DNA of 64,000 nucleotides from assembly GCA_963727455.1 (NCBI GenBank), contig CAVSGG010000007.1, positions 64,001 to 128,000 of the forward strand, given 5' to 3'. The notes below the pieces were generated by a model, which was not told the origin of the DNA, searched no databases, and worked only from the letters and a program-made list of their open reading frames with translations. Shown here piece after piece: positions 1 to 64,000 of this stretch. This DNA is from Candidatus Krumholzibacteriota bacterium (lineage in GTDB: Bacteria > Krumholzibacteriota > Krumholzibacteriia > JAJRXK01). The position numbers were made by a program, and so were the translations under genes. Position 1 is the first letter of the stretch; the number at the start of each line of letters is the position of its first letter.

Positions 1-551
1 CCCACGCTTTCACCGTCGACCACGCTGTGCGGATCCATGAGCTTGTCCGGTTCCATCTGCGAGCCACAACTCTCGCACTGGTCACCGCGCGCACCCTCGG
101 CGCCGCAATAGGGACAGGTTCCCTCGACGTAGCGATCTGGCAGGAAGCGGCCGGCCGACTCGCTGTAGAACTGCAGGGTCGATTTCTTTTTCAGGATTCC
201 CTGGCCAAAAAGATCGAGAAAGAACTCGCTGGAGGTGCGGTAGTGAATTTCCCGGCTCGTCTGCGAGTAGTTGTCGAACTGCACTCCGAGGGCCTCGAAG
301 CTCTCCTTCATCGTGAGGTAGTTCCGATCGACCAGCATTTTGGGAGAGATGCCCTCTTTCTCGGCCGCGAGGGTGATGGGGACGCCGTGCTCGTCGCTCC
401 CGCAAATGAAGAGAACCTCATCCCCGATGATCTTCTTGAAGCGAACGAAGATGTCCGCCGGGACGTAGACTCCGGCGAGGTGTCCGAGGTGGATCGGGCC
501 GTTCGCATAGGGCAGAGCGGCCGTGACGAGGGTTCGCGCGAAATCCGTCAT
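1..551 (-). CDS. metG: Methionine--tRNA ligase, N-terminal part (runs off the window edge)
   Basis: Manual translation from ATG 551 (GAGGA RBS): MTDFARTLVTAALPYANGPIHLGHLAGVYVPADIFVRF...ICGSDEHG...DRYVEGTCPYCG...GDQCESCG. HIGH-type motif and Zn knuckles present. Not in the ORF track because it is truncated. Confidence 0.97.
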   Translation of the reverse strand, partial: MTDFARTLVTAALPYANGPIHLGHLAGVYVPADIFVRFKKIIGDEVLFICGSDEHGVPITLAAEKEGISPKMLVDRNYLTMKESFEALGVQFDNYSQTSREIHYRTSSEFFLDLFGQGILKKKSTLQFYSESAGRFLPDRYVEGTCPYCGAEGARGDQCESCGSQMEPDKLMDPHSVVDGESV

Positions 552-674
552 CGTGTTCCTCTTCGTTCGATACGAGCTGCGAAGCCGCCAGTGTAGGGGG
601 CCCATCCCTCGGCGGCAAGCGGGGGAGCGTCTTTGGCGCAATCCTTCGCTAGCGCGCAGCAGGGTTCAAAAGCT

Positions 675-2461
675 ATGCTGGTGCCTGAAATGGAACAGAT
701 CCTCGTATTCAGCACGCTCGTGGCCGCTCTCATCCTCTTTCTCTGGGGGCGACTGCGGCCCGATCTGGTCGCGATTCTGAGCCTTGATGGTTCTGGCGGT
801 GACCAGGGTGATCGAACCAGTCCGCGTATTCGCCGGCTTCGGGAACGAAGCCGTGATCTCGGTGGCGGCGATCTTCATGATGGGCCGGGCGGTGGAGAAC
901 GCCGGTCTCACCGATCCCCTCGCTCGCCTGCTCAGCGCCAAGAAACGGGGAACGATCGCTCAGAACGCCACGCTCTTCGGAAGCACGGCCATTCTCTCGG
1001 CGACCATGAACAACACCGGCGCCCTGGCCATCTTCATGCCCCTGGCGATTCGCCTGGCCCGCGATGCCCGCCAGATGGCCTCGAAGGTGCTGATGCCGCT
1101 GGCCTTCGCGTCGCTTCTGGGCGGGCTCATCACCCTCATCGGCACTCCCCCCAACATCCTGGTCGCGCAGATTCGCGCCGAACACGTAGGCGAGCCCTTC
1201 AGGATGTTCGATTTCACTCCGGTGGGGTTGGGGCTGGCCATCGCGGGAGTGGCGTTTCTCGCGGTCTGGGGTTGGCGCTTTCTGCCGGCGCGCCGAGGTG
1301 CCGCTTCCACCCGCGGCTTCTACCGCCTGGGAAAGTACTTTGCCGAGGTGGTGGTGCCCTCCGCAGAGCAAGCTGGTGGGCCGATCGCTCGCATCCTTCT
1401 CGGGCTTGGACCTCGACGTGAACGTGGTGGGGCTCGTCCGCGGGGAGAAACGCATTCCGGCGCCCGCTCCCGAGGAGATTTTACAGAGCGGAGACGCCCT
1501 TCTGGTGGAGGCGGCCAGCGACGAACTGAGAAAGCTCTTGCGGATCGGCGACCTTCAGCTGGGCACCGACCGTCCGATTGCCGAGAGCGAGTTGGGGGCG
1601 GGGGAGATCGTGCTACAGGAAGTGGTGATCACGCAGAGCTCTGTCCTCGTGGGCCGCACCGCCCGCGGCATGGCCTTGCGCAGCCGAATGGGCCTGAACG
1701 TCCTGGCCATTCACCGGCAGGGGGAGAGCATCGTGGCGCGCCTGCGCGAGACGCGCTTCCAGACGGGCGACGTCCTCTTGGTGCAAGTCGAGGGCCGAAG
1801 AGTGGGACGAGACCCTGCACGATCTGCGCATTCTTCCGCTGCGGGAACGCGAGCTGGAATTGGTTTCGACCCCCCGCGCGCTCAAGTGCCTTTTGATCTT
1901 CGCCGCCGCAGTGGTGGGAATCGCGACCGGGATACTCTCTCTGGGCGTGGCGTTCAGCTCGGCCGCGTTCTGATGATTCTCACTGGGGTTCTCACTCTCA
2001 AGGAGGCCTACAGCGCGGTGGATTGGCCGGTGATCGTGCTCCTGGGGGCGACCTTGCCGTTGGGTTGGGCGCTGGAAAGCAGCGGCGGGGCGAGCACCAT
2101 CGCTCACTCGCTGATGGAACTCGAGCCGGGTGCGCCGGGTTACATACTCGTGGGGACCATGTTAGTGACGACCATGTTGCTTTCGAATCTCATCAACAAC
2201 GCGGCCACCGCAGTCATCATGGCACCGATTGCATTTCGCTTCGCAATCCAGCTCGGTTACAGCCCGGATACCTTCTTCATGGCGGTGGCGGTGGGAGCTT
2301 CCTGTGCGTTTTTGACTCCAATCGGGCATCAGTGCAATCTTCTGGTCCTGGGTCCGGGTGGCTATCGGTTCTCCGACTACTCTCGCCTGGGCATTCCGAT
2401 GTCCATTTTGACGGTACTGGTGGCAGTGCCTCTCATCCTATTCTTTTGGCCCCTGAGCTGA
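675..2461 (+). pseudogene. SLC13/CitMHS-type permease with two TrkA-C domains, interrupted by 4 single-base frameshifts (pseudogene or assembly error)
   Basis: Pieces in different frames join into one protein: EQILVF..RPDLVAILS / LMVLAVT..GFGNEAVISVAA..MNNTG..TLIGTPPNI / PPQSKLVGRSL (TrkA-C) / AEEWDETLHDLRILPL / ..INNAAT..FLTPIGHQCN..GPGGYRFSDY. Indels near 783, 1358, 1793 and 1966. Confidence 0.85.
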
Positions 2462-2551
2462 CTCGATCGCGAGGAAGTGCCGGATCGCCTTTTGCCCTTA
2501 TTTTGATAGCCTTTCGTAGCGCCATCGTGAGCGCATCGCCGAGGTGAACTC

Positions 2552-4825
2552 ATGCTCAGACGATTGCATTCGAGCTGGCTCGTGTTGCTCCTGCTCCTGC
2601 TTTGCTCGGACATGGCACGGGCGATTCCCGGCCAAGGAAGCGACGGCCAAGCGGATTTCACTCCGCCGGAGATCGACCCCAACGCGGTCACCGCCCGCCT
2701 GCTCTCCAGCTCCAAGACCATCGTAGCGGGCAAAACGCTAGAGCTGGGGATTCATCTGCACATGAAACCCGGATGGCACACCTATTGGCAGAACGGTGGG
2801 GATGCCGGCCTGCCCACTTCGGTACAGTGGACCCTGCCTAAAGGGCTGAAGGCTGGGAAGATTCTCTGGCCCACGCCCCACCGCTACGTAGAAGGCGGCG
2901 AGCTCGTCACCTACGGCTACATGGACGAGGTGCTGCTCCTCACCGAGATTACCGTGCCCCCCGATCTGCCATCCTCGGGCAGTGTCGAAATCGGTGCCAA
3001 AGTGAGCTGGCTCATGTGCAAGGCGCTTTGCATTCCGGGCGAAGCCGAGTTGAGCTTGAGCTTGCCCATCGCATCCCAGCTCGAACCCGATTCCTCGGTG
3101 GCGGGACTCTTTCGCGCCGCTCACGAGCGCCTGCCGCGCACCGCCGATCAGTACGAGGGAATGAAATCGCAAGCCTATCTCAGCATGAACGCAGTTCCCT
3201 TGGGCCAGAGCGCGCACGCCGCCTTCGTGGTGGAAGGTCCGGTGGACTTCAGCGAAGCCGAGTTGACCTGGTTCCCCCGGGCTGAAGCGGGAATCCAAGT
3301 TTCCCAAGCCAGCTTCGAGAGGAAGAAGGGAAAGCTGAGCTTGTTGGTGCCCTTCGCTCTCGACCCGGATCTCGCCCCCGGCAGCGAGACTGACCGCCTC
3401 AGCGGGGTCCTGGAAATCCACCAGGGCTCGAAAGAGTGGTACCTGAGTCTCTCCACCCCGGTTCCGGTGGCGAAGGAGGGCGAGTCCATTCATGCCACTC
3501 ATTCGCAGATCTTCGCCGCTCTGAGCGGTGCGGGACCCGTGGAGGCGCCGCCCTTGGCGAAAGGACCGCTCTGGCACTATCTGCTTCTGGCTCTCGTGGG
3601 TGGAGTGATCCTGAACGTAATGCCCTGCGTGTTGCCTGTGCTCTCACTCAAGGTGATGAGTTTCGTCACGCACTCCGATCGTGATCGCGCAACCGTCTTG
3701 AAACTCAGCCTGGCCTTTTCCTTGGGGGTGCTGGCGAGCTTCCTGGCGCTCGCTCTGACGATCGTCGCCCTCCAGGGCGCGGGACAGCTGCTCGGCTGGG
3801 GCTTTCAGTTCCAGAATCCCACTTTCGTGGTGGTGATGATCGCGATCGTCTTCGGCTTCGGATTGAGCCTCTTCGGACTTTTCGAAATCATCCCTCCCGC
3901 CGGCAGCTTCCAGGGTAGCCACGGATTGTACGGCGAGCAGTTCTTCAACGGAGTTTTGGCCACCATACTGGCCACGCCCTGTAGCGCGCCGTTCTTGGGA
4001 AGCGCCCTCGGTTTCGCTTTCACTCAGCCGCCGCTTTCCATCATCGCGGTCTTCTTGACCATCGGGGTGGGACTCGCGCTGCCCTACGTCCTGTTGTCGG
4101 TCAATCCAGCCTGGCTGCGCTTCGTGCCCAAGCCGGGGCCCTGGATGGAACGCTTCAAACAATTTATGGGATTTTTGCTCATGGCAACCGTTGTGTGGCT
4201 GCTCTGGGTCGTCTCCCAACAACTGGGCACTACGGGACTCGTCCGCGTGTTGTGGTTCATATTGGTCCTGGCGCTCGCGCTGTGGATCCATGGGACTTAT
4301 CTCAGTTTGAGTTCTTCTGTGCCGCGGCGGTTGTTGGTCTGGACAGTGACCCTGGCGCTCGTGGTGGGTGGATGGCAGTACTTCCTGCAGGAAACTCTTT
4401 CAGCGGAGGGCATCGCGCAGGCGCAGGTCACCAGGGGGGCCGTGGCCGAAGAGCGCGTGGAGGGAGTTCGTTGGGTTCCCTTCAGTCCCGACGCGCTCAG
4501 CGAGGCAGTGAAGAGCGGGAATACGGTTTTCGTCGATTTCACGGCCGCCTGGTGCCTGACCTGCAAGGCCAACGAGAAGGCGGTCATCGATACCAAAGAA
4601 GTGACGAACAAGTTCAAGGAACTCGGCGTCGTCACCATGTTGGGAGATTGGACTCAGCGCGATCCCGTCATCTCGAAGGTGTTACGCGAACACGGCAGGA
4701 GCGGAGTTCCGTTCTATGCCGTGTTTCCCGCCAACCGGCTTGACGATCCGATCGTTTTGCCCGAGATCATCGACAAGTCGTTGGTGATCGATGCCCTCGA
4801 GAAAGCGGACGCGAGTCGAAGCTGA
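2552..4825 (+). CDS. dsbD: Protein-disulfide reductase DsbD family (N-terminal Ig-like, TM and thioredoxin domains)
   Basis: Signal peptide; GWHTYWQN..G.P; CKALC; TM cysteines NVMPCVLP and TPCSAPF; C-terminal DFTAAWCLTCKANE. Confidence 0.9.
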   Translation: MLRRLHSSWLVLLLLLLCSDMARAIPGQGSDGQADFTPPEIDPNAVTARLLSSSKTIVAGKTLELGIHLHMKPGWHTYWQNGGDAGLPTSVQWTLPKGLKAGKILWPTPHRYVEGGELVTYGYMDEVLLLTEITVPPDLPSSGSVEIGAKVSWLMCKALCIPGEAELSLSLPIASQLEPDSSVAGLFRAAHERLPRTADQYEGMKSQAYLSMNAVPLGQSAHAAFVVEGPVDFSEAELTWFPRAEAGIQVSQASFERKKGKLSLLVPFALDPDLAPGSETDRLSGVLEIHQGSKEWYLSLSTPVPVAKEGESIHATHSQIFAALSGAGPVEAPPLAKGPLWHYLLLALVGGVILNVMPCVLPVLSLKVMSFVTHSDRDRATVLKLSLAFSLGVLASFLALALTIVALQGAGQLLGWGFQFQNPTFVVVMIAIVFGFGLSLFGLFEIIPPAGSFQGSHGLYGEQFFNGVLATILATPCSAPFLGSALGFAFTQPPLSIIAVFLTIGVGLALPYVLLSVNPAWLRFVPKPGPWMERFKQFMGFLLMATVVWLLWVVSQQLGTTGLVRVLWFILVLALALWIHGTYLSLSSSVPRRLLVWTVTLALVVGGWQYFLQETLSAEGIAQAQVTRGAVAEERVEGVRWVPFSPDALSEAVKSGNTVFVDFTAAWCLTCKANEKAVIDTKEVTNKFKELGVVTMLGDWTQRDPVISKVLREHGRSGVPFYAVFPANRLDDPIVLPEIIDKSLVIDALEKADASRS

Positions 4826-4879
4826 GTCTTGTCGTGTTTTCAAATTTCCCCCGCCATCATCAAGCGTAGGAGGAATCTC

Positions 4880-5482
4880 ATGCAACGAGCTCTTCGAATT
4901 GCCGGACTGGCGCTTCTTTTGGCAAGCATGATCGCGCCATGTACCGCCCTGGCCGGAGAACTCACAGTGGGCTCGAAAGTGCCCGATTTCACTCTCACCG
5001 ATTTTAAGGGCGAGACGCACACGCTGAGCGACTATGAGGGTAAGATCGTGGTTCTGGAATGGACCAATCCCCAGTGTCCCTTCGTGCAGAACGTCTACGC
5101 CAACAATCTCATGTCCGATCTGGATGCCTTCTGCAAGCAGAACGGGGTGGTGCACTTGGGCGTTGACAGCTCGCACTTCGTAACGGCCGAAGCCGAAAAG
5201 AAGTGGGCGGAGAGTCAGGACATCAAGAACCCGATTCTCTTGGATCCCAGCGGGGCGGTCGGCCTGAAGTACGGGGCGAAGACGACACCCCACATGTTCG
5301 TGATCGGCAAGAACGGCACTTTGCTCTACAGTGGCGCCATCGACGACAACCCGAAGCCCTCTGGCCGGGGCGCGACGAACTACGTGACGAGCGCGCTGAA
5401 AGCGGCGCTTGCCGGCAAGGCTGTCGAAGTCACTCACGAGAAGCCCTACGGTTGCTCGGTGAAATACGCGAAGGGTACATGA
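4880..5482 (+). CDS. Exported redoxin / AhpC-TSA thioredoxin-fold protein
   Basis: AGGAGG RBS, signal peptide, VPDFTL..GKIVVLEWTNPQCPFV, YGAKTTPHMFVI, YSGAIDD, PYGCSVKY. Confidence 0.88.
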   Translation: MQRALRIAGLALLLASMIAPCTALAGELTVGSKVPDFTLTDFKGETHTLSDYEGKIVVLEWTNPQCPFVQNVYANNLMSDLDAFCKQNGVVHLGVDSSHFVTAEAEKKWAESQDIKNPILLDPSGAVGLKYGAKTTPHMFVIGKNGTLLYSGAIDDNPKPSGRGATNYVTSALKAALAGKAVEVTHEKPYGCSVKYAKGT

Positions 5483-6303
5483 GAGAAGACGACCACACTT
5501 CACGGGAAGCCTCCCGTGACCCGCATCCCTCCTCCGGGACGCGAGCTTCCGACCTGAGCGGAGAGATCGACTTCTGGGATGATCGCGCGGCCGCAAGCGA
5601 CTACCGCGAGCGGCTCGCGATCACTCCGGAACAATACATGGATCAGGAAATCTGGCTCGCCGCCTGGAAGAAGATCCTGCCCCCTCTGCAGGGACTGACC
5701 GTACTCGATTGCGGCAGCGGAATGGGGGCCATTGCGGCTTGGTGCGCACTCGCCGGCGCGCGCGTCGTCGGGTTCGACATCGCCCAGAACATGGCTCGTC
5801 TCGCCAAGGAGTACGCCATCCATCACGGAGCTGCGGTTTCGATGATGGCTTCCACGTTCGAGGAATTGCCCCTGAAGGACCACTGCATCGACCTCGCGGT
5901 GGGCCAGTACATCCTTCACCACACCGACGTCGACCGCTCGATCGATGAACTGAAGCGGGTCGTCAAACCCAACGGAATGGGTCTGTTCGTGGAGAACATG
6001 GCGCTCAATCCGCTGATTCGCCGCTATCTGGCATCGAGTCTCTTCGAGGAGGGAGTGATGCGGGAGGGATCTCCCGAGGAGTGTCCGATCTTTCCCGAGC
6101 GAGTGCAGCACATGAAGAGCGTCTGCCGCGAGGTGCGCATGCACTGGCCCAGCTTCGTGTTCTTCGAAATTTTGTTCTCCAGACTGCCAGTTCTGCGGCG
6201 CCGCTGGGGACAAGCATTCGATGACGGCCTCTATCGGCTCAACCGAAACCGTGAGAGCTTCTTGCGCAACAGCTACTTCGCGATCCTGGAATTGCGCTTC
6301 TAG
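5479..6303 (+). CDS. Class I SAM-dependent methyltransferase
   Basis: ATGA overlap with the upstream stop; VLDCGSGMG, VVGFDIA, ELPLKD..DL..ILHH..RVVKPNG. Confidence 0.85.
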   Translation: MREDDHTSREASRDPHPSSGTRASDLSGEIDFWDDRAAASDYRERLAITPEQYMDQEIWLAAWKKILPPLQGLTVLDCGSGMGAIAAWCALAGARVVGFDIAQNMARLAKEYAIHHGAAVSMMASTFEELPLKDHCIDLAVGQYILHHTDVDRSIDELKRVVKPNGMGLFVENMALNPLIRRYLASSLFEEGVMREGSPEECPIFPERVQHMKSVCREVRMHWPSFVFFEILFSRLPVLRRRWGQAFDDGLYRLNRNRESFLRNSYFAILELRF

Positions 6304-6315
6304 AGATCCGCGCGC

Positions 6316-7038
6316 TCAACCGCGGCCGAAGTGAGAGAGCAGAATCCCGGCCGCGACGTTTACGTTCAGAGACTCCATCTCGACTTCACCGCGTGCAACC
6401 CGGGGAATTCGTACCAGCATCTCGCAGCGCTTGCGCGTGAGCTGGCGCAATCCACCGCCCTCGTTTCCCAGCACGAGGACACAGCGCTCCCTTGGCTCGA
6501 CTTCGTGAAAGTCGACCGCCTCTTCCAGGGCCGCTCCAACGATGAAGTATCCCGCGTCGGCGAGGCTCAGCAGGGCCATGGAGAGATTCGACACTTCCGC
6601 CACTTTGAAGAACTCGAGCGCTCCGGCCGAAGCGCGGGAAGCGGCCGGCGAGAGCGGGGCCGAATGGGATCGGAGTACGAGCATCGCGTCGGCTCCCAAA
6701 AACGCAGCCGAGCGCGCTATCCCGCCCAGATTTTGCGGATCCTCGATCTGGTCCAGTGCCACCAGAAGAGAGCGCATCCCCGCTTCCGCGCTCAGCTCCT
6801 CCAGGCTGAGAAGCGGCAGTGCCCCGCACTCGAGCACCACGCCCTGATGGTAGCGGCTCTTGGCCAGAGTGCTCAGCTCGTGCGCGGATTTTTCCTGGTA
6901 GGGGACTTCGGCGGCACGCGCGAGTTGCAAGATCTCCTTGATGCGCGCCGAGGACTTGCCGGCTTTCAAGTAGAGCCGGACGAGCTGACGCCGCTGCTGT
7001 CTGAGGGCTTCGGCCACCGGTAGAATTCCGTAGAGCAT
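6316..7038 (-). CDS. rlmB: 23S rRNA (Gm2251) 2'-O-methyltransferase, TrmH/SpoU family
   Basis: LYGILPV.EAL, HQGV, LDQIEDPQNLGGIARSA, ASAGA, LVLGNEG.GLR, ESLNVNVA. Confidence 0.92.
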   Translation of the reverse strand: MLYGILPVAEALRQQRRQLVRLYLKAGKSSARIKEILQLARAAEVPYQEKSAHELSTLAKSRYHQGVVLECGALPLLSLEELSAEAGMRSLLVALDQIEDPQNLGGIARSAAFLGADAMLVLRSHSAPLSPAASRASAGALEFFKVAEVSNLSMALLSLADAGYFIVGAALEEAVDFHEVEPRERCVLVLGNEGGGLRQLTRKRCEMLVRIPRVARGEVEMESLNVNVAAGILLSHFGRG

Positions 7039-7151
7039 CCTCGCGATTTCTCCTTCGAGGCAGGAGAGAGTCGAGAGGATGACATCTAGCTCGGCCTGAG
7101 GCTACAATTCTCTGTGGTCGACCTGATTTCCCTGTGAGCAGGAGTGAAACG

Positions 7152-8177
7152 ATGAGCTACCGACTATTGGGCAGAACGGGCCTCCTGGTTCATCCTCTCT
7201 GTCTGGGTACCATGAACTTCGGGAATGAACGCTGGGGTTGCGACGAGAAGACCAGTCTGGACATTCTGGCTGCCTACGTCGATCGCGGCGGGAATTTCAT
7301 CGACACTGCCAACCGCTATGCCGCGGGGCGAAGCGAGGAGATCATCGGCAAGTTCCTCAAGGGACGAAGAGAGGAAATCGTTCTGGCCACCAAGTGCTTC
7401 TTTCCGGAGGGCGATGGTCCCAATCAGATCGGTCTCAGCCGCAAGAACATTTTCGAACAGGTGGAATACTCTCTGCGCCGTCTCGACACCGACTACATCG
7501 ACCTCTACCAGGTCCACATCTGGGACCCCTTGACTCCGATCGAAGAGACGCTCTCTGCGCTGAGCGACCTCGTGCATCAGGGGAAAGTCCGCTATCTGGG
7601 CTGCTGCAATTTCACCGGGTGGCAGCTTGTGATGGCAATGGAACGCGCGCGCGCGGAAGGACTGGAGAGCTTCGCGGTTACCCAGCCCCAATACAACCTC
7701 CTGTGCCGCGACATCGAGGTGAGTCTCATCCCGGCCTGCGAGGAATACGATCTGGGGATTCTGGCCTGGAGTCCTCTGGCCTTTGGGCTGCTGGCGGGGA
7801 AGTACTCCTTCGAAGGCGGCCCCGAGGGCTCGCGGATGAGCGCACCTTCGCAGGACGACGTCATGTACTCCTGGCGAGAGCGCATGTGGACGAAGCAGAA
7901 TTTCGAGATCATCGAGCTGCTGAAACTGAAAGCCGCCGAGTTGGAGGCGAGTCCGGTGGCGTTGGCCCTGGATTGGGTATTGAGCCAGGAGCTCGTCACC
8001 AGCGCGATTATCGGCCCCCGCACCCTCGAGCAACTCGAGGGAAACTGGGAGGCCGTCACCTGTCAGGTACCGGTGGAGCTGCTCGAGGATCTCGATGATC
8101 GCAGCGCACCCTTCGAAAACTATCTCGACTTCATGCAGGGCGGAGTGACGATGCGCAGGATCGAACAGATGGAATGA
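7152..8177 (+). CDS. Aldo/keto reductase
   Basis: LGRTGL.V..LCLGTMNFG, NFIDTANRY..G.SEEIIG, LATK, SLRRLDTDYIDLYQVH, WSPLA.GLL.GKY. Confidence 0.93.
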   Translation: MSYRLLGRTGLLVHPLCLGTMNFGNERWGCDEKTSLDILAAYVDRGGNFIDTANRYAAGRSEEIIGKFLKGRREEIVLATKCFFPEGDGPNQIGLSRKNIFEQVEYSLRRLDTDYIDLYQVHIWDPLTPIEETLSALSDLVHQGKVRYLGCCNFTGWQLVMAMERARAEGLESFAVTQPQYNLLCRDIEVSLIPACEEYDLGILAWSPLAFGLLAGKYSFEGGPEGSRMSAPSQDDVMYSWRERMWTKQNFEIIELLKLKAAELEASPVALALDWVLSQELVTSAIIGPRTLEQLEGNWEAVTCQVPVELLEDLDDRSAPFENYLDFMQGGVTMRRIEQME

Positions 8178-8190
8178 AAGCGCTTCGCTT

Positions 8191-9600
8191 TCAGCGCATC
8201 GCCATCTCGCGGGTGATGTACGAAGGAAGACGCGGAGTTTCGGTGGAATAGACGTAACTCTGCAGCCAGTCGTGGAATTCGAATCCTGTCAGTTCGCGAA
8301 GACCTCTCTCCAGAGTTTGCCGGGTGAGGACGAAGTCGGGGTTCTTCGAGGCCTTTTGGGCCAAAAGGTACATGAGGTCGTCGAGGCTATATTTTTGTTG
8401 CGAGAGCTCGTCGATTTCGGCGTCGAGCGCGGAAGCCACGAAGAGGCCGCAGCTGTACATGAATCGGGTGGTCTCTGAGTCGATGAGCACTTCCTTGCCG
8501 GCGTCGGCGAGACTCACTTTTCCGCGCAACGGGCTGAGCTCGAATTCCGTGTGATAGCGTTCGTTGAGCACACGCGCGTACTCGGAGAAGCTCATGATTC
8601 CGGCTTCGAGCCGGGTCTGATAAGCGTAGAACTCGGTCACCCCCTCGATGAACCAGTTCATGTCATAGCGGTGCTGGCCAATCAACTCCCCGCACCAGTT
8701 GTGATAGAACTCGTGAGCGCAGAGTTGCGCGGGTTCCTTCTGCAAGCGATCACGATCGGTGTTGGAATCGATGAGCAGGATCATGCTCCCATCGTAGTGC
8801 AGTCCGAAGTAGCGCAGCGTCTCGGGGTCGCCGGAGCGGGGATGGGGATTCACCAAGAAGACGTACTCCTTGCGCAACGCTCCACCGAAAATGTCCATCT
8901 GCACCGCTGCGAGTTGACTGACGGTGTCCAGGAGATCCTGATCGCGGAAGCGGTACTTGCCGCGGATCGCGACTCGCAGGCGGCAGTCGCGAACCGTGCG
9001 CTCGAGAGTGCGATACTCGCCCAATCCCACGGCGGAGTGATAGAGGGATCTCACATTGGGATACACCGCAGTGTTCGCGCCGGTCTGGAAGGGATTGATC
9101 AGGGACCACGAGTCGGGTAGCTCGTAGTTGACCTGGATGTTTCTTGGGGCGCCGAAAACGGGGAACACGAAGAGATCGCTTCCCACCAGGCGGGCGCCGT
9201 GTTCGTCGATGTGACTCAGAATCTGCTGGGTAAATTCACCGCCGGCGAGGCCCGCCTTCAGCCAGATCTCATAGCGGAGCTTTACGCCACCCCCCTTGGC
9301 TCTGATCTTCCAGTGATTTTCGCCACGTTCCACCGGAGTCGAAGTTCCCGCGGCATTCAGCGCTTCACGCAAGCGAATGCGCGCGGGTACTTCGGAGTTC
9401 TGCGCATCGGTGCTCGCGGTCGTGAGATAGAGGTTGCGCGCTTTCATGCGTGAGGCATTCACGCGTACTTCGAGCACGCCATTTTTCGCGTCGACGACTC
9501 TGATGTGGTAACTGAGATCGAACTGTTCGCCGTTGGGATCGGGACGCAGAGTGACGCCAAGGACGACGCCTCCGACCACCGCGGCGAGAACTGCCACCAC
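8191..9600 (-). CDS. Membrane-anchored or secreted M61-like (gluzincin) zinc metallopeptidase
   Basis: N-terminal hydrophobic segment; AHEFYHNW...WFIEGVTEFY; distal Y..G motif. Start codon uncertain. Confidence 0.8.
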   Translation of the reverse strand: MVAVLAAVVGGVVLGVTLRPDPNGEQFDLSYHIRVVDAKNGVLEVRVNASRMKARNLYLTTASTDAQNSEVPARIRLREALNAAGTSTPVERGENHWKIRAKGGGVKLRYEIWLKAGLAGGEFTQQILSHIDEHGARLVGSDLFVFPVFGAPRNIQVNYELPDSWSLINPFQTGANTAVYPNVRSLYHSAVGLGEYRTLERTVRDCRLRVAIRGKYRFRDQDLLDTVSQLAAVQMDIFGGALRKEYVFLVNPHPRSGDPETLRYFGLHYDGSMILLIDSNTDRDRLQKEPAQLCAHEFYHNWCGELIGQHRYDMNWFIEGVTEFYAYQTRLEAGIMSFSEYARVLNERYHTEFELSPLRGKVSLADAGKEVLIDSETTRFMYSCGLFVASALDAEIDELSQQKYSLDDLMYLLAQKASKNPDFVLTRQTLERGLRELTGFEFHDWLQSYVYSTETPRLPSYITREMAMR

Positions 9601-9736
9601 CAGCGCTCGCCACAGCGAGCGACGGGCATGCTGCCGCTTCGGCTCGCCGAGGATCGACAGACTGCTGGGAGTCTGGTTGTTCCCGTAAATGGCGTTTCCG
9701 TCCCCGGCATGCCCCCCAGAGCATCCGAATCAAAAC

Positions 9737-9753
9737 AGCACGGGGCGTGCCAG
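9737..9753 (-). promoter_or_regulatory. Sigma54 (-24/-12) promoter upstream of the M61 peptidase
   Basis: Minus strand CTGGCACGCCCCGTGCT: TGGCACG and exact GG-N10-GC spacing, in an intergenic position. Confidence 0.6.
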
Positions 9754-9760
9754 GGAAGGA

Positions 9761-10579
9761 TTAGAAGCGGACCCGAAGCAGAGGCAAGCCCAGGTCCGAA
9801 GGCCCCGGCAGAGGGAGCCAGGCCACTGAAGAGGACGCGGGGTCCGTCTCGCCGCGACGCGGCTGGTAAGCCTTCCCCAGGATCGAACTCACGGTATAGC
9901 CCAGCGTCCAGCCGAAGATCACGTCACTCAGGTAGTGCTTCTTGCCCTGCACGCGCGAGAGTCCGATGTAGCCGGCAGCAGCATAGGCAGGGGCTCCCAC
10001 CCACCAGCCGAAGCGCAATTGGAGGATCCTGGCCGAGGCCATGGCGGCACTGGCGTGCCCTGAAGGAAAGCTCTTGTCGTTGCTCTCGTCGGGCCGAACC
10101 CGGCCGACGCCCTTCTTCAAGAGGGTGGTGAAGCCAGCCGTGATCAAGTTCGATTCCAGGTAGAGGATTCCCGTATCCCGGACTTTCCGGTTGCCGATCA
10201 ATTGTCCCGAAGCGGTGAGCCCCAGACTCATCAGTGCGACGTATTTGCGGTGCCCCATCTCACGCCCAATTCGCTGCGCGTCGGGGCCCAGCGGCTTTTG
10301 CCGGTAGAAACGATCCGAGACCTCGTCATCCGACGGGAGCGCGCACAGACTCGCGGCCAGGCCGGCTCCCAGACCGAGAAGGGTCCCCCTGGTTCCTGCT
10401 TCTTGCCAGGCTCGCTCGAAGTGTCCGGGGGTGAAGGGAAAGGGTGGATGTGGGGCCGTCTGTGCGCTCGTGCTCATGGGCGGGGCCGCATCCTGGGCCC
10501 GCGCGGGTCCGCACCAAGCCGAGAGAGCGAGCGTGAAGAGGAGAATGAGATGCAGAAGGAGTGCGAGAGTTTTCGACAT
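9761..10579 (-). CDS. PAP2 family phosphatase with signal peptide
   Basis: KKGVGRVRPD, SFPSGH, SRVQGKKHYLSDV. Confidence 0.88.
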   Translation of the reverse strand: MSKTLALLLHLILLFTLALSAWCGPARAQDAAPPMSTSAQTAPHPPFPFTPGHFERAWQEAGTRGTLLGLGAGLAASLCALPSDDEVSDRFYRQKPLGPDAQRIGREMGHRKYVALMSLGLTASGQLIGNRKVRDTGILYLESNLITAGFTTLLKKGVGRVRPDESNDKSFPSGHASAAMASARILQLRFGWWVGAPAYAAAGYIGLSRVQGKKHYLSDVIFGWTLGYTVSSILGKAYQPRRGETDPASSSVAWLPLPGPSDLGLPLLRVRF

Positions 10580-10699
10580 CGACGAGCCCCATGAGTTGAA
10601 GCTCCGACCGCGCCGACCCCTCTCGGTCTTCTCGATCGAAGAGCTGGCGCCAAGATGCCCCAGAGCCCGCAACTTGGCAAGGGCGTGCCGCCAGACCGC

Positions 10700-10728
10700 T
10701 TGAATTGTCCGCCACTCTACCGTACCCT
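10700..10728 (+). promoter_or_regulatory. Putative sigma70 promoter for the STAS gene
   Basis: TTGAAT-N17-TACCCT. Confidence 0.4.
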
Positions 10729-10811
10729 GCTTTGGTCGTGGATGAAGCCGCTACGCGGGGCTCTGTCCCTATCCAACCTTTTTTCTTGCTGGCTCAGTAC
10801 TGGAGGCCCCG

Positions 10812-11153
10812 GTGAAGATCAAACAGCGCGAAAGTGGAGATGTCGTGGTTCTCGAGCTCTCGGGAAAGATCATGGGCGGCGACGACTTCAATCTCTTCCA
10901 CGACACCATCAAGAAGCTCGTTGGCGAGGGCAAGATCGACATCCTCTTGAACATGTCGAGGGTGAAGTGGATCAACAGTACCGGTCTGGGGCTGATGGTC
11001 TCCGCATATACCAGTCTGGTGAAGAACGGCGGACGGATGAAGATCTGCGAGATGAGCGATCGCATCGATAACATCCTCCACGTAACGCAACTGGGATTGG
11101 TCTTCGAGAACTACGACAAGGAAGGTGAGGCGGTCGCCTCCTTTGACGACTGA
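10812..11153 (+). CDS. STAS-domain anti-sigma factor antagonist
   Basis: GGAGG RBS; VVLELSGKIMGG, ILLNMSRVKWINSTGLG (phospho-Ser motif), ILHVTQL. Confidence 0.9.
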   Translation: MKIKQRESGDVVVLELSGKIMGGDDFNLFHDTIKKLVGEGKIDILLNMSRVKWINSTGLGLMVSAYTSLVKNGGRMKICEMSDRIDNILHVTQLGLVFENYDKEGEAVASFDD

Positions 11154-11358
11154 GGCGAAGCCGGCGCATTGCCGCGGCGAGTTTCGTTCAGCGGGCCGGC
11201 GTGGCCCTCTTGGAAGACATTCTGAGTAACAACTGGAAAGCGTGGGTAATCGGAACCACGCGCCCGCGGCTGAACGGCCCGAAGCTTGCCACACGGAGGG
11301 TGGAAACTCCGGGCCAGAGTGTGTCCGGAAGCAATCGCCCGGGATCCGAGGAGTCGTC

Positions 11359-11976
11359 ATGCCGGACCGTTCTCAAGCTCCAGGTCGTCCATCGACGGTG
11401 CTGTCCAACGATCAGGCCACAGCCAGCGTCATCGATACGCTCAAGTCGAACGAGCACCTCGCGGCGGAAAATCCGCGCGAGGCTCTCGACGAGATGCTCG
11501 CGTTCCTCGCGGCGCGAGGACCGCACGCACTGGTCCTGAGCCGCATCGCCGTTCTCAAGCAGAAGCTCGGCGAGGAAGACGCGCTGAGCACCGTGAAGGA
11601 GGCGGTGCAGCTGGCGGTATCGGTGGGCAATCTCTCTGCCATCAGCGAAACTCTGGCCCCCTTCGGCGAGCAGTGGGACGCCCTGGAACTCGAGCCCGAG
11701 CAGTGGATCAAGTTGGGGGCGGTGCAGCGCTCGACGCACCATTTTGACCTCGCGCAGCGGATCTACGCCTATTTGCTGGAAGAGGATCCCAGCCGCCTGA
11801 AAGCGGTGAAGGGAATGCTGCAGCTGGCGGACGATCATCTCCGTCGCCCGGAGACCACGGAAAAGGCCCTTCGGGTCTACGACCAGCTCGAAGAACTCGC
11901 GCCGGACCATCCTTTCGAGGAATACGTCGAAATGGGCCGCGAGCTGGCCGCGCGCCAGCTGGAACCGAGCACTTAG
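11359..11976 (+). CDS. Hypothetical helical (TPR-like) protein
   Basis: GAGGAG RBS before ATG 11359; helical repeat-like sequence (AQRIYAYLLEEDP, ALRVYDQLEELAPDHP). Confidence 0.6.
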   Translation: MPDRSQAPGRPSTVLSNDQATASVIDTLKSNEHLAAENPREALDEMLAFLAARGPHALVLSRIAVLKQKLGEEDALSTVKEAVQLAVSVGNLSAISETLAPFGEQWDALELEPEQWIKLGAVQRSTHHFDLAQRIYAYLLEEDPSRLKAVKGMLQLADDHLRRPETTEKALRVYDQLEELAPDHPFEEYVEMGRELAARQLEPST

Positions 11977-12734
11977 TCGTCGCCCTTCAGGTGGCGGATC
12001 CAGAGCTTCACGTCACGGAGAAAGCGCCCGAGGACGGTGAGGCTTGCCCAGAGGAACCCCGGGAATCCGTCGCGCCATCCCCCCCGGAAGAAATACACCC
12101 GGCAAAAGGTCGAAGGCGGGCTCGTGATGAGATGCCAGGTGTCGAAACTGCGTGAGCCTTCACGAATCTCCAGCGTGGTGTAGAGGTCCATCTTGCGTAG
12201 ATAGCTGTCGACCCCGCCGAAGGTGTAATGATCCAGCGGCTCGTTGAGCAGTCCGATCGCCGTTCCGGGTGGCAGGGTCACTCCCTCGTGAACCAGATGG
12301 CCGTTGTACCTGGCTTCCGCGCGCCGAAAGAGACGCAGCTGAGTGTCGCGCTCCAGACCCATCGAAGTCATTTGCCGTCCAAGGACGAAATTGCGCCGGC
12401 GCAAGCGAAATCCGCCCATTCCCACCAGTTGCTGATTCGCCTCCAGCTGCCGGATCTTCCGCGCCAGTTCCGAGGAGACTCTCTCGTCGGCGTCCAAGGC
12501 CAGCACCCATTCCTTTTGGGCCTCGTCCAAAGCTCTCTGTTTGGCCTGACTGAAATCCTCAAAGGGGGCTTCCAGCAGTCGCAAATTCTTCTCGGCTCGC
12601 GCGATTGCGAGCGTGGAGTCGGTGCTGCCCGTGTCCACCAACACGATCTCATCGGCCAGCTCACGCACGCTGGCCAGCGCTCCGGCGAGCTTGTCCTCTT
12701 CGTTGCGCGTGATGATGATGACGCTCAATGTCAT
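11973..12734 (-). CDS. Glycosyltransferase family 2 (KdtX/WaaE-like LPS core glucosyltransferase)
   Basis: LSVIIITRNEE, VDTGSTDST, WVLALDADERVS, RLFRR, VHE, GWRDGFPG. Confidence 0.9.
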   Translation of the reverse strand: MTLSVIIITRNEEDKLAGALASVRELADEIVLVDTGSTDSTLAIARAEKNLRLLEAPFEDFSQAKQRALDEAQKEWVLALDADERVSSELARKIRQLEANQQLVGMGGFRLRRRNFVLGRQMTSMGLERDTQLRLFRRAEARYNGHLVHEGVTLPPGTAIGLLNEPLDHYTFGGVDSYLRKMDLYTTLEIREGSRSFDTWHLITSPPSTFCRVYFFRGGWRDGFPGFLWASLTVLGRFLRDVKLWIRHLKGDD

Positions 12735-12890
12735 GGGAAGTGCGCCCCGGCCGGGATTCTTCGGCTTGCCCCCTGGGGCTTGCCATACTTGTTTGAAGGC
12801 TCGCGGGAGCGAGTATCCGCGGCCGCCACGGCGGACGTCAACGCCCGGGGTAGAATCCCCGACCTCATCTCAGGCAGGAAAGAACGGACC

Positions 12891-14009
12891 ATGGCCCATC
12901 TCACCCAGCAGCAAGTCGAAGATACGTTGAAAACGGTGAAATATCCGGGATTTCGGCGCGATATCGTCTCCTTCGGACTGGTCAAGGAGATCCGGATCGA
13001 GGGCGCCACGGTACACGTCCTGCTGGAGCACGGCATCGACGACCTTCAGACCCTACGCTCGATTCAGAAGGATGCCCAGGCGGCTCTGGATGCCCTGCCA
13101 GGAGTGCAGGCGGCCCACCTGGAGCTGCGGGGCAAGGCCAGCGCCCCGAAGGCGGCGCCCAGGAAACCCGGCCCCTCAGCGCACGGCCACCCTCCCGCCG
13201 GCTCGGGCGATCCGTGGGCGGGACAGGCGGCACTGCCCCAAGTGAAATCCATTCTGGCCGTGGCGAGCGCGAAGGGCGGCGTGGGAAAATCGACGGTGGC
13301 TACCAATCTGGCCCTGGCCCTCGCCCGCCGTGGGCAGAAGGTGGGATTGCTCGACGCGGACATCTACGGTCCAAGCCTCCCCACGATGCTGGGGATCGAC
13401 GAGCAGCCGCAGATCTCCGAGGATCGCAAGATCCTGCCGATCCACAAAGAGGGCATCGCCTGCATGTCCATCGGCTTTCTCGTGCCGCGCGACAAGGCCA
13501 TGATCTGGCGCGGCCCCATGGTGATGGGCGCGGTGACCCAGTTCTTGAACGAGGTGGTCTGGGGCGATCTGGACGTGCTCGTGGTGGATCTGCCGCCGGG
13601 CACCGGCGATGCGCAGCTCACGCTCGTACAGAGAGTTCCGCTGAGTGGGGTGATCATGGTGACCACGCCGCAGGATGTCGCACTCATCGACGTGGTGCGC
13701 GGTATTCAGATGTTCGAGGAGACCAAGGTTCCCATCGTCGGCGTGGTGGAGAACATGAGTGGATTCATCTGTCCGCATTGCGGTCACGAGGAAGATGTGT
13801 TTGGAAAGGGTGGGGGCAAGCGGACCAGTGATCGCTTCGGTGTTCCCTATCTGGGGAGCATACCGATCGAGGCCCGCGTCCGCGAGTGCGGAGATACGGG
13901 TCTTCCGGTGGTCGCATCTTCCTCCGAGAGTCCCGCCACCCGGGCCTTCATGGAAGTGGCCCGGCAGGTGGAACTCTTTCTGCGCGAACGAGTCCTCTCT
14001 CGCAGCTAA
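12891..14009 (+). CDS. apbC: Mrp/NBP35 iron-sulfur cluster carrier ATPase
   Basis: VKYPGFRRDIVSFG, ASAKGGVGKST, DADIYGPS, WRGPM, DLPPGTGD, ENMS.F.CPHC. Confidence 0.95.
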   Translation: MAHLTQQQVEDTLKTVKYPGFRRDIVSFGLVKEIRIEGATVHVLLEHGIDDLQTLRSIQKDAQAALDALPGVQAAHLELRGKASAPKAAPRKPGPSAHGHPPAGSGDPWAGQAALPQVKSILAVASAKGGVGKSTVATNLALALARRGQKVGLLDADIYGPSLPTMLGIDEQPQISEDRKILPIHKEGIACMSIGFLVPRDKAMIWRGPMVMGAVTQFLNEVVWGDLDVLVVDLPPGTGDAQLTLVQRVPLSGVIMVTTPQDVALIDVVRGIQMFEETKVPIVGVVENMSGFICPHCGHEEDVFGKGGGKRTSDRFGVPYLGSIPIEARVRECGDTGLPVVASSSESPATRAFMEVARQVELFLRERVLSRS

Positions 14010-14042
14010 GTGCTTAGGATCCATGGCCGAGAGGAGAGACCC

Positions 14043-14513
14043 ATGGTGATGAAACTCCTCAATTACTGTTCGCCCGAACTCTGCTTTGCCTCGTTGAAGG
14101 CGGCGGACCGCAGAGAATGCCTCGAAGTGCTTGTCGACCGCCTGGCCGAGCTCGGGCGCATCAACGACTCACCGGCCCTTCTGGATGCGGTCCTGGCGCG
14201 CGAAGAGATGGAGTCCACCGGAATCGGCGGCGGAATGGCGCTGCCCCACGTGCGCAGCGAGCAGCTCGCGGGCAGCGTGGTGATGATTGCCCATCTGGCC
14301 GAGCCCATCGATTTCAACGCGGCCGACGGTGAGCCCGTCGATCTGATCTTTCTTCTCGTGGGTTCGCGGGAACTCCCCGGTCAACAGCTGCGGGTCCTGG
14401 CCCGGATCTCCAAACTACTGCGTATCGATTCCTTCCTCGCCGCGCTGCGATCGGCGGAGACTCCCGCTGCCATTATGGCCGCTCTGCGCGAAGTCGAAGC
14501 CAAACACTTCTAG
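14043..14513 (+). CDS. Stand-alone PTS EIIA (Ntr/Fru-type)
   Basis: REEMESTGIGGGMALPHVR, DFNAADGEPVDLIFLL, LARISKL. Confidence 0.9.
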   Translation: MVMKLLNYCSPELCFASLKAADRRECLEVLVDRLAELGRINDSPALLDAVLAREEMESTGIGGGMALPHVRSEQLAGSVVMIAHLAEPIDFNAADGEPVDLIFLLVGSRELPGQQLRVLARISKLLRIDSFLAALRSAETPAAIMAALREVEAKHF

Positions 14514-14777
14514 AAGTTTTCGCCTCGGCTCTCTCGCCTTTCCATTTCCCCGCGCTCGCGCGGGCTGCTCGAGAGAAAGAAAAATCTGGGGACTATCGAA
14601 TCTTCTTCTTCCCCATCTCTTTCCAGTTTGCTAGCGTAGTTGCTCTTTCCCGCGGGTAGTAGCGGTCCACGCAGCCAGGGAGGATTTTTCACATCCTGCC
14701 CGTCGTGACTCTCGACCGCTCCTCGCTCGATGATCCGATCGGCGGCCCTTCGCGGCCGTCAGCCAAGGAGCTGGACC

Positions 14778-17700
14778 TTGCGACGCAAACTGGGAATGGC
14801 CGCAACGCTGGCCGTCACGACCCTTTGGGTTCTTCTCGCGCTGGGCGCAACGACCGCGGTGGCACAGCCCACACTGGTCAGCGTTCAGAACACCGACTTG
14901 TCCACTGTGGTCGTCACCTTTTCCGAGAACATCGACACTGTGACCGGGGAAACGGCCTCCAACTACTTTCTTTTCGAGAAGGACACCCCGGGGAATCAAC
15001 CTGGCATTTCCAGCGCGTCAGTCTCGGGAACGGAGGTGACGCTCGCGCTCGCCACTCCCCTCACCGGAGGTGTGGTCTACACCCTGCGGGTGCAGAACGT
15101 GGAGAACACTTCGAACCAGCCCATCTCTGGCGTGCCCGCTTTGGATTTCACTGCCACGGGAGGCAGCAGCGCCACTCCGATCGCAGACATTCAAGGAAAC
15201 GAAGCTGCCTACGACGGTCAGGTCGTCACGGTGGAAGGCGTGGTGTACATCCCGACCAATTACCGGGGCACCACGATTTCCGGTTACATCCAGGACAGCT
15301 CGGGACGCGGGATCAACCTCTTCGGCAGCGGGATGGACGTGGCCGAGCTTCAGGCCGTGGGCAATCGCGTGAGCGTCACCGGCACCGTATCTACTTACTT
15401 CACCACGGTGGAAATCACCAATCCCACCGACGTGACGCTCCTCTCTAGCGGCAATCCCCTGCCCACCGCGGCGCAGCTTTCTACGGGGGCGGCGGCCAAC
15501 GCGCAGTGGGAAGGGACTTTCATCGAGGTCACCGGGACCATCAGCGCGCAGGCCGTGTCAGGACCGGGGACCAACTACACGATTAACGACGGTTCGGGAC
15601 CGATTGACGTGCGCGTCGTGGACACACTTAGCGCTCCTAACTTCAGTAACGGCACCACCATCACCGCGCGTGGCGCGGGAGGAGCTTTCTCCACCACCTT
15701 CCAGGTCTTGGTGGGCGCGGCTTCTGACGTTTCTACTGCGGGTCCTACGGAGCTCGCGGTGAGCGACGCCTCGGCCAGCGACGCGACCACGGTGGTCGTC
15801 AACTTCAACAAGGCCATCGATGCGGCTAGCGCGAGCGATCCTGGATCGTTCAGCGTCTATCCCACGGGGCAGCCGGGAAGTCCCTTCAGCGTGACCGCAG
15901 TGAGCCCCGCCAGCGCGAGCGTCACTCTCACTCTGGGATCTTCGCTCAGTGACGGAGTGTCCTACACCGTCGAGGTGGCCGACGTCGAAGACACCGGCGG
16001 CGGCGTCATCGGCAGCAGCAACTCGGCGAGCTTCACCTTCACTGCCTCGAGCGCGACTTCCATTGCCACCATTCAGGCCAATCCCTCTTCCTATGATGGC
16101 CAGGTGGTCACGGTGGAAGGCGTGGTCTACATCCCCAGCGACTATCGCGGGGCCACCATTTCCGGTTACATCCAGGACAGTTCGGGTCGGGGGATCAATC
16201 TCTTCGGCTCGGGCTTTGACGTTCCGGCCGCCCAGACCGTGGGCAACCGGATCCGAGTGACCGGTACCGTCTCCCTGTACTTCAGTACCGTGGAGATTTC
16301 CAATCCGACCGAAGTGACGGTGCTCTCGGGCGACAATCCGCGGCCGTCGGCGGTGCAGCTCAGCACGGGCGCTGCGTCCAGCAGCGACTGGGAAGGTACT
16401 TTCATCGAGGTCACCGGAACCATCAGCTCGCAGGCGGTGGGAGGACCGGGGACCAACTACACGGTGAATGACGGCTCGGGTACGATCGTCGTTAGGGTCG
16501 TGGACACTCTGGGCGCGCCGAGCTACAGCAACGGCACCACGATCACCGCGCGGGGTGCGGGTGGATACTTCGACCCCGACTACCAGGTACTGGTGGGTCT
16601 GGTCAGCGACATCAGCACCGGCGGCGGGGCCGATACCGATCCCCCCACCGTGACCGGAGCCAGCGCTACTTCTGCCAACTCCGTCAGCGTGAATTTCAAC
16701 GAGCCTCTGGACTCGACCACCGCGCAGAGTGCGAGCAACTATCAGCTTTATGAGACCTCCGCTCCGGCCAACACCATCATGGTGAGCGGTGCGACGCTGG
16801 TCGGAAGCAAGGTCACCCTGAGCCTCGGCTCCGACATGACGGATGGGACTTCTTATACCGTTTCGGTCACGGGCGTGGAGGACCTCGCGGGAAACGTGAT
16901 CGCGGGCAGCAACACTGCTTCCTTCACCTACACCGCATCCAACGCCACTCCCATTGCCACCATTCAGGCCAATCCCTCTTCCTATGATGGCCAGGTGGTC
17001 ACGGTGGAAGGCGTGGTCTACATCCCCAGCGACTATCGCGGGGCCACCATTTCCGGTTACATCCAGGACAGTTCGGGTCGGGGGATCAATCTCTTCGGCT
17101 CGGGCTTTGACGTTCCGGCCGCCCAGACCGTGGGCAACCGGATCCGAGTGACCGGTACCGTCTCCCTGTACTTCAGTACCGTGGAGATTTCCAATCCGAC
17201 CGAAGTGACGGTGCTCTCGGGTGACAATCCGCGGCCGTCGGCGGTGCAGCTCAGCACGGGCGCTGCGTCCAGCAGCGACTGGGAAGGTACTTTCATCGAG
17301 GTTACCGGAACCATCAGCTCGCAGGCGGTGGGAGGACCGGGGACCAACTACACGGTGAATGACGGCTCGGGTACGATCGTCGTTAGGGTCGTGGACACTC
17401 TGGGCGCGCCGAGCTACAGCAACGGCACCACGATCACCGCGCGGGGTGCGGGTGGATACTTCGACCCCGACTACCAGGTACTGGTGGGTCTGGTCAGCGA
17501 CATCAGCACCGGCGGCGGAGCCGATACCGATCCCCCCACCGTGACGACCGCAAACGCCAGCTCTGCAACTTCCGTCAGCGTGAACTTCAATGAAGCCCTG
17601 GACACCGCGACGGCGCAGACCGCGAGCAACTACCAGGTGTTCGAGACCGCCACTCCCGCGAATACCTTCGCGGTGAGCAGCGCCGCTCTCAACGGCAGCC

Positions 17701-19088
17701 GCGTTACTTTGACTCTGGCGTCCGGGCTGACCGAGGGTACCTCGTACACCGTCTCCGTGAGCAACGTGGAGGATGTGGCGGGGAACGTGATCGCGGGGAG
17801 TAATACGGCGGTCTTTACCTACACTGCATCCAATGCGATTCCCATCGCCACCATTCAGGCCGATCCCGAGAGCTACGATGGCCAGGTGGTCACGGTGCAG
17901 GGCGTGGTGTACATCCCCAGCGACTACCGCGGCGCCACGACCTCGGGTTACATCCAGGATTCCTCGGGTCGAGGGATTAACGTCTTCGGCAGCGGCTTCA
18001 ACGTCGCGGCCACACAAACCGTGGGCAACCAGGTCGAGGTGACGGGAACGGTCTCTCTCTACTTCACCACGGTCGAAATCACCAATCCGACGACGGTGAA
18101 GGTGCTTTCGGGCGGCAATCCGCGACCGCCGGTAGCCCAGCTCTCCACTGGGGCGGCGGCCAACGGGCAGTGGGAGGGGACCTTCATCGAGGTCTCCGGA
18201 CCGATCACTGCGCAAGCGGTTGCGGGTCCCGGCGTGAATTACACGGTGAACGACGGCTCGGGGCCGATCGACATTCGCGTGGTGGACACGCTTAGCGCAC
18301 CCACCTTCAGCAACGGCACCACCATCACGGCACGCGGCGCGGGTGGTTTGTTCGGGAGCACCTATCAGGTGAATGTGGGATTGGCGAGCGACATTTTCGA
18401 GGGCAAGCCTGACGACACCTCGCCTCCAAGAATCGACCGAGCCAGCCTGGAAACCGCCTCGACGGTGATCATCGATTTCAGCGAGGGGCTGGAGCCGAGT
18501 TCCGCCACTGCGAGTTCCAATTACCAGGTCTATCGCACCAACGCTCCCTCGCAAACCGCCGGGGTGGTCAGTGCCGAATTCGCGTCGGGATCGGCGAACC
18601 GTATCCGTCTGACCCTCGACCGTAACCTGGGACTGGAGGAGAACTGGTCGGTGCGCGTGACGGGGGTGGCCGACCTGAATGGCAACGCCATCCCGGCGCC
18701 CGGGCTGACCGCCAACCTCGCACCTCTCCTGGTGGACGCCATCAAGTTGGAGGGTCCACCCTTCACTTTCCTGCCTCGCGACGGCGAGCGCTATCCGCTG
18801 ACCATCAATCTCACTTCCGATCTCATCGCGAAAAACGGCGAAGTGATCCTGAGAATCTTCAACATGAACGGGACTCTCGTGAAGACTCTATTCGACAGTC
18901 GAGTGACGACACTCGAGTCCGTATTCAACGACAACCGGGCGACCTTCGAGTGGGACGGCAAGGACGAATTCGGCGAGTTTGTACCGGCCGGCGCATACGT
19001 AGCACACCTGCAGACGCGCTCCACCGGTAGCGACGGATCCAAAGAGAAGCAGATGCCCGTGGTCGTGGCATCGCGCTTGGACCGATAG
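14778..19088 (+). CDS. Secreted multidomain protein: signal peptide, (Ig-OB-OB)x4, Ig, and FlgD/T9SS type-B-like CTD; putative nucleic-acid-binding surface protein
   Basis: AAGGAG RBS with TTG 14778. Four copies of PIA.IQ..YDGQVVTVEGVV..GYIQD.SGRGI..G.R..VTGTV..YF..VEI followed by WEGTFIEVTG..NYT.NDGSG (YhcR/ExeM-like OB folds). Five V.V.F.E.LD..TA...SNY Ig domains. C-terminus IFNMNGTLVK..WDGKD..VPAGAY. Confidence 0.8.
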   Translation: MRRKLGMAATLAVTTLWVLLALGATTAVAQPTLVSVQNTDLSTVVVTFSENIDTVTGETASNYFLFEKDTPGNQPGISSASVSGTEVTLALATPLTGGVVYTLRVQNVENTSNQPISGVPALDFTATGGSSATPIADIQGNEAAYDGQVVTVEGVVYIPTNYRGTTISGYIQDSSGRGINLFGSGMDVAELQAVGNRVSVTGTVSTYFTTVEITNPTDVTLLSSGNPLPTAAQLSTGAAANAQWEGTFIEVTGTISAQAVSGPGTNYTINDGSGPIDVRVVDTLSAPNFSNGTTITARGAGGAFSTTFQVLVGAASDVSTAGPTELAVSDASASDATTVVVNFNKAIDAASASDPGSFSVYPTGQPGSPFSVTAVSPASASVTLTLGSSLSDGVSYTVEVADVEDTGGGVIGSSNSASFTFTASSATSIATIQANPSSYDGQVVTVEGVVYIPSDYRGATISGYIQDSSGRGINLFGSGFDVPAAQTVGNRIRVTGTVSLYFSTVEISNPTEVTVLSGDNPRPSAVQLSTGAASSSDWEGTFIEVTGTISSQAVGGPGTNYTVNDGSGTIVVRVVDTLGAPSYSNGTTITARGAGGYFDPDYQVLVGLVSDISTGGGADTDPPTVTGASATSANSVSVNFNEPLDSTTAQSASNYQLYETSAPANTIMVSGATLVGSKVTLSLGSDMTDGTSYTVSVTGVEDLAGNVIAGSNTASFTYTASNATPIATIQANPSSYDGQVVTVEGVVYIPSDYRGATISGYIQDSSGRGINLFGSGFDVPAAQTVGNRIRVTGTVSLYFSTVEISNPTEVTVLSGDNPRPSAVQLSTGAASSSDWEGTFIEVTGTISSQAVGGPGTNYTVNDGSGTIVVRVVDTLGAPSYSNGTTITARGAGGYFDPDYQVLVGLVSDISTGGGADTDPPTVTTANASSATSVSVNFNEALDTATAQTASNYQVFETATPANTFAVSSAALNGSRVTLTLASGLTEGTSYTVSVSNVEDVAGNVIAGSNTAVFTYTASNAIPIATIQADPESYDGQVVTVQGVVYIPSDYRGATTSGYIQDSSGRGINVFGSGFNVAATQTVGNQVEVTGTVSLYFTTVEITNPTTVKVLSGGNPRPPVAQLSTGAAANGQWEGTFIEVSGPITAQAVAGPGVNYTVNDGSGPIDIRVVDTLSAPTFSNGTTITARGAGGLFGSTYQVNVGLASDIFEGKPDDTSPPRIDRASLETASTVIIDFSEGLEPSSATASSNYQVYRTNAPSQTAGVVSAEFASGSANRIRLTLDRNLGLEENWSVRVTGVADLNGNAIPAPGLTANLAPLLVDAIKLEGPPFTFLPRDGERYPLTINLTSDLIAKNGEVILRIFNMNGTLVKTLFDSRVTTLESVFNDNRATFEWDGKDEFGEFVPAGAYVAHLQTRSTGSDGSKEKQMPVVVASRLDR
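16060..17545 (+). repeat. Intragenic direct repeat: two 595-bp copies (16060-16654 and 16951-17545)
   Basis: Manual alignment at an offset of 891 bp shows only three differences, all synonymous (GGC/GGT, GTC/GTT, GGG/GGA). Confidence 0.95.
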
Positions 19089-19101
19089 GAGGCACGGCTC
19101 A

Positions 19102-20016
19102 ATGCAATCGAAACGAACTCCGATTCTCCTGCTGCTGCCTCTGCTCTTGCTGGTCGCGACCAGCGCCCGGGCGGCCTTCGACGACCTCGCGGTGAGTCCG
19201 CGAGCGCGCGCCATGGGTTCGGCCGTGGTTGCGGTCGACGGCGATGCCTGGAGTTTTTACAACAACCCGGCGCTCTTGCCCTGGTTGGATAAGCCGGCAG
19301 CGGCCGCGGCGACTGCCGAACCCAACAACGGCGGGTACAACCGTCTGAGCACTCTGGGGGGAGCGATGCCCCTCCCGGGAAACTGGGGCGGTCTGGCAAT
19401 AGGCCTTCGGCACCTGGGTGTCGACAACAACGGCACGAGCCTTTTGAGCGAATACACGATCTCCGTTTCCAACGGATTTCAACTCTTCAAGGACGAAGCT
19501 TCCGGCGCGGCGGTGGGTTGGACCCTGAACTTCTACAACCTCGACTTCGGGCAGAGCATCGGGCTGGCCGGGGACGGAAGCAACGGGATCGACCCGGGCA
19601 ATGCCTGGGCTACCGGGCTGGATCTCGCTGGAATCGTGGAGGTATGGGACCGCACGAAGATTGGCTTCGTCGCCAAGAATATCAACAATCCCACGATTGG
19701 TGACGACAACGAGGAACTCATCCAGCAGGTGGCCATCGGAGTGAGCTATCAGCCTTACGAACAGGTCACGACCGCGTTCGACATCCGTAGCCGCGTGGGG
19801 GAGGAGTTCCGGGTCCACGGCGGGGCCGAGTTCGGTGTTCTCGACGTACTCGATCTGAGGGCGGGGCTCGAAACCGATCCCAACAAACTCTGCGCCGGAT
19901 TCGGAGTTCACTTTCACGGCGCCACGCTCGACTACGCTTTCTCCACCGGGGGAGGCGTTCTCGAGTCGACGCATCAATTCGGTCTGAGCTATCGCTTCTC
20001 GGGAGGGGGGGAGTAG
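19102..20016 (+). CDS. PorP/SprF- or PorV-like outer-membrane beta-barrel
   Basis: Signal peptide, SPRARAMGSA..FYNNPALL, about 300 aa, ends STHQFGLSYRF; lies directly after a CTD-bearing gene. Confidence 0.75.
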   Translation: MQSKRTPILLLLPLLLLVATSARAAFDDLAVSPRARAMGSAVVAVDGDAWSFYNNPALLPWLDKPAAAAATAEPNNGGYNRLSTLGGAMPLPGNWGGLAIGLRHLGVDNNGTSLLSEYTISVSNGFQLFKDEASGAAVGWTLNFYNLDFGQSIGLAGDGSNGIDPGNAWATGLDLAGIVEVWDRTKIGFVAKNINNPTIGDDNEELIQQVAIGVSYQPYEQVTTAFDIRSRVGEEFRVHGGAEFGVLDVLDLRAGLETDPNKLCAGFGVHFHGATLDYAFSTGGGVLESTHQFGLSYRFSGGGE

Positions 20017-20017
20017 C

Positions 20018-22600
20018 GTGAACGCTCCGCGCGAGAGCATGCGGCGCGGACTCCTCCTGGCGGCGGCCTTGTGTCTGTTGCCCGTGGCGAGTTCTCATGC
20101 CCAATACGAGCAAGGGGACACCCGCCGGGAAGCCATCGAGGCTGGCAAACTCCAGGCGGACGAATCTTTGACTCGGGGAAAGCTCGACCTCAACCGTGCG
20201 ACGCGACAGCAGCTGAAGAAGCTGCCGATCCCCGCCGATGTGGCCGACGCCATCTACGAGTACCGCACTTACCGCAGTTACTTCGATTCGATCTACGATC
20301 TGCGCCATGTCGAGGGCGTCACTCCGGAAATGATCAAGGAACTCCTGCCTCTCGTCGCGACGATGCCGCCCAAGACCCAGGAAGACTGGGTACGACGTTA
20401 CGACGAGTCATTTCGGCAATTGCAGAGATTCTTGAGCCGGGAGGGCGCGAGCGAGGAGTTGGCGGATGAATACCGTGACCAGCTGCTCGAACCTCGTGAC
20501 ATCAACGAACTCTCGCTCTACGACCTGCAGAGCTACCAGAATGTCTCGCCGGTGGATGCAACTGCGATCATCAAGGCGCGCGAGCGCTCGGGAAAGATCC
20601 AGAGCCAGCGTCAGCTGCGCAGCGCGGATGGTCTGACTTACTGGGCGTACCGGAATCTGCGCGACTACGTGGTCTACGAGCCGCCGGAGCAGGACATGAA
20701 GCTCCACGGCAGCATGCAGTTGCAGACCTTCAATACTCCCTATCTACTGGATGAGAAGGATCTTTTGACCGAGACCTTCCATCCGGCAGTCACTAGTACC
20801 GAGCCGCCAGAGTTCTCAGAGGAAACTCCCTACGGGCTCAAACATCTGGACAGCCCCAACCCGGCGGTACTGACCAAGCTGCGACTGCGCATGGGACTGC
20901 AGTGGAAGGCCGGAGTGAGCACTTTCCGCGACGTCGGGGAGAAGAATCTGGCTGAAACCGCCAAGTACTTCCTCGAATGGCGTAATCAAAACAATAATAG
21001 GAACCAGCTGGACAAAGTGGTGCTGGGCAACTTCCGTGTCGCGTTCGGGCAGGGTTTGGTGATGGACAACACCGACTACTTCCTGAGCCGTAAGACAGGC
21101 ACGGGCTTCAACAAGCGTCCCCAGGGACTCTTGGGCGACATGAGCCGTTCCTACGAGTTTGCTCTTCGCGGCGCAGCGGCCGAAGCGTCGCTGGGGAAGT
21201 TCCAGCTCCTGGGTTTCGTCAGCAGCGGGAAGAAGGATGGAATCCTCAATTACGATTCCGATGGCAACGCGCTGAGTATCAACAAGTACATCGTGGGAAG
21301 CCCGCGCTTCGAAAATTCCGAGTACGAGCAGATGGAAAGCAACATCCGCCGGGGTGCCTTTGACGAAGATCTGTACGGTGGCTTGGCGCGCTACGAACTC
21401 TGGCCCGGAACCTACGTGGGCCTTTCCGGTTACGAGGCGCACTACAACCTTCCCTTCGATCCCAACGTGAACACGATCGTGGCCCGCACTGATCTTTTGG
21501 ATGGCAGAGATTCCGAGCTGTTCAACGCCTACGATTCCAGACAATTGGGCAAGTTCCGACGGGTGCTGGGGGCCGAGTTCCAGACCGTGGTGGACAACGT
21601 CGCCTTCCAGGGTGAGTACGCGAAACTCGATTCGAATCCCGACGGGGGACTGCTCTCCAACGCTCCGGACGCCATGGTGTTCACCGGCTACACGCAGTGG
21701 GAGAACTTCAACATCTTTGCCCTCTATCGCGACTACGACGTGGGCTTCGACAATCCCTACGCGCGACCCTTCGGTGAGGACAGTCGCTACGAGCAGACTC
21801 TGCTCACCGATCCCTTCCGCCTGAATTCACCGCTCTACTCTTGGCTCGAGACGAGCACGCCGCAGACCAAGGCCGAGCGCGGCATCTTCTTGCAGACGCG
21901 CTACCGCATCAGCCGGCAGATCACCATCAGCGGTCTGGAATTCGACCAGTGGGTGCGCAAGGCTGATGGTCAGAGTCAGCGCCGCTACACCTTACGGGTG
22001 GAATACGCGCCCGTGTGGCCGATTCGATTCCGCGTGCGCCAGCGCTATAGCGATCGCGCCGGCGAGGAGCTCTTGGACAACCGGCGCTTCAAGAGCTGGG
22101 ACAGTCGCTTCGAGGTACGGGGGCGTCTCTCGGCCTACGACGAACTGCGCTTGCTCTACAGCAATACCAACACCCAGTTCGCCCCACGTCCGCGTCTGAG
22201 CGGCTTGGCTGAGCCCACCGATCCCCAGGGCTACACTTACACCCCCTTATCGCAAGCCGCCAGCCCCAGCAAGGCCATCCAGGGCATGCTGATCCACAAC
22301 GTCAACGATCGCCTCCAGTTCACGCTGAGCACGGAAGTCTACGACGGCTTCTTGTGGAACTTCGAGGACAACGAGTTCATCGCAGTCGATGGTCAGGGCA
22401 TCCGCAGCTGGTTCCTCGTTCAGAGTCGGCTCTCGGACAGCATGCTCGTACGCTTCAAGATGACCCACGACCGGCAACGCACGCGAAACAACTTGCAGAT
22501 TCGCGATTATCCCAATTCCGCGCCGAGACCTGAAGATTTCCATACGGGCGACAAGCGGGAAATCACGGCCTTCCGCCTCCAGCTCGACTACAACTTCTAG
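20018..22600 (+). CDS. Outer-membrane protein with two ComEA-type helix-hairpin-helix domains and a C-terminal beta-barrel
   Basis: LDLNRATRQQLKKLP..ADAIYEYR..FDSIYDLRHVEGV and DINELS..L..VSPVDATAII.AR; GNFRVAFGQGLV; terminal AFRLQLDYNF BAM-type signal. Confidence 0.8.
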   Translation: MNAPRESMRRGLLLAAALCLLPVASSHAQYEQGDTRREAIEAGKLQADESLTRGKLDLNRATRQQLKKLPIPADVADAIYEYRTYRSYFDSIYDLRHVEGVTPEMIKELLPLVATMPPKTQEDWVRRYDESFRQLQRFLSREGASEELADEYRDQLLEPRDINELSLYDLQSYQNVSPVDATAIIKARERSGKIQSQRQLRSADGLTYWAYRNLRDYVVYEPPEQDMKLHGSMQLQTFNTPYLLDEKDLLTETFHPAVTSTEPPEFSEETPYGLKHLDSPNPAVLTKLRLRMGLQWKAGVSTFRDVGEKNLAETAKYFLEWRNQNNNRNQLDKVVLGNFRVAFGQGLVMDNTDYFLSRKTGTGFNKRPQGLLGDMSRSYEFALRGAAAEASLGKFQLLGFVSSGKKDGILNYDSDGNALSINKYIVGSPRFENSEYEQMESNIRRGAFDEDLYGGLARYELWPGTYVGLSGYEAHYNLPFDPNVNTIVARTDLLDGRDSELFNAYDSRQLGKFRRVLGAEFQTVVDNVAFQGEYAKLDSNPDGGLLSNAPDAMVFTGYTQWENFNIFALYRDYDVGFDNPYARPFGEDSRYEQTLLTDPFRLNSPLYSWLETSTPQTKAERGIFLQTRYRISRQITISGLEFDQWVRKADGQSQRRYTLRVEYAPVWPIRFRVRQRYSDRAGEELLDNRRFKSWDSRFEVRGRLSAYDELRLLYSNTNTQFAPRPRLSGLAEPTDPQGYTYTPLSQAASPSKAIQGMLIHNVNDRLQFTLSTEVYDGFLWNFEDNEFIAVDGQGIRSWFLVQSRLSDSMLVRFKMTHDRQRTRNNLQIRDYPNSAPRPEDFHTGDKREITAFRLQLDYNF

Positions 22601-22610
22601 GGAGTATCCC

Positions 22611-23978
22611 ATGCGTGGCACGATTCGTAGAAGCTCACTGTTCATCCTGTTGGTTCTGCTGTTGCAGGCAGTGGCAGTTCCCGGAGCGGTGGCAACGACC
22701 ACTTTGGATGCGGCCTTCGGGACGCCCTTCGGCGCGCAAACTCCACGAGCGGCGGCCATGGGCTCGGTGGGGGCGGCCCTCTACCAGGGCAGCGCCAATC
22801 TCGTCGCGAACCCGGCGATGCTGTCGCGGATGGACGGCCGGCTGCGGGTCGAATTCAATGGCGGCATTTCCCAGGTCAACGAGGATCGTTACCAGCCGCT
22901 CTTCGACTCCTTCGAGTCCTACCTGACGGACACCGTGGTGGCCAGCAATCGCAACAGCTACGGCCTCTTGCAGGGTGGCGCAATCTATCAGCTTCTGCCC
23001 GAACATCAGGTGACGGTGGGGATTGGGATCTTCGACCGCTACAGCTTCGACTACGACTACTTCGAGGAGATTCGCGATACCAACACCTCCAACGTTCCCT
23101 CCCGTGACGCGGTGGTTCAGTTACGCGACTACCAGATCGACGGCAGGCTGCGCTCGATCACCTTTGGCTATGGAATGGAGATCACGCCCCGGCTCAGAAT
23201 GGGGATCAGCCTCCATCGCTACACCGGCACACTGACGCACACGGCCAACACGCGCACCACCGCCCTCTATCTGAATACCTTCACTAGCGATCCGGGATCG
23301 GCCGCCTTCGAGCATGAACTTCGCGGTTGGGGCTGGACGGCCGGACTCGCCGGCACGGTGAACGAGCGCCTGGATGTGGGAGCGAGCTTCGAGGGGCCGT
23401 TCACGGTGCAGGGAGCGATCAGTTCCATGGACTCGACGATCGGCAGCTGGATGCCCTACGATCAGAGCGTTGTCGTGATGCCGGTGACGAGTGGCGACGT
23501 CAAGGTCAAGTACCCCGGAACGCTGCGGGCGGGCGTTAGCTATCGCCCCCGCAACCTCTTGACCACCGTGTTTTCGGTGGACCTCGTGCGCCGCTTCTGG
23601 GAAGGCGTGGCCGACGAGAGCTACCGGACCGCGGCCTTCGTTTCTCGCGGTACTCTGCGCGATACCTGGGACCTGCGCTTCGGGCTGGAGCACGTCTTCT
23701 ACAACAACGTGCCAGCGCGTTTCGGCTTCCGCTACCTCGAGAACTACGCCGATCCGGAATCGAATCGCTCGATCTTTTCCGGCGGCGTGGGCTACGAATC
23801 CGCGGGATACAAGTTCGACGTGACTCTGCAGTACCATCGGCAAACCAGCCGGCAGGCCTTCATTTTCGACCGCACTCTGACCTGGTCGGACGGTCAGGTC
23901 GATCCGGGGCCTACCAGCCTCTCGAAAGTGGAAGATGGAATGGTGAGTCTGTTGCTGGGGGTCTCCCGAAATTTCTAA
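22611..23978 (+). CDS. FadL/PorV-superfamily outer-membrane barrel
   Basis: Signal peptide, PRAAAMGSVG..NLVANPAML hatch motif, amphipathic strands, terminal Phe. Confidence 0.7.
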   Translation: MRGTIRRSSLFILLVLLLQAVAVPGAVATTTLDAAFGTPFGAQTPRAAAMGSVGAALYQGSANLVANPAMLSRMDGRLRVEFNGGISQVNEDRYQPLFDSFESYLTDTVVASNRNSYGLLQGGAIYQLLPEHQVTVGIGIFDRYSFDYDYFEEIRDTNTSNVPSRDAVVQLRDYQIDGRLRSITFGYGMEITPRLRMGISLHRYTGTLTHTANTRTTALYLNTFTSDPGSAAFEHELRGWGWTAGLAGTVNERLDVGASFEGPFTVQGAISSMDSTIGSWMPYDQSVVVMPVTSGDVKVKYPGTLRAGVSYRPRNLLTTVFSVDLVRRFWEGVADESYRTAAFVSRGTLRDTWDLRFGLEHVFYNNVPARFGFRYLENYADPESNRSIFSGGVGYESAGYKFDVTLQYHRQTSRQAFIFDRTLTWSDGQVDPGPTSLSKVEDGMVSLLLGVSRNF

Positions 23979-24039
23979 TTTTACTATCTTCCTAGGAAGG
24001 ACGAAGCCCACCCACGGCGGAAACCCCCGGGAGTCAGCC

Positions 24040-25719
24040 ATGCGAGCCAAAACCCTACTTCTCATCTTCAGCCTCAGCATTCTCCTCGTCCCCAGCGCGC
24101 GGGCCGAAGACGAGGGGATGATCCGTCTCCATCTCTTGTGGACGAACGACATCCACGGCCACGTTGGGCCCGAGGAAGCGCGCTTCATGAATCCCGACTT
24201 CCCGCCTCCTCTGGGCGGTGGCGCGGCGGCGGCGGCCTACGTGCACAAGGTGAGGGCCGAGGTCAAAGGCGATCCCAACCAGGCAGTCCTCTTGGTCGAT
24301 GCGGGGGATACCTGGCAGGGAGCCCCGGTGGGCACCTTGAGCCAGGGCAGGGTCATGGAGACCTACTTCAACACCATGCACTACGACGCGGTGACGGTGG
24401 GGAATCACGAATTCGACAAGGGCAAGGACGTTCCCATTCGCATGTCGGCCGCGATGAAGCAGAAGTTCGTCTGCGCCAACATCTACAAGGAGGGCACCGA
24501 CGAGCTGGTCGACTGGGTCGTGCCCTATCGCGTGGTTGAGAAGGCCGGCCTCAAGATCGGGATCATCGGCGCCATCACTCCGGCGACCAAGTCCATGGCC
24601 TTCGACGAGAACGTGAAGGGTCTGGATTTTAGGCCCATTCCTCCCGCGCTCGAAAAGTACCGCGATATCCTGAAGAACAAAGAACACGTCGACCTGGTCT
24701 TTGCGCTCATCCACGAGGGTTTGCCCTACGATCCCGAAACTGGCTGGAAGCAGTTGGTGAAGCGGGTGAAGGAGGGCGACGATCTCCAGGACCACGCTCA
24801 GGGCGACATGGGCATCGCGCACGTGGTCACGGGAATTCCCGTCGTCATCGGCGGCCACACGCACCGGGGCTACCGCAAGCCTTGGATCGATCCGGTGACG
24901 CAGGCCATGGTCTTCGAGACCTTTGGAAACGGCTCCTCCATCGGACACGTGGAGATCCTCATCGACCGGGCGACCAAGCAGGTGATGGGCTACGAGAGCC
25001 CGCGCCGCGACGGTACCCTCATCACGCTCTTCGAGGACCAGTACTGGCCGGACCCCGAGATGGCCAAGGATCTGGAGCCCTACATCGCCGACGCCCGTAA
25101 GGGCCTGGACAAGACGGTGGGAAGGTCGGCGGTGGAGCTCTCGCGCAACGGCGGACCGCTCTCGCGTATGGGAATCCTCGTAACCTCGGCCATGCTGGAG
25201 GCGCAGAACGGCGATTTCGCCTTCACGAACCTGGGCGGGCTGCGAGCGAACCTCTCGGCAGGCCGCATCACCATGGGTGATCTGATGCAGGTCTTGCCCT
25301 TCGGCAACGCCTTGGCCACGGTCCAGATGGATGGCTCGATGATCCGCCGCATCTTCGAGCGCAAGACGGGTCGCAACAGCAGTGGCATTGCCTACAGTGG
25401 AGTGAAGGCCGTAGTCGATCCGGATGCGCCGTACGGTCAGCGGGTGCTGCAGCTCACCCTGCTCGATGGAACCCCCATCGTGCCAGGGAAGGACTATAAG
25501 GTCGTCACCAGCGACTTCCTCATGGAGGGAAACAGCGGACTGGACTTCCTGGCCGAGATCCCGCCCGACAAGATCAACTACACCGGCATGCTGACCCGGG
25601 AGGCCCTGGCGGACTACATCAAGGCCCACTCGCCGGTCTCCCCGCATTCGGATGACCGTTTCAAGGAGGACGTGGGGGGCGCCCGCGCCACATACCTGAA
25701 GCCCCTGGACCTGCAGTAA
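24040..25719 (+). CDS. Exported bifunctional metallophosphatase / 5'-nucleotidase (UshA family)
   Basis: Signal peptide; TNDIHG, DAGD, GNHEFD, GGHTH; C-domain NLGGLRA and LPFGN. Confidence 0.92.
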   Translation: MRAKTLLLIFSLSILLVPSARAEDEGMIRLHLLWTNDIHGHVGPEEARFMNPDFPPPLGGGAAAAAYVHKVRAEVKGDPNQAVLLVDAGDTWQGAPVGTLSQGRVMETYFNTMHYDAVTVGNHEFDKGKDVPIRMSAAMKQKFVCANIYKEGTDELVDWVVPYRVVEKAGLKIGIIGAITPATKSMAFDENVKGLDFRPIPPALEKYRDILKNKEHVDLVFALIHEGLPYDPETGWKQLVKRVKEGDDLQDHAQGDMGIAHVVTGIPVVIGGHTHRGYRKPWIDPVTQAMVFETFGNGSSIGHVEILIDRATKQVMGYESPRRDGTLITLFEDQYWPDPEMAKDLEPYIADARKGLDKTVGRSAVELSRNGGPLSRMGILVTSAMLEAQNGDFAFTNLGGLRANLSAGRITMGDLMQVLPFGNALATVQMDGSMIRRIFERKTGRNSSGIAYSGVKAVVDPDAPYGQRVLQLTLLDGTPIVPGKDYKVVTSDFLMEGNSGLDFLAEIPPDKINYTGMLTREALADYIKAHSPVSPHSDDRFKEDVGGARATYLKPLDLQ

Positions 25720-25761
25720 AGTCCCCGGAGCCGCTGCCCCAGGAGGTCGAATTTTGGTCAG

Positions 25762-25793
25762 GGGAGTCTTGCCGCGATGCGAGACTCCCTTTT
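25762..25793 (+). terminator. Rho-independent terminator ending the OB/HhH/nucleotidase operon
   Basis: GGGAGTCTTGC-cgcgat-GCGAGACTCCC followed by TTTT. Confidence 0.75.
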
Positions 25794-26121
25794 CCTTTTG
25801 CAAGCCTCCCCGCTTCCTCCCGTGGCGTTTTCCCTGAGCAAAATTCCCTGAATTTGTCGCCGCCGTGCGTCGGCGAAGCCTCCCCTGCGAGGTAGCTCAG
25901 GGGCGCTGCCCTTCCCATGATTCCCCATGGGGGAGCGCTCTTCCCCGCCATCTGTGGGACGAGGCCCTGGGGCTGGACCATGGGTCAGAAGGCCTAGGAG
26001 CGGGGATTCGCTTCCGGTCTTTATCCTGCATGTCCGTCAGCTACCAAGAGCGTCGCTTCGTGCGCCGGGGGGGCGCAGAGGTCACGACCGCGGCTCGCCC
26101 GCCCATCTGGAGGAGATTCCC

Positions 26122-27399
26122 TTGGCTCAACCGGCACGGTGCCTCGTGACTTCCGATCGCGTCCGGCTCGATCCGAGTCAGCGCAACCCTCAACTCACCC
26201 GATTTCATGAACTGATGCAGAAAATGGTGGTCGGCCAGCCGAGCGCCCTGGAGACCGTCACCAATTCCTTTTCCAGGCTCTTGGCGGGGATCCACGACCC
26301 GGAAAGTCCCATTCTCACCATGATGCTCCTGGGGCCGACCGGAGTGGGGAAGACCGAGACCGTTCGCTGTTTGGCCGAAGCCCTCTTCGGCAGCCGTAAG
26401 GCCTTCACCCGCGTGAACTGTCAGGAATATTCGGCCCACTACAACCTCTCGAAGCTCTTGGGAAGCCCACCAGGCTACGTGGGGGGCGAGATCAAGCCGC
26501 TGCTCTCCTCGGAGAACTTGGAGCGGCACTACAAGAAGGCGGTCGAGGAAGGACTGGGCCTCTTCCAGGACAGCCTGGGTAGCTTTTCCAACGCGGACGA
26601 GGAGGGAGGGCTCTCGCTCGTGCTCTTCGACGAGATCGAAAAGGCCCATCCCAAGCTCTGGAGCATGTTGCTTGGCATCCTGGAGGACGGGAATCTGGTG
26701 CTGGGGAACAACGAGGAAGTCGATTTCCGGCGCAGCATCATCGTGCTCACCACCAACGTGGGGAGCGAGGCCATGGGCAAGCACCTCTCGCATCAGGACA
26801 TCGGTTTCTACGACGACGACGACGAGGAACGCGTCGACCGCGATGTACACGAAGCCGCCCTGCGCGAAGCCCGCAAGGTCTTTCCTTTTGAGTTCTTGAA
26901 TCGCTTCGACGAGCTGATCAGCTACGACACCCTCAAGGAATCGCACCTCTACCAGATTCTGGACAATCTCATCGCTGACATCCACATCCGCAGCATCAGT
27001 TGCACCGAACCCTTCCTCTTGCGCGTCAGCCCCAAGGCGAAAGAGATACTGGTGCAGGAGGGGCACGACCCGCGCTTTGGCGCGCGTCCCCTGCGCCGCG
27101 CGGTCGAGAGCAAGCTCGTGACGCCCATCGGCCACCTCATCTCGAGCGGGCAGGTGGTACGCGGAGATCTCATCACGGTCGATTTCACAGACGAATTCAT
27201 TTTCGAGAAGGAACCCGGGGTAATGACTGCGGAGGAAATCGCGGCCTTCGAACGGCAGAAGCTCGAGAAGGAGAAGAGCCGCGATCTGGACGGAATCGAC
27301 GACGGTGGCGAAGCCAATCGCATCGTGGAAGAAGTCGACGAGGTGCTGGCGCGGGGCCTGACCCTGAGAGAGAGCAGCAGCATTCCCGGCGACATCTGA
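26122..27399 (+). CDS. Single-domain Clp-family AAA+ ATPase (ClpA/B/C D2-like)
   Basis: GGAGGAG RBS with TTG; VVGQ, GPTGVGKTET, LLGSPPGYVG, LFDEIEKAHP, EFLNRFDE, FGARPLRR. Confidence 0.88.
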   Translation: MAQPARCLVTSDRVRLDPSQRNPQLTRFHELMQKMVVGQPSALETVTNSFSRLLAGIHDPESPILTMMLLGPTGVGKTETVRCLAEALFGSRKAFTRVNCQEYSAHYNLSKLLGSPPGYVGGEIKPLLSSENLERHYKKAVEEGLGLFQDSLGSFSNADEEGGLSLVLFDEIEKAHPKLWSMLLGILEDGNLVLGNNEEVDFRRSIIVLTTNVGSEAMGKHLSHQDIGFYDDDDEERVDRDVHEAALREARKVFPFEFLNRFDELISYDTLKESHLYQILDNLIADIHIRSISCTEPFLLRVSPKAKEILVQEGHDPRFGARPLRRAVESKLVTPIGHLISSGQVVRGDLITVDFTDEFIFEKEPGVMTAEEIAAFERQKLEKEKSRDLDGIDDGGEANRIVEEVDEVLARGLTLRESSSIPGDI

Positions 27400-27424
27400 G
27401 ACGCCTCGCCACTTTGCTCGCAGC

Positions 27425-27465
27425 AAAAGGCCGGATCCCTTTCGGGACCCGGCCTTCTTCTCTTT
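27425..27465. terminator. Terminator hairpin between convergent genes
   Basis: AAAAGGCCGGATCCC-TTTC-GGGACCCGGCCTTCTTCTCTTT. Confidence 0.75.
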
Positions 27466-27490
27466 GGAGTCGATCGGTAGAGATTCTAGC

Positions 27491-28018
27491 TCAGTCCTTG
27501 GTGCTTCCCACTGCGTCCACGATTTCCTCGACGCTCTCTTTCTTCTCGCTCGCCTGCGAGTTGCTCTCGCTCCTCTTGGACTGGATCCGCGTGCCCGAGG
27601 CCGAGGGCATCGAACAGGAACCCTGGAAAATCACCGTCTCGTCCATCTGCAAGGAAGGTGTCACGATGTCTCCCTGCAGCTCGCCGTTGCCCTGGAGCTC
27701 GACTCGCTCCGAGGCCTGGATGCTGCCCTTGACCTTGCCCTTGATGGCGATGGTCTTGGTGGTGATCTGTGCGTCGACCTCGGCGTTCTCACCGATGATC
27801 AGGCTGCCTCCACTCTCGATCTCGCCGTTGAACCGGCCCTCGATGAGAACCGAGTTCTGAAAGCTCAGCTTACCCTCGATGTGAACGTCCGGTCCCAGGT
27901 AGGCCGTAATCTGGTCCTTGTTCTGGCTCTTGGACTTGGGAGTCGAGTTCAAGCTAGGTGTGCTTGGAGTCGGGGGAATCGAATCGAAATCTTGCGGCTT
28001 CTCTTTGCCTCCGAACAT
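27491..28018 (-). CDS. Bactofilin (polymer-forming cytoskeletal protein)
   Basis: GGAGG RBS; AYLGPDVHIEGKL..VLIEGRFNGEI..LIIGENAEVDA..GKVKGSI..GDI..SLQMDE..FQG. Confidence 0.92.
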   Translation of the reverse strand: MFGGKEKPQDFDSIPPTPSTPSLNSTPKSKSQNKDQITAYLGPDVHIEGKLSFQNSVLIEGRFNGEIESGGSLIIGENAEVDAQITTKTIAIKGKVKGSIQASERVELQGNGELQGDIVTPSLQMDETVIFQGSCSMPSASGTRIQSKRSESNSQASEKKESVEEIVDAVGSTKD

Positions 28019-28286
28019 GCTTCCTCCAATGTCGCGGCCCGTTGCGGATACGGGGCTGAAGTTAGGTGCCAAAGGGAAGATGTCGCCAAAGAACCTCCCC
28101 CTGACCGCCCCCTGGTGCAACGGCGATGCCCACCCCAGGAACCAGCGGCAAGTAGTTGCAATCAAAGACGATACAAATGAGCTCTCGTTGTGGACCCGTC
28201 ACGTCCCATGGTCGGATTCTGGTCGCGCTGAACGCTCAGAAGCCGCCGTCGGCGCAAGGGGAAGAGTGAGGGGGATGCGGTCGCGC

Positions 28287-28637
28287 CTAGGGCCAGAAGA
28301 GCATCCGGCCGCAGGTCTCGCAGAACATGACTTTGTTCTCGTTGATCGCGCTGGTGAAGATCGCGGGGACGTTGGTGAAGCAGCCGGTGCAGGTGCTGTC
28401 GACCACGGGGACCAGTGCCCGCCCGGTCCGTTCTTTGATGCGCTTGTAACGACGTACCAGCTGCGGAGGAAGCTGGGACTCCAGCTTCTTGTGGGCCTTT
28501 CGCAATTCGTCTAGCCCGCTCACGGGAAAGCCCATCTTCTCCAGAGCCTCGCGGTTCTTGGTGTCTTCTGCTTCGCGGATCATCTGATCCAGGTCTTGGA
28601 GAGCGACGAGGAGCTGGACGTTGTTGGCAGGGCTCAA
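28287..28637 (-). CDS. Short C4-type zinc-ribbon protein (DUF164-like)
   Basis: LVALQDLD at the N-terminus; CTGCF...CETCGRML. Confidence 0.85.
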   Translation of the reverse strand: MSPANNVQLLVALQDLDQMIREAEDTKNREALEKMGFPVSGLDELRKAHKKLESQLPPQLVRRYKRIKERTGRALVPVVDSTCTGCFTNVPAIFTSAINENKVMFCETCGRMLFWP

Positions 28638-28640
28638 GCC

Positions 28641-29102
28641 TCAGGCCTCCTTGAGCACGGTCATCATGGCATCGAAGTTCGTGGCCTTCAGCAGCTTCTC
28701 CCGAACCTCGTCGCGCTGGACGAGACCGGTGATCACCCCGAGGGCCTGCAGATAGACGTTCCCCCGGTCCTGCGGAGGCGCCAGGAGCAGAAAGAAGAGC
28801 TTGGTCTTCTTGCCGTCGATGCTGTCGAAGTCGACTCCTTTGGGGCTGCGGGCGACCAGGATGATCAGATCGGAGATGGCGACGGAGCGACCGTGCGGAA
28901 AGGCCACGCCACTGCCCACTGCGGTGGATCCCAGGGCCTCGCGATTCCGCAGCATTTCCAGAATGACCGCGCCATTCTTGACTTTTCCCGACGAAACCAG
29001 GACTTCCGTCAGCTTTTGCAGGACTTCGTCTTTGTTGCGTGCGGAGAGATTTCCGATCCAGAGGGAAGGGTCGACATGCTGCATCAATTGTTCGACGTTC
29101 AT
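28641..29102 (-). CDS. Stand-alone PTS EIIA (Ntr-type)
   Basis: REALGSTAVGSGVAFPHGR, GVDFDSIDGK..LFFLLLAP. Confidence 0.9.
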   Translation of the reverse strand: MNVEQLMQHVDPSLWIGNLSARNKDEVLQKLTEVLVSSGKVKNGAVILEMLRNREALGSTAVGSGVAFPHGRSVAISDLIILVARSPKGVDFDSIDGKKTKLFFLLLAPPQDRGNVYLQALGVITGLVQRDEVREKLLKATNFDAMMTVLKEA

Positions 29103-29214
29103 CGGTGGGGCCAGGTGGAGTCGTGATGACGGAGCCCGGCGGGAATAGAGGATTTCTCAAGAAGATGGTGAAACAGTAGCAAAAGGGAGTGAGCTAGACA
29201 AGTCCGGGGAACTG

Positions 29215-30258
29215 TTGTTCCCTCGTTCCCATGGGAAGAACCCATCAGGAGGGCCAGTTGGGGCGAGAGTCTCGCGAGGACCTCCACGGGGGTGTGCGAT
29301 CGAAGGTCTCGTCATTCAACACGGCGCCAACCGCTATCTGGTGCAGGCTAACTCCGAGGATGGCGGGGAAACCTGGGCCTGCGCCATTGCGGGCCGCTTG
29401 CTCCGTGGCCGTCAGGTACAGGTGCGGGTCGCCGTCATCGGCGATCGCGTTCGCTTCAGGAAGGAGCCCAGCTCGCAGGGGCTGCACGGCGTCATCCAGG
29501 AAATTCTGCCCCGGGACAACCAAATCTCGCGTCCCGCACCCAGTGGAGGACGTCGCAAGTATCAGGAGCAGGTGGTCATCGCGAACCTGGACCGCCTCTG
29601 GATCATCGCTTCTCTGGCCGAGCCAGCGCTCAATCTGATGTTCGTCGATCGAATCCTCGCGGCCGCCATCCATCAGGCGGTGGACAGTGGCTTGGTACTG
29701 AACAAGGTGGATCTGCCGGAGGCGGCCGATGCCGCCCCGGTCCGCGCGCTCTACGGATCGCTGGGGCTTCCCGTACAGCTCTGCTCGGCTCTCAAGGGTG
29801 AGGGAATCGAGGAGCTGCGCAAGGCTCTGTCCCGCGGGATCGGCGCCTTCGTTGGGCTCAGCGGAGTGGGCAAGTCCAGCCTCATTACGGCGCTGGAGCC
29901 GGGACTGAAGCTGCGCACCTCCCAGGTCGCCGAAAAGAGCGGACAGGGACGCCACACCACCTCGACCAGCCGACTCTTTCCCTTGAGCTGTGGCGGGTAT
30001 TTAGCCGACACCCCCGGCATGCGTGAGTTCGGACTGTGGGGGATGGCGCGGTCCGATCTCGCGACCTGCTTCGTCGAGTTCCGTGCGCACGAAGAAGGCT
30101 GCCGCTTCCGGGACTGTCTCCACGATCACGAACCTAGCTGCGCAGTGCGCGCGGCGGTGGAGAGGGGGGAACTGGATGCGGGTCGCTACCGGCGCTACCT
30201 CGGGCTGCTCGAAGAGCTGCCGACGAGCCTTTCGGATTGGCGCGAGCGCCGCAACTGA
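29215..30258 (+). CDS. rsgA: Ribosome small subunit-dependent GTPase A
   Basis: VIGDRV, ANLD, LNKVDL, GLSGVGKSS, GRHTT, DTPGMR, CRFRDCLH.HEP.CAV. Start uncertain. Confidence 0.95.
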   Translation: MFPRSHGKNPSGGPVGARVSRGPPRGCAIEGLVIQHGANRYLVQANSEDGGETWACAIAGRLLRGRQVQVRVAVIGDRVRFRKEPSSQGLHGVIQEILPRDNQISRPAPSGGRRKYQEQVVIANLDRLWIIASLAEPALNLMFVDRILAAAIHQAVDSGLVLNKVDLPEAADAAPVRALYGSLGLPVQLCSALKGEGIEELRKALSRGIGAFVGLSGVGKSSLITALEPGLKLRTSQVAEKSGQGRHTTSTSRLFPLSCGGYLADTPGMREFGLWGMARSDLATCFVEFRAHEEGCRFRDCLHDHEPSCAVRAAVERGELDAGRYRRYLGLLEELPTSLSDWRERRN

Positions 30259-30261
30259 GGA

Positions 30262-31419
30262 ATGGGACGGGTGAATCGCAAGCGGGACCGCTGGCTCAAG
30301 CGGGGGCTGGAATGGCTCCTGCGGCCCTTCTTCCACCGGCCGCGGCGGAGTCTAAAGGAGATCGTGGCGGAAAAGCCCGGGCGCATCCTGATCGTCCGCC
30401 AGCACAACCAAATGGGTGACATGCTCTGCGCGGTGCCGGCCATTCGCGCCATCGCCGAGACCTTTTCCGGCGCGCGGCTGGCGATCGTGACCGCACCGGT
30501 GAACGACGGCGTGGTGCGGGGCAATCCCTACCTCGAGAAGGTCTTCCTCTTCGACAAGGTGAGCTTGCGGCGCTCTCCCGCGCGAGCCATGCACTTCCTT
30601 CGCTCGCTGCGTGCCTTCGATCCCGATCTCGCGATTGTTCTCAACAGCGTGTCCTACAGCGGGACCTCCTCGTGGATCGCGGTATTGAGCGGCGCGCGGC
30701 GCATCATCGGTGGGGACAGTCGGCCCTTCGGTTGGTCCTTCAGCCAGTGGCTCTACAATCTACAGATGCCCAGCAGTGAGCGGGTGGAGGGGCACGCGAT
30801 CGATCACGGTCTGCGGCCGCTCGCGAGCATCGGAATCACCACGAACGACAGGAGTACCGTGCTCATCCTCTCGCCAGAGGACGAAGAGAGCGCGGCGCGA
30901 TTCCTTGCAACAGTGGGGGACGGGCCCTACTTCGCCGTCCACCCCGGGGCTGGAAAGCGGGCCAACCGATGGCCGGTAGAGCGATTCGCGAGCGTGGTGC
31001 AGGGCCTCTACGAGGCGGGGTGGTCGCCCTGGTGCGTGGAAGGTCCGGCGGATGGGGAGGCCACGTCCCAGCTACAGGCGCTCCTGAGCTTTCCTCTCCC
31101 CGTTCTGGGTGGGGTTTCGGTACGCACGGTGGGAGCGGCCCTGGCCTCCTCCGACCTGGCCCTGGTGAACGACACCGGCATCATGCACGTGGCTGGAGCT
31201 CTGGGGGTGCCCACCCTGGCTCTCTTCGGTCCCACACCGGCGAGTAGCTGGAAGCCTCCGGCGGAGCAGGTGGTGGCCCTACAGAGCCCTGACGGCACCA
31301 TGGAGGGGCTTTCCGAGGATCGAGTGCGGAAGGCGCTGTACGAGCTGCATCCGCTGCTCAGGGCAGCTGGCGGCTCAACTACGATTTCTTCGACGAGTCC
31401 TGATTCATCCCGGCCGTGA
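30262..31419 (+). CDS. Glycosyltransferase family 9 (heptosyltransferase-like)
   Basis: ILIVR..QMGDML, HPGAG...RWP.ERF, NDTGIMHVAGALGVPTLALFGPT. Confidence 0.92.
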   Translation: MGRVNRKRDRWLKRGLEWLLRPFFHRPRRSLKEIVAEKPGRILIVRQHNQMGDMLCAVPAIRAIAETFSGARLAIVTAPVNDGVVRGNPYLEKVFLFDKVSLRRSPARAMHFLRSLRAFDPDLAIVLNSVSYSGTSSWIAVLSGARRIIGGDSRPFGWSFSQWLYNLQMPSSERVEGHAIDHGLRPLASIGITTNDRSTVLILSPEDEESAARFLATVGDGPYFAVHPGAGKRANRWPVERFASVVQGLYEAGWSPWCVEGPADGEATSQLQALLSFPLPVLGGVSVRTVGAALASSDLALVNDTGIMHVAGALGVPTLALFGPTPASSWKPPAEQVVALQSPDGTMEGLSEDRVRKALYELHPLLRAAGGSTTISSTSPDSSRP

Positions 31420-32926
31420 CCTGCTCCAGGTAGGACTGCGCGCGCTCGTTGCCCGGATCGGCCTCCAGCGCATGCTGCCAGGCCTGTACCGCCTTCTCGG
31501 TCTCTCCCAGCTTGTGGTGCGCGTTGCCGAGATTGGTCCAGGCTGCGCTGACGTCGCAGTGGCGCCCCACCGCTTCCTTGTACATTTGGATGGCGGCTTC
31601 GTAGTTCTCCTGGAGGAAGAGCGCATAGCCCAAGTTGTTGTAGGTCGCGCCCAACTCGGGATCCAACTCGAGCGCCGACTCGAAGGCGTTCTGCGCTTCC
31701 TCATGCCGATTCAGTTCGGTCAGAGTGAGTCCCAGGTTGTTGAACGCCTGGCTGAACTGGACGTTGCGATCGATCGCTTTCTCGAAGAGACCGCGCGCGG
31801 TCTCGAATTCACCCGCGTGGTAGGCGCTCACTCCGGCATTGTTGAGACGGCGCGCCTCCTCCTTGCGCTGGCGTTCCTCTTCGGCCTGCGCGCGCTTTCT
31901 CTGATCCTCGAAGAACTCCGAGATCTCTCCGTGGCTTTTCTCGATGCGCTCACCCATGGAGCTTAGCTCTTTGGTTTCGCTTTCGATCTGGGAGATGCGC
32001 TCGTTCTGCTCCTCGCGCCAGCGGCTCAACTCGCCCGAACGCACTTCGCTGGATTCCTCGAAGGCCTTGCGCAGAGACTCGGACTGCGTTTGCACTTCTT
32101 CCTTGAGCGAGGCGATCGACTGCTCCAGCGATTCCTTGAGGGATTGCAGTTGCTCCTTCAGCAGTTGCTCCGCGCTGTCCTTTTGGTCCTGCAGAGATTC
32201 CTGCACGGCGGACTTGTAGCCCTGGGAATCAGCTTCCGCTTGCTTGCTCAGCGCCTCGTCCAGGATCTCCCGTACGCGGGAGGCGAATGCGTCGTTGACG
32301 CTCTCGTCGTGTTCGCTCAGCGCCTGCTTCAACTTCTTCTCGAATTGGTCCACCACCGTCTCGATGATAGCCCTTGTATCCTCGCTTGGAGGCTGGCTCG
32401 CGTCCGGGGCCGAGGTCGGGTTCGCGCTCCCGCTCGCATCGGAATCCGTGCTGCCATCAGATGGGCTTTCCCTGCGCAGCTCGACGTACTTGGCCAAGGA
32501 CTCCTGAAGCACCTCGGAAAGCCGCGCTGCGAGAGAATTCTCCAACAGCTCTGCCCGCCGGGAGACAGTCTCCTCGAGCTCGTCGGCATCGAACTTGGTG
32601 CCTCCCAGGCCGCGCAATTCCTCGATCTTGGCCGCGAGGATTTCTTCCATGGCCCCGCGCAGGATGGATTCCAGCTGGCCCCTCTCCTTGCTGAGCCGGT
32701 GCTCTACCTGATCCACCACTCCGTCGAGCCCGTCCGCCAGGCTGCCGCGCCAGGCCGCGTCCTGGCTGCGAGAGCTTTCCTTCACCTCGTCCACCAGACG
32801 GTCCGTGGCGTGCGCCAGCCCTTCCAGGGCCTGAAGGACTACGCGTTCGGTCGCGGGGGACTCGCTGCTCGCGCCCGGATCTTTGTCCTCAACCGTGGTT
32901 GCTTGGTTGTTGCTCTCGTCGTACAT
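31379..32926 (-). CDS. Coiled-coil protein with C-terminal TPR repeats
   Basis: Acidic heptad-rich N-terminal region; repeats such as AFNNLG, TYNNLG and AWTNLG..ALEADP. Confidence 0.8.
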   Translation of the reverse strand: MYDESNNQATTVEDKDPGASSESPATERVVLQALEGLAHATDRLVDEVKESSRSQDAAWRGSLADGLDGVVDQVEHRLSKERGQLESILRGAMEEILAAKIEELRGLGGTKFDADELEETVSRRAELLENSLAARLSEVLQESLAKYVELRRESPSDGSTDSDASGSANPTSAPDASQPPSEDTRAIIETVVDQFEKKLKQALSEHDESVNDAFASRVREILDEALSKQAEADSQGYKSAVQESLQDQKDSAEQLLKEQLQSLKESLEQSIASLKEEVQTQSESLRKAFEESSEVRSGELSRWREEQNERISQIESETKELSSMGERIEKSHGEISEFFEDQRKRAQAEEERQRKEEARRLNNAGVSAYHAGEFETARGLFEKAIDRNVQFSQAFNNLGLTLTELNRHEEAQNAFESALELDPELGATYNNLGYALFLQENYEAAIQMYKEAVGRHCDVSAAWTNLGNAHHKLGETEKAVQAWQHALEADPGNERAQSYLEQVTAGMNQDSSKKS

Positions 32927-32944
32927 GTCGGCTTCCTCTTTTGA

Positions 32945-35900
32945 CTAGAGTGTGCTCACGCGAGAGAGCACCGCGCGGTACTCCCCAGCGAGATCACTGA
33001 GATAGCGGCCGTAGGCCTCCGTGGCCCTCTCGCGGGCGCGTTCACCGTATCGTTCACTCTCGAAGAGTCTCTCGTACCGGGCATGGCATTCGGCGTGACG
33101 TTCCATGCGCTGCGCGCACTGGGCCATGCGCCACTGCAACTCTTCCTCCCAGAAGTCCTCGGCTTCGTCCATCACCGCGTGCAGGATTGCTTCGGCTCGC
33201 GTACAGCGATCCAGACGCAGGTAGGCATCCGCCAAAAGACAAGCTCTGCGCAAGCGGGCTTCGCCTTCTGTTTTGGTTTCACTGAGGAGGGTGGCCGCCT
33301 CTTCCACTCGATCGCGCTCGAGCAAGATGGCGCCGAGCTTCAGGCGTGCCTCGGCATCGTCGGGCTTGGTCTCGATCCGTTGACGGAGCGCAGCGCTCTT
33401 GTGTTCGAGCCGTTCGATCCGCCAGCGTCCCACCATGGAATAGACTTCCGTCCACTCCAGGCCCTCTTTGGTGAGGCCCCCGAAGATGCTCTGCGCCTCC
33501 TGTTGCCGGCCCACGTGCTTGAGACCTCTGGCCAGTTCGCTGCCCAGACGGACGCGGTCCTCCCCTTGGGCCGTCTCGAAGGCCTGGCGCAGCACGGCTA
33601 GACTCTCGTCCCTGCGGCCCTCCTGCCGGTACGATTCGGCCTGCCGCAGGATGAAGTTGATGTGTCCGAAGCCGCGTCGGGTCGCCGCGGAGAGACGGGT
33701 GTTCAGTTCGTGTTGCCGCTCAGGCGGGAGAGCACTCGGCTGAGGCAGAGCGTCAAAAGCTTCTTCGACCTGGCCGGCTCTCAGCAGAAGGTCGTGCTGG
33801 ATCAGTCGCAGTTCTCCGTGCTCCGGCGCATCTGCGAGAAGCGAGTTCGTGATTGCGAGCGCCGACTCCACGTCGAGCTCTTCGTGCTGAAGCGCCTGCC
33901 ACAGCAGCTCGGCGGCCTCGTCTCGTTCACCATCCTGTCCCCTGAACTGCGCCAAGCCCATGAGCAGGCCCCAGTGGGAGGGCACACGCTGCTGGAACTC
34001 CTCCAGCATGGCGCGCCTCAGTTCCACCGGATAGTTCGGGTTGGTGGACAGAGAAGCGACGAGCTCCGCCGCCGCATTCACCTGCTTGTCCGCGAGCAGG
34101 ATGCGAGCGCTGGTTCTCTGCGGCAAGAGCTCCACGGGATACTCCTGAGCGATCTTGCGCAGCTCGGCGAGCACGCGCCGGATCTCGCCCGTGTTCTGGC
34201 CGTAGAGGCGGGTCAGAATCTGGCATGCCTCTTCCAGCCGGCCCGCATTCCGTGCGGCATGCGCTGCGGTGTAGAGGAGCGAGAGGGTGGCGGAGGGGCT
34301 CTCCAGTTCACCACTCAAATCGGCCAACACACGGTCGGCAGTGTTGGAGTCGAGGCGCAGCGCGCGTTCATAGGTGCGCGCGGCTGACTCCGGATCGCGG
34401 AAACGCCGGTCGAAGTTGGCGACGAGAAGGAAGTGAGTCGCGCTCGCCGCAGGGAGTGCCAGGAGTGCGTCGAGTTGGGTCGCGACATTCGCTGACAATT
34501 CGCGGCCCAGTTCGGCAGCCTTGCAGAAGGCGGGCACTGCGAGATCGAGATCGTCCCCCGCGGCCACGCCCAAGAGGTAGCGCGCCCGGGCATTGCCCGG
34601 ATCGCTCTCCAGCAGCCCCTGAAGAACCTCGACCGCCTTGGACGGCGTGCCTTCCGTTTCGTTCAACAGCAGCTCGATGTGCGCCACCGCGTCATCCACC
34701 TGTCCCTCGTCGAGGAGTACGCACGCCTGCAAGAGGCGCAGGTCGGCCAGGCTCGCGGAGTCGATTTCCGCAAGGAGGGCACGCTTCACGAGCTCATCGA
34801 GTTGGGCGAAGCGTCCGATGCCGTACAGGGCTTCGCCGTAACCGAGCCACAACGAGGACGACTGTGGAGCATCGGCCAGCAACTGCTCGAAACGCTCGCT
34901 CAGCTCCTGAATCCGCTCGGGCTCGGCCCGCAGCGCGCGGACCAGACACCGCTCGGCCTCTTCGTGTTCTTGGGCTTCCCACAGCAGATCGAAGGCGGCC
35001 AGGTTGAGCTCCGCGTCTTCAGGGCTCTGCTGCAGCGCGCGCCGCAGTCGATCCAGGACCTCCTCGGCGAGCTGCGGCCGAGCCATCAGTAGGATCTGGA
35101 ACTCGGGCACCGCTCGCTCGACCCTGCCGCAGCTCAGAGCAGCGCAGGCCATCGGATAGCGCAGCAGTTGCGTGGCGCCGAGTTCCTTGTCCGCGCGATC
35201 CAGAATGGAGAGCAGGGTCTCGCTGTACTCTGGCATCTCGTCAAGCTGCGTCACGACGTCATCCGCGGTCCACTTCAGGTCCTCGGGGTTGTGACGCAGG
35301 AGGCCGTCGAGAGCTTCGCTCAAGAGCTCGGTCTCACCGGCGGACAGCGAGGGCTTGAGCATGGCGGAGAGCAGTCGGGCCGAAGGATGAACGCGTTGCA
35401 AACAGGTGCGGGTGACCGCGAAGAGCGCGCTCGCGTCCTCCTCCTTCTCCCACAATTCGGCCAGGGTGTCGTTGGCTCCTCGCTGTTGACCCAGACGGGC
35501 GTAGATCACCGCCTGCAGCGCGGCGAGTTCCAGACGCTCCTCGTCCGACCATTCAGGCAAGACCTGTTCGATGGCGCGAATGACCTTGTGCAGGGAGTGC
35601 TCGTCCTGATCGGGAATCTCCGTGGTGTGCTGCACCGCCGCCGCCAGGTCCTTGGCCTGCAGCGCGGCCTCGGTCAGTAGATAGGCCATCTCGGTGGAGG
35701 CCTTGGAATTTTCCTCTCCCTCACCCATGAGCGCGCGCAGCTCGCCGACATCGACATCGCCCTGGTTCTGTAGCTTCTCGATCAGCTTGGACACGCTGGA
35801 GTACCGGCGCATCACCACGAGCAAACGTAATTGAAGCTTCCAGAGGGGGACGGCAGAGGAGGCGTCGATCGACGCGGGCAGGTTCTCCAGCCGCTGCAGG

Positions 35901-36751
35901 ATCTCCGTGCGCGATTTGGGATCGGCATCGGCCGCTTCCCGGAAGAAATCCGCAGCTTCCTCACAGGAACCAGCGGCCAGCGAGAGTTCGGCCAAGGCCT
36001 TCAGCCAGGCTCCCTGGTGCTCGTCGGGCACCTTCTGTTCGCGCAGCGTTTGGAGCAGCGCCGGGGCCGTTTCGGGGCTGGCGGCCCGGATCAGGGTCTG
36101 ACAGGCCTGCTGCACTCTCTTGGCCTGGAGTTGGGCCAGACCGGTTGCGGCCAGTAGCTCGGCGCAATGCGCATGGGCCGTGAGTTCGGATTCGCAGAGA
36201 CTCGCCAGGCGTTCTCCCTCTTCGGAGGCGGCAGTGAGCAGCTCGCGCGCACGGGCCGCAAACTCCTCGGGCCGCTTTTGGGCATGCGCGACGGCCAGTT
36301 GCGCGTAGAGGCTGAATTTCAAGAGATCGGAAGAAGAGGTCGGAGCGAGTCCGGAATGACGGATCTTCAGCTTTTGCCGGTACTGTTCCAGTGCCTCGTC
36401 GTCCAGCTTCTGGACCACGGCGAAGGTGGATTCCGTATCCTCCCGCGAGAGATAGCGGTCGACCAGGAACTCCGCCAAGGGGAGAATCGGTTCGTTTTCG
36501 AAGCGCTCCTGCACGGCGTCCAGTACGCGCGCGCGACTGTCCGGAGCGGTGCGCAGGAGGTTCTTCAGCCAACGCAGTCCGCTGACGTGGTCCCCCAGGT
36601 CCAGGGCCACGTTGGCGGCTTCATACTGGTAGTGTGGTGTATCGGGGTTCTTCTTGGCCCACGATTCTAGCTGCGAAAGGGCTTTTTCCAACTGCCCCTT
36701 CTCGCGCAAACCTTGGATCTTGCGAAGATTTTTCTCGAGATTGCGATCCAT
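32945..36751 (-). CDS. Large all-helical TPR protein (about 1270 aa)
   Basis: Long ORF with GGAG RBS, rich in Leu/Ala/Glu, with many TPR-like motifs (DPGNARARYLLG, PDDAEARLKLG). Confidence 0.75.
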   Translation of the reverse strand: MDRNLEKNLRKIQGLREKGQLEKALSQLESWAKKNPDTPHYQYEAANVALDLGDHVSGLRWLKNLLRTAPDSRARVLDAVQERFENEPILPLAEFLVDRYLSREDTESTFAVVQKLDDEALEQYRQKLKIRHSGLAPTSSSDLLKFSLYAQLAVAHAQKRPEEFAARARELLTAASEEGERLASLCESELTAHAHCAELLAATGLAQLQAKRVQQACQTLIRAASPETAPALLQTLREQKVPDEHQGAWLKALAELSLAAGSCEEAADFFREAADADPKSRTEILQRLENLPASIDASSAVPLWKLQLRLLVVMRRYSSVSKLIEKLQNQGDVDVGELRALMGEGEENSKASTEMAYLLTEAALQAKDLAAAVQHTTEIPDQDEHSLHKVIRAIEQVLPEWSDEERLELAALQAVIYARLGQQRGANDTLAELWEKEEDASALFAVTRTCLQRVHPSARLLSAMLKPSLSAGETELLSEALDGLLRHNPEDLKWTADDVVTQLDEMPEYSETLLSILDRADKELGATQLLRYPMACAALSCGRVERAVPEFQILLMARPQLAEEVLDRLRRALQQSPEDAELNLAAFDLLWEAQEHEEAERCLVRALRAEPERIQELSERFEQLLADAPQSSSLWLGYGEALYGIGRFAQLDELVKRALLAEIDSASLADLRLLQACVLLDEGQVDDAVAHIELLLNETEGTPSKAVEVLQGLLESDPGNARARYLLGVAAGDDLDLAVPAFCKAAELGRELSANVATQLDALLALPAASATHFLLVANFDRRFRDPESAARTYERALRLDSNTADRVLADLSGELESPSATLSLLYTAAHAARNAGRLEEACQILTRLYGQNTGEIRRVLAELRKIAQEYPVELLPQRTSARILLADKQVNAAAELVASLSTNPNYPVELRRAMLEEFQQRVPSHWGLLMGLAQFRGQDGERDEAAELLWQALQHEELDVESALAITNSLLADAPEHGELRLIQHDLLLRAGQVEEAFDALPQPSALPPERQHELNTRLSAATRRGFGHINFILRQAESYRQEGRRDESLAVLRQAFETAQGEDRVRLGSELARGLKHVGRQQEAQSIFGGLTKEGLEWTEVYSMVGRWRIERLEHKSAALRQRIETKPDDAEARLKLGAILLERDRVEEAATLLSETKTEGEARLRRACLLADAYLRLDRCTRAEAILHAVMDEAEDFWEEELQWRMAQCAQRMERHAECHARYERLFESERYGERARERATEAYGRYLSDLAGEYRAVLSRVSTL

Positions 36752-36902
36752 GGTGCTCCCCACGCGAACTCGTAGCCTCGTAGCGCGGATCCTTCCGCGC
36801 TGAACCCCAGACGACCCCCAGAGAGCGAAAGTCGTACCAATTCACCTCAACGAAGCCGGATTCGCCGTTCGAGTCCACCTCGGGTCCAATGGCACGTGGG
36901 TT

Positions 36903-37337
36903 TCAGCGGGAGGCCAGCTGCGTCTTCGCGCCAGACGCGAGGCTGACCGCCACACTGGCGCTTCGGGCGCTCTCGTTGCGGTTCACGTCGCGTGCGGCAA
37001 TCTGGTACCAGTAGCTGTGCCCCGGCCTCACACTGCGGTCCAGTAGCGAATTGGTGGTCACCGGATCGCTACTGAGCGGAGAATAGCCGCCGTGGGGTGA
37101 TTCGCTGCGATATGCAATGTAGCCACGGAGATCGGAATCGACGGTGTTGGCGGCCCAGCTGAGGCTGACCCCTTCTCCCGGGACCAGCTGCGCCGTCAAC
37201 TCGACCGGAACGGCGGGTGGGTTCGTGTCCAGCTTGGGACTGGTTCCCGCCGTCTCATTGCCACAACCCGTGAAAAGTATTGCCAAAAGGACGATTACAC
37301 CCAGGAGGATCAAGGGAGCTCGTCGGGAAATCGCCAT
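36903..37337 (-). CDS. Lipoprotein with a fibronectin type III domain
   Basis: Lipobox LFTGC; PPAVP.EL..VSLSW..DLRGYIAYRS..YWYQIAARD...NES..S. Confidence 0.8.
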   Translation of the reverse strand: MAISRRAPLILLGVIVLLAILFTGCGNETAGTSPKLDTNPPAVPVELTAQLVPGEGVSLSWAANTVDSDLRGYIAYRSESPHGGYSPLSSDPVTTNSLLDRSVRPGHSYWYQIAARDVNRNESARSASVAVSLASGAKTQLASR

Positions 37338-37466
37338 CGCAAAAAACCTCGGATTCCAGATTCAGTTGCCAACTCAGGGCTGTGTCATCGTTCTGGACCG
37401 CCGGATCACCGGCCCACTGGCGCGGAACGGCTCCTCGGTGGCAGCAGCGCCGCTGTGTGCGCACCC

Positions 37467-37483
37467 TGCATAGGCAGTGCCAG
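37467..37483 (-). promoter_or_regulatory. Sigma54 promoter upstream of the FN3 lipoprotein / TPR genes
   Basis: Minus strand CTGGCACTGCCTATGCA with exact GG-N10-GC spacing. Confidence 0.6.
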
Positions 37484-37548
37484 ATGGACGGCGGGGAGCT
37501 GGGGCCGCCCTCGGGCCCGGCCTCGGGACAAATGGACCAAAGTGGTTG

Positions 37549-37577
37549 TTGACAATGAGTTAGATGAGGGGTATCCC
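37549..37577 (+). promoter_or_regulatory. Putative sigma70 promoter of the hup operon
   Basis: TTGACA-N17-TATCCC. Confidence 0.45.
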
Positions 37578-37661
37578 TTGAAGGGCGGTGTGAGGACTTC
37601 GCTCACGCCACCGGGGCGTTCTGCCCTGGGCCCAATGCCACTTCACTCCACGGGTGTTCCC

Positions 37662-37940
37662 ATGACTAAACAGGATATCGTCGAGGACATCGCACTGCGG
37701 ACCGGATTGACCAAGAAGGAGGTGGCGGAAGCGGTCGAGCTCTTTCTGAAGAGCGTGGGCACCGCTCTCGCCGAAGGCAAGCATTTGGAGATCCGAGGTT
37801 TCGGCACCTTCAAAGTGAAACAGCGCAAGGCGCGCATGGCGAGAAACCCCCGCACGGGCGAGGCGGTGCCGGTGCCCGAGCGCCGCGTTCCGGTATTCAA
37901 GGTGAGCAAGATGCTCAAGGACCGGGTCGCGCTGACCTAG
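37662..37940 (+). CDS. hup: HU/IHF family DNA-binding protein
   Basis: MTKQDIV..IA..TGLTKKE, EIRGFGTFKV, RMARNPRTGE.V.VP. Confidence 0.93.
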   Translation: MTKQDIVEDIALRTGLTKKEVAEAVELFLKSVGTALAEGKHLEIRGFGTFKVKQRKARMARNPRTGEAVPVPERRVPVFKVSKMLKDRVALT

Positions 37941-37985
37941 CCCGCTCGAGATCGACCGAGCGCGGGTGATTTTCGTCACGAAGCC

Positions 37986-39008
37986 ATGAAGAGTATCGAT
38001 CTACGCAGTGACACGGTCACGCGGCCCAGCACCGCGATGCGGAAAGCCATCGCCGAAGCGGAAGTCGGCGACGACGTCCACGGTGACGATCCCAGCGTCA
38101 ATTCGTTGCAGGAGAGAGTCGCGCGCGAGCTGGGCAAAGAGGCCGCTCTCTACGTTCCCAGCGGCACCATGAGCAATCAGATCGGGGTGGCGCTTCACAC
38201 CCAGCCCGGCGACCAGCTCATTCTGGAAGCTGAAAGTCACATCTACAATTACGAGGCTGGTGCTCCCGCCGCTCTCTCCGGACTGTGGCCGACCTTGGTG
38301 CCCTCACCCAGCGGGGCGCCAAAGTGGAGCGAGATCGAGAAGCGCATCGCGCCCAAGAACGCGCACAATCCGCGGCCCTCTTTGGTCTGTCTGGAGAACA
38401 CCCACAATCGCCACGGTGGTACGATCGTTCCTCTGGAGTGCATCGATGAAGTTGGCCGGGGGTGTCACGATAGAGGCTTGAAACTGCACCTGGATGGAGC
38501 GCGCCTCTTCAATGCCTCGGTCGCCACCTCGATTCCCTTGGCGCGTTGGTGCGAAAACGTGGACACGGTCTCGGTGTGTTTCTCCAAGGGACTCGGGGCT
38601 CCCGTGGGATCCTGTCTGGCGGGAAGCGAAGCGGAGATCGCCCAGGCTCAGCGGCTGCGCAAGCGTTTCGGTGGAGGCATGCGGCAGGCGGGCATTCTCG
38701 CCGCGGCCTGTCTCTATGCGCTCGACCACAACTTTGCCCGCTTGAGAGAAGATCACGCCAATGCGCGCCTGATCGCCGAAGGCCTGGATCATCCGCGGAT
38801 GAGCATTCCCTCCCTTCCACAGACCAACATCGTGCTCGTGGACGTGGATGAGGAGATCGGTGCCGAGCGTCTGCTCTCCCTGCTCGCCGAGCAAGGCGTG
38901 CGCGCGGTGGCCTTCGGTCCCAGCCGCATCCGGCTCACGGTCCATCTGGATGTCAGCCGCCAGGACTGTGAGCGCGCCCTTTCCATCCTGAACGGGCTCT
39001 CGCTCTAG
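37986..39008 (+). CDS. ltaE: Low-specificity L-threonine aldolase
   Basis: [55 protein letters not shown]. Confidence 0.95.
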
Positions 39009-39030
39009 TCTCGCCTCGAAAGGATTTGCG

Positions 39031-40362
39031 GTGAAGATCATCATCGTCGGGGCGGGAGCCGTGGGCTCGATCGTCGCAAAACGCCTCAGCCGGGAGAACC
39101 ACGACGTCACCCTCATCGAGGCGAGCGAAGCGGTGGTGGCCGAGGCGCAACAGCATCTCGACGCGCTCGTGATCCAGGGCAACGGGGCGACGATTCCCAT
39201 GCTCAAGGAAGCGGAGGTTGAGAAAACCGACATTCTCATCGCCGTCACCGACGTGGACGAAATCAACATCCTGGCCTGTCTCACCGCGCATCGTCTGGGA
39301 GTACCCACCAAAGTCGCCAGAGTTCGCAACGAGGATTACTATGCCGGCGAATCCTCGTGTTTCGAGGAAATCAGCCACCTCATCAATCCCGACCGCGAAG
39401 CGGTGAACGCCCTGTTCGAACTCCTGCAGAAGAAAGCCGCCACCGACATTTACGAGTTCGCCGACGGCCGCGTGCAGGTGGTCGGCGCGCGCGTGGGCAG
39501 AGGGGCCTCGGTCGAGGGAAAGAGCTTGATCGAGATCGAGAGCGAACTCGGTGCGCGCTGGGCGCTCGTGGCATCCATCACGCGCGCGGGCAAGACCATC
39601 ATTCCCTGTGGCGAAGATCTTCTCCAGGAAGACGATCAGGTGTTCATCGTGGGCCGGCGCGGCAAGATCGAGGAGGCTCTGCAGTACCTGGCTCCGCCCA
39701 CCGCTCCCATCGAGGCGGTGATGATCGTAGGCGCCAATCCAATCGGAGTGAGCCTGGCTCGCATGCTCAGCGACAACGGCATCGCGGTGAAATTGTTGGA
39801 CAGCAACTCCGAGTTGGCACACCGAGCGAGCACGAAGCTGGAGAATACCCTGGTCCTTTTGGGAGATCCGACCGACCTGGAATTCCTCGAGAGCGAGGGC
39901 CTGGCGGAGATGGATGGGTTCGTGGCCCTGAGCGAAGATGACGACATGAATCTCATGGCGAGCCTCTTGGCCCGCACCCACGGTGCGCACAAGACCATCG
40001 CCCTCATTCGTCAACCAAACTACGTGCCTCTCCTTTCGACCATCGGCGTGGATGCGGCAGTCTCGCCGCGTCTTTCCACTGCGGATGCTATCATGCGCTA
40101 CTTCCGGCGCGGGAATTTGCTCAGCCTTACCTCACTCAAGGAGAACGACGCCGAGATCGTGGAGCTACAGGCAACGGAACATTCCAAGGTGACGGGGATC
40201 CCGCTCGCCGAGGTGGAATTCACGAAAAATGCTCTGCTCGGCGCCATCATCAAGCCCTATCAGGTGGTGATTCCTCGTGGGGGTGACGTCATCGACCCTG
40301 GCGACAAGGTGCTCGTCTTCGCACTACCTTCCGCGGTGAGTGCGGTACAGAAGCTCTTCTAG
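39031..40362 (+). CDS. trkA: Trk potassium transport regulatory subunit
   Basis: MKIIIVGAGAVG, AVTDVDEINILAC; two RCK_N/RCK_C pairs. Confidence 0.95.
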   Translation: MKIIIVGAGAVGSIVAKRLSRENHDVTLIEASEAVVAEAQQHLDALVIQGNGATIPMLKEAEVEKTDILIAVTDVDEINILACLTAHRLGVPTKVARVRNEDYYAGESSCFEEISHLINPDREAVNALFELLQKKAATDIYEFADGRVQVVGARVGRGASVEGKSLIEIESELGARWALVASITRAGKTIIPCGEDLLQEDDQVFIVGRRGKIEEALQYLAPPTAPIEAVMIVGANPIGVSLARMLSDNGIAVKLLDSNSELAHRASTKLENTLVLLGDPTDLEFLESEGLAEMDGFVALSEDDDMNLMASLLARTHGAHKTIALIRQPNYVPLLSTIGVDAAVSPRLSTADAIMRYFRRGNLLSLTSLKENDAEIVELQATEHSKVTGIPLAEVEFTKNALLGAIIKPYQVVIPRGGDVIDPGDKVLVFALPSAVSAVQKLF

Positions 40363-40372
40363 GACGGCGAAC

Positions 40373-41818
40373 TTGAATCCACGCGTGGTCCTTAGAGTTC
40401 TGGGTCTGCTCGTGTTCGCCACGGGCGTGGCCATGGTGCTTCCGCTGTGCTGTGCTCTGATCTACCACGAGGAGGAGGTCAGGGTCTTTCTCCTCAACGG
40501 ACTACTTGGAGTCGTACTGGGGGGAGGGCTGGTCCTCTTGGGGAGGGGCCGGCACGAACTTGGCACCCGCGACGGCTTTCTCATCGTCACTTTCGGCTGG
40601 ATCCTGGTGGCCCTGATGGGGGCCCTGCCGTTCTGGTTGAGCGGTTCCATTCCCAGTTTCAGCGACGCATACTTCGAGTCGATGAGCGGGTTCACGACCA
40701 CCGGCGCGAGCATCCTCACCGACATCGAAGCCCAGTCCAATTCCATGTTGCTGTGGCGGTCGCTCATCCAGTGGCTCGGGGGAATGGGCATCGTCGTGCT
40801 GAGCCTAGCCATCCTTCCCATTTTGGGCATCGGCGGCATGCAGCTATTCAAGGCCGAGGCGCCCGGACCCACTCCGGACCGTCTCACTCCGCGCATCAAG
40901 GAGACGGCAAAACTGCTGTGGGGGGTCTACGTCTTGATCTCGGCAGCCGAGGTCCTCGCGCTCATCCTGAGCGGGCTCTCTCCTTTCGATGCCCTCTGTC
41001 ACACATTCACCACCATGGCCACCGGCGGATTTTCCACCCGCGACGCTTCGGTGGCGGCGCTGCACAACCCGGCGGCCGAGATCATCATCATCGTGTTCAT
41101 GTTCATCGCGGGCGCCAATTTCTCGCTGCATTTCTCTGCGCTGCGGGGTCGGCTGAAAAACTACTTTCGAGACGACGAGTTCCGCACCTACCTCGTCGTC
41201 ATCCTCGTGGCCGCCACCGCGGTCTTCCTGTCGAATCTCCACCTGACCGATTTCAGCTTTGGACGCAATTTGAGAGGAAGTTTTTTCCAGGTCGTTTCGA
41301 TCATGACGACCACCGGGTTCTGCACGGAGGACTACGCGAAGTGGGGGAGCATGCCGCAGTACCTGCTTCTTCTCTTGATGTTCATCGGCGGGTGCGCCGG
41401 CTCTACGGGGGGAGGAATGAAGAACGCCAGGTTCTTGATTTTCATCCGCCACGCGAGCAACGAACTGCGGAAACTGCTGCACCCGCGAGCGGTGTATACC
41501 ATCCGTTTCAACAAGAGCGCGGTGCCGCCGGACATCGTGACCAACATCATGGGGTTCATCCTCCTGATGATGATCATCACCACCCTGGCTACTTTCTGCA
41601 TGACCGTGGTGGGGCTCGATTTGGTTTCCGCTTTCGGGAGCGTTGCCGCGACTCTCAACAACATCGGACCCGGAGTGGGAAGCGTGGGACCCACCAATAA
41701 TTTCTCTCACGTACATGTGGTGGGAAAATGGGTTCTGACTTTCTGTATGCTAGTGGGGAGGCTCGAACTCTACACGGTGCTCGTTTTGTTTGCTCCGGAG
41801 TTCTGGCGCAAACACTGA
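40373..41818 (+). CDS. trkH: Trk potassium uptake membrane subunit
   Basis: FESMSGFTTTGAS, QWLGGMGI, ATGGFS, MTTTGF, GGCAGSTGGGMK, LNNIGPG, GRLE. Confidence 0.95.
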   Translation: MNPRVVLRVLGLLVFATGVAMVLPLCCALIYHEEEVRVFLLNGLLGVVLGGGLVLLGRGRHELGTRDGFLIVTFGWILVALMGALPFWLSGSIPSFSDAYFESMSGFTTTGASILTDIEAQSNSMLLWRSLIQWLGGMGIVVLSLAILPILGIGGMQLFKAEAPGPTPDRLTPRIKETAKLLWGVYVLISAAEVLALILSGLSPFDALCHTFTTMATGGFSTRDASVAALHNPAAEIIIIVFMFIAGANFSLHFSALRGRLKNYFRDDEFRTYLVVILVAATAVFLSNLHLTDFSFGRNLRGSFFQVVSIMTTTGFCTEDYAKWGSMPQYLLLLLMFIGGCAGSTGGGMKNARFLIFIRHASNELRKLLHPRAVYTIRFNKSAVPPDIVTNIMGFILLMMIITTLATFCMTVVGLDLVSAFGSVAATLNNIGPGVGSVGPTNNFSHVHVVGKWVLTFCMLVGRLELYTVLVLFAPEFWRKH

Positions 41819-41834
41819 CCGGATTGGAGCGGAG

Positions 41835-42731
41835 ATGGATCTGCGCATCGGCTTGGCCCAATGCAATCTCAAACTGGGCGATCTCGAGGCAAACATGGCA
41901 ATCCACGAAGAGTGGATCCGCCGCGCGCGCAAGGAGAGAGTGGACTTTTTGGTGTTTCCCGAGCTCTCCCTCACGGGGTACCTGCTGCAGGACATGGTGG
42001 GAGACCTCGCAATGGGTGTTGACGACCCTCACCTGAAAGGTCTTGCGCGTACGGCGCGGGACCTATCGCTCTGCGTGGGTGGCATCGAGGAATCGGAGGA
42101 ACACGCCCAGTACATCGCGTCCTTCTATCTGGAACAGGGCCAGGTGAAACACGTGCACCGCAAGGTCTATCTGGCGAGTTATGGAGTGTTCGACGAGGCG
42201 CGATTCGTCGGGGCTGGCTCCAGTGTGGTTGCCGCCCGCACCCGGCACGGCCGCATCGGCTTCTCCATTTGTGAAGACTCCTGGCATCCTTCGTTGGTGA
42301 CCACTCTGCTTCTCGACGGAGCGCAACTCGTGGTGGTTCAGACCGCCAGTCCGGTGCGCGACTTACGCGAAGGGGAGATGCCCCAGAACGCGCGAATCTG
42401 GGTGGACACTCTACGTACCTACGCCCGGCTTTACGGTTGCTACATCGCATTCTGCAATCGGGTGGGCAGCGAGGACGGTCTGGTGTTCTGGGGACGCAGT
42501 GTGCTTTTGGGTCCCGACGGTGAGGAAGTGGCGGCGGGTCCCCTCTACCAAGAGGAACTCGTCGTGGGCGAGGTGGACTTCGAGAGAGTGCGCCAGGCGC
42601 GACTGAGCAATCCCATTCTGCGGGACGAGAAGATCGAACTCACCCGGCGCGAGCTGGGTCGGATCGCGGCAGCGCGGAGCCTGACTGCCACTTCTAAGGA
42701 GGCGGCCGAAGAGCGGAGGGATGAAGAGTGA
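41835..42731 (+). CDS. Carbon-nitrogen hydrolase, probable glutaminase subunit of NAD synthetase
   Basis: E-K-C triad: FPELSLTGY, HRKVYL, ICEDSW; overlaps the nadE start. Confidence 0.88.
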   Translation: MDLRIGLAQCNLKLGDLEANMAIHEEWIRRARKERVDFLVFPELSLTGYLLQDMVGDLAMGVDDPHLKGLARTARDLSLCVGGIEESEEHAQYIASFYLEQGQVKHVHRKVYLASYGVFDEARFVGAGSSVVAARTRHGRIGFSICEDSWHPSLVTTLLLDGAQLVVVQTASPVRDLREGEMPQNARIWVDTLRTYARLYGCYIAFCNRVGSEDGLVFWGRSVLLGPDGEEVAAGPLYQEELVVGEVDFERVRQARLSNPILRDEKIELTRRELGRIAAARSLTATSKEAAEERRDEE

Positions 42732-43612
42732 CACGCCCTCCCGAGTCCTCCTCGAATCTCCCGCGAGACAGCCAGCGCAACGGCGATTCTTTGGGCGCGC
42801 TGGAACTCCAGTGGGACGCAGCGGTCGAAGTGCTCACCGCGGGACTGCGGCAAGAGGTTGAGCGCGCGGGGTTCTTCAAGGTGCTCCTCGGTCTCTCGGG
42901 AGGCATCGACTCCGCCCTGGTGGCGACGCTTGCGGCCCACACCTTCGGAGCGGATAAGGTCTTGGCTGTCCTGATGCCCTACGCCAGCAGTTCGCCATCG
43001 AGTCTGGAGCACGCGCGCTTGGTGGTGGATACCCTTGGCATCGAATCGCAGCTCGAAGAGATCACCCCGCAGGTCGACGCCTATTTCGCCAGCCACCCCG
43101 ACGCCGACCGCACACGACGGGGCAACAAAATGGCGCGTGAGCGCATGACCATCCTCTACGATCTGAGCCAGGTGCGGCACGCTCTGGTCCTGGGAACCTC
43201 CAACAAGACCGAGCTTCTGCTGGGTTACTCGACCATTTACGGTGACAGTGCCAGCGCGGTGAACGTCATCGGCGACCTCTACAAGAGTCAGGTCTTTGCG
43301 CTTTCCCGGCACCTACAAATCCCCGAGGTGATCGTGAACAAGGCGCCCAGCGCCGACCTCTGGCAGGGACAGACCGACGAGGACGAGTTGGGCATGAAGT
43401 ACGCGGAGGTGGATCGCCTGCTGCACGAGATGGTCGACCGGAGGCAGCGACGCGAGGGGCTATTGCGGGCGGGCTTTTCGCCCCAGCTCATCGACCGGGT
43501 GAGTTCGCTGATGAAGGCTTCACAGTACAAGCGCAAGCTGCCCGTGATCGTGAAGCTGAGCAATCGCACCGTGGACAAAGATTTTCTCTATCCGCGCGAC
43601 TGGATGGGGTAG
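42728..43612 (+). CDS. nadE: NAD+ synthetase (synthetase domain only)
   Basis: LGLSGGIDS, GNKMARERM, GTSNKTE..LGY.T.YGD, IGDLYKSQV, KAPSADLW.GQTDE. Confidence 0.95.
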   Translation: MTRPPESSSNLPRDSQRNGDSLGALELQWDAAVEVLTAGLRQEVERAGFFKVLLGLSGGIDSALVATLAAHTFGADKVLAVLMPYASSSPSSLEHARLVVDTLGIESQLEEITPQVDAYFASHPDADRTRRGNKMARERMTILYDLSQVRHALVLGTSNKTELLLGYSTIYGDSASAVNVIGDLYKSQVFALSRHLQIPEVIVNKAPSADLWQGQTDEDELGMKYAEVDRLLHEMVDRRQRREGLLRAGFSPQLIDRVSSLMKASQYKRKLPVIVKLSNRTVDKDFLYPRDWMG

Positions 43613-43617
43613 GCGAC

Positions 43618-44286
43618 GTGTTGACCCTGGTGGCGACTCCGATAGGAAACCTCGAGGACCTTTCTCCCCGCGCCGAGAGGGTCCTGCGCGAAGCGGACCA
43701 GATCTACGCGGAAGACACCCGTCATACCGGCCGACTGCTCGCGCGCCTGCAGATCAAGACGAGGCTGCGCTCGTGCCACGATCATAACGAGGAGCAGAGG
43801 GCACGCGAGATCCTCGAGGGACTGCGGGCGGGCGAGAAGATCGCACTGGTGAGCGATGCCGGGACCCCGGGCATCGCCGATCCCGGTTTCAAAGTGGTGC
43901 GGGCGGCGCTGGCCGCCGAGCTCGAGGTCAGCATGATTCCCGGGCCGTCCAGTGTGATCATGGCCCTCGTGCTGAGCGGATTTCCCAGCGATCGCTTCGT
44001 TTTCGACGGCTGGCTGCCCCGACGCAGCGGCCGCCTCGTTCGCCAACTCGAGAGTTACGAGCGGGAGGAGCGAACCGTCGTCCTCTTGGAATCCAGCCAC
44101 CGTTTGCTCAAGAGTCTCCCGCAATTCGCGAAGATCCTCGGGGATCGTGAGCTGGCCGTTTGCCGGGAGATGACCAAACTCCACGAAGAAGTCCGGCGCG
44201 GCAGCGCGGCCGATCTCCTAGCTCACTTCGAAGAATACCCGCCGAAGGGGGAGCTTGTCCTGGTCTTGGCTCCCGCCTCTGCTTGA
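43618..44286 (+). CDS. rsmI: 16S rRNA C1402 2'-O-methyltransferase
   Basis: LVATPIGNLED.S.RA, AEDTR, LVSDAGTPGIADPG, REMTKLHEE, KGE. Confidence 0.95.
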   Translation: MLTLVATPIGNLEDLSPRAERVLREADQIYAEDTRHTGRLLARLQIKTRLRSCHDHNEEQRAREILEGLRAGEKIALVSDAGTPGIADPGFKVVRAALAAELEVSMIPGPSSVIMALVLSGFPSDRFVFDGWLPRRSGRLVRQLESYEREERTVVLLESSHRLLKSLPQFAKILGDRELAVCREMTKLHEEVRRGSAADLLAHFEEYPPKGELVLVLAPASA

Positions 44287-44305
44287 CAGCAACGGCGAGG
44301 AAGGG

Positions 44306-44929
44306 TTGACTGCCTCCGTGAGCAAGTTCGACATGCATCAGACCGTGCGCGGCTGGATTCAGCCCGTGGTCCGCGTTTTGGATGCGGCCGGTTTTTCACC
44401 CACCTTCCTGACTTTCGCCGGCCTCTTTTTGAATTTCGGTGCGGCCGCCATCGTTTACCGGGGCCACCTCTTCTGGGGTGGTCTGGCATTCCTTTTGGCC
44501 AGCGCCTTCGACATGCTGGATGGCTCCTTGGCGCGTCGCCAGAACCGTGCCTCTGAGCTCGGGGCCTTTCTCGATTCCACCTTCGATCGGCTCAGCGAGA
44601 CCGCGCTCTTTCTGGGCTTGCTGCACGACATGCGGATCCACACCTACACCCTGCCCTGGCTCACGGAGTTGACCCTGCTCGCCCTGGCCGGATCGCTCAT
44701 CACCAGTTATGCGCGCGCGCGGGCGGAGGGACTCGGCCGCGAGTGCAAGGTGGGCTGGTTGGAACGGCCCGAACGCATCCTCCTTTTGGGACTCGGTCTG
44801 ATCCTCGGCCGCACCGCGACAGGTTTCGTCGTCTTCGCGCTGGCTTTCCTCACCTGGATTACCGTCATCCAACGCATCGCCCACGTGTGGCGCCAGCTCA
44901 ACGGGCCGCCGGACGGAGAGTCGCCGTGA
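44306..44929 (+). CDS. CDP-alcohol phosphatidyltransferase (PIP-synthase-like)
   Basis: DMLDGSLAR..GAFLDSTFDR; SYARARAEGLG..VGWLERPER. Confidence 0.88.
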   Translation: MTASVSKFDMHQTVRGWIQPVVRVLDAAGFSPTFLTFAGLFLNFGAAAIVYRGHLFWGGLAFLLASAFDMLDGSLARRQNRASELGAFLDSTFDRLSETALFLGLLHDMRIHTYTLPWLTELTLLALAGSLITSYARARAEGLGRECKVGWLERPERILLLGLGLILGRTATGFVVFALAFLTWITVIQRIAHVWRQLNGPPDGESP

Positions 44930-45564
44930 GCAGGGGCCCCGGCGTTTTGGTGAGCTTCGAGGGGGTAGAGGGCTGCGGCAAGTCCACGCTATTGAACTCT
45001 CTGGCGGATCAGCTGAAAGCTCGGGGATACGAGTTGACGGTGAGCAGGGAGCCGGGGGGCACGGAGGCGGGCGAACGGATCCGGGACCTCGTCCTGGACA
45101 CGCGACACGCCCAACTGAGCGCTCTCAGCGAGCTTTTTCTCATGCTGGCGGCGCGCGCCCAGCTGGTCGAGGAGGTCCTGCGGCCCGCGCTCGCGCGCGG
45201 GAAAATCGTCCTTTGCGACCGCTATGGTGACGCCTCCTGCGCCTACCAGGGCAAGGGAAGGGGCTTGGGCATCGAGCGCGTCGAGGAGCTCAATCAACTG
45301 GCGACCGGGGGACTGGAGCCCGATCTCACCTTTTTGGTCGACCTGAGCCCGGCCGAGGGACGCGCGCGCATGGGCGATCGCCTACGGGACCGCATGGAAC
45401 GGGAAGAATCGGAGTTTCACGAGCGAGTCCGCGCAGGCTATTTGGAGCTGGCCGACCGCCACCCCGAGCGCTTCCGGGTCCTGGACGGCATGCTTTCCAA
45501 AGAGGCTCTGCAGGCGGAAGCGTGGACCCACTTGAAGGAAAAACTGCCCAAGCCGGGCGCTTGA
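44926..45564 (+). CDS. tmk: Thymidylate kinase
   Basis: SFEGVEGCGKST, REPGGT, LCDRY..AYQG.GRG, PDLTFL.D. Confidence 0.95.
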   Translation: MSRGPGVLVSFEGVEGCGKSTLLNSLADQLKARGYELTVSREPGGTEAGERIRDLVLDTRHAQLSALSELFLMLAARAQLVEEVLRPALARGKIVLCDRYGDASCAYQGKGRGLGIERVEELNQLATGGLEPDLTFLVDLSPAEGRARMGDRLRDRMEREESEFHERVRAGYLELADRHPERFRVLDGMLSKEALQAEAWTHLKEKLPKPGA

Positions 45565-45565
45565 T

Positions 45566-45626
45566 CCCCCGAAGCTCCCCGCGCTTCCCCGAGGCTCCCC
45601 GGCGCGGACCCCGAAGCTTCTCGCGC
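45566..45626. repeat. Three imperfect direct repeats (CCCCGA.GCT.C.CG.GC) with phased C4 tracts
   Basis: Copies start at 45567, 45587 and 45609 in the tmk-ctpA intergenic region. Confidence 0.6.
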
Positions 45627-45743
45627 GGAACACATATTGCTGTCATTCGTACAAGCTCTTAACGTGAGCTTGCCGCTTCCGCAGGCATATTCCTCCGTTT
45701 TCGCAGCGTTTTCCTCGGCGTATTCACCAGTCAGGGGACTTAC

Positions 45744-47489
45744 ATGAAGCTCAACCGCAGCAAACTCCTTCTCGTCGTATCGGTCGTCGCCGTGCTCTGC
45801 ACCGGGTTCGTGCTCGGAGCCGCGGCAGGACGGGGAAAGAGCGATCAGGGAGATCAGGATTCGCAGAAGAAAACGGTCACCCGAAGTCAGGAATACTACG
45901 ACAGCCTCGAACTCTTCGGCCGCGTCTACGAGCGCATCACCCGGAATTACGTGGACGAGCTGGATCCCCAGGACCTGATCAATTCGGCAATCGACGGCAT
46001 GCTCGACCAGCTGGACGCGCACAGCCAGCTTCTGACGCCCGAGTCCTACGACGATCTGATGACCAGCACGCAGGGAGAGTTCGGGGGGCTGGGAATCCAG
46101 ATCACCCTGAGAGACGGCTGGATCACCGTGGTCTCGCCAATCGAGGGAACGCCGGCCTATCTCATGGGAATCCAGGGCGGCGATCAGATCGTGGAGATCG
46201 AGGGCGAGAGCACAAAAGGCTGGAAGACCAACGATGCGGTGTCCAAACTGCGCGGTCCCAAAGGGACCGAAGTCACCATTGGCATCCGTCGCGCCGGCGA
46301 AGACGCGATTCGGCACTACACGATCACGCGCGACATCATAAAACTCGAGAGCATTCCCTATGTGTTCATGATCGACGATGAGCACAAAGTTGGTTACGTC
46401 CGCATCACGAACTTTGCCCGTACCACCGCCGACGAGTTGCGGACCGCGGTGGAGAATCTCGAGAAGCAGGGAATGCAGCGGCTCCTCATCGATTTACGTT
46501 TCAATCCGGGCGGACTCTTGACCGCGGCCAAGGACGTCAGTGGGTTCTTTCTGAAGCAGGGCGAGCTCATCGTCTACACCAAGGGTCGCTACATGCGGAA
46601 CAACCTCAGCTACTACGCCACGGACCAGGACGAGGTCGACTGGAGCAAGACCCCCCTCTTGCTGCTCGTCAATGGTTCCTCGGCCAGCGCCAGCGAGATC
46701 TTCTCCGGCGCCATGCAAGACCACGACGTGGGCCTCATCGCGGGGCAGACGACCTTCGGCAAGGGCTCGGTCCAGACCGTCTTCGATCTACCGCCCGACA
46801 AGGCGCTCAAGCTGACGACCGCGCGTTACTACACGCCCAGCGGTCGTTCCATCCACCGCAAACGGACGCGGGATGGCGAACTCGTGAAGACGCACGCCGA
46901 TTCCCTGGCGATGAAGGACAGTGCGGACAGCCTCTCGACCCAGAACGAGGAGGTCCCGCAGCATTCCGGCGAGGTCTACTTCACCGACATGGGCCGTCAG
47001 GTCTATGGCGGAGGAGGGATCACTCCGGACGTGGAGATCAAACCGACCATGCTCAGCGATGCCGAAGTGTGCCTCGAACGCGACGGGATCTTCTTCACAT
47101 TCGCCACCGAGTATGCCGTCGATCACAAGACTCTGCCGAAGGACTTCAAAGTGAGTTCCGCGCTACTGGACAAGTTCTACGAGATGGCCAGCCAGCGCGA
47201 GAACCTGAAGAAGTATCTGAAGGAGTTCGACCTGAGCTGGAACCGCAAGCTCATGGATGACAATCTCGAATACGTGAAGACGGGAATCGTGCGCGAGCTA
47301 CAGCGTCACTTCAACGGCTCGGAGGCGGCTTACCACGTGTCGATCAAGGACGATGGCCAGCTCTGGGAAGCGGTTCACATCCTGTCCCAAGCGAAGGACA
47401 AGCAGGACCTCTTCCGTCTGGCTGAAGAGTACAAGGCACGTAAGCTGGCCGAAGGCGAGAAGTCCGAGTCCACCGCCCAAGTCCACTGA
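45744..47489 (+). CDS. ctpA: S41A carboxy-terminal processing protease
   Basis: LDAHS, PDZ GEFGGLGI, DLRFNPGGLL, SASASEI, TFGKGSVQ, LTTARYYTPSGRSI. Confidence 0.93.
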   Translation: MKLNRSKLLLVVSVVAVLCTGFVLGAAAGRGKSDQGDQDSQKKTVTRSQEYYDSLELFGRVYERITRNYVDELDPQDLINSAIDGMLDQLDAHSQLLTPESYDDLMTSTQGEFGGLGIQITLRDGWITVVSPIEGTPAYLMGIQGGDQIVEIEGESTKGWKTNDAVSKLRGPKGTEVTIGIRRAGEDAIRHYTITRDIIKLESIPYVFMIDDEHKVGYVRITNFARTTADELRTAVENLEKQGMQRLLIDLRFNPGGLLTAAKDVSGFFLKQGELIVYTKGRYMRNNLSYYATDQDEVDWSKTPLLLLVNGSSASASEIFSGAMQDHDVGLIAGQTTFGKGSVQTVFDLPPDKALKLTTARYYTPSGRSIHRKRTRDGELVKTHADSLAMKDSADSLSTQNEEVPQHSGEVYFTDMGRQVYGGGGITPDVEIKPTMLSDAEVCLERDGIFFTFATEYAVDHKTLPKDFKVSSALLDKFYEMASQRENLKKYLKEFDLSWNRKLMDDNLEYVKTGIVRELQRHFNGSEAAYHVSIKDDGQLWEAVHILSQAKDKQDLFRLAEEYKARKLAEGEKSESTAQVH

Positions 47490-47522
47490 TTCCGCGGTGG
47501 ACTCAGACTCGGCCGAAGCGAA

Positions 47523-48314
47523 TCAGCGCTGGTTGAAGAGAGACTTCACGCGTCCCCAGGAAGAAGACTGCGTCGGCACCGGTGACGAGGCCAGGATCAA
47601 CACCACGAGGTCGTTGTAGTCATTGTCGGTGTACTCAGGCGCGAAGCTTGCGGACAGTGGAAGTCCCGAGTCCAGGTCCTCCCAAGCCAGAATGTAGGCC
47701 GGCTTTCCGTAGAGGTAGGAGACGTTGTAGATGAGGCACTGCGGGTCTCCGCCCTCGGGGCCGTGAACCGTGCCGCTTCCGTCCGGCCCCACGTCATTCA
47801 GAGTACGATCGGTGTAGAACTTCTCGGGCTGTGGAGCGCCCTGGGCATCCTGGTCACCATTGGGGTCCAGCCAGAAGCCGAACTGCGTGGGAGAACTGAA
47901 GGTGACGGTCTTCGAATTCCCCGGCCCCTCGTCGCCGGTGAAAATGACGCCGTCGTTGAAACCATCGATGTCCGGGTAGCCGATCTCGTACCAGCCCATG
48001 GTATTGAACCACTGGTAGCCTGCGAGTTCCGTGACGATCAGATTGGTGAAATCCGTATCCTGCCAGTAGGGCTTGGGACTCAAGTCCGCGTCTCCGGGCA
48101 GATATCCCTCGTACATCGTGAGTACGTCCACATCACCGGGGGAGTAGCTCGAGGGGAACTGAGTACTCAGGAAGCCGTCGATGACATCCTGGAGGGGGAC
48201 ACCATCCCAGGAAGTGCCCCAGCTCACATCGAAGACCGCCGCGGCCGGAGCGCTGAAGAGAGTCAAAAGAAGCAGCGAGAAAAGAAGAGCGAAGCCGCGA
48301 CTGCGGTGGTCCAT
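47523..48314 (-). CDS. Secreted acidic protein with a DUF4114-like C-domain and a C-terminal SWGRVKSLF tail
   Basis: AAAGGA RBS; signal peptide ending APAAA; LAWEDL..DNDYNDLVV; tail PVPTQSSSWGRVKSLFNQR. Confidence 0.7.
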   Translation of the reverse strand: MDHRSRGFALLFSLLLLTLFSAPAAAVFDVSWGTSWDGVPLQDVIDGFLSTQFPSSYSPGDVDVLTMYEGYLPGDADLSPKPYWQDTDFTNLIVTELAGYQWFNTMGWYEIGYPDIDGFNDGVIFTGDEGPGNSKTVTFSSPTQFGFWLDPNGDQDAQGAPQPEKFYTDRTLNDVGPDGSGTVHGPEGGDPQCLIYNVSYLYGKPAYILAWEDLDSGLPLSASFAPEYTDNDYNDLVVLILASSPVPTQSSSWGRVKSLFNQR

Positions 48315-48424
48315 GGACAGTTTCCTTTTCAGGAGACGAAACCAGTGCACTGGAGGCTGGATTCATCTCACGAGGAGCAACAGTTTCCGGCCGGGATCGA
48401 GGGGATCGCCCGCGGACGGAATGG

Positions 48425-48440
48425 TGTCAGGAATTTGACA
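48425..48440. promoter_or_regulatory. Palindromic operator candidate TGTCA-N6-TGACA in a divergent promoter region
   Basis: TGTCAGGAATTTGACA in an AT-rich patch; overlaps a TTGACA hexamer. Confidence 0.4.
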
Positions 48441-48642
48441 ATATTCTAGCATGGCTCGGTGGGAGGGGACAAGTGGGCCGATCTCCCTATTCCTCCGAGG
48501 TCCTCAGGGCGCCCGCCCGCGAGGATGACAGGCTCGAAAATCTGGAGTAGCCTCGCGCAGGAACGGGCCGAGCCCGTTCTTGCGCGTCCTGGGGGCAAGT
48601 CCCCGCAACTTCCGCGCGCCCTCGCGCGTACAGAGGCGAATC

Positions 48643-49569
48643 GTGTCCTCTTTCGACCCCATCCTCCGCTGCGCCCGTCTCAGCCAGTCCTATGGCGAGA
48701 AGAAGGTGCTCCACGAACTCGAATTCGAGGTCGGAGGCGGAGCCGTGGGTCTTTTGGGCCCCAATGGTTCGGGTAAGACCACGCTGCTTCGTACCCTCTT
48801 GGGGCTTTTGCCCGTGCCCCCCGGGTGCGCTCAGGTTCTGGGAATCGATCCGGGGCTTTCGCCTTTGGCCCTGCGCCGCCGCATCGGGCTGGTTCCGGAG
48901 AGCGAGTGCCTGGTGCCGGGCATGAATGCGGTGGAGCTCACGGGCTACGCGGGGGAACTCACCGGGATGAGTTCCAAGGACGCCATGCAACGGGCGCACC
49001 AGGTGCTTTACTACGTTGGCCTCGGCGAGGCCCGGTACCGGGATTTGGAGACCTACAGCCAGGGCATGAAACAGCGGCTCAAGCTGGCACAGGCCCTCGT
49101 CCACGACCCCGACCTCGTGTTCTTGGACGAACCCACCAACGGAATGGATCCACCGGGGCGCGAGACCATGCTCGCTCTCATCCGCGAGATCAGTCACGCC
49201 AAAGGGGTTTCCGTCGTCCTGAGCAGCCACCTTCTGCCCGACGTGCAGGAGACCTGCGACAGCGTGTTGATTCTCAAGGATGGTCGGCTGCGCTCTCAGG
49301 AAGCGGTGAGCCACGACCCTCTGCACGAGCATCTTCTTTTCGAAGTGCGAGGACGAGGTGACCTCGCAGCCCTCGGCGAAGAACTGCGGGTGCGAGGTCA
49401 CGATTTCACCCCCATCCAGAACGGAATCCGCGTGCGCTTGAAGGAGGGGGTGGGTGGGCCCGAACCCATCTTGCAGACCGCTCTTTCGCTGCCCAATCCG
49501 GTGGAGATCCGGCATCTGATGCCGGCGGGGCGCACGGTGGAAGACTCATTTTTCGAGGCGATCGACTGA
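48643..49569 (+). CDS. ABC transporter ATP-binding protein
   Basis: GPNGSGKTT, YSQGMKQR, FLDEPTNGMDP, SSHLL. Confidence 0.93.
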   Translation: MSSFDPILRCARLSQSYGEKKVLHELEFEVGGGAVGLLGPNGSGKTTLLRTLLGLLPVPPGCAQVLGIDPGLSPLALRRRIGLVPESECLVPGMNAVELTGYAGELTGMSSKDAMQRAHQVLYYVGLGEARYRDLETYSQGMKQRLKLAQALVHDPDLVFLDEPTNGMDPPGRETMLALIREISHAKGVSVVLSSHLLPDVQETCDSVLILKDGRLRSQEAVSHDPLHEHLLFEVRGRGDLAALGEELRVRGHDFTPIQNGIRVRLKEGVGGPEPILQTALSLPNPVEIRHLMPAGRTVEDSFFEAID

Positions 49570-50426
49570 TGCCGATTTACGAACAGGGCTACACCCGGTG
49601 GGAGGGGGAGATTCAGGCGCGGCCCATGCGCTTCTGGCCAATCCTTCGCCGCGGATTCCTCGCCGAGCTCAAGCGGCGCCGGACGCTGATTCTCTTGTTC
49701 TTGGCCTGGGCGGCCGTTCTCATTCGCGGGGTCGTTCTTTACGGAGACCTGCGGGCGGGGAGCTTGTTGCAGTCCTCGGGGCTGCTCAAGACGGGACTCA
49801 GCTTTTTCTATTCGGCGCTGAAGGGTCAGTCGGTCTTCGTCATCCTCTTCGTTCTGCTCTCGGGGACCGATCTCGTTTCCAAGGACCGGCGCTTCCACGC
49901 TCTGCAGATCTATTTTTCGCGTCCCTTGACGCCCAACGATTACATCCTGGGAAAACTGGGAATCGTGAGTGCCTTCGTGTTCGCGGTGAGCTTCTTGCCG
50001 GTTCTCTTGCTGTGGATCTTCGCGGTCGCGGTGAGCGTGCAGCAGGGCTACTTCGCGACGGTGTGGAGCGCCCCCTTGCTGGCCCTGTTCTACTGCGGCC
50101 TGTGGGCGGCCCTGGCCGGCCTCATGGTCCTGATGCTCTCTTCCGTTGCCCAGCGAAGCGCGATCATCGCGGTGAGCTGGGTCCTGTTGTGGGGACTCTT
50201 GGTGGTGGATGGGGTCACGCGAATTCTCAAGATGCTCACGGGCTGGTCCCTCTGGAGCCTCGTGAACGTCGACGCGAATCTCAAGCAGGTGGGCGCGTGG
50301 ATCTTCGGCGCCGACCGTCCCCTGGGCTACCATCCTCTCCTCAGCGTCTTCGTGATCCTGGCGGTGGGTGCGATCTGCTATGTCATACTGCGCAAGCGGA
50401 TCCGTCCGGTGGAGGTCGTGCTGTGA
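49569..50426 (+). CDS. ABC-2 type transporter permease
   Basis: About six TM segments; D.R..ALQIYFSRPL...Y.LGK. Confidence 0.85.
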   Translation: MPIYEQGYTRWEGEIQARPMRFWPILRRGFLAELKRRRTLILLFLAWAAVLIRGVVLYGDLRAGSLLQSSGLLKTGLSFFYSALKGQSVFVILFVLLSGTDLVSKDRRFHALQIYFSRPLTPNDYILGKLGIVSAFVFAVSFLPVLLLWIFAVAVSVQQGYFATVWSAPLLALFYCGLWAALAGLMVLMLSSVAQRSAIIAVSWVLLWGLLVVDGVTRILKMLTGWSLWSLVNVDANLKQVGAWIFGADRPLGYHPLLSVFVILAVGAICYVILRKRIRPVEVVL

Positions 50427-51388
50427 TTCAGGCCCCGCCCACATCCCCGCCCGACACCTCCATGGTCGTGTTGAAAACACAGAACCTGTCCCGTTGGTAC
50501 GGTCAGGTCATCGGGGTCAACGATCTCACGGTGGACGTGAGCCCGGGAGTGACCGGACTCTTGGGACTCAACGGCGCGGGCAAGAGTACTCTCTTCAAAC
50601 TGATGGCCGGTCAACTGAAGCCGAGCGCGGGAGTGGTCCGCGTGTGCGGCCACGATCTCGCCCACTACCGCGGGCTCTACCGCTTGATCGGATTCTTGGC
50701 CGAGCCCGATGCGCTCTACGAATCGATGACCGGACGCGAAATGCTGGTCTATCTCACGCGCCTGCAGGGATTCACGAAGGACGAAGCGAACGACCGGACG
50801 CAGCGAGCGTTGCAGCGCACCCATCTGGTGGAGGCGGCGGACCGGCGCGTGAAGGGCTATTCCAAGGGCATGCGCCAGAAGATCAAACTCGCGCAGGCGC
50901 TTGCCCACGATCCGCAGATCCTCTTCCTGGACGAACCGTTCAACGGAATGGATCCGGTGAGTCGCAAGGAATCCATGGACCTCATCCGAGAGCTGGGAGC
51001 GGAGGGCAAGACGGTCATGGTCAGTAGCCACATCCTGCACGAGGTCGAGGCGATGACCTCGCGCATTCTGCTCATCCACCGCGGGCAGATTTTGGCGGAC
51101 GGTGACATCGGCGAAATTCGCGATGCGATCGAGCGGCACCCGCATCGCATCGAGGTGCACTGTGATTCGCCGCGGGCCCTGGCCTCCGAGTTCATCTCGC
51201 TGCAGGACGTGCAGGGGCTGCGCGTGAGTTCAGAGAACGCACTGCTTCTCGAGTCGGATCTGCCGCGCGAGGTCTACCGCTTGCTGCCCGAGTTCGCCTT
51301 GCGCCCCGAAATGGGGGTCCGTTCGTGGACTACCCTGGACGACAATCTCAAGAGCCTCTTCGAGTACTTGGTGGAGGACGGCAGGTGA
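50423..51388 (+). CDS. ABC transporter ATP-binding protein
   Basis: GTGA overlap; GLNGAGKST, YSKGMRQK, FLDEPFNGMDP, SSHILHE. Confidence 0.93.
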   Translation: MIQAPPTSPPDTSMVVLKTQNLSRWYGQVIGVNDLTVDVSPGVTGLLGLNGAGKSTLFKLMAGQLKPSAGVVRVCGHDLAHYRGLYRLIGFLAEPDALYESMTGREMLVYLTRLQGFTKDEANDRTQRALQRTHLVEAADRRVKGYSKGMRQKIKLAQALAHDPQILFLDEPFNGMDPVSRKESMDLIRELGAEGKTVMVSSHILHEVEAMTSRILLIHRGQILADGDIGEIRDAIERHPHRIEVHCDSPRALASEFISLQDVQGLRVSSENALLLESDLPREVYRLLPEFALRPEMGVRSWTTLDDNLKSLFEYLVEDGR

Positions 51389-52230
51389 ACGGAAGAGAAC
51401 TCCAGGAAGCTTACGCCGACAAACCGCCGGCGACCCTCGAGCCCTCACTCACCATCGGTCTGGTGTACAACGCCGCGGTGAAGGAGCTGGTACGGCGCAA
51501 ACGCCTCGTATTCTTGGGCATGGCCGTGGTCTTTCCCCTCGTGCTCACCATCATCTGGCGCTTCTACGGAACCGAAGAGATCTCGCCCACGGAGTTCTTC
51601 GCCAACATCGGCGGCCTGGTCTATCTCAAAGCACTGGTCTATCTGGTGAGCCTTTTCTTCGGAGTTCCCACCATCCACGACGAGGTGGAGGGAAGGACCA
51701 TCACCTATCTCTTTACCCGCCCGCTCTCCCGTGGCGCAGTGTACGCCGGTCGCCTGCTCGCAGTGCAGAGTATCTCGGCCTTGGTGCTGACCGCCTCCTT
51801 GGCCGTATGTTTTCTGTTGATGGTGGTGGGCAATGCGCAGGCCATCAATCTCGACTTCATCGAGGTCTATACCAATTACTTCCTGGTGATCCTCTTGGCC
51901 GTATTCTGCTACACGGCTATCTTCGCGTTCATGGGTACCGTCTTCAAACGGCCGCTCATCTGGGGAATCCTTTACATCTTCGCGTGGGAAAGCACGGTTA
52001 GCGTGGCTCCGATGCGCTTGCAGATGTGGACCCTCGAGTGGCACCTGCGCAATCTCATCGTGAGCCGGCAGGACGTGCAGGCGTCGCTGACCGATTTCGT
52101 CCGGGGCCTGCTCTCCGTGGAATACAGTCTGCCCCTCTGGGGTTCTCTGTTCATCCTTCTGGGCGTGGTGACTCTCTTCACATTCCTCGGGGGGATGGTG
52201 TTCGGGCGCAAGGAATACGTGATCAACTGA
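51385..52230 (+). CDS. ABC-2 type transporter permease
   Basis: DEVEGRTITYLFTRPLSR; TM segments; ends FGRKEY. Confidence 0.85.
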   Translation: MNGRELQEAYADKPPATLEPSLTIGLVYNAAVKELVRRKRLVFLGMAVVFPLVLTIIWRFYGTEEISPTEFFANIGGLVYLKALVYLVSLFFGVPTIHDEVEGRTITYLFTRPLSRGAVYAGRLLAVQSISALVLTASLAVCFLLMVVGNAQAINLDFIEVYTNYFLVILLAVFCYTAIFAFMGTVFKRPLIWGILYIFAWESTVSVAPMRLQMWTLEWHLRNLIVSRQDVQASLTDFVRGLLSVEYSLPLWGSLFILLGVVTLFTFLGGMVFGRKEYVIN

Positions 52231-52832
52231 TGGTGCGCGGCGGGTTTCCCGCGTACCGGCGTTTGGGCCGGCGATTCTTCGCGCGGAGCGCCGAGGAACT
52301 CGCGCCAGATCTTCTGGGCTGCGCTTTGGTTCTCCGCGTCGGTGGGCTGACCCTGGCCATCAAGCTGGTCGAGGTGGAGGCCTATCTGGGGCAGGGAGAG
52401 GATCCCGCGAGCCACGCGTTTCGGGGTAAGACAGCCCGCAATCAGCAGATGTTCGCAACCCCGGGCCACCTTTACGTGTATTTCACCTACGGCATGCACT
52501 ACTGCTCGAACGTGGTGGCAGAGAAGAAGGGTGTGGCAGGAGCGGTTCTGCTACGCGCCGGTGAAGTGTTGCAGGGGGCCGAGCTGATGGGTGCGCGCCG
52601 TGGGCGCAAGGGCGTGGAAATCGCGAACGGTCCGGCCAAGCTCTGCCAGGCCCTGGGCCTCGACTTGCGTCACAACGGTTTGGATCTCACTCGGGACGAG
52701 TTGGGAATTTGGCCCTTTGCCGCGCCGAAGCGCGTGGCTCGATCCAGCCGCATTGGAGTAAGAGAAGGAAGGGAGCTCCGTCTGCGTTTCTTCGACCCTG
52801 GGTCCCCCTTTATCTCCGGGAAACGAGGATGA
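52230..52832 (+). CDS. DNA-3-methyladenine glycosylase (MPG/AAG family)
   Basis: VEVEAYLG..DPASH, YVYFTYGMHYC, AVLLRA, NGPAKLCQALG, RIGV. Confidence 0.93.
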   Translation: MVRGGFPAYRRLGRRFFARSAEELAPDLLGCALVLRVGGLTLAIKLVEVEAYLGQGEDPASHAFRGKTARNQQMFATPGHLYVYFTYGMHYCSNVVAEKKGVAGAVLLRAGEVLQGAELMGARRGRKGVEIANGPAKLCQALGLDLRHNGLDLTRDELGIWPFAAPKRVARSSRIGVREGRELRLRFFDPGSPFISGKRG

Positions 52833-52840
52833 ATCTACCT

Positions 52841-52870
52841 TTGACCCCCGGTGGGAAGGGTTGGTACCCT
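52841..52870 (+). promoter_or_regulatory. Putative sigma70 promoter of the M16 peptidase pair
   Basis: TTGACC-N18-TACCCT with TG at the extended -10 position. Confidence 0.4.
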
Positions 52871-52971
52871 ACTTTGCTTCCGGACGTGACCGGCGAGAGA
52901 AATTTGCATCTCGCGCTCACGTCTCCACTTTTTCTTCGACCCCGTGAAAGTTTCAACCCAGAGGAGGGCAG

Positions 52972-54486
52972 ATGCGACGCGCACTCCTGACTTCGCTTCT
53001 TCTTTTGACGATGCTCGTGCTCGGTGCCATTGCGGCGCCGGCCCAGGACATCGCCAAGCTGGAGAAGAACATCAGCACATTCACGCTGGACAACGGTCTC
53101 AAATTCATCGTGGTCGAACGCCACGATTCTCCGGTGTTCAGCTACGTGTCCATGTGCAAAGTCGGATCAGTGAACGAAGTTCCCGGCATCACCGGCTTGG
53201 CGCACATGTTCGAACACATGGCCTTCAAAGGCACCGATGTCATCGGTACCAAGGATTACTCCAAGGAGAAGAAGGCGCTCGACGCAGTGGACGAGGCGCA
53301 GGCTGCTTGGTGGCAGACCAAGCTGAAGGGCGCCTCCGACGAAGAGGTCGCGAAGGCCAAAGAGGCGATGCAGAAGGCCGAGCAGGCCGCCGACGAGTAC
53401 GTGGTCAAGAACGAGTTCGGCAGCATCGTGGAGCAGGCGGGTGGCACTGGCCTCAACGCGTCTACCCAGTCGGACGTCACGACCTACTTCTACAATCTTC
53501 CCAGCAACAAGCTACAGCTGTGGGCCTATCTCGAGTCGCAGCGCTACATCCACCCGGTCCTCCGCGAGTTCTACAAGGAACGGGACGTGGTGGAAGAAGA
53601 GCGTCGTATGCGCACCGAGTCCAGCTCCTTCGGCCGCTTGCTCGAGGAGTTCATCACCACGGCCTACAAGGCGCATCCCTACGGGCAACCCACGGTCGGA
53701 CACATGAGCGATCTCGAGGCCTTCACGCGCAAGGACGCGCTCAAGTTCCATGCGAAGTACTACGTGCCTGGCAACGTGGTCATGTGTTTGGTGGGCGACA
53801 TCGACCCCAAGGAAGTGCAGTCGCTCGCGAAGAAGTACTTCGGACCGTGGAAAGCGGGTCCCGTTCCCGAGCCAGTCCGGACCGTCGAGCCTCCGCAAAT
53901 TGCCGAGCGCACCGTGACTTTGAAAGATCCCGGTCAGCCTCTGTTGGTCATGGGCTATCACAAGCCCGCGGCCTCGAGCCCCGATGACGCGGCCTTCGAC
54001 GTCTTGACCGAAGTTATGGCCAACGGGCGCAGCAGCCGCCTCTACAAGAAGCTCGTGAAGGAGGACCAGTCGGCCGTGAGCGTCGGCGCCTTCACCGGCT
54101 TCCCCGGACAGCTTTACCCTGGGCTCTTTCTCACCTTCGCCGTGCCCGCGAAGGGCTTCACCGCGGCCCAGTGCGAGAGCAGCATTCTGAAGGAATTCGA
54201 GAAGGCGAAGTCCGGCGACATCACCGCCGAAGAGCTCGAGGGAGCGAAAACGCGCCTGAAGGCCAACTGGATTCGCCAGGTGCGTTCCGACACCGGCATG
54301 GCGCGCACCCTGTGCAGCGCCCAGGTCATTCTGGGGGACTGGCAGAAGGCTCTGAGTTATCCCAGCGAGGTCGACGCGGTGACCCTGGACGACCTCCAGC
54401 GTCTGTGTAAGACCTACCTGATCGAGAAGAATCTGACCGTCGGAACCATCGTGACCGAGGAGAAGGGAGCCGAAGATGCGAGCTAG
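52972..54486 (+). CDS. Exported M16B zinc peptidase, catalytic subunit
   Basis: Signal peptide; TLDNGL, GLAHMFEHMAFKGT (HxxEH), LNAST, ERDVVEEERRMR. Confidence 0.93.
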   Translation: MRRALLTSLLLLTMLVLGAIAAPAQDIAKLEKNISTFTLDNGLKFIVVERHDSPVFSYVSMCKVGSVNEVPGITGLAHMFEHMAFKGTDVIGTKDYSKEKKALDAVDEAQAAWWQTKLKGASDEEVAKAKEAMQKAEQAADEYVVKNEFGSIVEQAGGTGLNASTQSDVTTYFYNLPSNKLQLWAYLESQRYIHPVLREFYKERDVVEEERRMRTESSSFGRLLEEFITTAYKAHPYGQPTVGHMSDLEAFTRKDALKFHAKYYVPGNVVMCLVGDIDPKEVQSLAKKYFGPWKAGPVPEPVRTVEPPQIAERTVTLKDPGQPLLVMGYHKPAASSPDDAAFDVLTEVMANGRSSRLYKKLVKEDQSAVSVGAFTGFPGQLYPGLFLTFAVPAKGFTAAQCESSILKEFEKAKSGDITAEELEGAKTRLKANWIRQVRSDTGMARTLCSAQVILGDWQKALSYPSEVDAVTLDDLQRLCKTYLIEKNLTVGTIVTEEKGAEDAS

Positions 54487-56632
54487 AGTAAGCCGGAGCC
54501 TATCGGCCGCGCTTGCCGTGGCCGTCCTCTTTCCCCTTTTGCTCGTTTCGAGCGCCACCGACGCCAGCGCGGCCAATCGGCCGTGGGAGAATTTCCACTA
54601 CCCCGAATTGGGGAAAGTCCAGGTGCCGGATTACCAGCGACACGAGTTGGACAACGGCATGGTGATCTACCTCATGGAAGATCATGATTGGCCGCTGGTC
54701 GAAGGCCGGGTCCTGATTCGCACCGGATCGGTCTACGAGCCGGCCGCCAAAGTCGGTCTGGCCGAGATCGAAGGTGAGGTGCTGCGCACCGGCGGTACCG
54801 AGACCATCAGCGGAGACGATCTCGACGATTTGCTCGCGGGCATGGGAGCCTCGATCGAGAGTTCAGTGGAGGACACACGGGGCACCGTGAGCTTCTCCTT
54901 CCTGCGCAAGGATGCCAAGCGCGGGCTGGAGCTGGTGGGAGACATCCTGCAGCATCCCGCCTTCGAGGACGCCAAGATCGATCTGGCCAAGACCTCACAG
55001 CGCGCGGCCATCGCGCGCCGCAACGACGAGCTCATGTCGATCTTGCGCCGTGAAATTCCCAAGGCGATCTGGGGTCCCGATCACCCCTATGCGCGCAATA
55101 CCGAGTACGCGACCATCGACGCGATCACGCGCGACGACCTGGTCGATTTCTACCAGTACTTCTACCACCCCGAGAACATGATGCTCGCGGTGTGGGGCGA
55201 CTTCGATTCGAAGGAGATGCTTGCTCAGCTGAAGGACCAGTTCGGTGGATGGAAGAGGGTGGACAATCCCATTCCCGCCTTGCCCAAGGCCCCCAAGGAG
55301 GAGACACGCCGCGTACTGGTGGCGAACAAGGACGACGTAACCCAGAGCTGGTTCGCGGCGGGGCAAGTAGGCATGAAGATGGACGATCCCGATTACTATT
55401 CGATGATCGTGATGAATCGGATTCTGGGCGGAGGTTTCTCCTCGCGTCTGTTCAACGAGGTCCGAAGCAATCTGGGCCTGGCCTATACCGTGGGCAGCTC
55501 CGCCGGAGTTGGGATGGCGCACAAGGGTACATTCATGACCTACTGCGGAACCAAGAACTCCTCGGTGGACAAGGCCCTGGGAGCGGTGCTCAAGCAGGTG
55601 GACAAGATCCGTGAGTCCGAGGTGGATCAGGACGAGCTGACCAAGGCCAAGGAAGCCATGCTCAATTCGTACGTCTTCAACTTCGTGCGCAAGAGCCAGA
55701 CTCTGACCCGCCTGCAGACCTACGAGTTCCTGGGCTACCCCAGCGACTTCCTGCAGCAGTATCCTGACAAAATCCGCGCGGTCACCGCGAAGGACGTGCA
55801 GGACGTGGCACAGAGCCGCATTCATCCCGAAGACTTCGCCATCGTCGCGGTGGGCAAGAAATCGGAATGGGACGGAGATCTCACCGAATTCGGCCCGGTA
55901 GAGGACCTGGACATCAGTATCCCCGAACCTGAGGGGCCCCAGTTCCCCGAGGCCACGGCGGAGACGATCGAGAAGGGCCACGCCATCATGGCTGCGGCAC
56001 AGAAAGCGCTCGGAGGCGAAAAGCTCAGCAAGCTTTCCAGCCTCCATCGCCAGGACAAGGCCAACCTGAGCGTGCAGGGGATGAGCATCAACATCGGCCT
56101 GAATTCCTGGACGCTCTATCCCAGCAGTGCGCGCGTGGAGATCAGCATGCCCATGGGGAACATGGTGCAGGCGGTGTCCGCCGACGGGGCGTGGGCCAAG
56201 GGTCCGCAGGGTATGCAGGATTTGGGAGAGGAGCAGGCCGCGAAGCAACGGGAAGGAATCATCGAGGATGTCCACTATCTCGCGGGACACTTCGACTCCT
56301 TCCAGCTCCAAGCGCTTCCCTCCGAAATGGTGGGTGATACGAAAGCGGACGTCGTGCTGGTGTGGCTGAGCGACAAGAAATGGGTCAAGTTCTACTTCGA
56401 TCCCAGCACGCACATGCCACTCAAGCAGGCGGACATGGCGAAGAACATGATCACGCAGGCGATGGGTCTGCAGGAATCGACTTTCAGCGATTGGAAGGAT
56501 TACGGGGGAATTCTCTTCCCGCAGAAGGTGAACGTCACGCACGGTGGCGATCCGCTCATGAACGTCGAGACGCAGAGCATCGAGATCAACCCGAAGATCG
56601 ATCCCTCGATCTTCGAAAAACCGCAGAGTTAA
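54476..56632 (+). CDS. Exported M16B non-catalytic partner with an extra C-terminal beta domain
   Basis: Lacks HxxEH; has ILGGGFSSRLFNEVRSNLGLAY (R-Y pair); about 230 aa C-terminal extension. Confidence 0.88.
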   Translation: MRARVSRSLSAALAVAVLFPLLLVSSATDASAANRPWENFHYPELGKVQVPDYQRHELDNGMVIYLMEDHDWPLVEGRVLIRTGSVYEPAAKVGLAEIEGEVLRTGGTETISGDDLDDLLAGMGASIESSVEDTRGTVSFSFLRKDAKRGLELVGDILQHPAFEDAKIDLAKTSQRAAIARRNDELMSILRREIPKAIWGPDHPYARNTEYATIDAITRDDLVDFYQYFYHPENMMLAVWGDFDSKEMLAQLKDQFGGWKRVDNPIPALPKAPKEETRRVLVANKDDVTQSWFAAGQVGMKMDDPDYYSMIVMNRILGGGFSSRLFNEVRSNLGLAYTVGSSAGVGMAHKGTFMTYCGTKNSSVDKALGAVLKQVDKIRESEVDQDELTKAKEAMLNSYVFNFVRKSQTLTRLQTYEFLGYPSDFLQQYPDKIRAVTAKDVQDVAQSRIHPEDFAIVAVGKKSEWDGDLTEFGPVEDLDISIPEPEGPQFPEATAETIEKGHAIMAAAQKALGGEKLSKLSSLHRQDKANLSVQGMSINIGLNSWTLYPSSARVEISMPMGNMVQAVSADGAWAKGPQGMQDLGEEQAAKQREGIIEDVHYLAGHFDSFQLQALPSEMVGDTKADVVLVWLSDKKWVKFYFDPSTHMPLKQADMAKNMITQAMGLQESTFSDWKDYGGILFPQKVNVTHGGDPLMNVETQSIEINPKIDPSIFEKPQS

Positions 56633-56652
56633 GAGTCTGCGCGCGTCGCATG

Positions 56653-56687
56653 AAAAAAGGCCCGGGACAATCGTCCCGGGCCTTTTT
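56653..56687. terminator. Bidirectional Rho-independent terminator
   Basis: AAAAAAGGCCCGGGAC-AATC-GTCCCGGGCCTTTTT. Confidence 0.9.
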
Positions 56688-56775
56688 CGATCTTTAGTGC
56701 GAGCCGCCTCGAAGGCTGTCCCGGATTTTAAACGTGGTTAGCCGAACCGAGTGGCCAATAGGAGGCAGCCCGCAA
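56653..56775 (-). ncRNA. Candidate structured small RNA of unknown family
   Basis: 13-bp closing stem with G-U pairs that form only on the minus strand, an inner hairpin, upstream TAGCCA-N17-TATGCT, and a downstream U6 terminator. Confidence 0.5.
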
Positions 56776-57002
56776 GTTAGAGCATAGTTTACCCGCCTAG
56801 AGCTGGCTAGAAGAAATCGAGGCTTTCCCTGCGGCGCAATTGCAATCGCGGAACGCGCTTCCCGGCGGGAGCTTGCGGGGGAAGGTCGGCGAACTCAGCA
56901 ACTTCTTTACTAGCAACATTTTGAGTAGAGCTGCCAAAGTGTCAGACGCTTGGCAGGCCGAAAAACTGTGAGAATTCGCGAAGGGGAAGGGCCTCGGCCC
57001 GT

Positions 57003-57857
57003 TCAGAGGGCGAACGGCCGGTCCGCGTAGCCCGCCGTCGTGCGCCCCAGGTAGGCGGCCAGGCTGGGGGCGAGCCGCAGTGCGTGGAGTTTGCTGGGCC
57101 AGGCCCCCGGCGCGCGGCAGCCCAGCCCCAAGAGAATCCCCTCTTCCTGCGGCTGGCACACCAAGCTTCCCACCGACGCCCTCTCCGCTTCGAAGCTGAA
57201 GCCCTCGCGGGCCAGGGCCAGCAGCTGCTCTCCGTTCTCGCTGCGAACGCCGAGGACCTCGAGCGTCTCTCCCTGGAGCACGCGCTCCACACCACGAAGG
57301 CGCAAGAGCGCCTCGCGCACCTCGTCGCGCCGCGCGACTTGCGCGCAGCGGAAGCGCAGGATCGCACTCTCGACCTCGACTTCTCCCGCGGTCGCGTGGG
57401 GAAGTCGTTCCCATTGGATGCACTCAGCTGCCGCGCGAGCGCACGCGACACCGGCCAGAAGCAGCAGTTCCCCGTCCTCGCGGGTCTCAAAGAGTGTGCG
57501 CAACTCGTCGTCCAGCTCCGCGGCTACCCTAGAGCGGGCCAGGGAATCCAGTCCTTCGGCGCGAGCGTGTTCGAGCAGGCGCCCGTCCACGCGCACGCGC
57601 AGTTGAGGCGCGAACTCCGTCACCGAAGGGGCGCGGATCGACGAATCCACCGTGTCCCGCGAGAGTACGCGGCCATGCACGGCCGGGCTCTGTCCGCACA
57701 GGGCCGAGTGGATGACCACATCGGGCAAGCAGGGAAAGGGCGGAACCAATTCGGACACGTGTCCTGGATCCCGCGCGGAACTGAGCCACGGCAACGCTTC
57801 TTCCCGCAGGAGGCGTTGGCTGAGTCCCGGTAGGAAAATGAGGAGCACCCGGCTCAT
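57003..57857 (-). CDS. Degenerate alkaline-phosphatase/nucleotide-pyrophosphatase-fold protein
   Basis: ATGA coupling to the upstream gene; VLLIFLPGLS..LVPPFPCLPD..HSALCGQSPAVHG resembles the NPP N-terminal motifs. Confidence 0.55.
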   Translation of the reverse strand: MSRVLLIFLPGLSQRLLREEALPWLSSARDPGHVSELVPPFPCLPDVVIHSALCGQSPAVHGRVLSRDTVDSSIRAPSVTEFAPQLRVRVDGRLLEHARAEGLDSLARSRVAAELDDELRTLFETREDGELLLLAGVACARAAAECIQWERLPHATAGEVEVESAILRFRCAQVARRDEVREALLRLRGVERVLQGETLEVLGVRSENGEQLLALAREGFSFEAERASVGSLVCQPQEEGILLGLGCRAPGAWPSKLHALRLAPSLAAYLGRTTAGYADRPFAL

Positions 57858-59920
57858 GGCTTGCGGGCTTTCTCTGGCTTTTCGCGCAGGAAGTAGCGGT
57901 AGTGCCACGCCTCGGGGTGGTAGCCCTTGCTCTCGGCGGTTTCGGGGGGATAGCTCAGATCGAAGCCGTAGGTTTTTGCATGAACCTTCAGCCAGTGTCC
58001 CTCTTCGGTTTGCGCGAAGGAGGGATCGACTGCGTGTTTCAGGGCGACGTCGGCGAAGTCGACGGTGGTGCCGAGTTGGTGTTCGCTGGTGCCGGGAGCC
58101 GCCACCCAACGCTGATTCTCTCCGTAGCGTTCTTGGGCACGCCGGAAGAGCTCCTGCTGACGTTCGTAGGAACGGTACGCGCTCACCACGCGCAGCTGCA
58201 CCCCGTCCTCTTTGGCCGCGTCGACCATCCGCAAGAGAGCCACGAGCGCTTCGCGGCGCAATCGCAAACCACGCCGGGAGGCTGGTGGCACCGGAATTTC
58301 CTGAAGCTCGTCGGGGACGAAATTCGCAGGGAGTGGGTGGCTCTGATCCACCGTGATCCGCGCCCCGGTGGAATCTGCGCTCGGCGTGCTTTTCTTCGAC
58401 ACTGCGCTGCTGTCGGGCGCCGTACGAGTTTGCAGAATCAACGCGCCCTGAAATTCCTCTGCCAGTACGCGGCAGCTGTCCAAGAACGCACTCCACTCTG
58501 GCCCCTTCGCCCAGCGCGAAGCTCTTCCCTCGCCGAGGGCGATGATCCGCGCCTCGCGCAACGGTTCCCGTTGCTGCAGCTGGCGCAGGACATCGGGAGT
58601 CTCGGGCAGGAAGACACAGGTGCGGCGCGCTTCAAAGGCGAGCACCGAGCTGTCGCAAAAGAACGGCGAGCCCGGCACGCCCGCATCCTGAAGCTCGCGT
58701 ACGATCTTCGCGTCGGGATGGCGCACGGTGAGCGGCCAGATGCGCGCGTCGGTAAACAGGGTGGCGCTGGCTCGAGGGGGCACGAGCCAGGGGCCGAAGA
58801 TCGCGAGCAGGCCGACGCAGAGGACGACCGCCGCCTGGAAGCTCTGCGCGAGCCGCGCCATGCCGCGGCCCACCCACAGGCACGCTACCGGAAGCAAAGG
58901 GAGCAGAGGACGGAATTCGGAGCTCCAGGGGGCGAGGATCGCAAAGACCGCGATTCCCAGGCATGCGTCCCACAGAGCGAGGCGAATGTGTTGCTTCGCT
59001 CCCCAGAGGGCCAGGACCACCAGAGGCCAGCTCAGCCAATGATTGAACTGCAAGAGGTGCATCTTGAGATGATGCAGGCCCAGCCGCAGCACCTCGCCGC
59101 CTCGTTCGGCGAGAACCTGTCCGGTGGGAATGGGAACGAGCCCGCGATAGGCGCCCAGCCCCCCCGGCGCGTCCAGATTGCGCGCTAGCTCCGCATAGGA
59201 CTGTATGAGTCCCAGGGGGTTACCGGTCGTCAACCAAACGTGAAGGTACCAGGGTCCAGCGCTGAGGGCGGCGCCGGTAAGGACGAGAAGACCACCGCGA
59301 TCGTAACGACCCCCTCGCGCGAAGAAGGCCGCGGCGGCCATGAGCCAACCCGTGGGGTGCAAGAGCGGCAAGAGTCCGTACAAGCACCCGCAGGCAAGAT
59401 GGGCCCACGCCCCCCTGCCCTTGGGCTTGAAATTCCACAGGATGAGGACGATCAGGCCCATCGCGATTTCGGGTCCTGCTTCGGCGACGATTCTCCAGGT
59501 GGTGAACGAAGACATGAATGCGAGCGCGGCGAAGCCGCCGGCCAGTTTCCCGAAAGGATCGAGCGCCGCGCCGAAGAACCACAGGAGGAGCGCGGTGAGG
59601 ATGGCGGAAACGAGCACCCCACTTTGCGCTCCCAATCCGAAATGAACTCCCGGGATCAAAAGGATGGGCCACAGCGGCGGGCGCGTGAGATTCGAAGGCG
59701 GCCAAGTTTCGTGGCCGGGAAAGCTCATTCTCAAGGGATAGACGATGAGCGTGGAGAGCTGGTGCCCTTGGGTGAATTGATAGGCTCTTCCCGCGTAGTC
59801 GTAGCGGTCGGAATTTGGGGCGCGCCAAACCATCAGCGCGTAAATGCTGGAGAAGATCAGCAGCGCGACCGCCAGGCCCCAGAAGAGCTGTGCGAGGCGA
59901 TCGGTGCGTTCAGGCGTCAT
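57854..59920 (-). CDS. Fusion of a GT-C (ArnT/PMT-like) membrane domain and an M15B D-Ala-D-Ala carboxypeptidase (VanY-like)
   Basis: Multi-TM region with SDRYDY and RPPLWP; C-terminal VVSAYRSYERQ, APGTSEHQLGTTVD, YGF..YP, EAWHYRY. Confidence 0.8.
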   Translation of the reverse strand: MTPERTDRLAQLFWGLAVALLIFSSIYALMVWRAPNSDRYDYAGRAYQFTQGHQLSTLIVYPLRMSFPGHETWPPSNLTRPPLWPILLIPGVHFGLGAQSGVLVSAILTALLLWFFGAALDPFGKLAGGFAALAFMSSFTTWRIVAEAGPEIAMGLIVLILWNFKPKGRGAWAHLACGCLYGLLPLLHPTGWLMAAAAFFARGGRYDRGGLLVLTGAALSAGPWYLHVWLTTGNPLGLIQSYAELARNLDAPGGLGAYRGLVPIPTGQVLAERGGEVLRLGLHHLKMHLLQFNHWLSWPLVVLALWGAKQHIRLALWDACLGIAVFAILAPWSSEFRPLLPLLPVACLWVGRGMARLAQSFQAAVVLCVGLLAIFGPWLVPPRASATLFTDARIWPLTVRHPDAKIVRELQDAGVPGSPFFCDSSVLAFEARRTCVFLPETPDVLRQLQQREPLREARIIALGEGRASRWAKGPEWSAFLDSCRVLAEEFQGALILQTRTAPDSSAVSKKSTPSADSTGARITVDQSHPLPANFVPDELQEIPVPPASRRGLRLRREALVALLRMVDAAKEDGVQLRVVSAYRSYERQQELFRRAQERYGENQRWVAAPGTSEHQLGTTVDFADVALKHAVDPSFAQTEEGHWLKVHAKTYGFDLSYPPETAESKGYHPEAWHYRYFLREKPEKARKP

Positions 59921-60518
59921 GGCGGGAGCCCGGCGCCTCCAGAGCTTCACCGCTCTTGCAGAGGGGACACTGCTTCGCTTGGAAGGTACGAACCTCTTCT
60001 CTGAGCAGGCAGTGTACGGCGAGATCGAGTTTCACCGTCTCCTCGCGCCGGTCCACGATGACCGCGATGGACTTGACGGTTCCCTCGCAACTCTCCACCA
60101 GGGTTCGCATCTCCTGTAGCGAAGTCCCGCGGGTGAGAACGTCGTCTACCAGCAGCGCGGATTCCCCTTTGCGCACGGTGAATCCTCGTCGCAGCTGCAG
60201 CTGTCCCTCTTTGCGCTCGCAAAAGACGTGTCGCCGACCCAGCGCGCGCGCCACTTCGTGACCAATGAGGATTCCTCCGACCGCCGGTGACAGAACCAAA
60301 TCGATCTCCAACTCATTGCACTTCTCGGCCAGGAGTCTTCCGAGTTCCTTGGCCAGATCCGGATACTGAAGGACCTTGGCGCATTGGAAGTAGCGGTCGC
60401 TGTGCAGCCCGCTACTCAGCTTGAAGTGCCCCTGCAGGATCGCACCCAACTCGACCAGACGATCGTGCACCTCGTCTGGCTTGAGATGTTGCTGGAAGGC
60501 AGAAGTTTCCGCGCTCAC
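59910..60518 (-). CDS. pyrE: Orotate phosphoribosyltransferase
   Basis: GHFKLSSGLHSDRYFQCA, LRRGF, LLVDDVLTRGTS. Confidence 0.95.
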   Translation of the reverse strand: MSAETSAFQQHLKPDEVHDRLVELGAILQGHFKLSSGLHSDRYFQCAKVLQYPDLAKELGRLLAEKCNELEIDLVLSPAVGGILIGHEVARALGRRHVFCERKEGQLQLRRGFTVRKGESALLVDDVLTRGTSLQEMRTLVESCEGTVKSIAVIVDRREETVKLDLAVHCLLREEVRTFQAKQCPLCKSGEALEAPGSRHDA

Positions 60519-60581
60519 TCCCCATCCTCCTGAAGCTCGTGTCCGGATTCGAACTGGTGGGCCGAAGTGACTTTCCGCAGC

Positions 60582-61337
60582 CTACAACGCGCCGCGCATC
60601 TCGTCCAGAATGTCGAGCAGCGCGCGCTGCGGATCCTCAGAGCGCGTGATGGGACGACCGATCACCAGGAAGTCCGCACCGCGTCGCAGCGCCTCGGCCG
60701 GAGTGGCCACGCGGCTCTGGTCTCCTCGTTCGCTTCCCCGGGGCCGGATACCGGGTATCACCAGCAGGGGCTCTTCTCCCAGTGCTTCGCGCAGGGGCTG
60801 GATCTCCTCGGCCGAGGCGACGAGTCCGGTCGCGCCGGCCCGCAAGGATTCGCGGGCCAGGCGCAGTACCAACTGGCTGCCGCTCTGCCGTGAGTCCAAG
60901 AGGAAGGGCAATTCGTCGGCGGCGAAACTGGTGAGGACGGTCACCGCAAGGACCGCAGGCGGAAGCGATCCCGCCGGCGCCCCGGGCAGCGCTTCGGATG
61001 CCGCCTCCACCGCGCTGCGTACTCCGGCGCCGGCGGAGGCGTGCACGGTACAAAAGCGAGCTCCCAGCTCGCGCGCACTGCGGATGCCCCCGGCCATGGT
61101 GTTGGGAATGTCGTGAAACTTCAGGTCCAGGAACACGGCGAGCTCGCGCTCTACCAGTTCTCGAACCACACCGGGACCGGCTGCGGTGAAGAGTTGCAAG
61201 CCCACTTTCACCCATTTGAGCCGGGGAGTGAGTTGCTCGACCAGGCGCAAGGCCTCCGAGCGGCTCGAGGTGTCCAGGGCCAGGATGAGCCGAGCCTCCG
61301 GCTCTTTTTCCCGATAAGCATTCGGATCGAGCCGCAT
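60582..61337 (-). CDS. pyrF: Orotidine-5'-phosphate decarboxylase
   Basis: LILALD, VKVG, FLDLKFHDIPNT, VTVLTS, PGIRP..DQ.RV.TP, VIGRPI. Confidence 0.96.
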   Translation of the reverse strand: MRLDPNAYREKEPEARLILALDTSSRSEALRLVEQLTPRLKWVKVGLQLFTAAGPGVVRELVERELAVFLDLKFHDIPNTMAGGIRSARELGARFCTVHASAGAGVRSAVEAASEALPGAPAGSLPPAVLAVTVLTSFAADELPFLLDSRQSGSQLVLRLARESLRAGATGLVASAEEIQPLREALGEEPLLVIPGIRPRGSERGDQSRVATPAEALRRGADFLVIGRPITRSEDPQRALLDILDEMRGAL

Positions 61338-61467
61338 ACCTGAGCCCTTCTGTTCGATGATCCCTTGCTTGGGCGGGCCGCCCTCGGCTAGCTTGGTGCG
61401 CGAAGTGGATGCCAGGGGTTTTCATACCCCAGCTCCAAGCGCAACGCAAGCAATCGGGAGACTCATC

Positions 61468-62730
61468 GTGCTCGACCGCCGCTTCATCCGCGAACACGAA
61501 GCCGAAGTACGTCAGGGAATCATTGACAAGAATGAGTCCGCCAAGCTGGATGATTTCCTCTCCGCCGACCGCCGCCGGCGCGAGCTTCTGGTGGAAGTGG
61601 AGGCGCTGAGAGCCCGGCGCAACCAGGCCTCGCAGGAGATCGGAGAGGCCAAGAAGAGCGGGCAGGACGCCAGGGAGGCAATCGCCTCCATGAAGAAGGT
61701 CTCAGACGAGATCAAAGCGGGAGAGGGACGGCTCGTCGAACTCGACGAAGAACTCTCGAGGCTCGAGCTGAGCATTCCGAATCTTCCCGATCCCGACGTA
61801 CCGCGCGGCACCGAAGAAGCGAACGAGGTAATTCGCAGTTGGGGAGAGCCGAAAGCTCTGGACTACGCCAAGCCGCACTGGGAGACGGGGGAGCGTCTGG
61901 GCTTGCTGGATCTTGAGGCTGCGGCGCGCATGAGCGGCAGCGGATTTTTTCTTTTGAAGGGGGCCGGCGCCCGGCTTGAACGCGCGCTGATCAACTGGTT
62001 TCTCGACGTGCATCTGGAGCAGGGTTATCAGGAAATCAATGCGCCGTATCTGGTTCGCGACCACGCGGTGCGGGGCACGGGCCAGCTGCCGAAGTTGGCC
62101 GACGACATGTACCAGACCACCGAGGACGGGCTGTGGCTCATTCCCACCGCCGAAGTTTCGGTGACTAACATCCATCGCGAGAGCATTCTCGCCCCCGACG
62201 ACCTGCCGCGCCGCTATGTTTCGTTCAGCCCCTGCTTTCGCCGCGAGGCGGGCAGCGCGGGCAAGGACACTCGTGGCATGTTGCGCGTCCATCAATTTCA
62301 CAAGGTGGAGATGGTTCGTTTTTGCCGCCCGGAGGATAGCGAACGCGAACTGGAAGAGCTGGTCATCAACGCGACGGATCTCCTGGAGGGTCTGCAGCTG
62401 CCCTATCGGGTGGTGAAGCTCGCCACCGCGGACCTCTCCTTCGCGGCCGCCAAGTGCTACGATCTCGAAGTCTACTCCCCGGGCGTGGACGCCTGGCTCG
62501 AGGTGAGCTCATGCAGCAATTTCCGCGATTTCCAGGCGCGGCGGGCGCAGATTCGCTGGCGGCGGGCGAAGGGGGAGAAGCCCATCTTCGTGCACACGCT
62601 GAACGGAAGCGGACTCGCGCTTCCTCGCGTTCTCGTCGCAATCATGGAGAACTATCTCACGGGCACGGGCAAGATCCGTGTCCCTGAGGTTCTGCGACCC
62701 TATATGGGGGGCGTGGAATACATCGGCTGA
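61468..62730 (+). CDS. serS: Serine--tRNA ligase
   Basis: MLDRRFIR, IPNLP, LIPTAEV, FRREAGSAGKDTRG..RVHQF.KVE, EVSSCSN, HTLNGSGLA. Confidence 0.97.
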   Translation: MLDRRFIREHEAEVRQGIIDKNESAKLDDFLSADRRRRELLVEVEALRARRNQASQEIGEAKKSGQDAREAIASMKKVSDEIKAGEGRLVELDEELSRLELSIPNLPDPDVPRGTEEANEVIRSWGEPKALDYAKPHWETGERLGLLDLEAAARMSGSGFFLLKGAGARLERALINWFLDVHLEQGYQEINAPYLVRDHAVRGTGQLPKLADDMYQTTEDGLWLIPTAEVSVTNIHRESILAPDDLPRRYVSFSPCFRREAGSAGKDTRGMLRVHQFHKVEMVRFCRPEDSERELEELVINATDLLEGLQLPYRVVKLATADLSFAAAKCYDLEVYSPGVDAWLEVSSCSNFRDFQARRAQIRWRRAKGEKPIFVHTLNGSGLALPRVLVAIMENYLTGTGKIRVPEVLRPYMGGVEYIG

Positions 62731-62746
62731 ACGGGGCTTGAGAGCC

Positions 62747-64000
62747 ATGCCATCCGCGGTCTTGCGAGGTCCCACGGTGAGGGCGCTCCTCAAGAGCTAC
62801 TTGCTCTTGGGTCTCGCGCTCATCGTCCTGGCGATCGTGGTCTTCTCCCTCAATCTCAACCGGGCAGTGGAGCGCCAGGCGGGACTGACGACGCGCCTGT
62901 TGGCGGACCTCGCCGCCGAGCGGCTGCTCTCGGAGAATCCCAATCAGCTCCGCGACCTGCGCGAGGCCATGGATGAGCTCTCCGTACCGGTCATCATGAC
63001 CGACGCAGCCGGTCTGCCGGTGTTTTGGAACGCGAGCCAGGTCGGCATCGCGCTTCCGGACAACCCCGATGCCTTCAAGAACGAGAATCCTCAAAACCCC
63101 CATGACCCGGTTCTGAAGAAGTTGCTGGAGAAGGTGACGGAATTCGACCATCACCGTGCGCCGCTGAACGTGAGTGATCCCGAGGGCGGAACCATCTTCT
63201 ATCTGCACTACGGCGAGAACGAACTCACGCGACGACTCACGATCATGCCCCTGCTCGAAGCGGCTCTCATCGTGGCCTTCATGGGAGTGGCCTTGGTCGC
63301 CTTCCGCAATCTCAAACGCAGTGAGGAGCGCAGCCTCTGGGTGGGGATGGCCAAGGAGACCGCTCACCAGATGGGGACGCCACTCACCAGTATGAGCGGG
63401 TGGCTCGCTCTCTTGAGCGAGGAGACGGCGGAGGGCAAGGAACACGCTGGCGAACCCGCTTCGAAGGTGGATCGCCATCAGGTACTCAAGGAACTCGAGC
63501 GCGATCATGCGAGACTCGCCAAGGTCTCGGACCGCTTCTCCCAAATCGGCAGTCGCCCCAAGCTCGTGTCGGCGCGCGTAGATCAACTCGTGGAAAACGC
63601 GTGCGCGTATTTTCGCCGCCGATTGCCTCATCTCAAGAGTCACGTGGAGATCAGCAGTTCCATCGAGGAGACTCCGCTCGCGCCGGTCAATCCCGAGCTC
63701 TTGGAGTGGGCCCTGGAGAATCTCATCAAGAATGCTCTGGACGCCATCGACAAGGAACAGGGTCTGGTGAAGGTTGCCTGCCGTTACGACGCGGAGGACA
63801 TGGAAGTGGTGATCTCGGTCACCGACAACGGGAAGGGCATGACACCGGCGGTGCAGCGCCGGGTCTTCGCGCCGGGATTTTCGACGCGGGAAGGCGGTTG
63901 GGGTCTGGGGCTGGTGCTCGTGAAGCGAATTGTGGACGAGTATCACGGGGGCAGCGTCGACGTGGCCTGGACCGAGCCGGGCCAAGGCAGCACCCTGCGC
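62747..64000 (+). CDS. Membrane sensor histidine kinase (runs off the window edge)
   Basis: Manual translation: two TM segments, WVGMAKETAHQMGTPLTS (H box), ENLIKNALDA, DNGKGM, GFSTREGGWGLGL. Confidence 0.92.
   Translation, partial: MPSAVLRGPTVRALLKSYLLLGLALIVLAIVVFSLNLNRAVERQAGLTTRLLADLAAERLLSENPNQLRDLREAMDELSVPVIMTDAAGLPVFWNASQVGIALPDNPDAFKNENPQNPHDPVLKKLLEKVTEFDHHRAPLNVSDPEGGTIFYLHYGENELTRRLTIMPLLEAALIVAFMGVALVAFRNLKRSEERSLWVGMAKETAHQMGTPLTSMSGWLALLSEETAEGKEHAGEPASKVDRHQVLKELERDHARLAKVSDRFSQIGSRPKLVSARVDQLVENACAYFRRRLPHLKSHVEISSSIEETPLAPVNPELLEWALENLIKNALDAIDKEQGLVKVACRYDAEDMEVVISVTDNGKGMTPAVQRRVFAPGFSTREGGWGLGLVLVKRIVDEYHGGSVDVAWTEPGQGSTLR

Follow-up and report, generated by a model that had tools for sequence, protein, structure and literature searches.

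We analysed a window of 64,000 nucleotides and found in it a five-gene operon, which runs from a T9SS-type OB/Ig surface protein through a PorV-like barrel, an HhH barrel and a FadL-like barrel to a periplasmic 5'-nucleotidase. See Table 1 for the coordinates of all features. The HhH-barrel gene starts with GTG (an alternative ATG start lies at 20039) and its product ends in ...FRLQLDYNF. Five terminator-like sites were found against 8.6 in shuffles, and the hairpin behind the last gene counts by its position, not by significance. A search of 14000-26500 showed no sigma-70-type promoter.

Table 1. Features of the operon and of the HhH-barrel protein
Feature	Position	Strand	Basis or remarks
Predicted surface protein, 1452 aa	14730..19088	+	5 Ig-like domains (Pfam Big_5), 4 tandem OB-pair modules, C-terminal FlgD/T9SS-like sorting domain (FlgD_ig weak, E 0.028)
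PorV/PorQ-like small outer-membrane barrel	19102..20016	+	NF033709, E 1.2e-15, 58 bits, below 90-bit cut-off
(HhH)2-(HhH)2-barrel protein, 860 aa	20018..22600	+	ORF, Pfam, AlphaFold2, fold search
Sec signal peptide, residues 1-28, end S-H-A	20018..20101	+	By inspection; helix 6-19 in model
HhH domain 1, residues 55-113, ComEA fold	20180..20356	+	Net acidic; first hairpin one residue shorter
Acidic linker, residues 140-156, possible gate	20435..20485	+	Conserved E142, G143, E146, D150, D154
HhH domain 2, residues 159-221	20492..20680	+	Near-invariant D180 at ComEA K63 position; conserved aromatic/Arg helix 205-217
Predicted 24-strand outer-membrane barrel, residues 229-860, C-terminal Phe	20702..22597	+	AlphaFold2, fold search, strand count
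Loop L3, residues 343-382	21044..21163	+	Among most conserved segments
Strand 17, residues 669-680, arginine ladder facing inward	22022..22057	+	Family composition
FadL/BamG-like outer-membrane barrel, 455 aa	22611..23978	+	Pfam Toluene_X above cut-off; BamG E 2.7e-13, far below its cut-off
UshA-type 5'-nucleotidase, 559 aa	24040..25719	+	Metallophos and 5_nucleotid_C
13-bp hairpin and T-rich tail, probable operon terminator	25760..25801	+	Position

Domain and family searches found no catalytic domain in the surface protein. Four of its stretches weakly resemble the N-terminal, non-catalytic part of ExeM/NucH, and its C-terminus matched PorU weakly. In related loci, modules that match DUF5689 are homologs of its OB pair (hhalign P 96, E 2e-9). 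This link to DUF5689 was drawn from profile-profile comparison; a profile from three DUF5689-matching segments gave no direct match to the window's surface protein. Judging by sequence, the PorV-like barrel is probably the cognate shuttle or anchor of the upstream surface protein. A complex prediction of the PorV-like protein with barrel residues 226-860 scored 0.20 and 0.15, where 0.32 is the mark, and we gave it no weight for or against a pairing. The 5'-nucleotidase has intact metal motifs (DxH, GD, GNHE, H, GGHxH), and we place it in the periplasm because it has a signal peptide and no sorting domain. It is the hydrolase of the window operon, within which we found no nuclease.

Predicted architecture of the HhH-barrel protein

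The product of the third gene is predicted to be an HhH-capped outer-membrane barrel, consisting of a signal peptide, two ComEA-fold (HhH)2 domains and 24 strands. The AlphaFold2 model was built from a 119-row alignment and has a mean pLDDT of 85.2 and a pTM of 0.83. We counted 24 long strands in it, from residue 229 to 859, with short turns (2–6 aa) alternating with loops (5–46 aa, mostly at least 10). This alternation indicates an outer-membrane-barrel topology with both termini in the periplasm. The signal peptide seen by inspection, the even number of amphipathic strands, the short periplasmic turns and the C-terminal aromatic residue are those of an outer-membrane β-barrel. All 50 matches listed by a wide fold search are membrane β-barrels; the best of those listed are two 24-strand ushers, FimD (3ohn; Z score 15.0, R.M.S.D. 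4.8 Å, 369 aligned residues, 10% identity) and PapC (2vqi, Z score 14.8). A sequence-only reading of this locus had proposed two ComEA-like domains ahead of a barrel of about 620 aa. Pfam HHH_3, AlphaFold2 and the fold search bear this out, with a barrel of about 630 aa, and in the model the HhH domains come before the first strand, which puts them on the periplasmic side.

At least 225 homologs were found at E ≤ 0.001 among 7,998 candidates scored, and the best 120 listed are nearly all full length, so the ORF and its domain architecture are not due to chance. Among solved structures, sequence searches returned weak HhH matches only (EEPD1 and ComEA, E 0.009–0.4). Viral contigs searched with two queries gave no confirmed relative, and we found no study of the family in the literature searched.

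The inward face of the barrel carries 29.8 K/R against 17.3 D/E. By one heuristic, the inward K/R and D/E values are 28.0/15.2 for the HhH barrel, 8.7/6.7 for the PorV-like barrel and 14.7/13.9 for the FadL-like barrel. The six inward positions of strand 17 hold a family mean of 4.6 K/R and 0 D/E. Basic pores such as AlgE and OprP carry other polyanions too. Loop L3 has eight invariant residues (G344, D350, D353, R358, G361, R367, D374 and R377), and its covariation (T362-A529 at z 18, V348-A568, V348-V516) suggests that it is probably folded into the lumen. The linker at residues 140-156, with a family mean of 5.1 D/E against 0.7 K/R, covaries weakly with L3. The geometry of plug and gate is drawn from shallow covariation (Neff 200 for 860 columns) and from fold-alignment ranges. 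Several N-domain covariation pairs are mutually inconsistent.

The HhH domains compared with ComEA

Pfam HHH_3 (PF12836) matches the 860-aa protein in two stretches with 57.1 bits against a cut-off of 27, and in the genome search each stretch was separately above the cut-off (36.5 and 29.1 bits). When the N-terminal part was modelled alone, its best match was the ComEA of G. stearothermophilus (8dss), with a Z score of 12.2 and an R.M.S.D. of 1.2 Å over 64 residues. The fold is also matched by GspK and PsbU, which share it and are not known to bind DNA. Against the ComEA family TIGR01259 the protein reaches 48.9 bits, with a cut-off of 152.35, and it is below the cut-off of TIGR00426 as well.

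In V. cholerae ComEA, the substitutions K63E and G60E each abolish function (PMC3879209). The glycine equivalent to G60 is found at the four hairpins of the family in 4/204, 3/204, 0/207 and 3/207 members, and all four hairpins of the window protein lack it; free ComEAs of the same phylum have it in 30/30 at both hairpins. The K63 equivalent of HhH2 is acidic (Asp) in 200 of 207 members and K/R in none of the 207. In HhH1, the DNA-contact lysine position (K63 / K164 in ComEA) is K/R in 10/203. Across the family, acidic residues stand at the ComEA lysine positions in 131/204, 137/206 and 200/207, compared with 0/30 at the K63 position of the phylum's free ComEAs, although all 30 of these lack the lysine too. 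The surface of HhH2 is nevertheless conserved (R198, R201, Y208, W209, Y211, R212 and R215).

The sequence-only reading had likened the HhH part to the ComEA ratchet, and the lost glycines and acidic K63 equivalent speak against this. Furthermore, many free ComEA molecules load onto DNA as it comes in, which, we infer, two tethered domains could not do. The HhH domains are best read as a periplasmic cap or scaffold and at most a weak catcher. The same genome carries a free ComEA beside pilB, and its set of pilB/T/C, secretin, free ComEA and ComEC is complete and separate from the HhH-barrel operon. Therefore, transformation is already covered in this genome.

Conservation and distribution of the locus

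Gene order is kept in nearly all of 159 loci, which are related, so that the counts are not independent events. The PorV-like gene lies directly upstream of the HhH barrel in 79/79 genome loci. Where these loci have room, a sorting-domain protein is present in 71/72, the FadL-like barrel is next downstream in 73/73 and the nucleotidase is found in 61/61. A second, more distant clade has, in loci with room, the PorV-like gene in 68/69, the sorting-domain protein in 58/58, the FadL-like gene in 76/76 and the nucleotidase in 51/53. The family's loci encode nucleic-acid hydrolases of four unrelated folds: the 5'-nucleotidase, a ComEC-type MBL lipoprotein (16/79 loci), EEP nuclease domains (51/80) and endonuclease I (8/80). 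This linkage spans two clades at 30–45% identity. The neighbours' nucleic-acid theme, which had been offered as a hint at function, is thus conserved across related loci. We also considered the MBL insert as a resistance beta-lactamase and rejected this, as those family matches are far below cut-off and the best match is ComEC. The surface proteins of related loci are strings of OB, LTD, Ig and PKD domains, some of which match DUF5689; none of the 18 scanned has a catalytic Pfam match.

Elsewhere in the genome we found endonuclease I and EEP proteins with sorting-domain-like tails at the C-terminal end. A second cassette contains an LTD protein with a CTD-like tail, a small barrel-like ORF and a candidate HhH-barrel-like ORF, which aligns to the family over its HhH domain only. 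The genome has six TonB_C matches, none of them in the HhH-barrel operon. With the profile used, which may miss distant paralogs, the HhH-barrel gene was found in 65 of 151 genomes, compared with 150 of the same 151 for SprA. It is not present wherever SprA is, as a core T9SS component would be, and this patchiness beside a near-universal SprA fits an accessory nutrient locus.

As had been suspected, related Bacteroidota proteins are annotated only as HhH-domain proteins. One from Bacteroidales (WP_237924592.1) is homologous over 569 columns, barrel included (hhalign P 99.6, E 9e-24), and is probably BT3167 in B. thetaiotaomicron, which appears in the literature searched only as an iron-responsive table entry. 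It differs from the window protein in having one HhH domain, shorter loops and no scavenging operon. The L3 motif and the basic strand 17 (4/4 Bacteroidales homologs) are common to both groups, and glycine is wholly absent from the Bacteroidales HhH hairpins. This homolog is very common, with 3,117 matches among 8,000 scored. Bacteroidota genome context comes from four records. No nuclease, nucleotidase or surface-protein gene adjoins the homolog in 4/4 of these loci, whose neighbours include nadA, an RNA methyltransferase, DUF4294 and a radical SAM gene. A PorV-like gene lies upstream in one (Parabacteroides), and in B. finegoldii neither a PorV-like nor a cargo gene adjoins. The B. thetaiotaomicron control genome gave no SprA match.

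Transformation is reported to require PGN_0421 in P. gingivalis, which has a ComEA domain at 94-165, and RA0C_RS02645 in Riemerella, a periplasmic protein with three HhH. Judging by these descriptions, each is probably a short ComEA rather than an HhH barrel. The idea that PG1035 is an HhH-barrel protein proved wrong, as PG1035 is tied to type B CTD proteins.

A candidate scavenging pore and its known counterparts

A role of the HhH barrel in nucleic-acid import is plausible, with transport inferred from the conserved operon with nucleic-acid hydrolases and the basic inward face with its all-arginine strand. Our preferred explanation, with a probability of about 0.5, is a scavenging locus whose gated channel admits DNA or RNA fragments and has the HhH part as its periplasmic cap. 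The OB/Ig protein would be exported through SprA and kept on the cell surface by a PorV-like barrel of its own, where it would gather DNA or RNA. Secreted nucleases, encoded in the operon of some relatives and elsewhere in this genome, would cut what is gathered, and the fragments would enter a basic lumen narrowed by L3. From below, the acidic linker and HhH2 may close the lumen as a gate, which polyanions could push aside. In the periplasm, nucleases and the 5'-nucleotidase would then release nucleosides and phosphate, and this hydrolysis would keep the gradient, so that neither TonB nor a pilus would be needed. Against the scavenging reading, Bacteroidales loci lack the operon, B. thetaiotaomicron uses a TonB-dependent transporter locus for DNA, the window operon has no nuclease, and a basic pore could also carry another polyanion.

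It is rather unlikely that the locus is instead an export or anchoring platform, in which an usher-sized barrel, together with the two smaller barrels (PorV-like and FadL-like), lets the OB/Ig surface protein through or keeps it in place, much as SprA pairs with PorV, the HhH part is structural, and DNA is digested outside or enters via other pores. The PorV-like gene is the most constant neighbour, also in Parabacteroides, the second cassette repeats the pattern, and the nearest folds are ushers, which pass folded Ig-like domains; the degenerate hairpins and the examples of GspK and PsbU also suit a structural role. However, SprA occurs in nearly all the genomes and cognate cargo-shuttle pairs in Flavobacterium are reported to be T9SS substrates (PMC12618676), so that a further pore would be superfluous. 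The barrel is also kept in B. finegoldii without such neighbours, the B. thetaiotaomicron control yielded no SprA match, and a platform leaves the arginine ladder and the co-transcribed periplasmic hydrolases unexplained. An outer-membrane function of a general kind, concerned with another polyanion or with the envelope rather than with nucleic acids, with the HhH part only a plug and the operon a lineage-specific recruitment, seems improbable to us. The orphan context and abundance of the Bacteroidales homologs, and the sole mention of the probable ortholog BT3167 as iron-responsive, would fit it; the linkage of four hydrolase folds across two clades and the L3 motif and strand 17 shared with Bacteroidales do not.

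We also give little credence to a single-chain channel with a ComEA-type ratchet that pulls long dsDNA into the periplasm, whether as food or for transformation. Structurally, the HhH part matches ComEA best and lies on the right side of an usher-sized barrel, and the conserved Arg/aromatic surface of HhH2 could provide a new mode of nucleic-acid binding. The loss of K63 alone is not decisive, given the phylum's free ComEAs, and how DNA crosses the P. gingivalis outer membrane is described as unclear (PMC11532111). The glycine loss at four hairpins and the acidic lysine positions weigh against a ratchet, as do the net acidic HhH1, the glycine-free Bacteroidales hairpins, a conserved L3 that appears to fill the lumen and the separate transformation set. 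Furthermore, a ~680-aa HhH gene is not identifiable among the 16 genes from a non-saturating screen of 3,000 Riemerella mutants, as they are described; the HhH protein among them is described as periplasmic, with three HhH.

Nucleic acids are known to cross the outer membrane by secretin/pilus machines, conjugation-type systems and, recently, the TonB-dependent DdbC. If the scavenging reading is true, a gated 24-strand pore, served by partners that gather DNA and hydrolyse it, would add another import route, would mark the recycling of extracellular DNA in uncultured marine and sediment lineages, and would give a function to a very common, unannotated Bacteroidales outer-membrane protein. An assembly pore would instead be a new T9SS satellite outside Bacteroidota. 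Only tentatively do we suggest a new importer class: a TonB-, pilus- and secretin-independent, arginine-lined 24-strand pore with a repurposed-ComEA gate, a DNA-mimicking acidic linker and a T9SS-delivered OB-fold lid on a PorV-like anchor, by which Krumholzibacteriota, Eisenbacteria and marine relatives could use extracellular DNA to live on, and which has a homolog in gut Bacteroides.

The protein shares with ComEA (HHH_3, TIGR01259/TIGR00426; PDB 8dss, 8dfk, 2duy) the (HhH)2 fold and the periplasmic side. ComEA is small and soluble or membrane-anchored, whereas here two copies with altered hairpins and DNA-contact positions are fused to a barrel. With the ushers FimD and PapC it shares a 24-strand barrel (Z score about 15, R.M.S.D. 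about 5 Å), but identity is ~10%, no usher family matches and the operon has no chaperone or pilin genes. The usher β-sandwich plug and N/C domains are absent from the model, whose N-terminus is helical and whose chain stops at the last strand; the match reflects generic barrel likeness. T9SS offers SprA-PorV and type B cargo-PorP/SprF pairs, in which a surface-protein gene is followed by its cognate small barrel (PMC12618676), as is likewise the case here. The HhH barrel is not SprA, which this genome encodes in a separate 2,200-aa gene.

A further counterpart is the TonB-dependent transporter locus ddbABCDEF, which B. thetaiotaomicron uses for DNA, to which the Riemerella uptake pair RA0C_RS04915/04920 is related, and whose DdbD belongs to DUF5689 (PMC12478041, bioRxiv 2025.03.18.642099, PMC8459023). 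Both loci have an established or candidate outer-membrane transporter gene, secreted and periplasmic nucleases, DUF5689-type OB modules and a PUL-like logic. This clustering is found at the family level; the window copy has the nucleotidase and the indirect DUF5689 link. Neither large barrel of the operon matches a TonB-receptor family, as judged by family searches, and no Plug or TonB-receptor family is among the Pfam/NCBIfam matches of the HhH barrel at E ≤ 0.1. DdbC is TonB-dependent, a type with 22 strands and an N-terminal plug, whereas the window barrel has 24 strands and two HhH domains instead of the plug. Unlike the ddb locus, the window operon also has PorV-like and FadL-like partners and a T9SS-type surface protein.

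The HhH barrel protein

The reading frame singled out by the sequence-only reading is real and encodes an 860-aa product with the C-terminus LDYNF. Two HHH_3 domains score above the Pfam cut-off, matching the two ComEA-like domains that had been proposed, and the barrel they were said to precede is predicted by AlphaFold2 (mean pLDDT 85.2, pTM 0.83), with 24 long strands counted in the model over residues 229–859. By the same count, strands are separated alternately by turns of 2–6 residues and loops of 5–46 residues. Barrels with an even number of strands have both termini on the periplasmic side; therefore, both termini and the HhH domains should be periplasmic. Fold searches with the model returned only generic barrels, with 24-strand ushers on top; the best match is FimD (Z 15.0, rmsd 4.8 Å, 369 aligned, 10% identity). 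A sequence search of solved structures found none related to the barrel part. Folded alone, the N-terminal part best matched ComEA (8dss, Z 12.2, rmsd 1.2 Å, 64 residues).

Inward-facing strand positions carry a family average of 29.8 K/R vs 17.3 D/E, and strand 17 forms an arginine ladder that is basic in Bacteroidales homologs also. One heuristic applied to the operon's three barrel families gave K/R vs D/E of 28.0/15.2 for the HhH barrel, 8.7/6.7 for the PorV-like barrel, and 14.7/13.9 for the FadL-like barrel, a comparison among these three families. A covariation analysis (380 sequences, Neff 200) recovered the expected strand and HhH contacts. It also tied L3, a conserved barrel loop (residues 343–382), to strands 10–13 (T362–A529, z 18) and to the acidic linker (A149–Y354, R141–N365), and the second HhH domain (HhH2) to a periplasmic turn (Y211–V666); as other pairs involving the N-domain were inconsistent, these are leads only. 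Structural alignments match the model, starting at residues ~130–140, to N-terminal stretches of TonB receptors, FadL, and CdiB, and residue 207 to the start of VDAC; in those proteins, these stretches lie inside the lumen. Together, the covariation leads and these matches suggest that the pore is narrowed and capped and not open to long dsDNA.

Genome records with relatives carry the labels Krumholzibacteriota, Eisenbacteria, and Latescibacterota, among others; look-alike Atlas clusters, which are leads only, turn up most often in WOR-3, Fidelibacterota, Cloacimonadota, and Bacteroidota. Searches of 151 genomes from the phylum found SprA in 150, free ComEA (a separate short protein; single-protein query) in 81, and the HhH barrel in 65, the last chiefly in two families. 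A search with a divergent member retrieved 680-aa “helix-hairpin-helix domain-containing proteins” in Bacteroides, Phocaeicola, and Parabacteroides. The B. finegoldii protein, which has a single HhH domain, aligns with the family over 569 columns, barrel included (profile comparison, P 99.6, E 9e-24), so the sequence-only reading was right about Bacteroidota relatives annotated only as HhH-domain proteins. Going by gene order, B. thetaiotaomicron BT3167 is probably the ortholog. It is named as an HhH protein and has a rubrerythrin gene close by, as does the B. finegoldii homolog. An iron-dependent stimulon table gives BT3167 a value of -3.7 (p 0.024; PMC10434189). Other architectures noted are a 1251-aa natural fusion of a TPR region to the two-HhH barrel (P0185) and two multi-HhH proteins (P0256 and P0250), one with ~six canonical ComEA-like repeats followed by an apparent EEP nuclease start, the other a 1723-aa coiled coil bearing seven HhH stretches.

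The operon and its genomic setting

The operon comprises five same-strand genes, spaced 13, 1, 10, and 61 bases apart, with a hairpin at its end.

Features of the window and of its genome (G000; contigs C5 and C8)
Feature	Position	Strand	Description
PTS EIIA-like gene	14010-14513		
Surface protein	14730-19088	+	1452 aa; Big_5/OB, FlgD/T9SS-like tail
ORFs inside surface-protein gene	16166-16456, 17057-17347	-	identical translations
PorV/PorQ-like barrel	operon gene 2, before HhH barrel	+	family search
HhH barrel	20018-22600	+	
Signal peptide	N-terminus of HhH barrel protein	+	by inspection
FadL/BamG-like barrel	operon gene 4, after HhH barrel	+	family search
UshA-type 5'-nucleotidase	operon gene 5	+	intact (motifs)
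Clp-type AAA ATPase	25927-27399		single-ring
T9SS-like system	G000 genome-wide; G000:C8:7012-13570		
Type IV pilus locus (L083, L084)	G000:C5:394561-414130		complete; comEA, pilB, pilT, pilC, sensor/regulator pair, pilins, prepilin peptidase, pilM-Q by appearance
Second cassette	G000:C8:58564-62548 (L082:3565-7549)	-	plan similar to the operon
Second-cassette gene a			545-aa two-LTD protein, CHU_C/FlgD-like tail
Second-cassette gene b			263-aa barrel-like ORF, no family match
Second-cassette gene c			~531-aa protein, one HhH and barrel-like tail

In the best 79 of 206 genome loci, the PorV-like partner is found in 79, the surface protein in 75, the FadL-like barrel in 73, and the nucleotidase in 66. 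Restricted to loci with room, the counts are 78/79 (the sole miss, in locus L070, is an artefact of an over-long reading frame), 71/72, 73/73, and 61/61; in a more distant clade (best 80 of 415 metagenome loci, with room), they are 68/69, 58/58, 76/76, and 51/53. Given the relatedness and partial redundancy of the loci, these counts represent conservation, not independent events. Enzymes vary between loci: EEP nuclease domains occur in 51/80 distant-clade loci, often fused to metallophosphoesterase, and endonuclease I in 8/80. A ComEC-type metallo-beta-lactamase-domain (MBL) lipoprotein is inserted in 16/79 genome loci. The nucleotidase and OB neighbors first read as suggesting a function belong to a conserved operon, joined in relatives by MBL, EEP, and endonuclease I. 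The MBL lipoprotein (L002:13955-15340 and 15 other loci) separates the FadL-like gene from the nucleotidase, shares one frame with the latter in some loci, and has an N-terminal domain without family assignment. The AAA ATPase follows the operon in 52/79 genome loci and the EIIA-like gene is nearby in 55/79; neither was seen as a recurring neighbor in distant-clade loci.

In a scan of 18 surface proteins, the domains found were OB, LTD, Big_5, PKD, or CBM56, with none from a catalytic family. DUF5689 is matched by three related proteins, and the OB pair of the window's surface protein is homologous to the DUF5689-matching modules (profile comparison, P 96, E 2e-9). DUF5689 is the family of DdbD and RA0C_RS04920 (PMC12478041, bioRxiv 2025.03.18.642099, and PMC8459023). 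Orthologs range from ~500 to 2,200 aa with LTD, Big_5, PKD, and CBM56 modules swapped, and the window's protein contains near-identical internal repeats of an Ig plus OB-pair unit.

The genome encodes SprA, ten PorV-family matches at E<1e-13, and 69 FlgD_ig-type matches; hence a T9SS-like export route exists. This system lies outside Bacteroidota, and the FlgD_ig-type matches are C-terminal. Free ComEA is directly followed by pilB, pilT, and pilC, a secretin and ComEC are also encoded, and this genome does not need the HhH barrel for transformation. A 633-aa ORF without a useful family match precedes the pilus locus. Secreted-type endonuclease I and EEP proteins are encoded elsewhere, outside the operon. 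A single query found a second cassette in 11/151 genomes, of which at least one is an HhH-domain match only; its ~531-aa protein aligns to the main family over the HhH domain only.

HhH domains compared with ComEA

In V. cholerae ComEA, K63E, K62/63A, G60E, and G60V abolish function (PMC3879209), and the equivalent lysine in B. subtilis is K164 (PMC9747964). Across 208 non-redundant HhH barrel family members, glycine stands at the G60-equivalent position of the four hairpins in only 4/204, 3/204, 0/207, and 3/207 proteins. HhH2 has an acidic residue at the K63 position in 200/207, as does the first domain at the corresponding lysine-pair positions in 131/204 and 137/206. Four Bacteroidales homologs likewise have no hairpin glycine. 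In the 30 best of 81 free ComEAs from this phylum, the glycine is retained at both hairpins in 30/30; these proteins are never acidic at the K62/K63 positions, yet the K63 lysine is absent too, so the lysine alone is not diagnostic. Judged from sequence, the diagnostic difference lies in the lost glycine and the reversed charge. At K62/K63 of the first hairpin, these 30 free ComEAs (L170–L199) show V, A, or T followed by L, I, M, or T, with K/R shifted to the second hairpin in 22/29.

Proposed function

We favor, at a probability of roughly 0.5, a locus for scavenging nucleic acids in which the HhH barrel would serve as the entry pore. Substrate would be gathered by the T9SS-exported OB protein on its cognate PorV-like anchor, for which cargo-shuttle pairs offer an analogy (PMC12618676). 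Nucleases would cut it, fragments would traverse the basic, gated lumen, and periplasmic hydrolases would keep the gradient.

A ComEA-type ratchet for long DNA, in line with the ratchet originally put forward, is improbable given the altered hairpins, although HhH2 retains a conserved Arg/aromatic helix that may contact nucleic acid in another way, or pack on the barrel. An export or anchoring platform is somewhat less improbable, though still unlikely. What weakens the scavenging reading most is the solitary setting of the Bacteroidales homolog in 4/4 loci, together with the TonB-dependent DNA locus that B. thetaiotaomicron already possesses (PMC12478041 and bioRxiv 2025.03.18.642099); we regard a function unrelated to nucleic acids as no likelier than the ratchet.

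A literature search, mostly without subscription papers, found no study of the HhH barrel or its operon. The architecture is real and sits in a strongly conserved nucleic-acid-handling operon. The HhH barrel is not ComEA, a TonB-dependent transporter, an usher, or a T9SS-core member, and in its working the operon most likely resembles Ddb/PUL-type utilisation loci, but with a channel of a new type.
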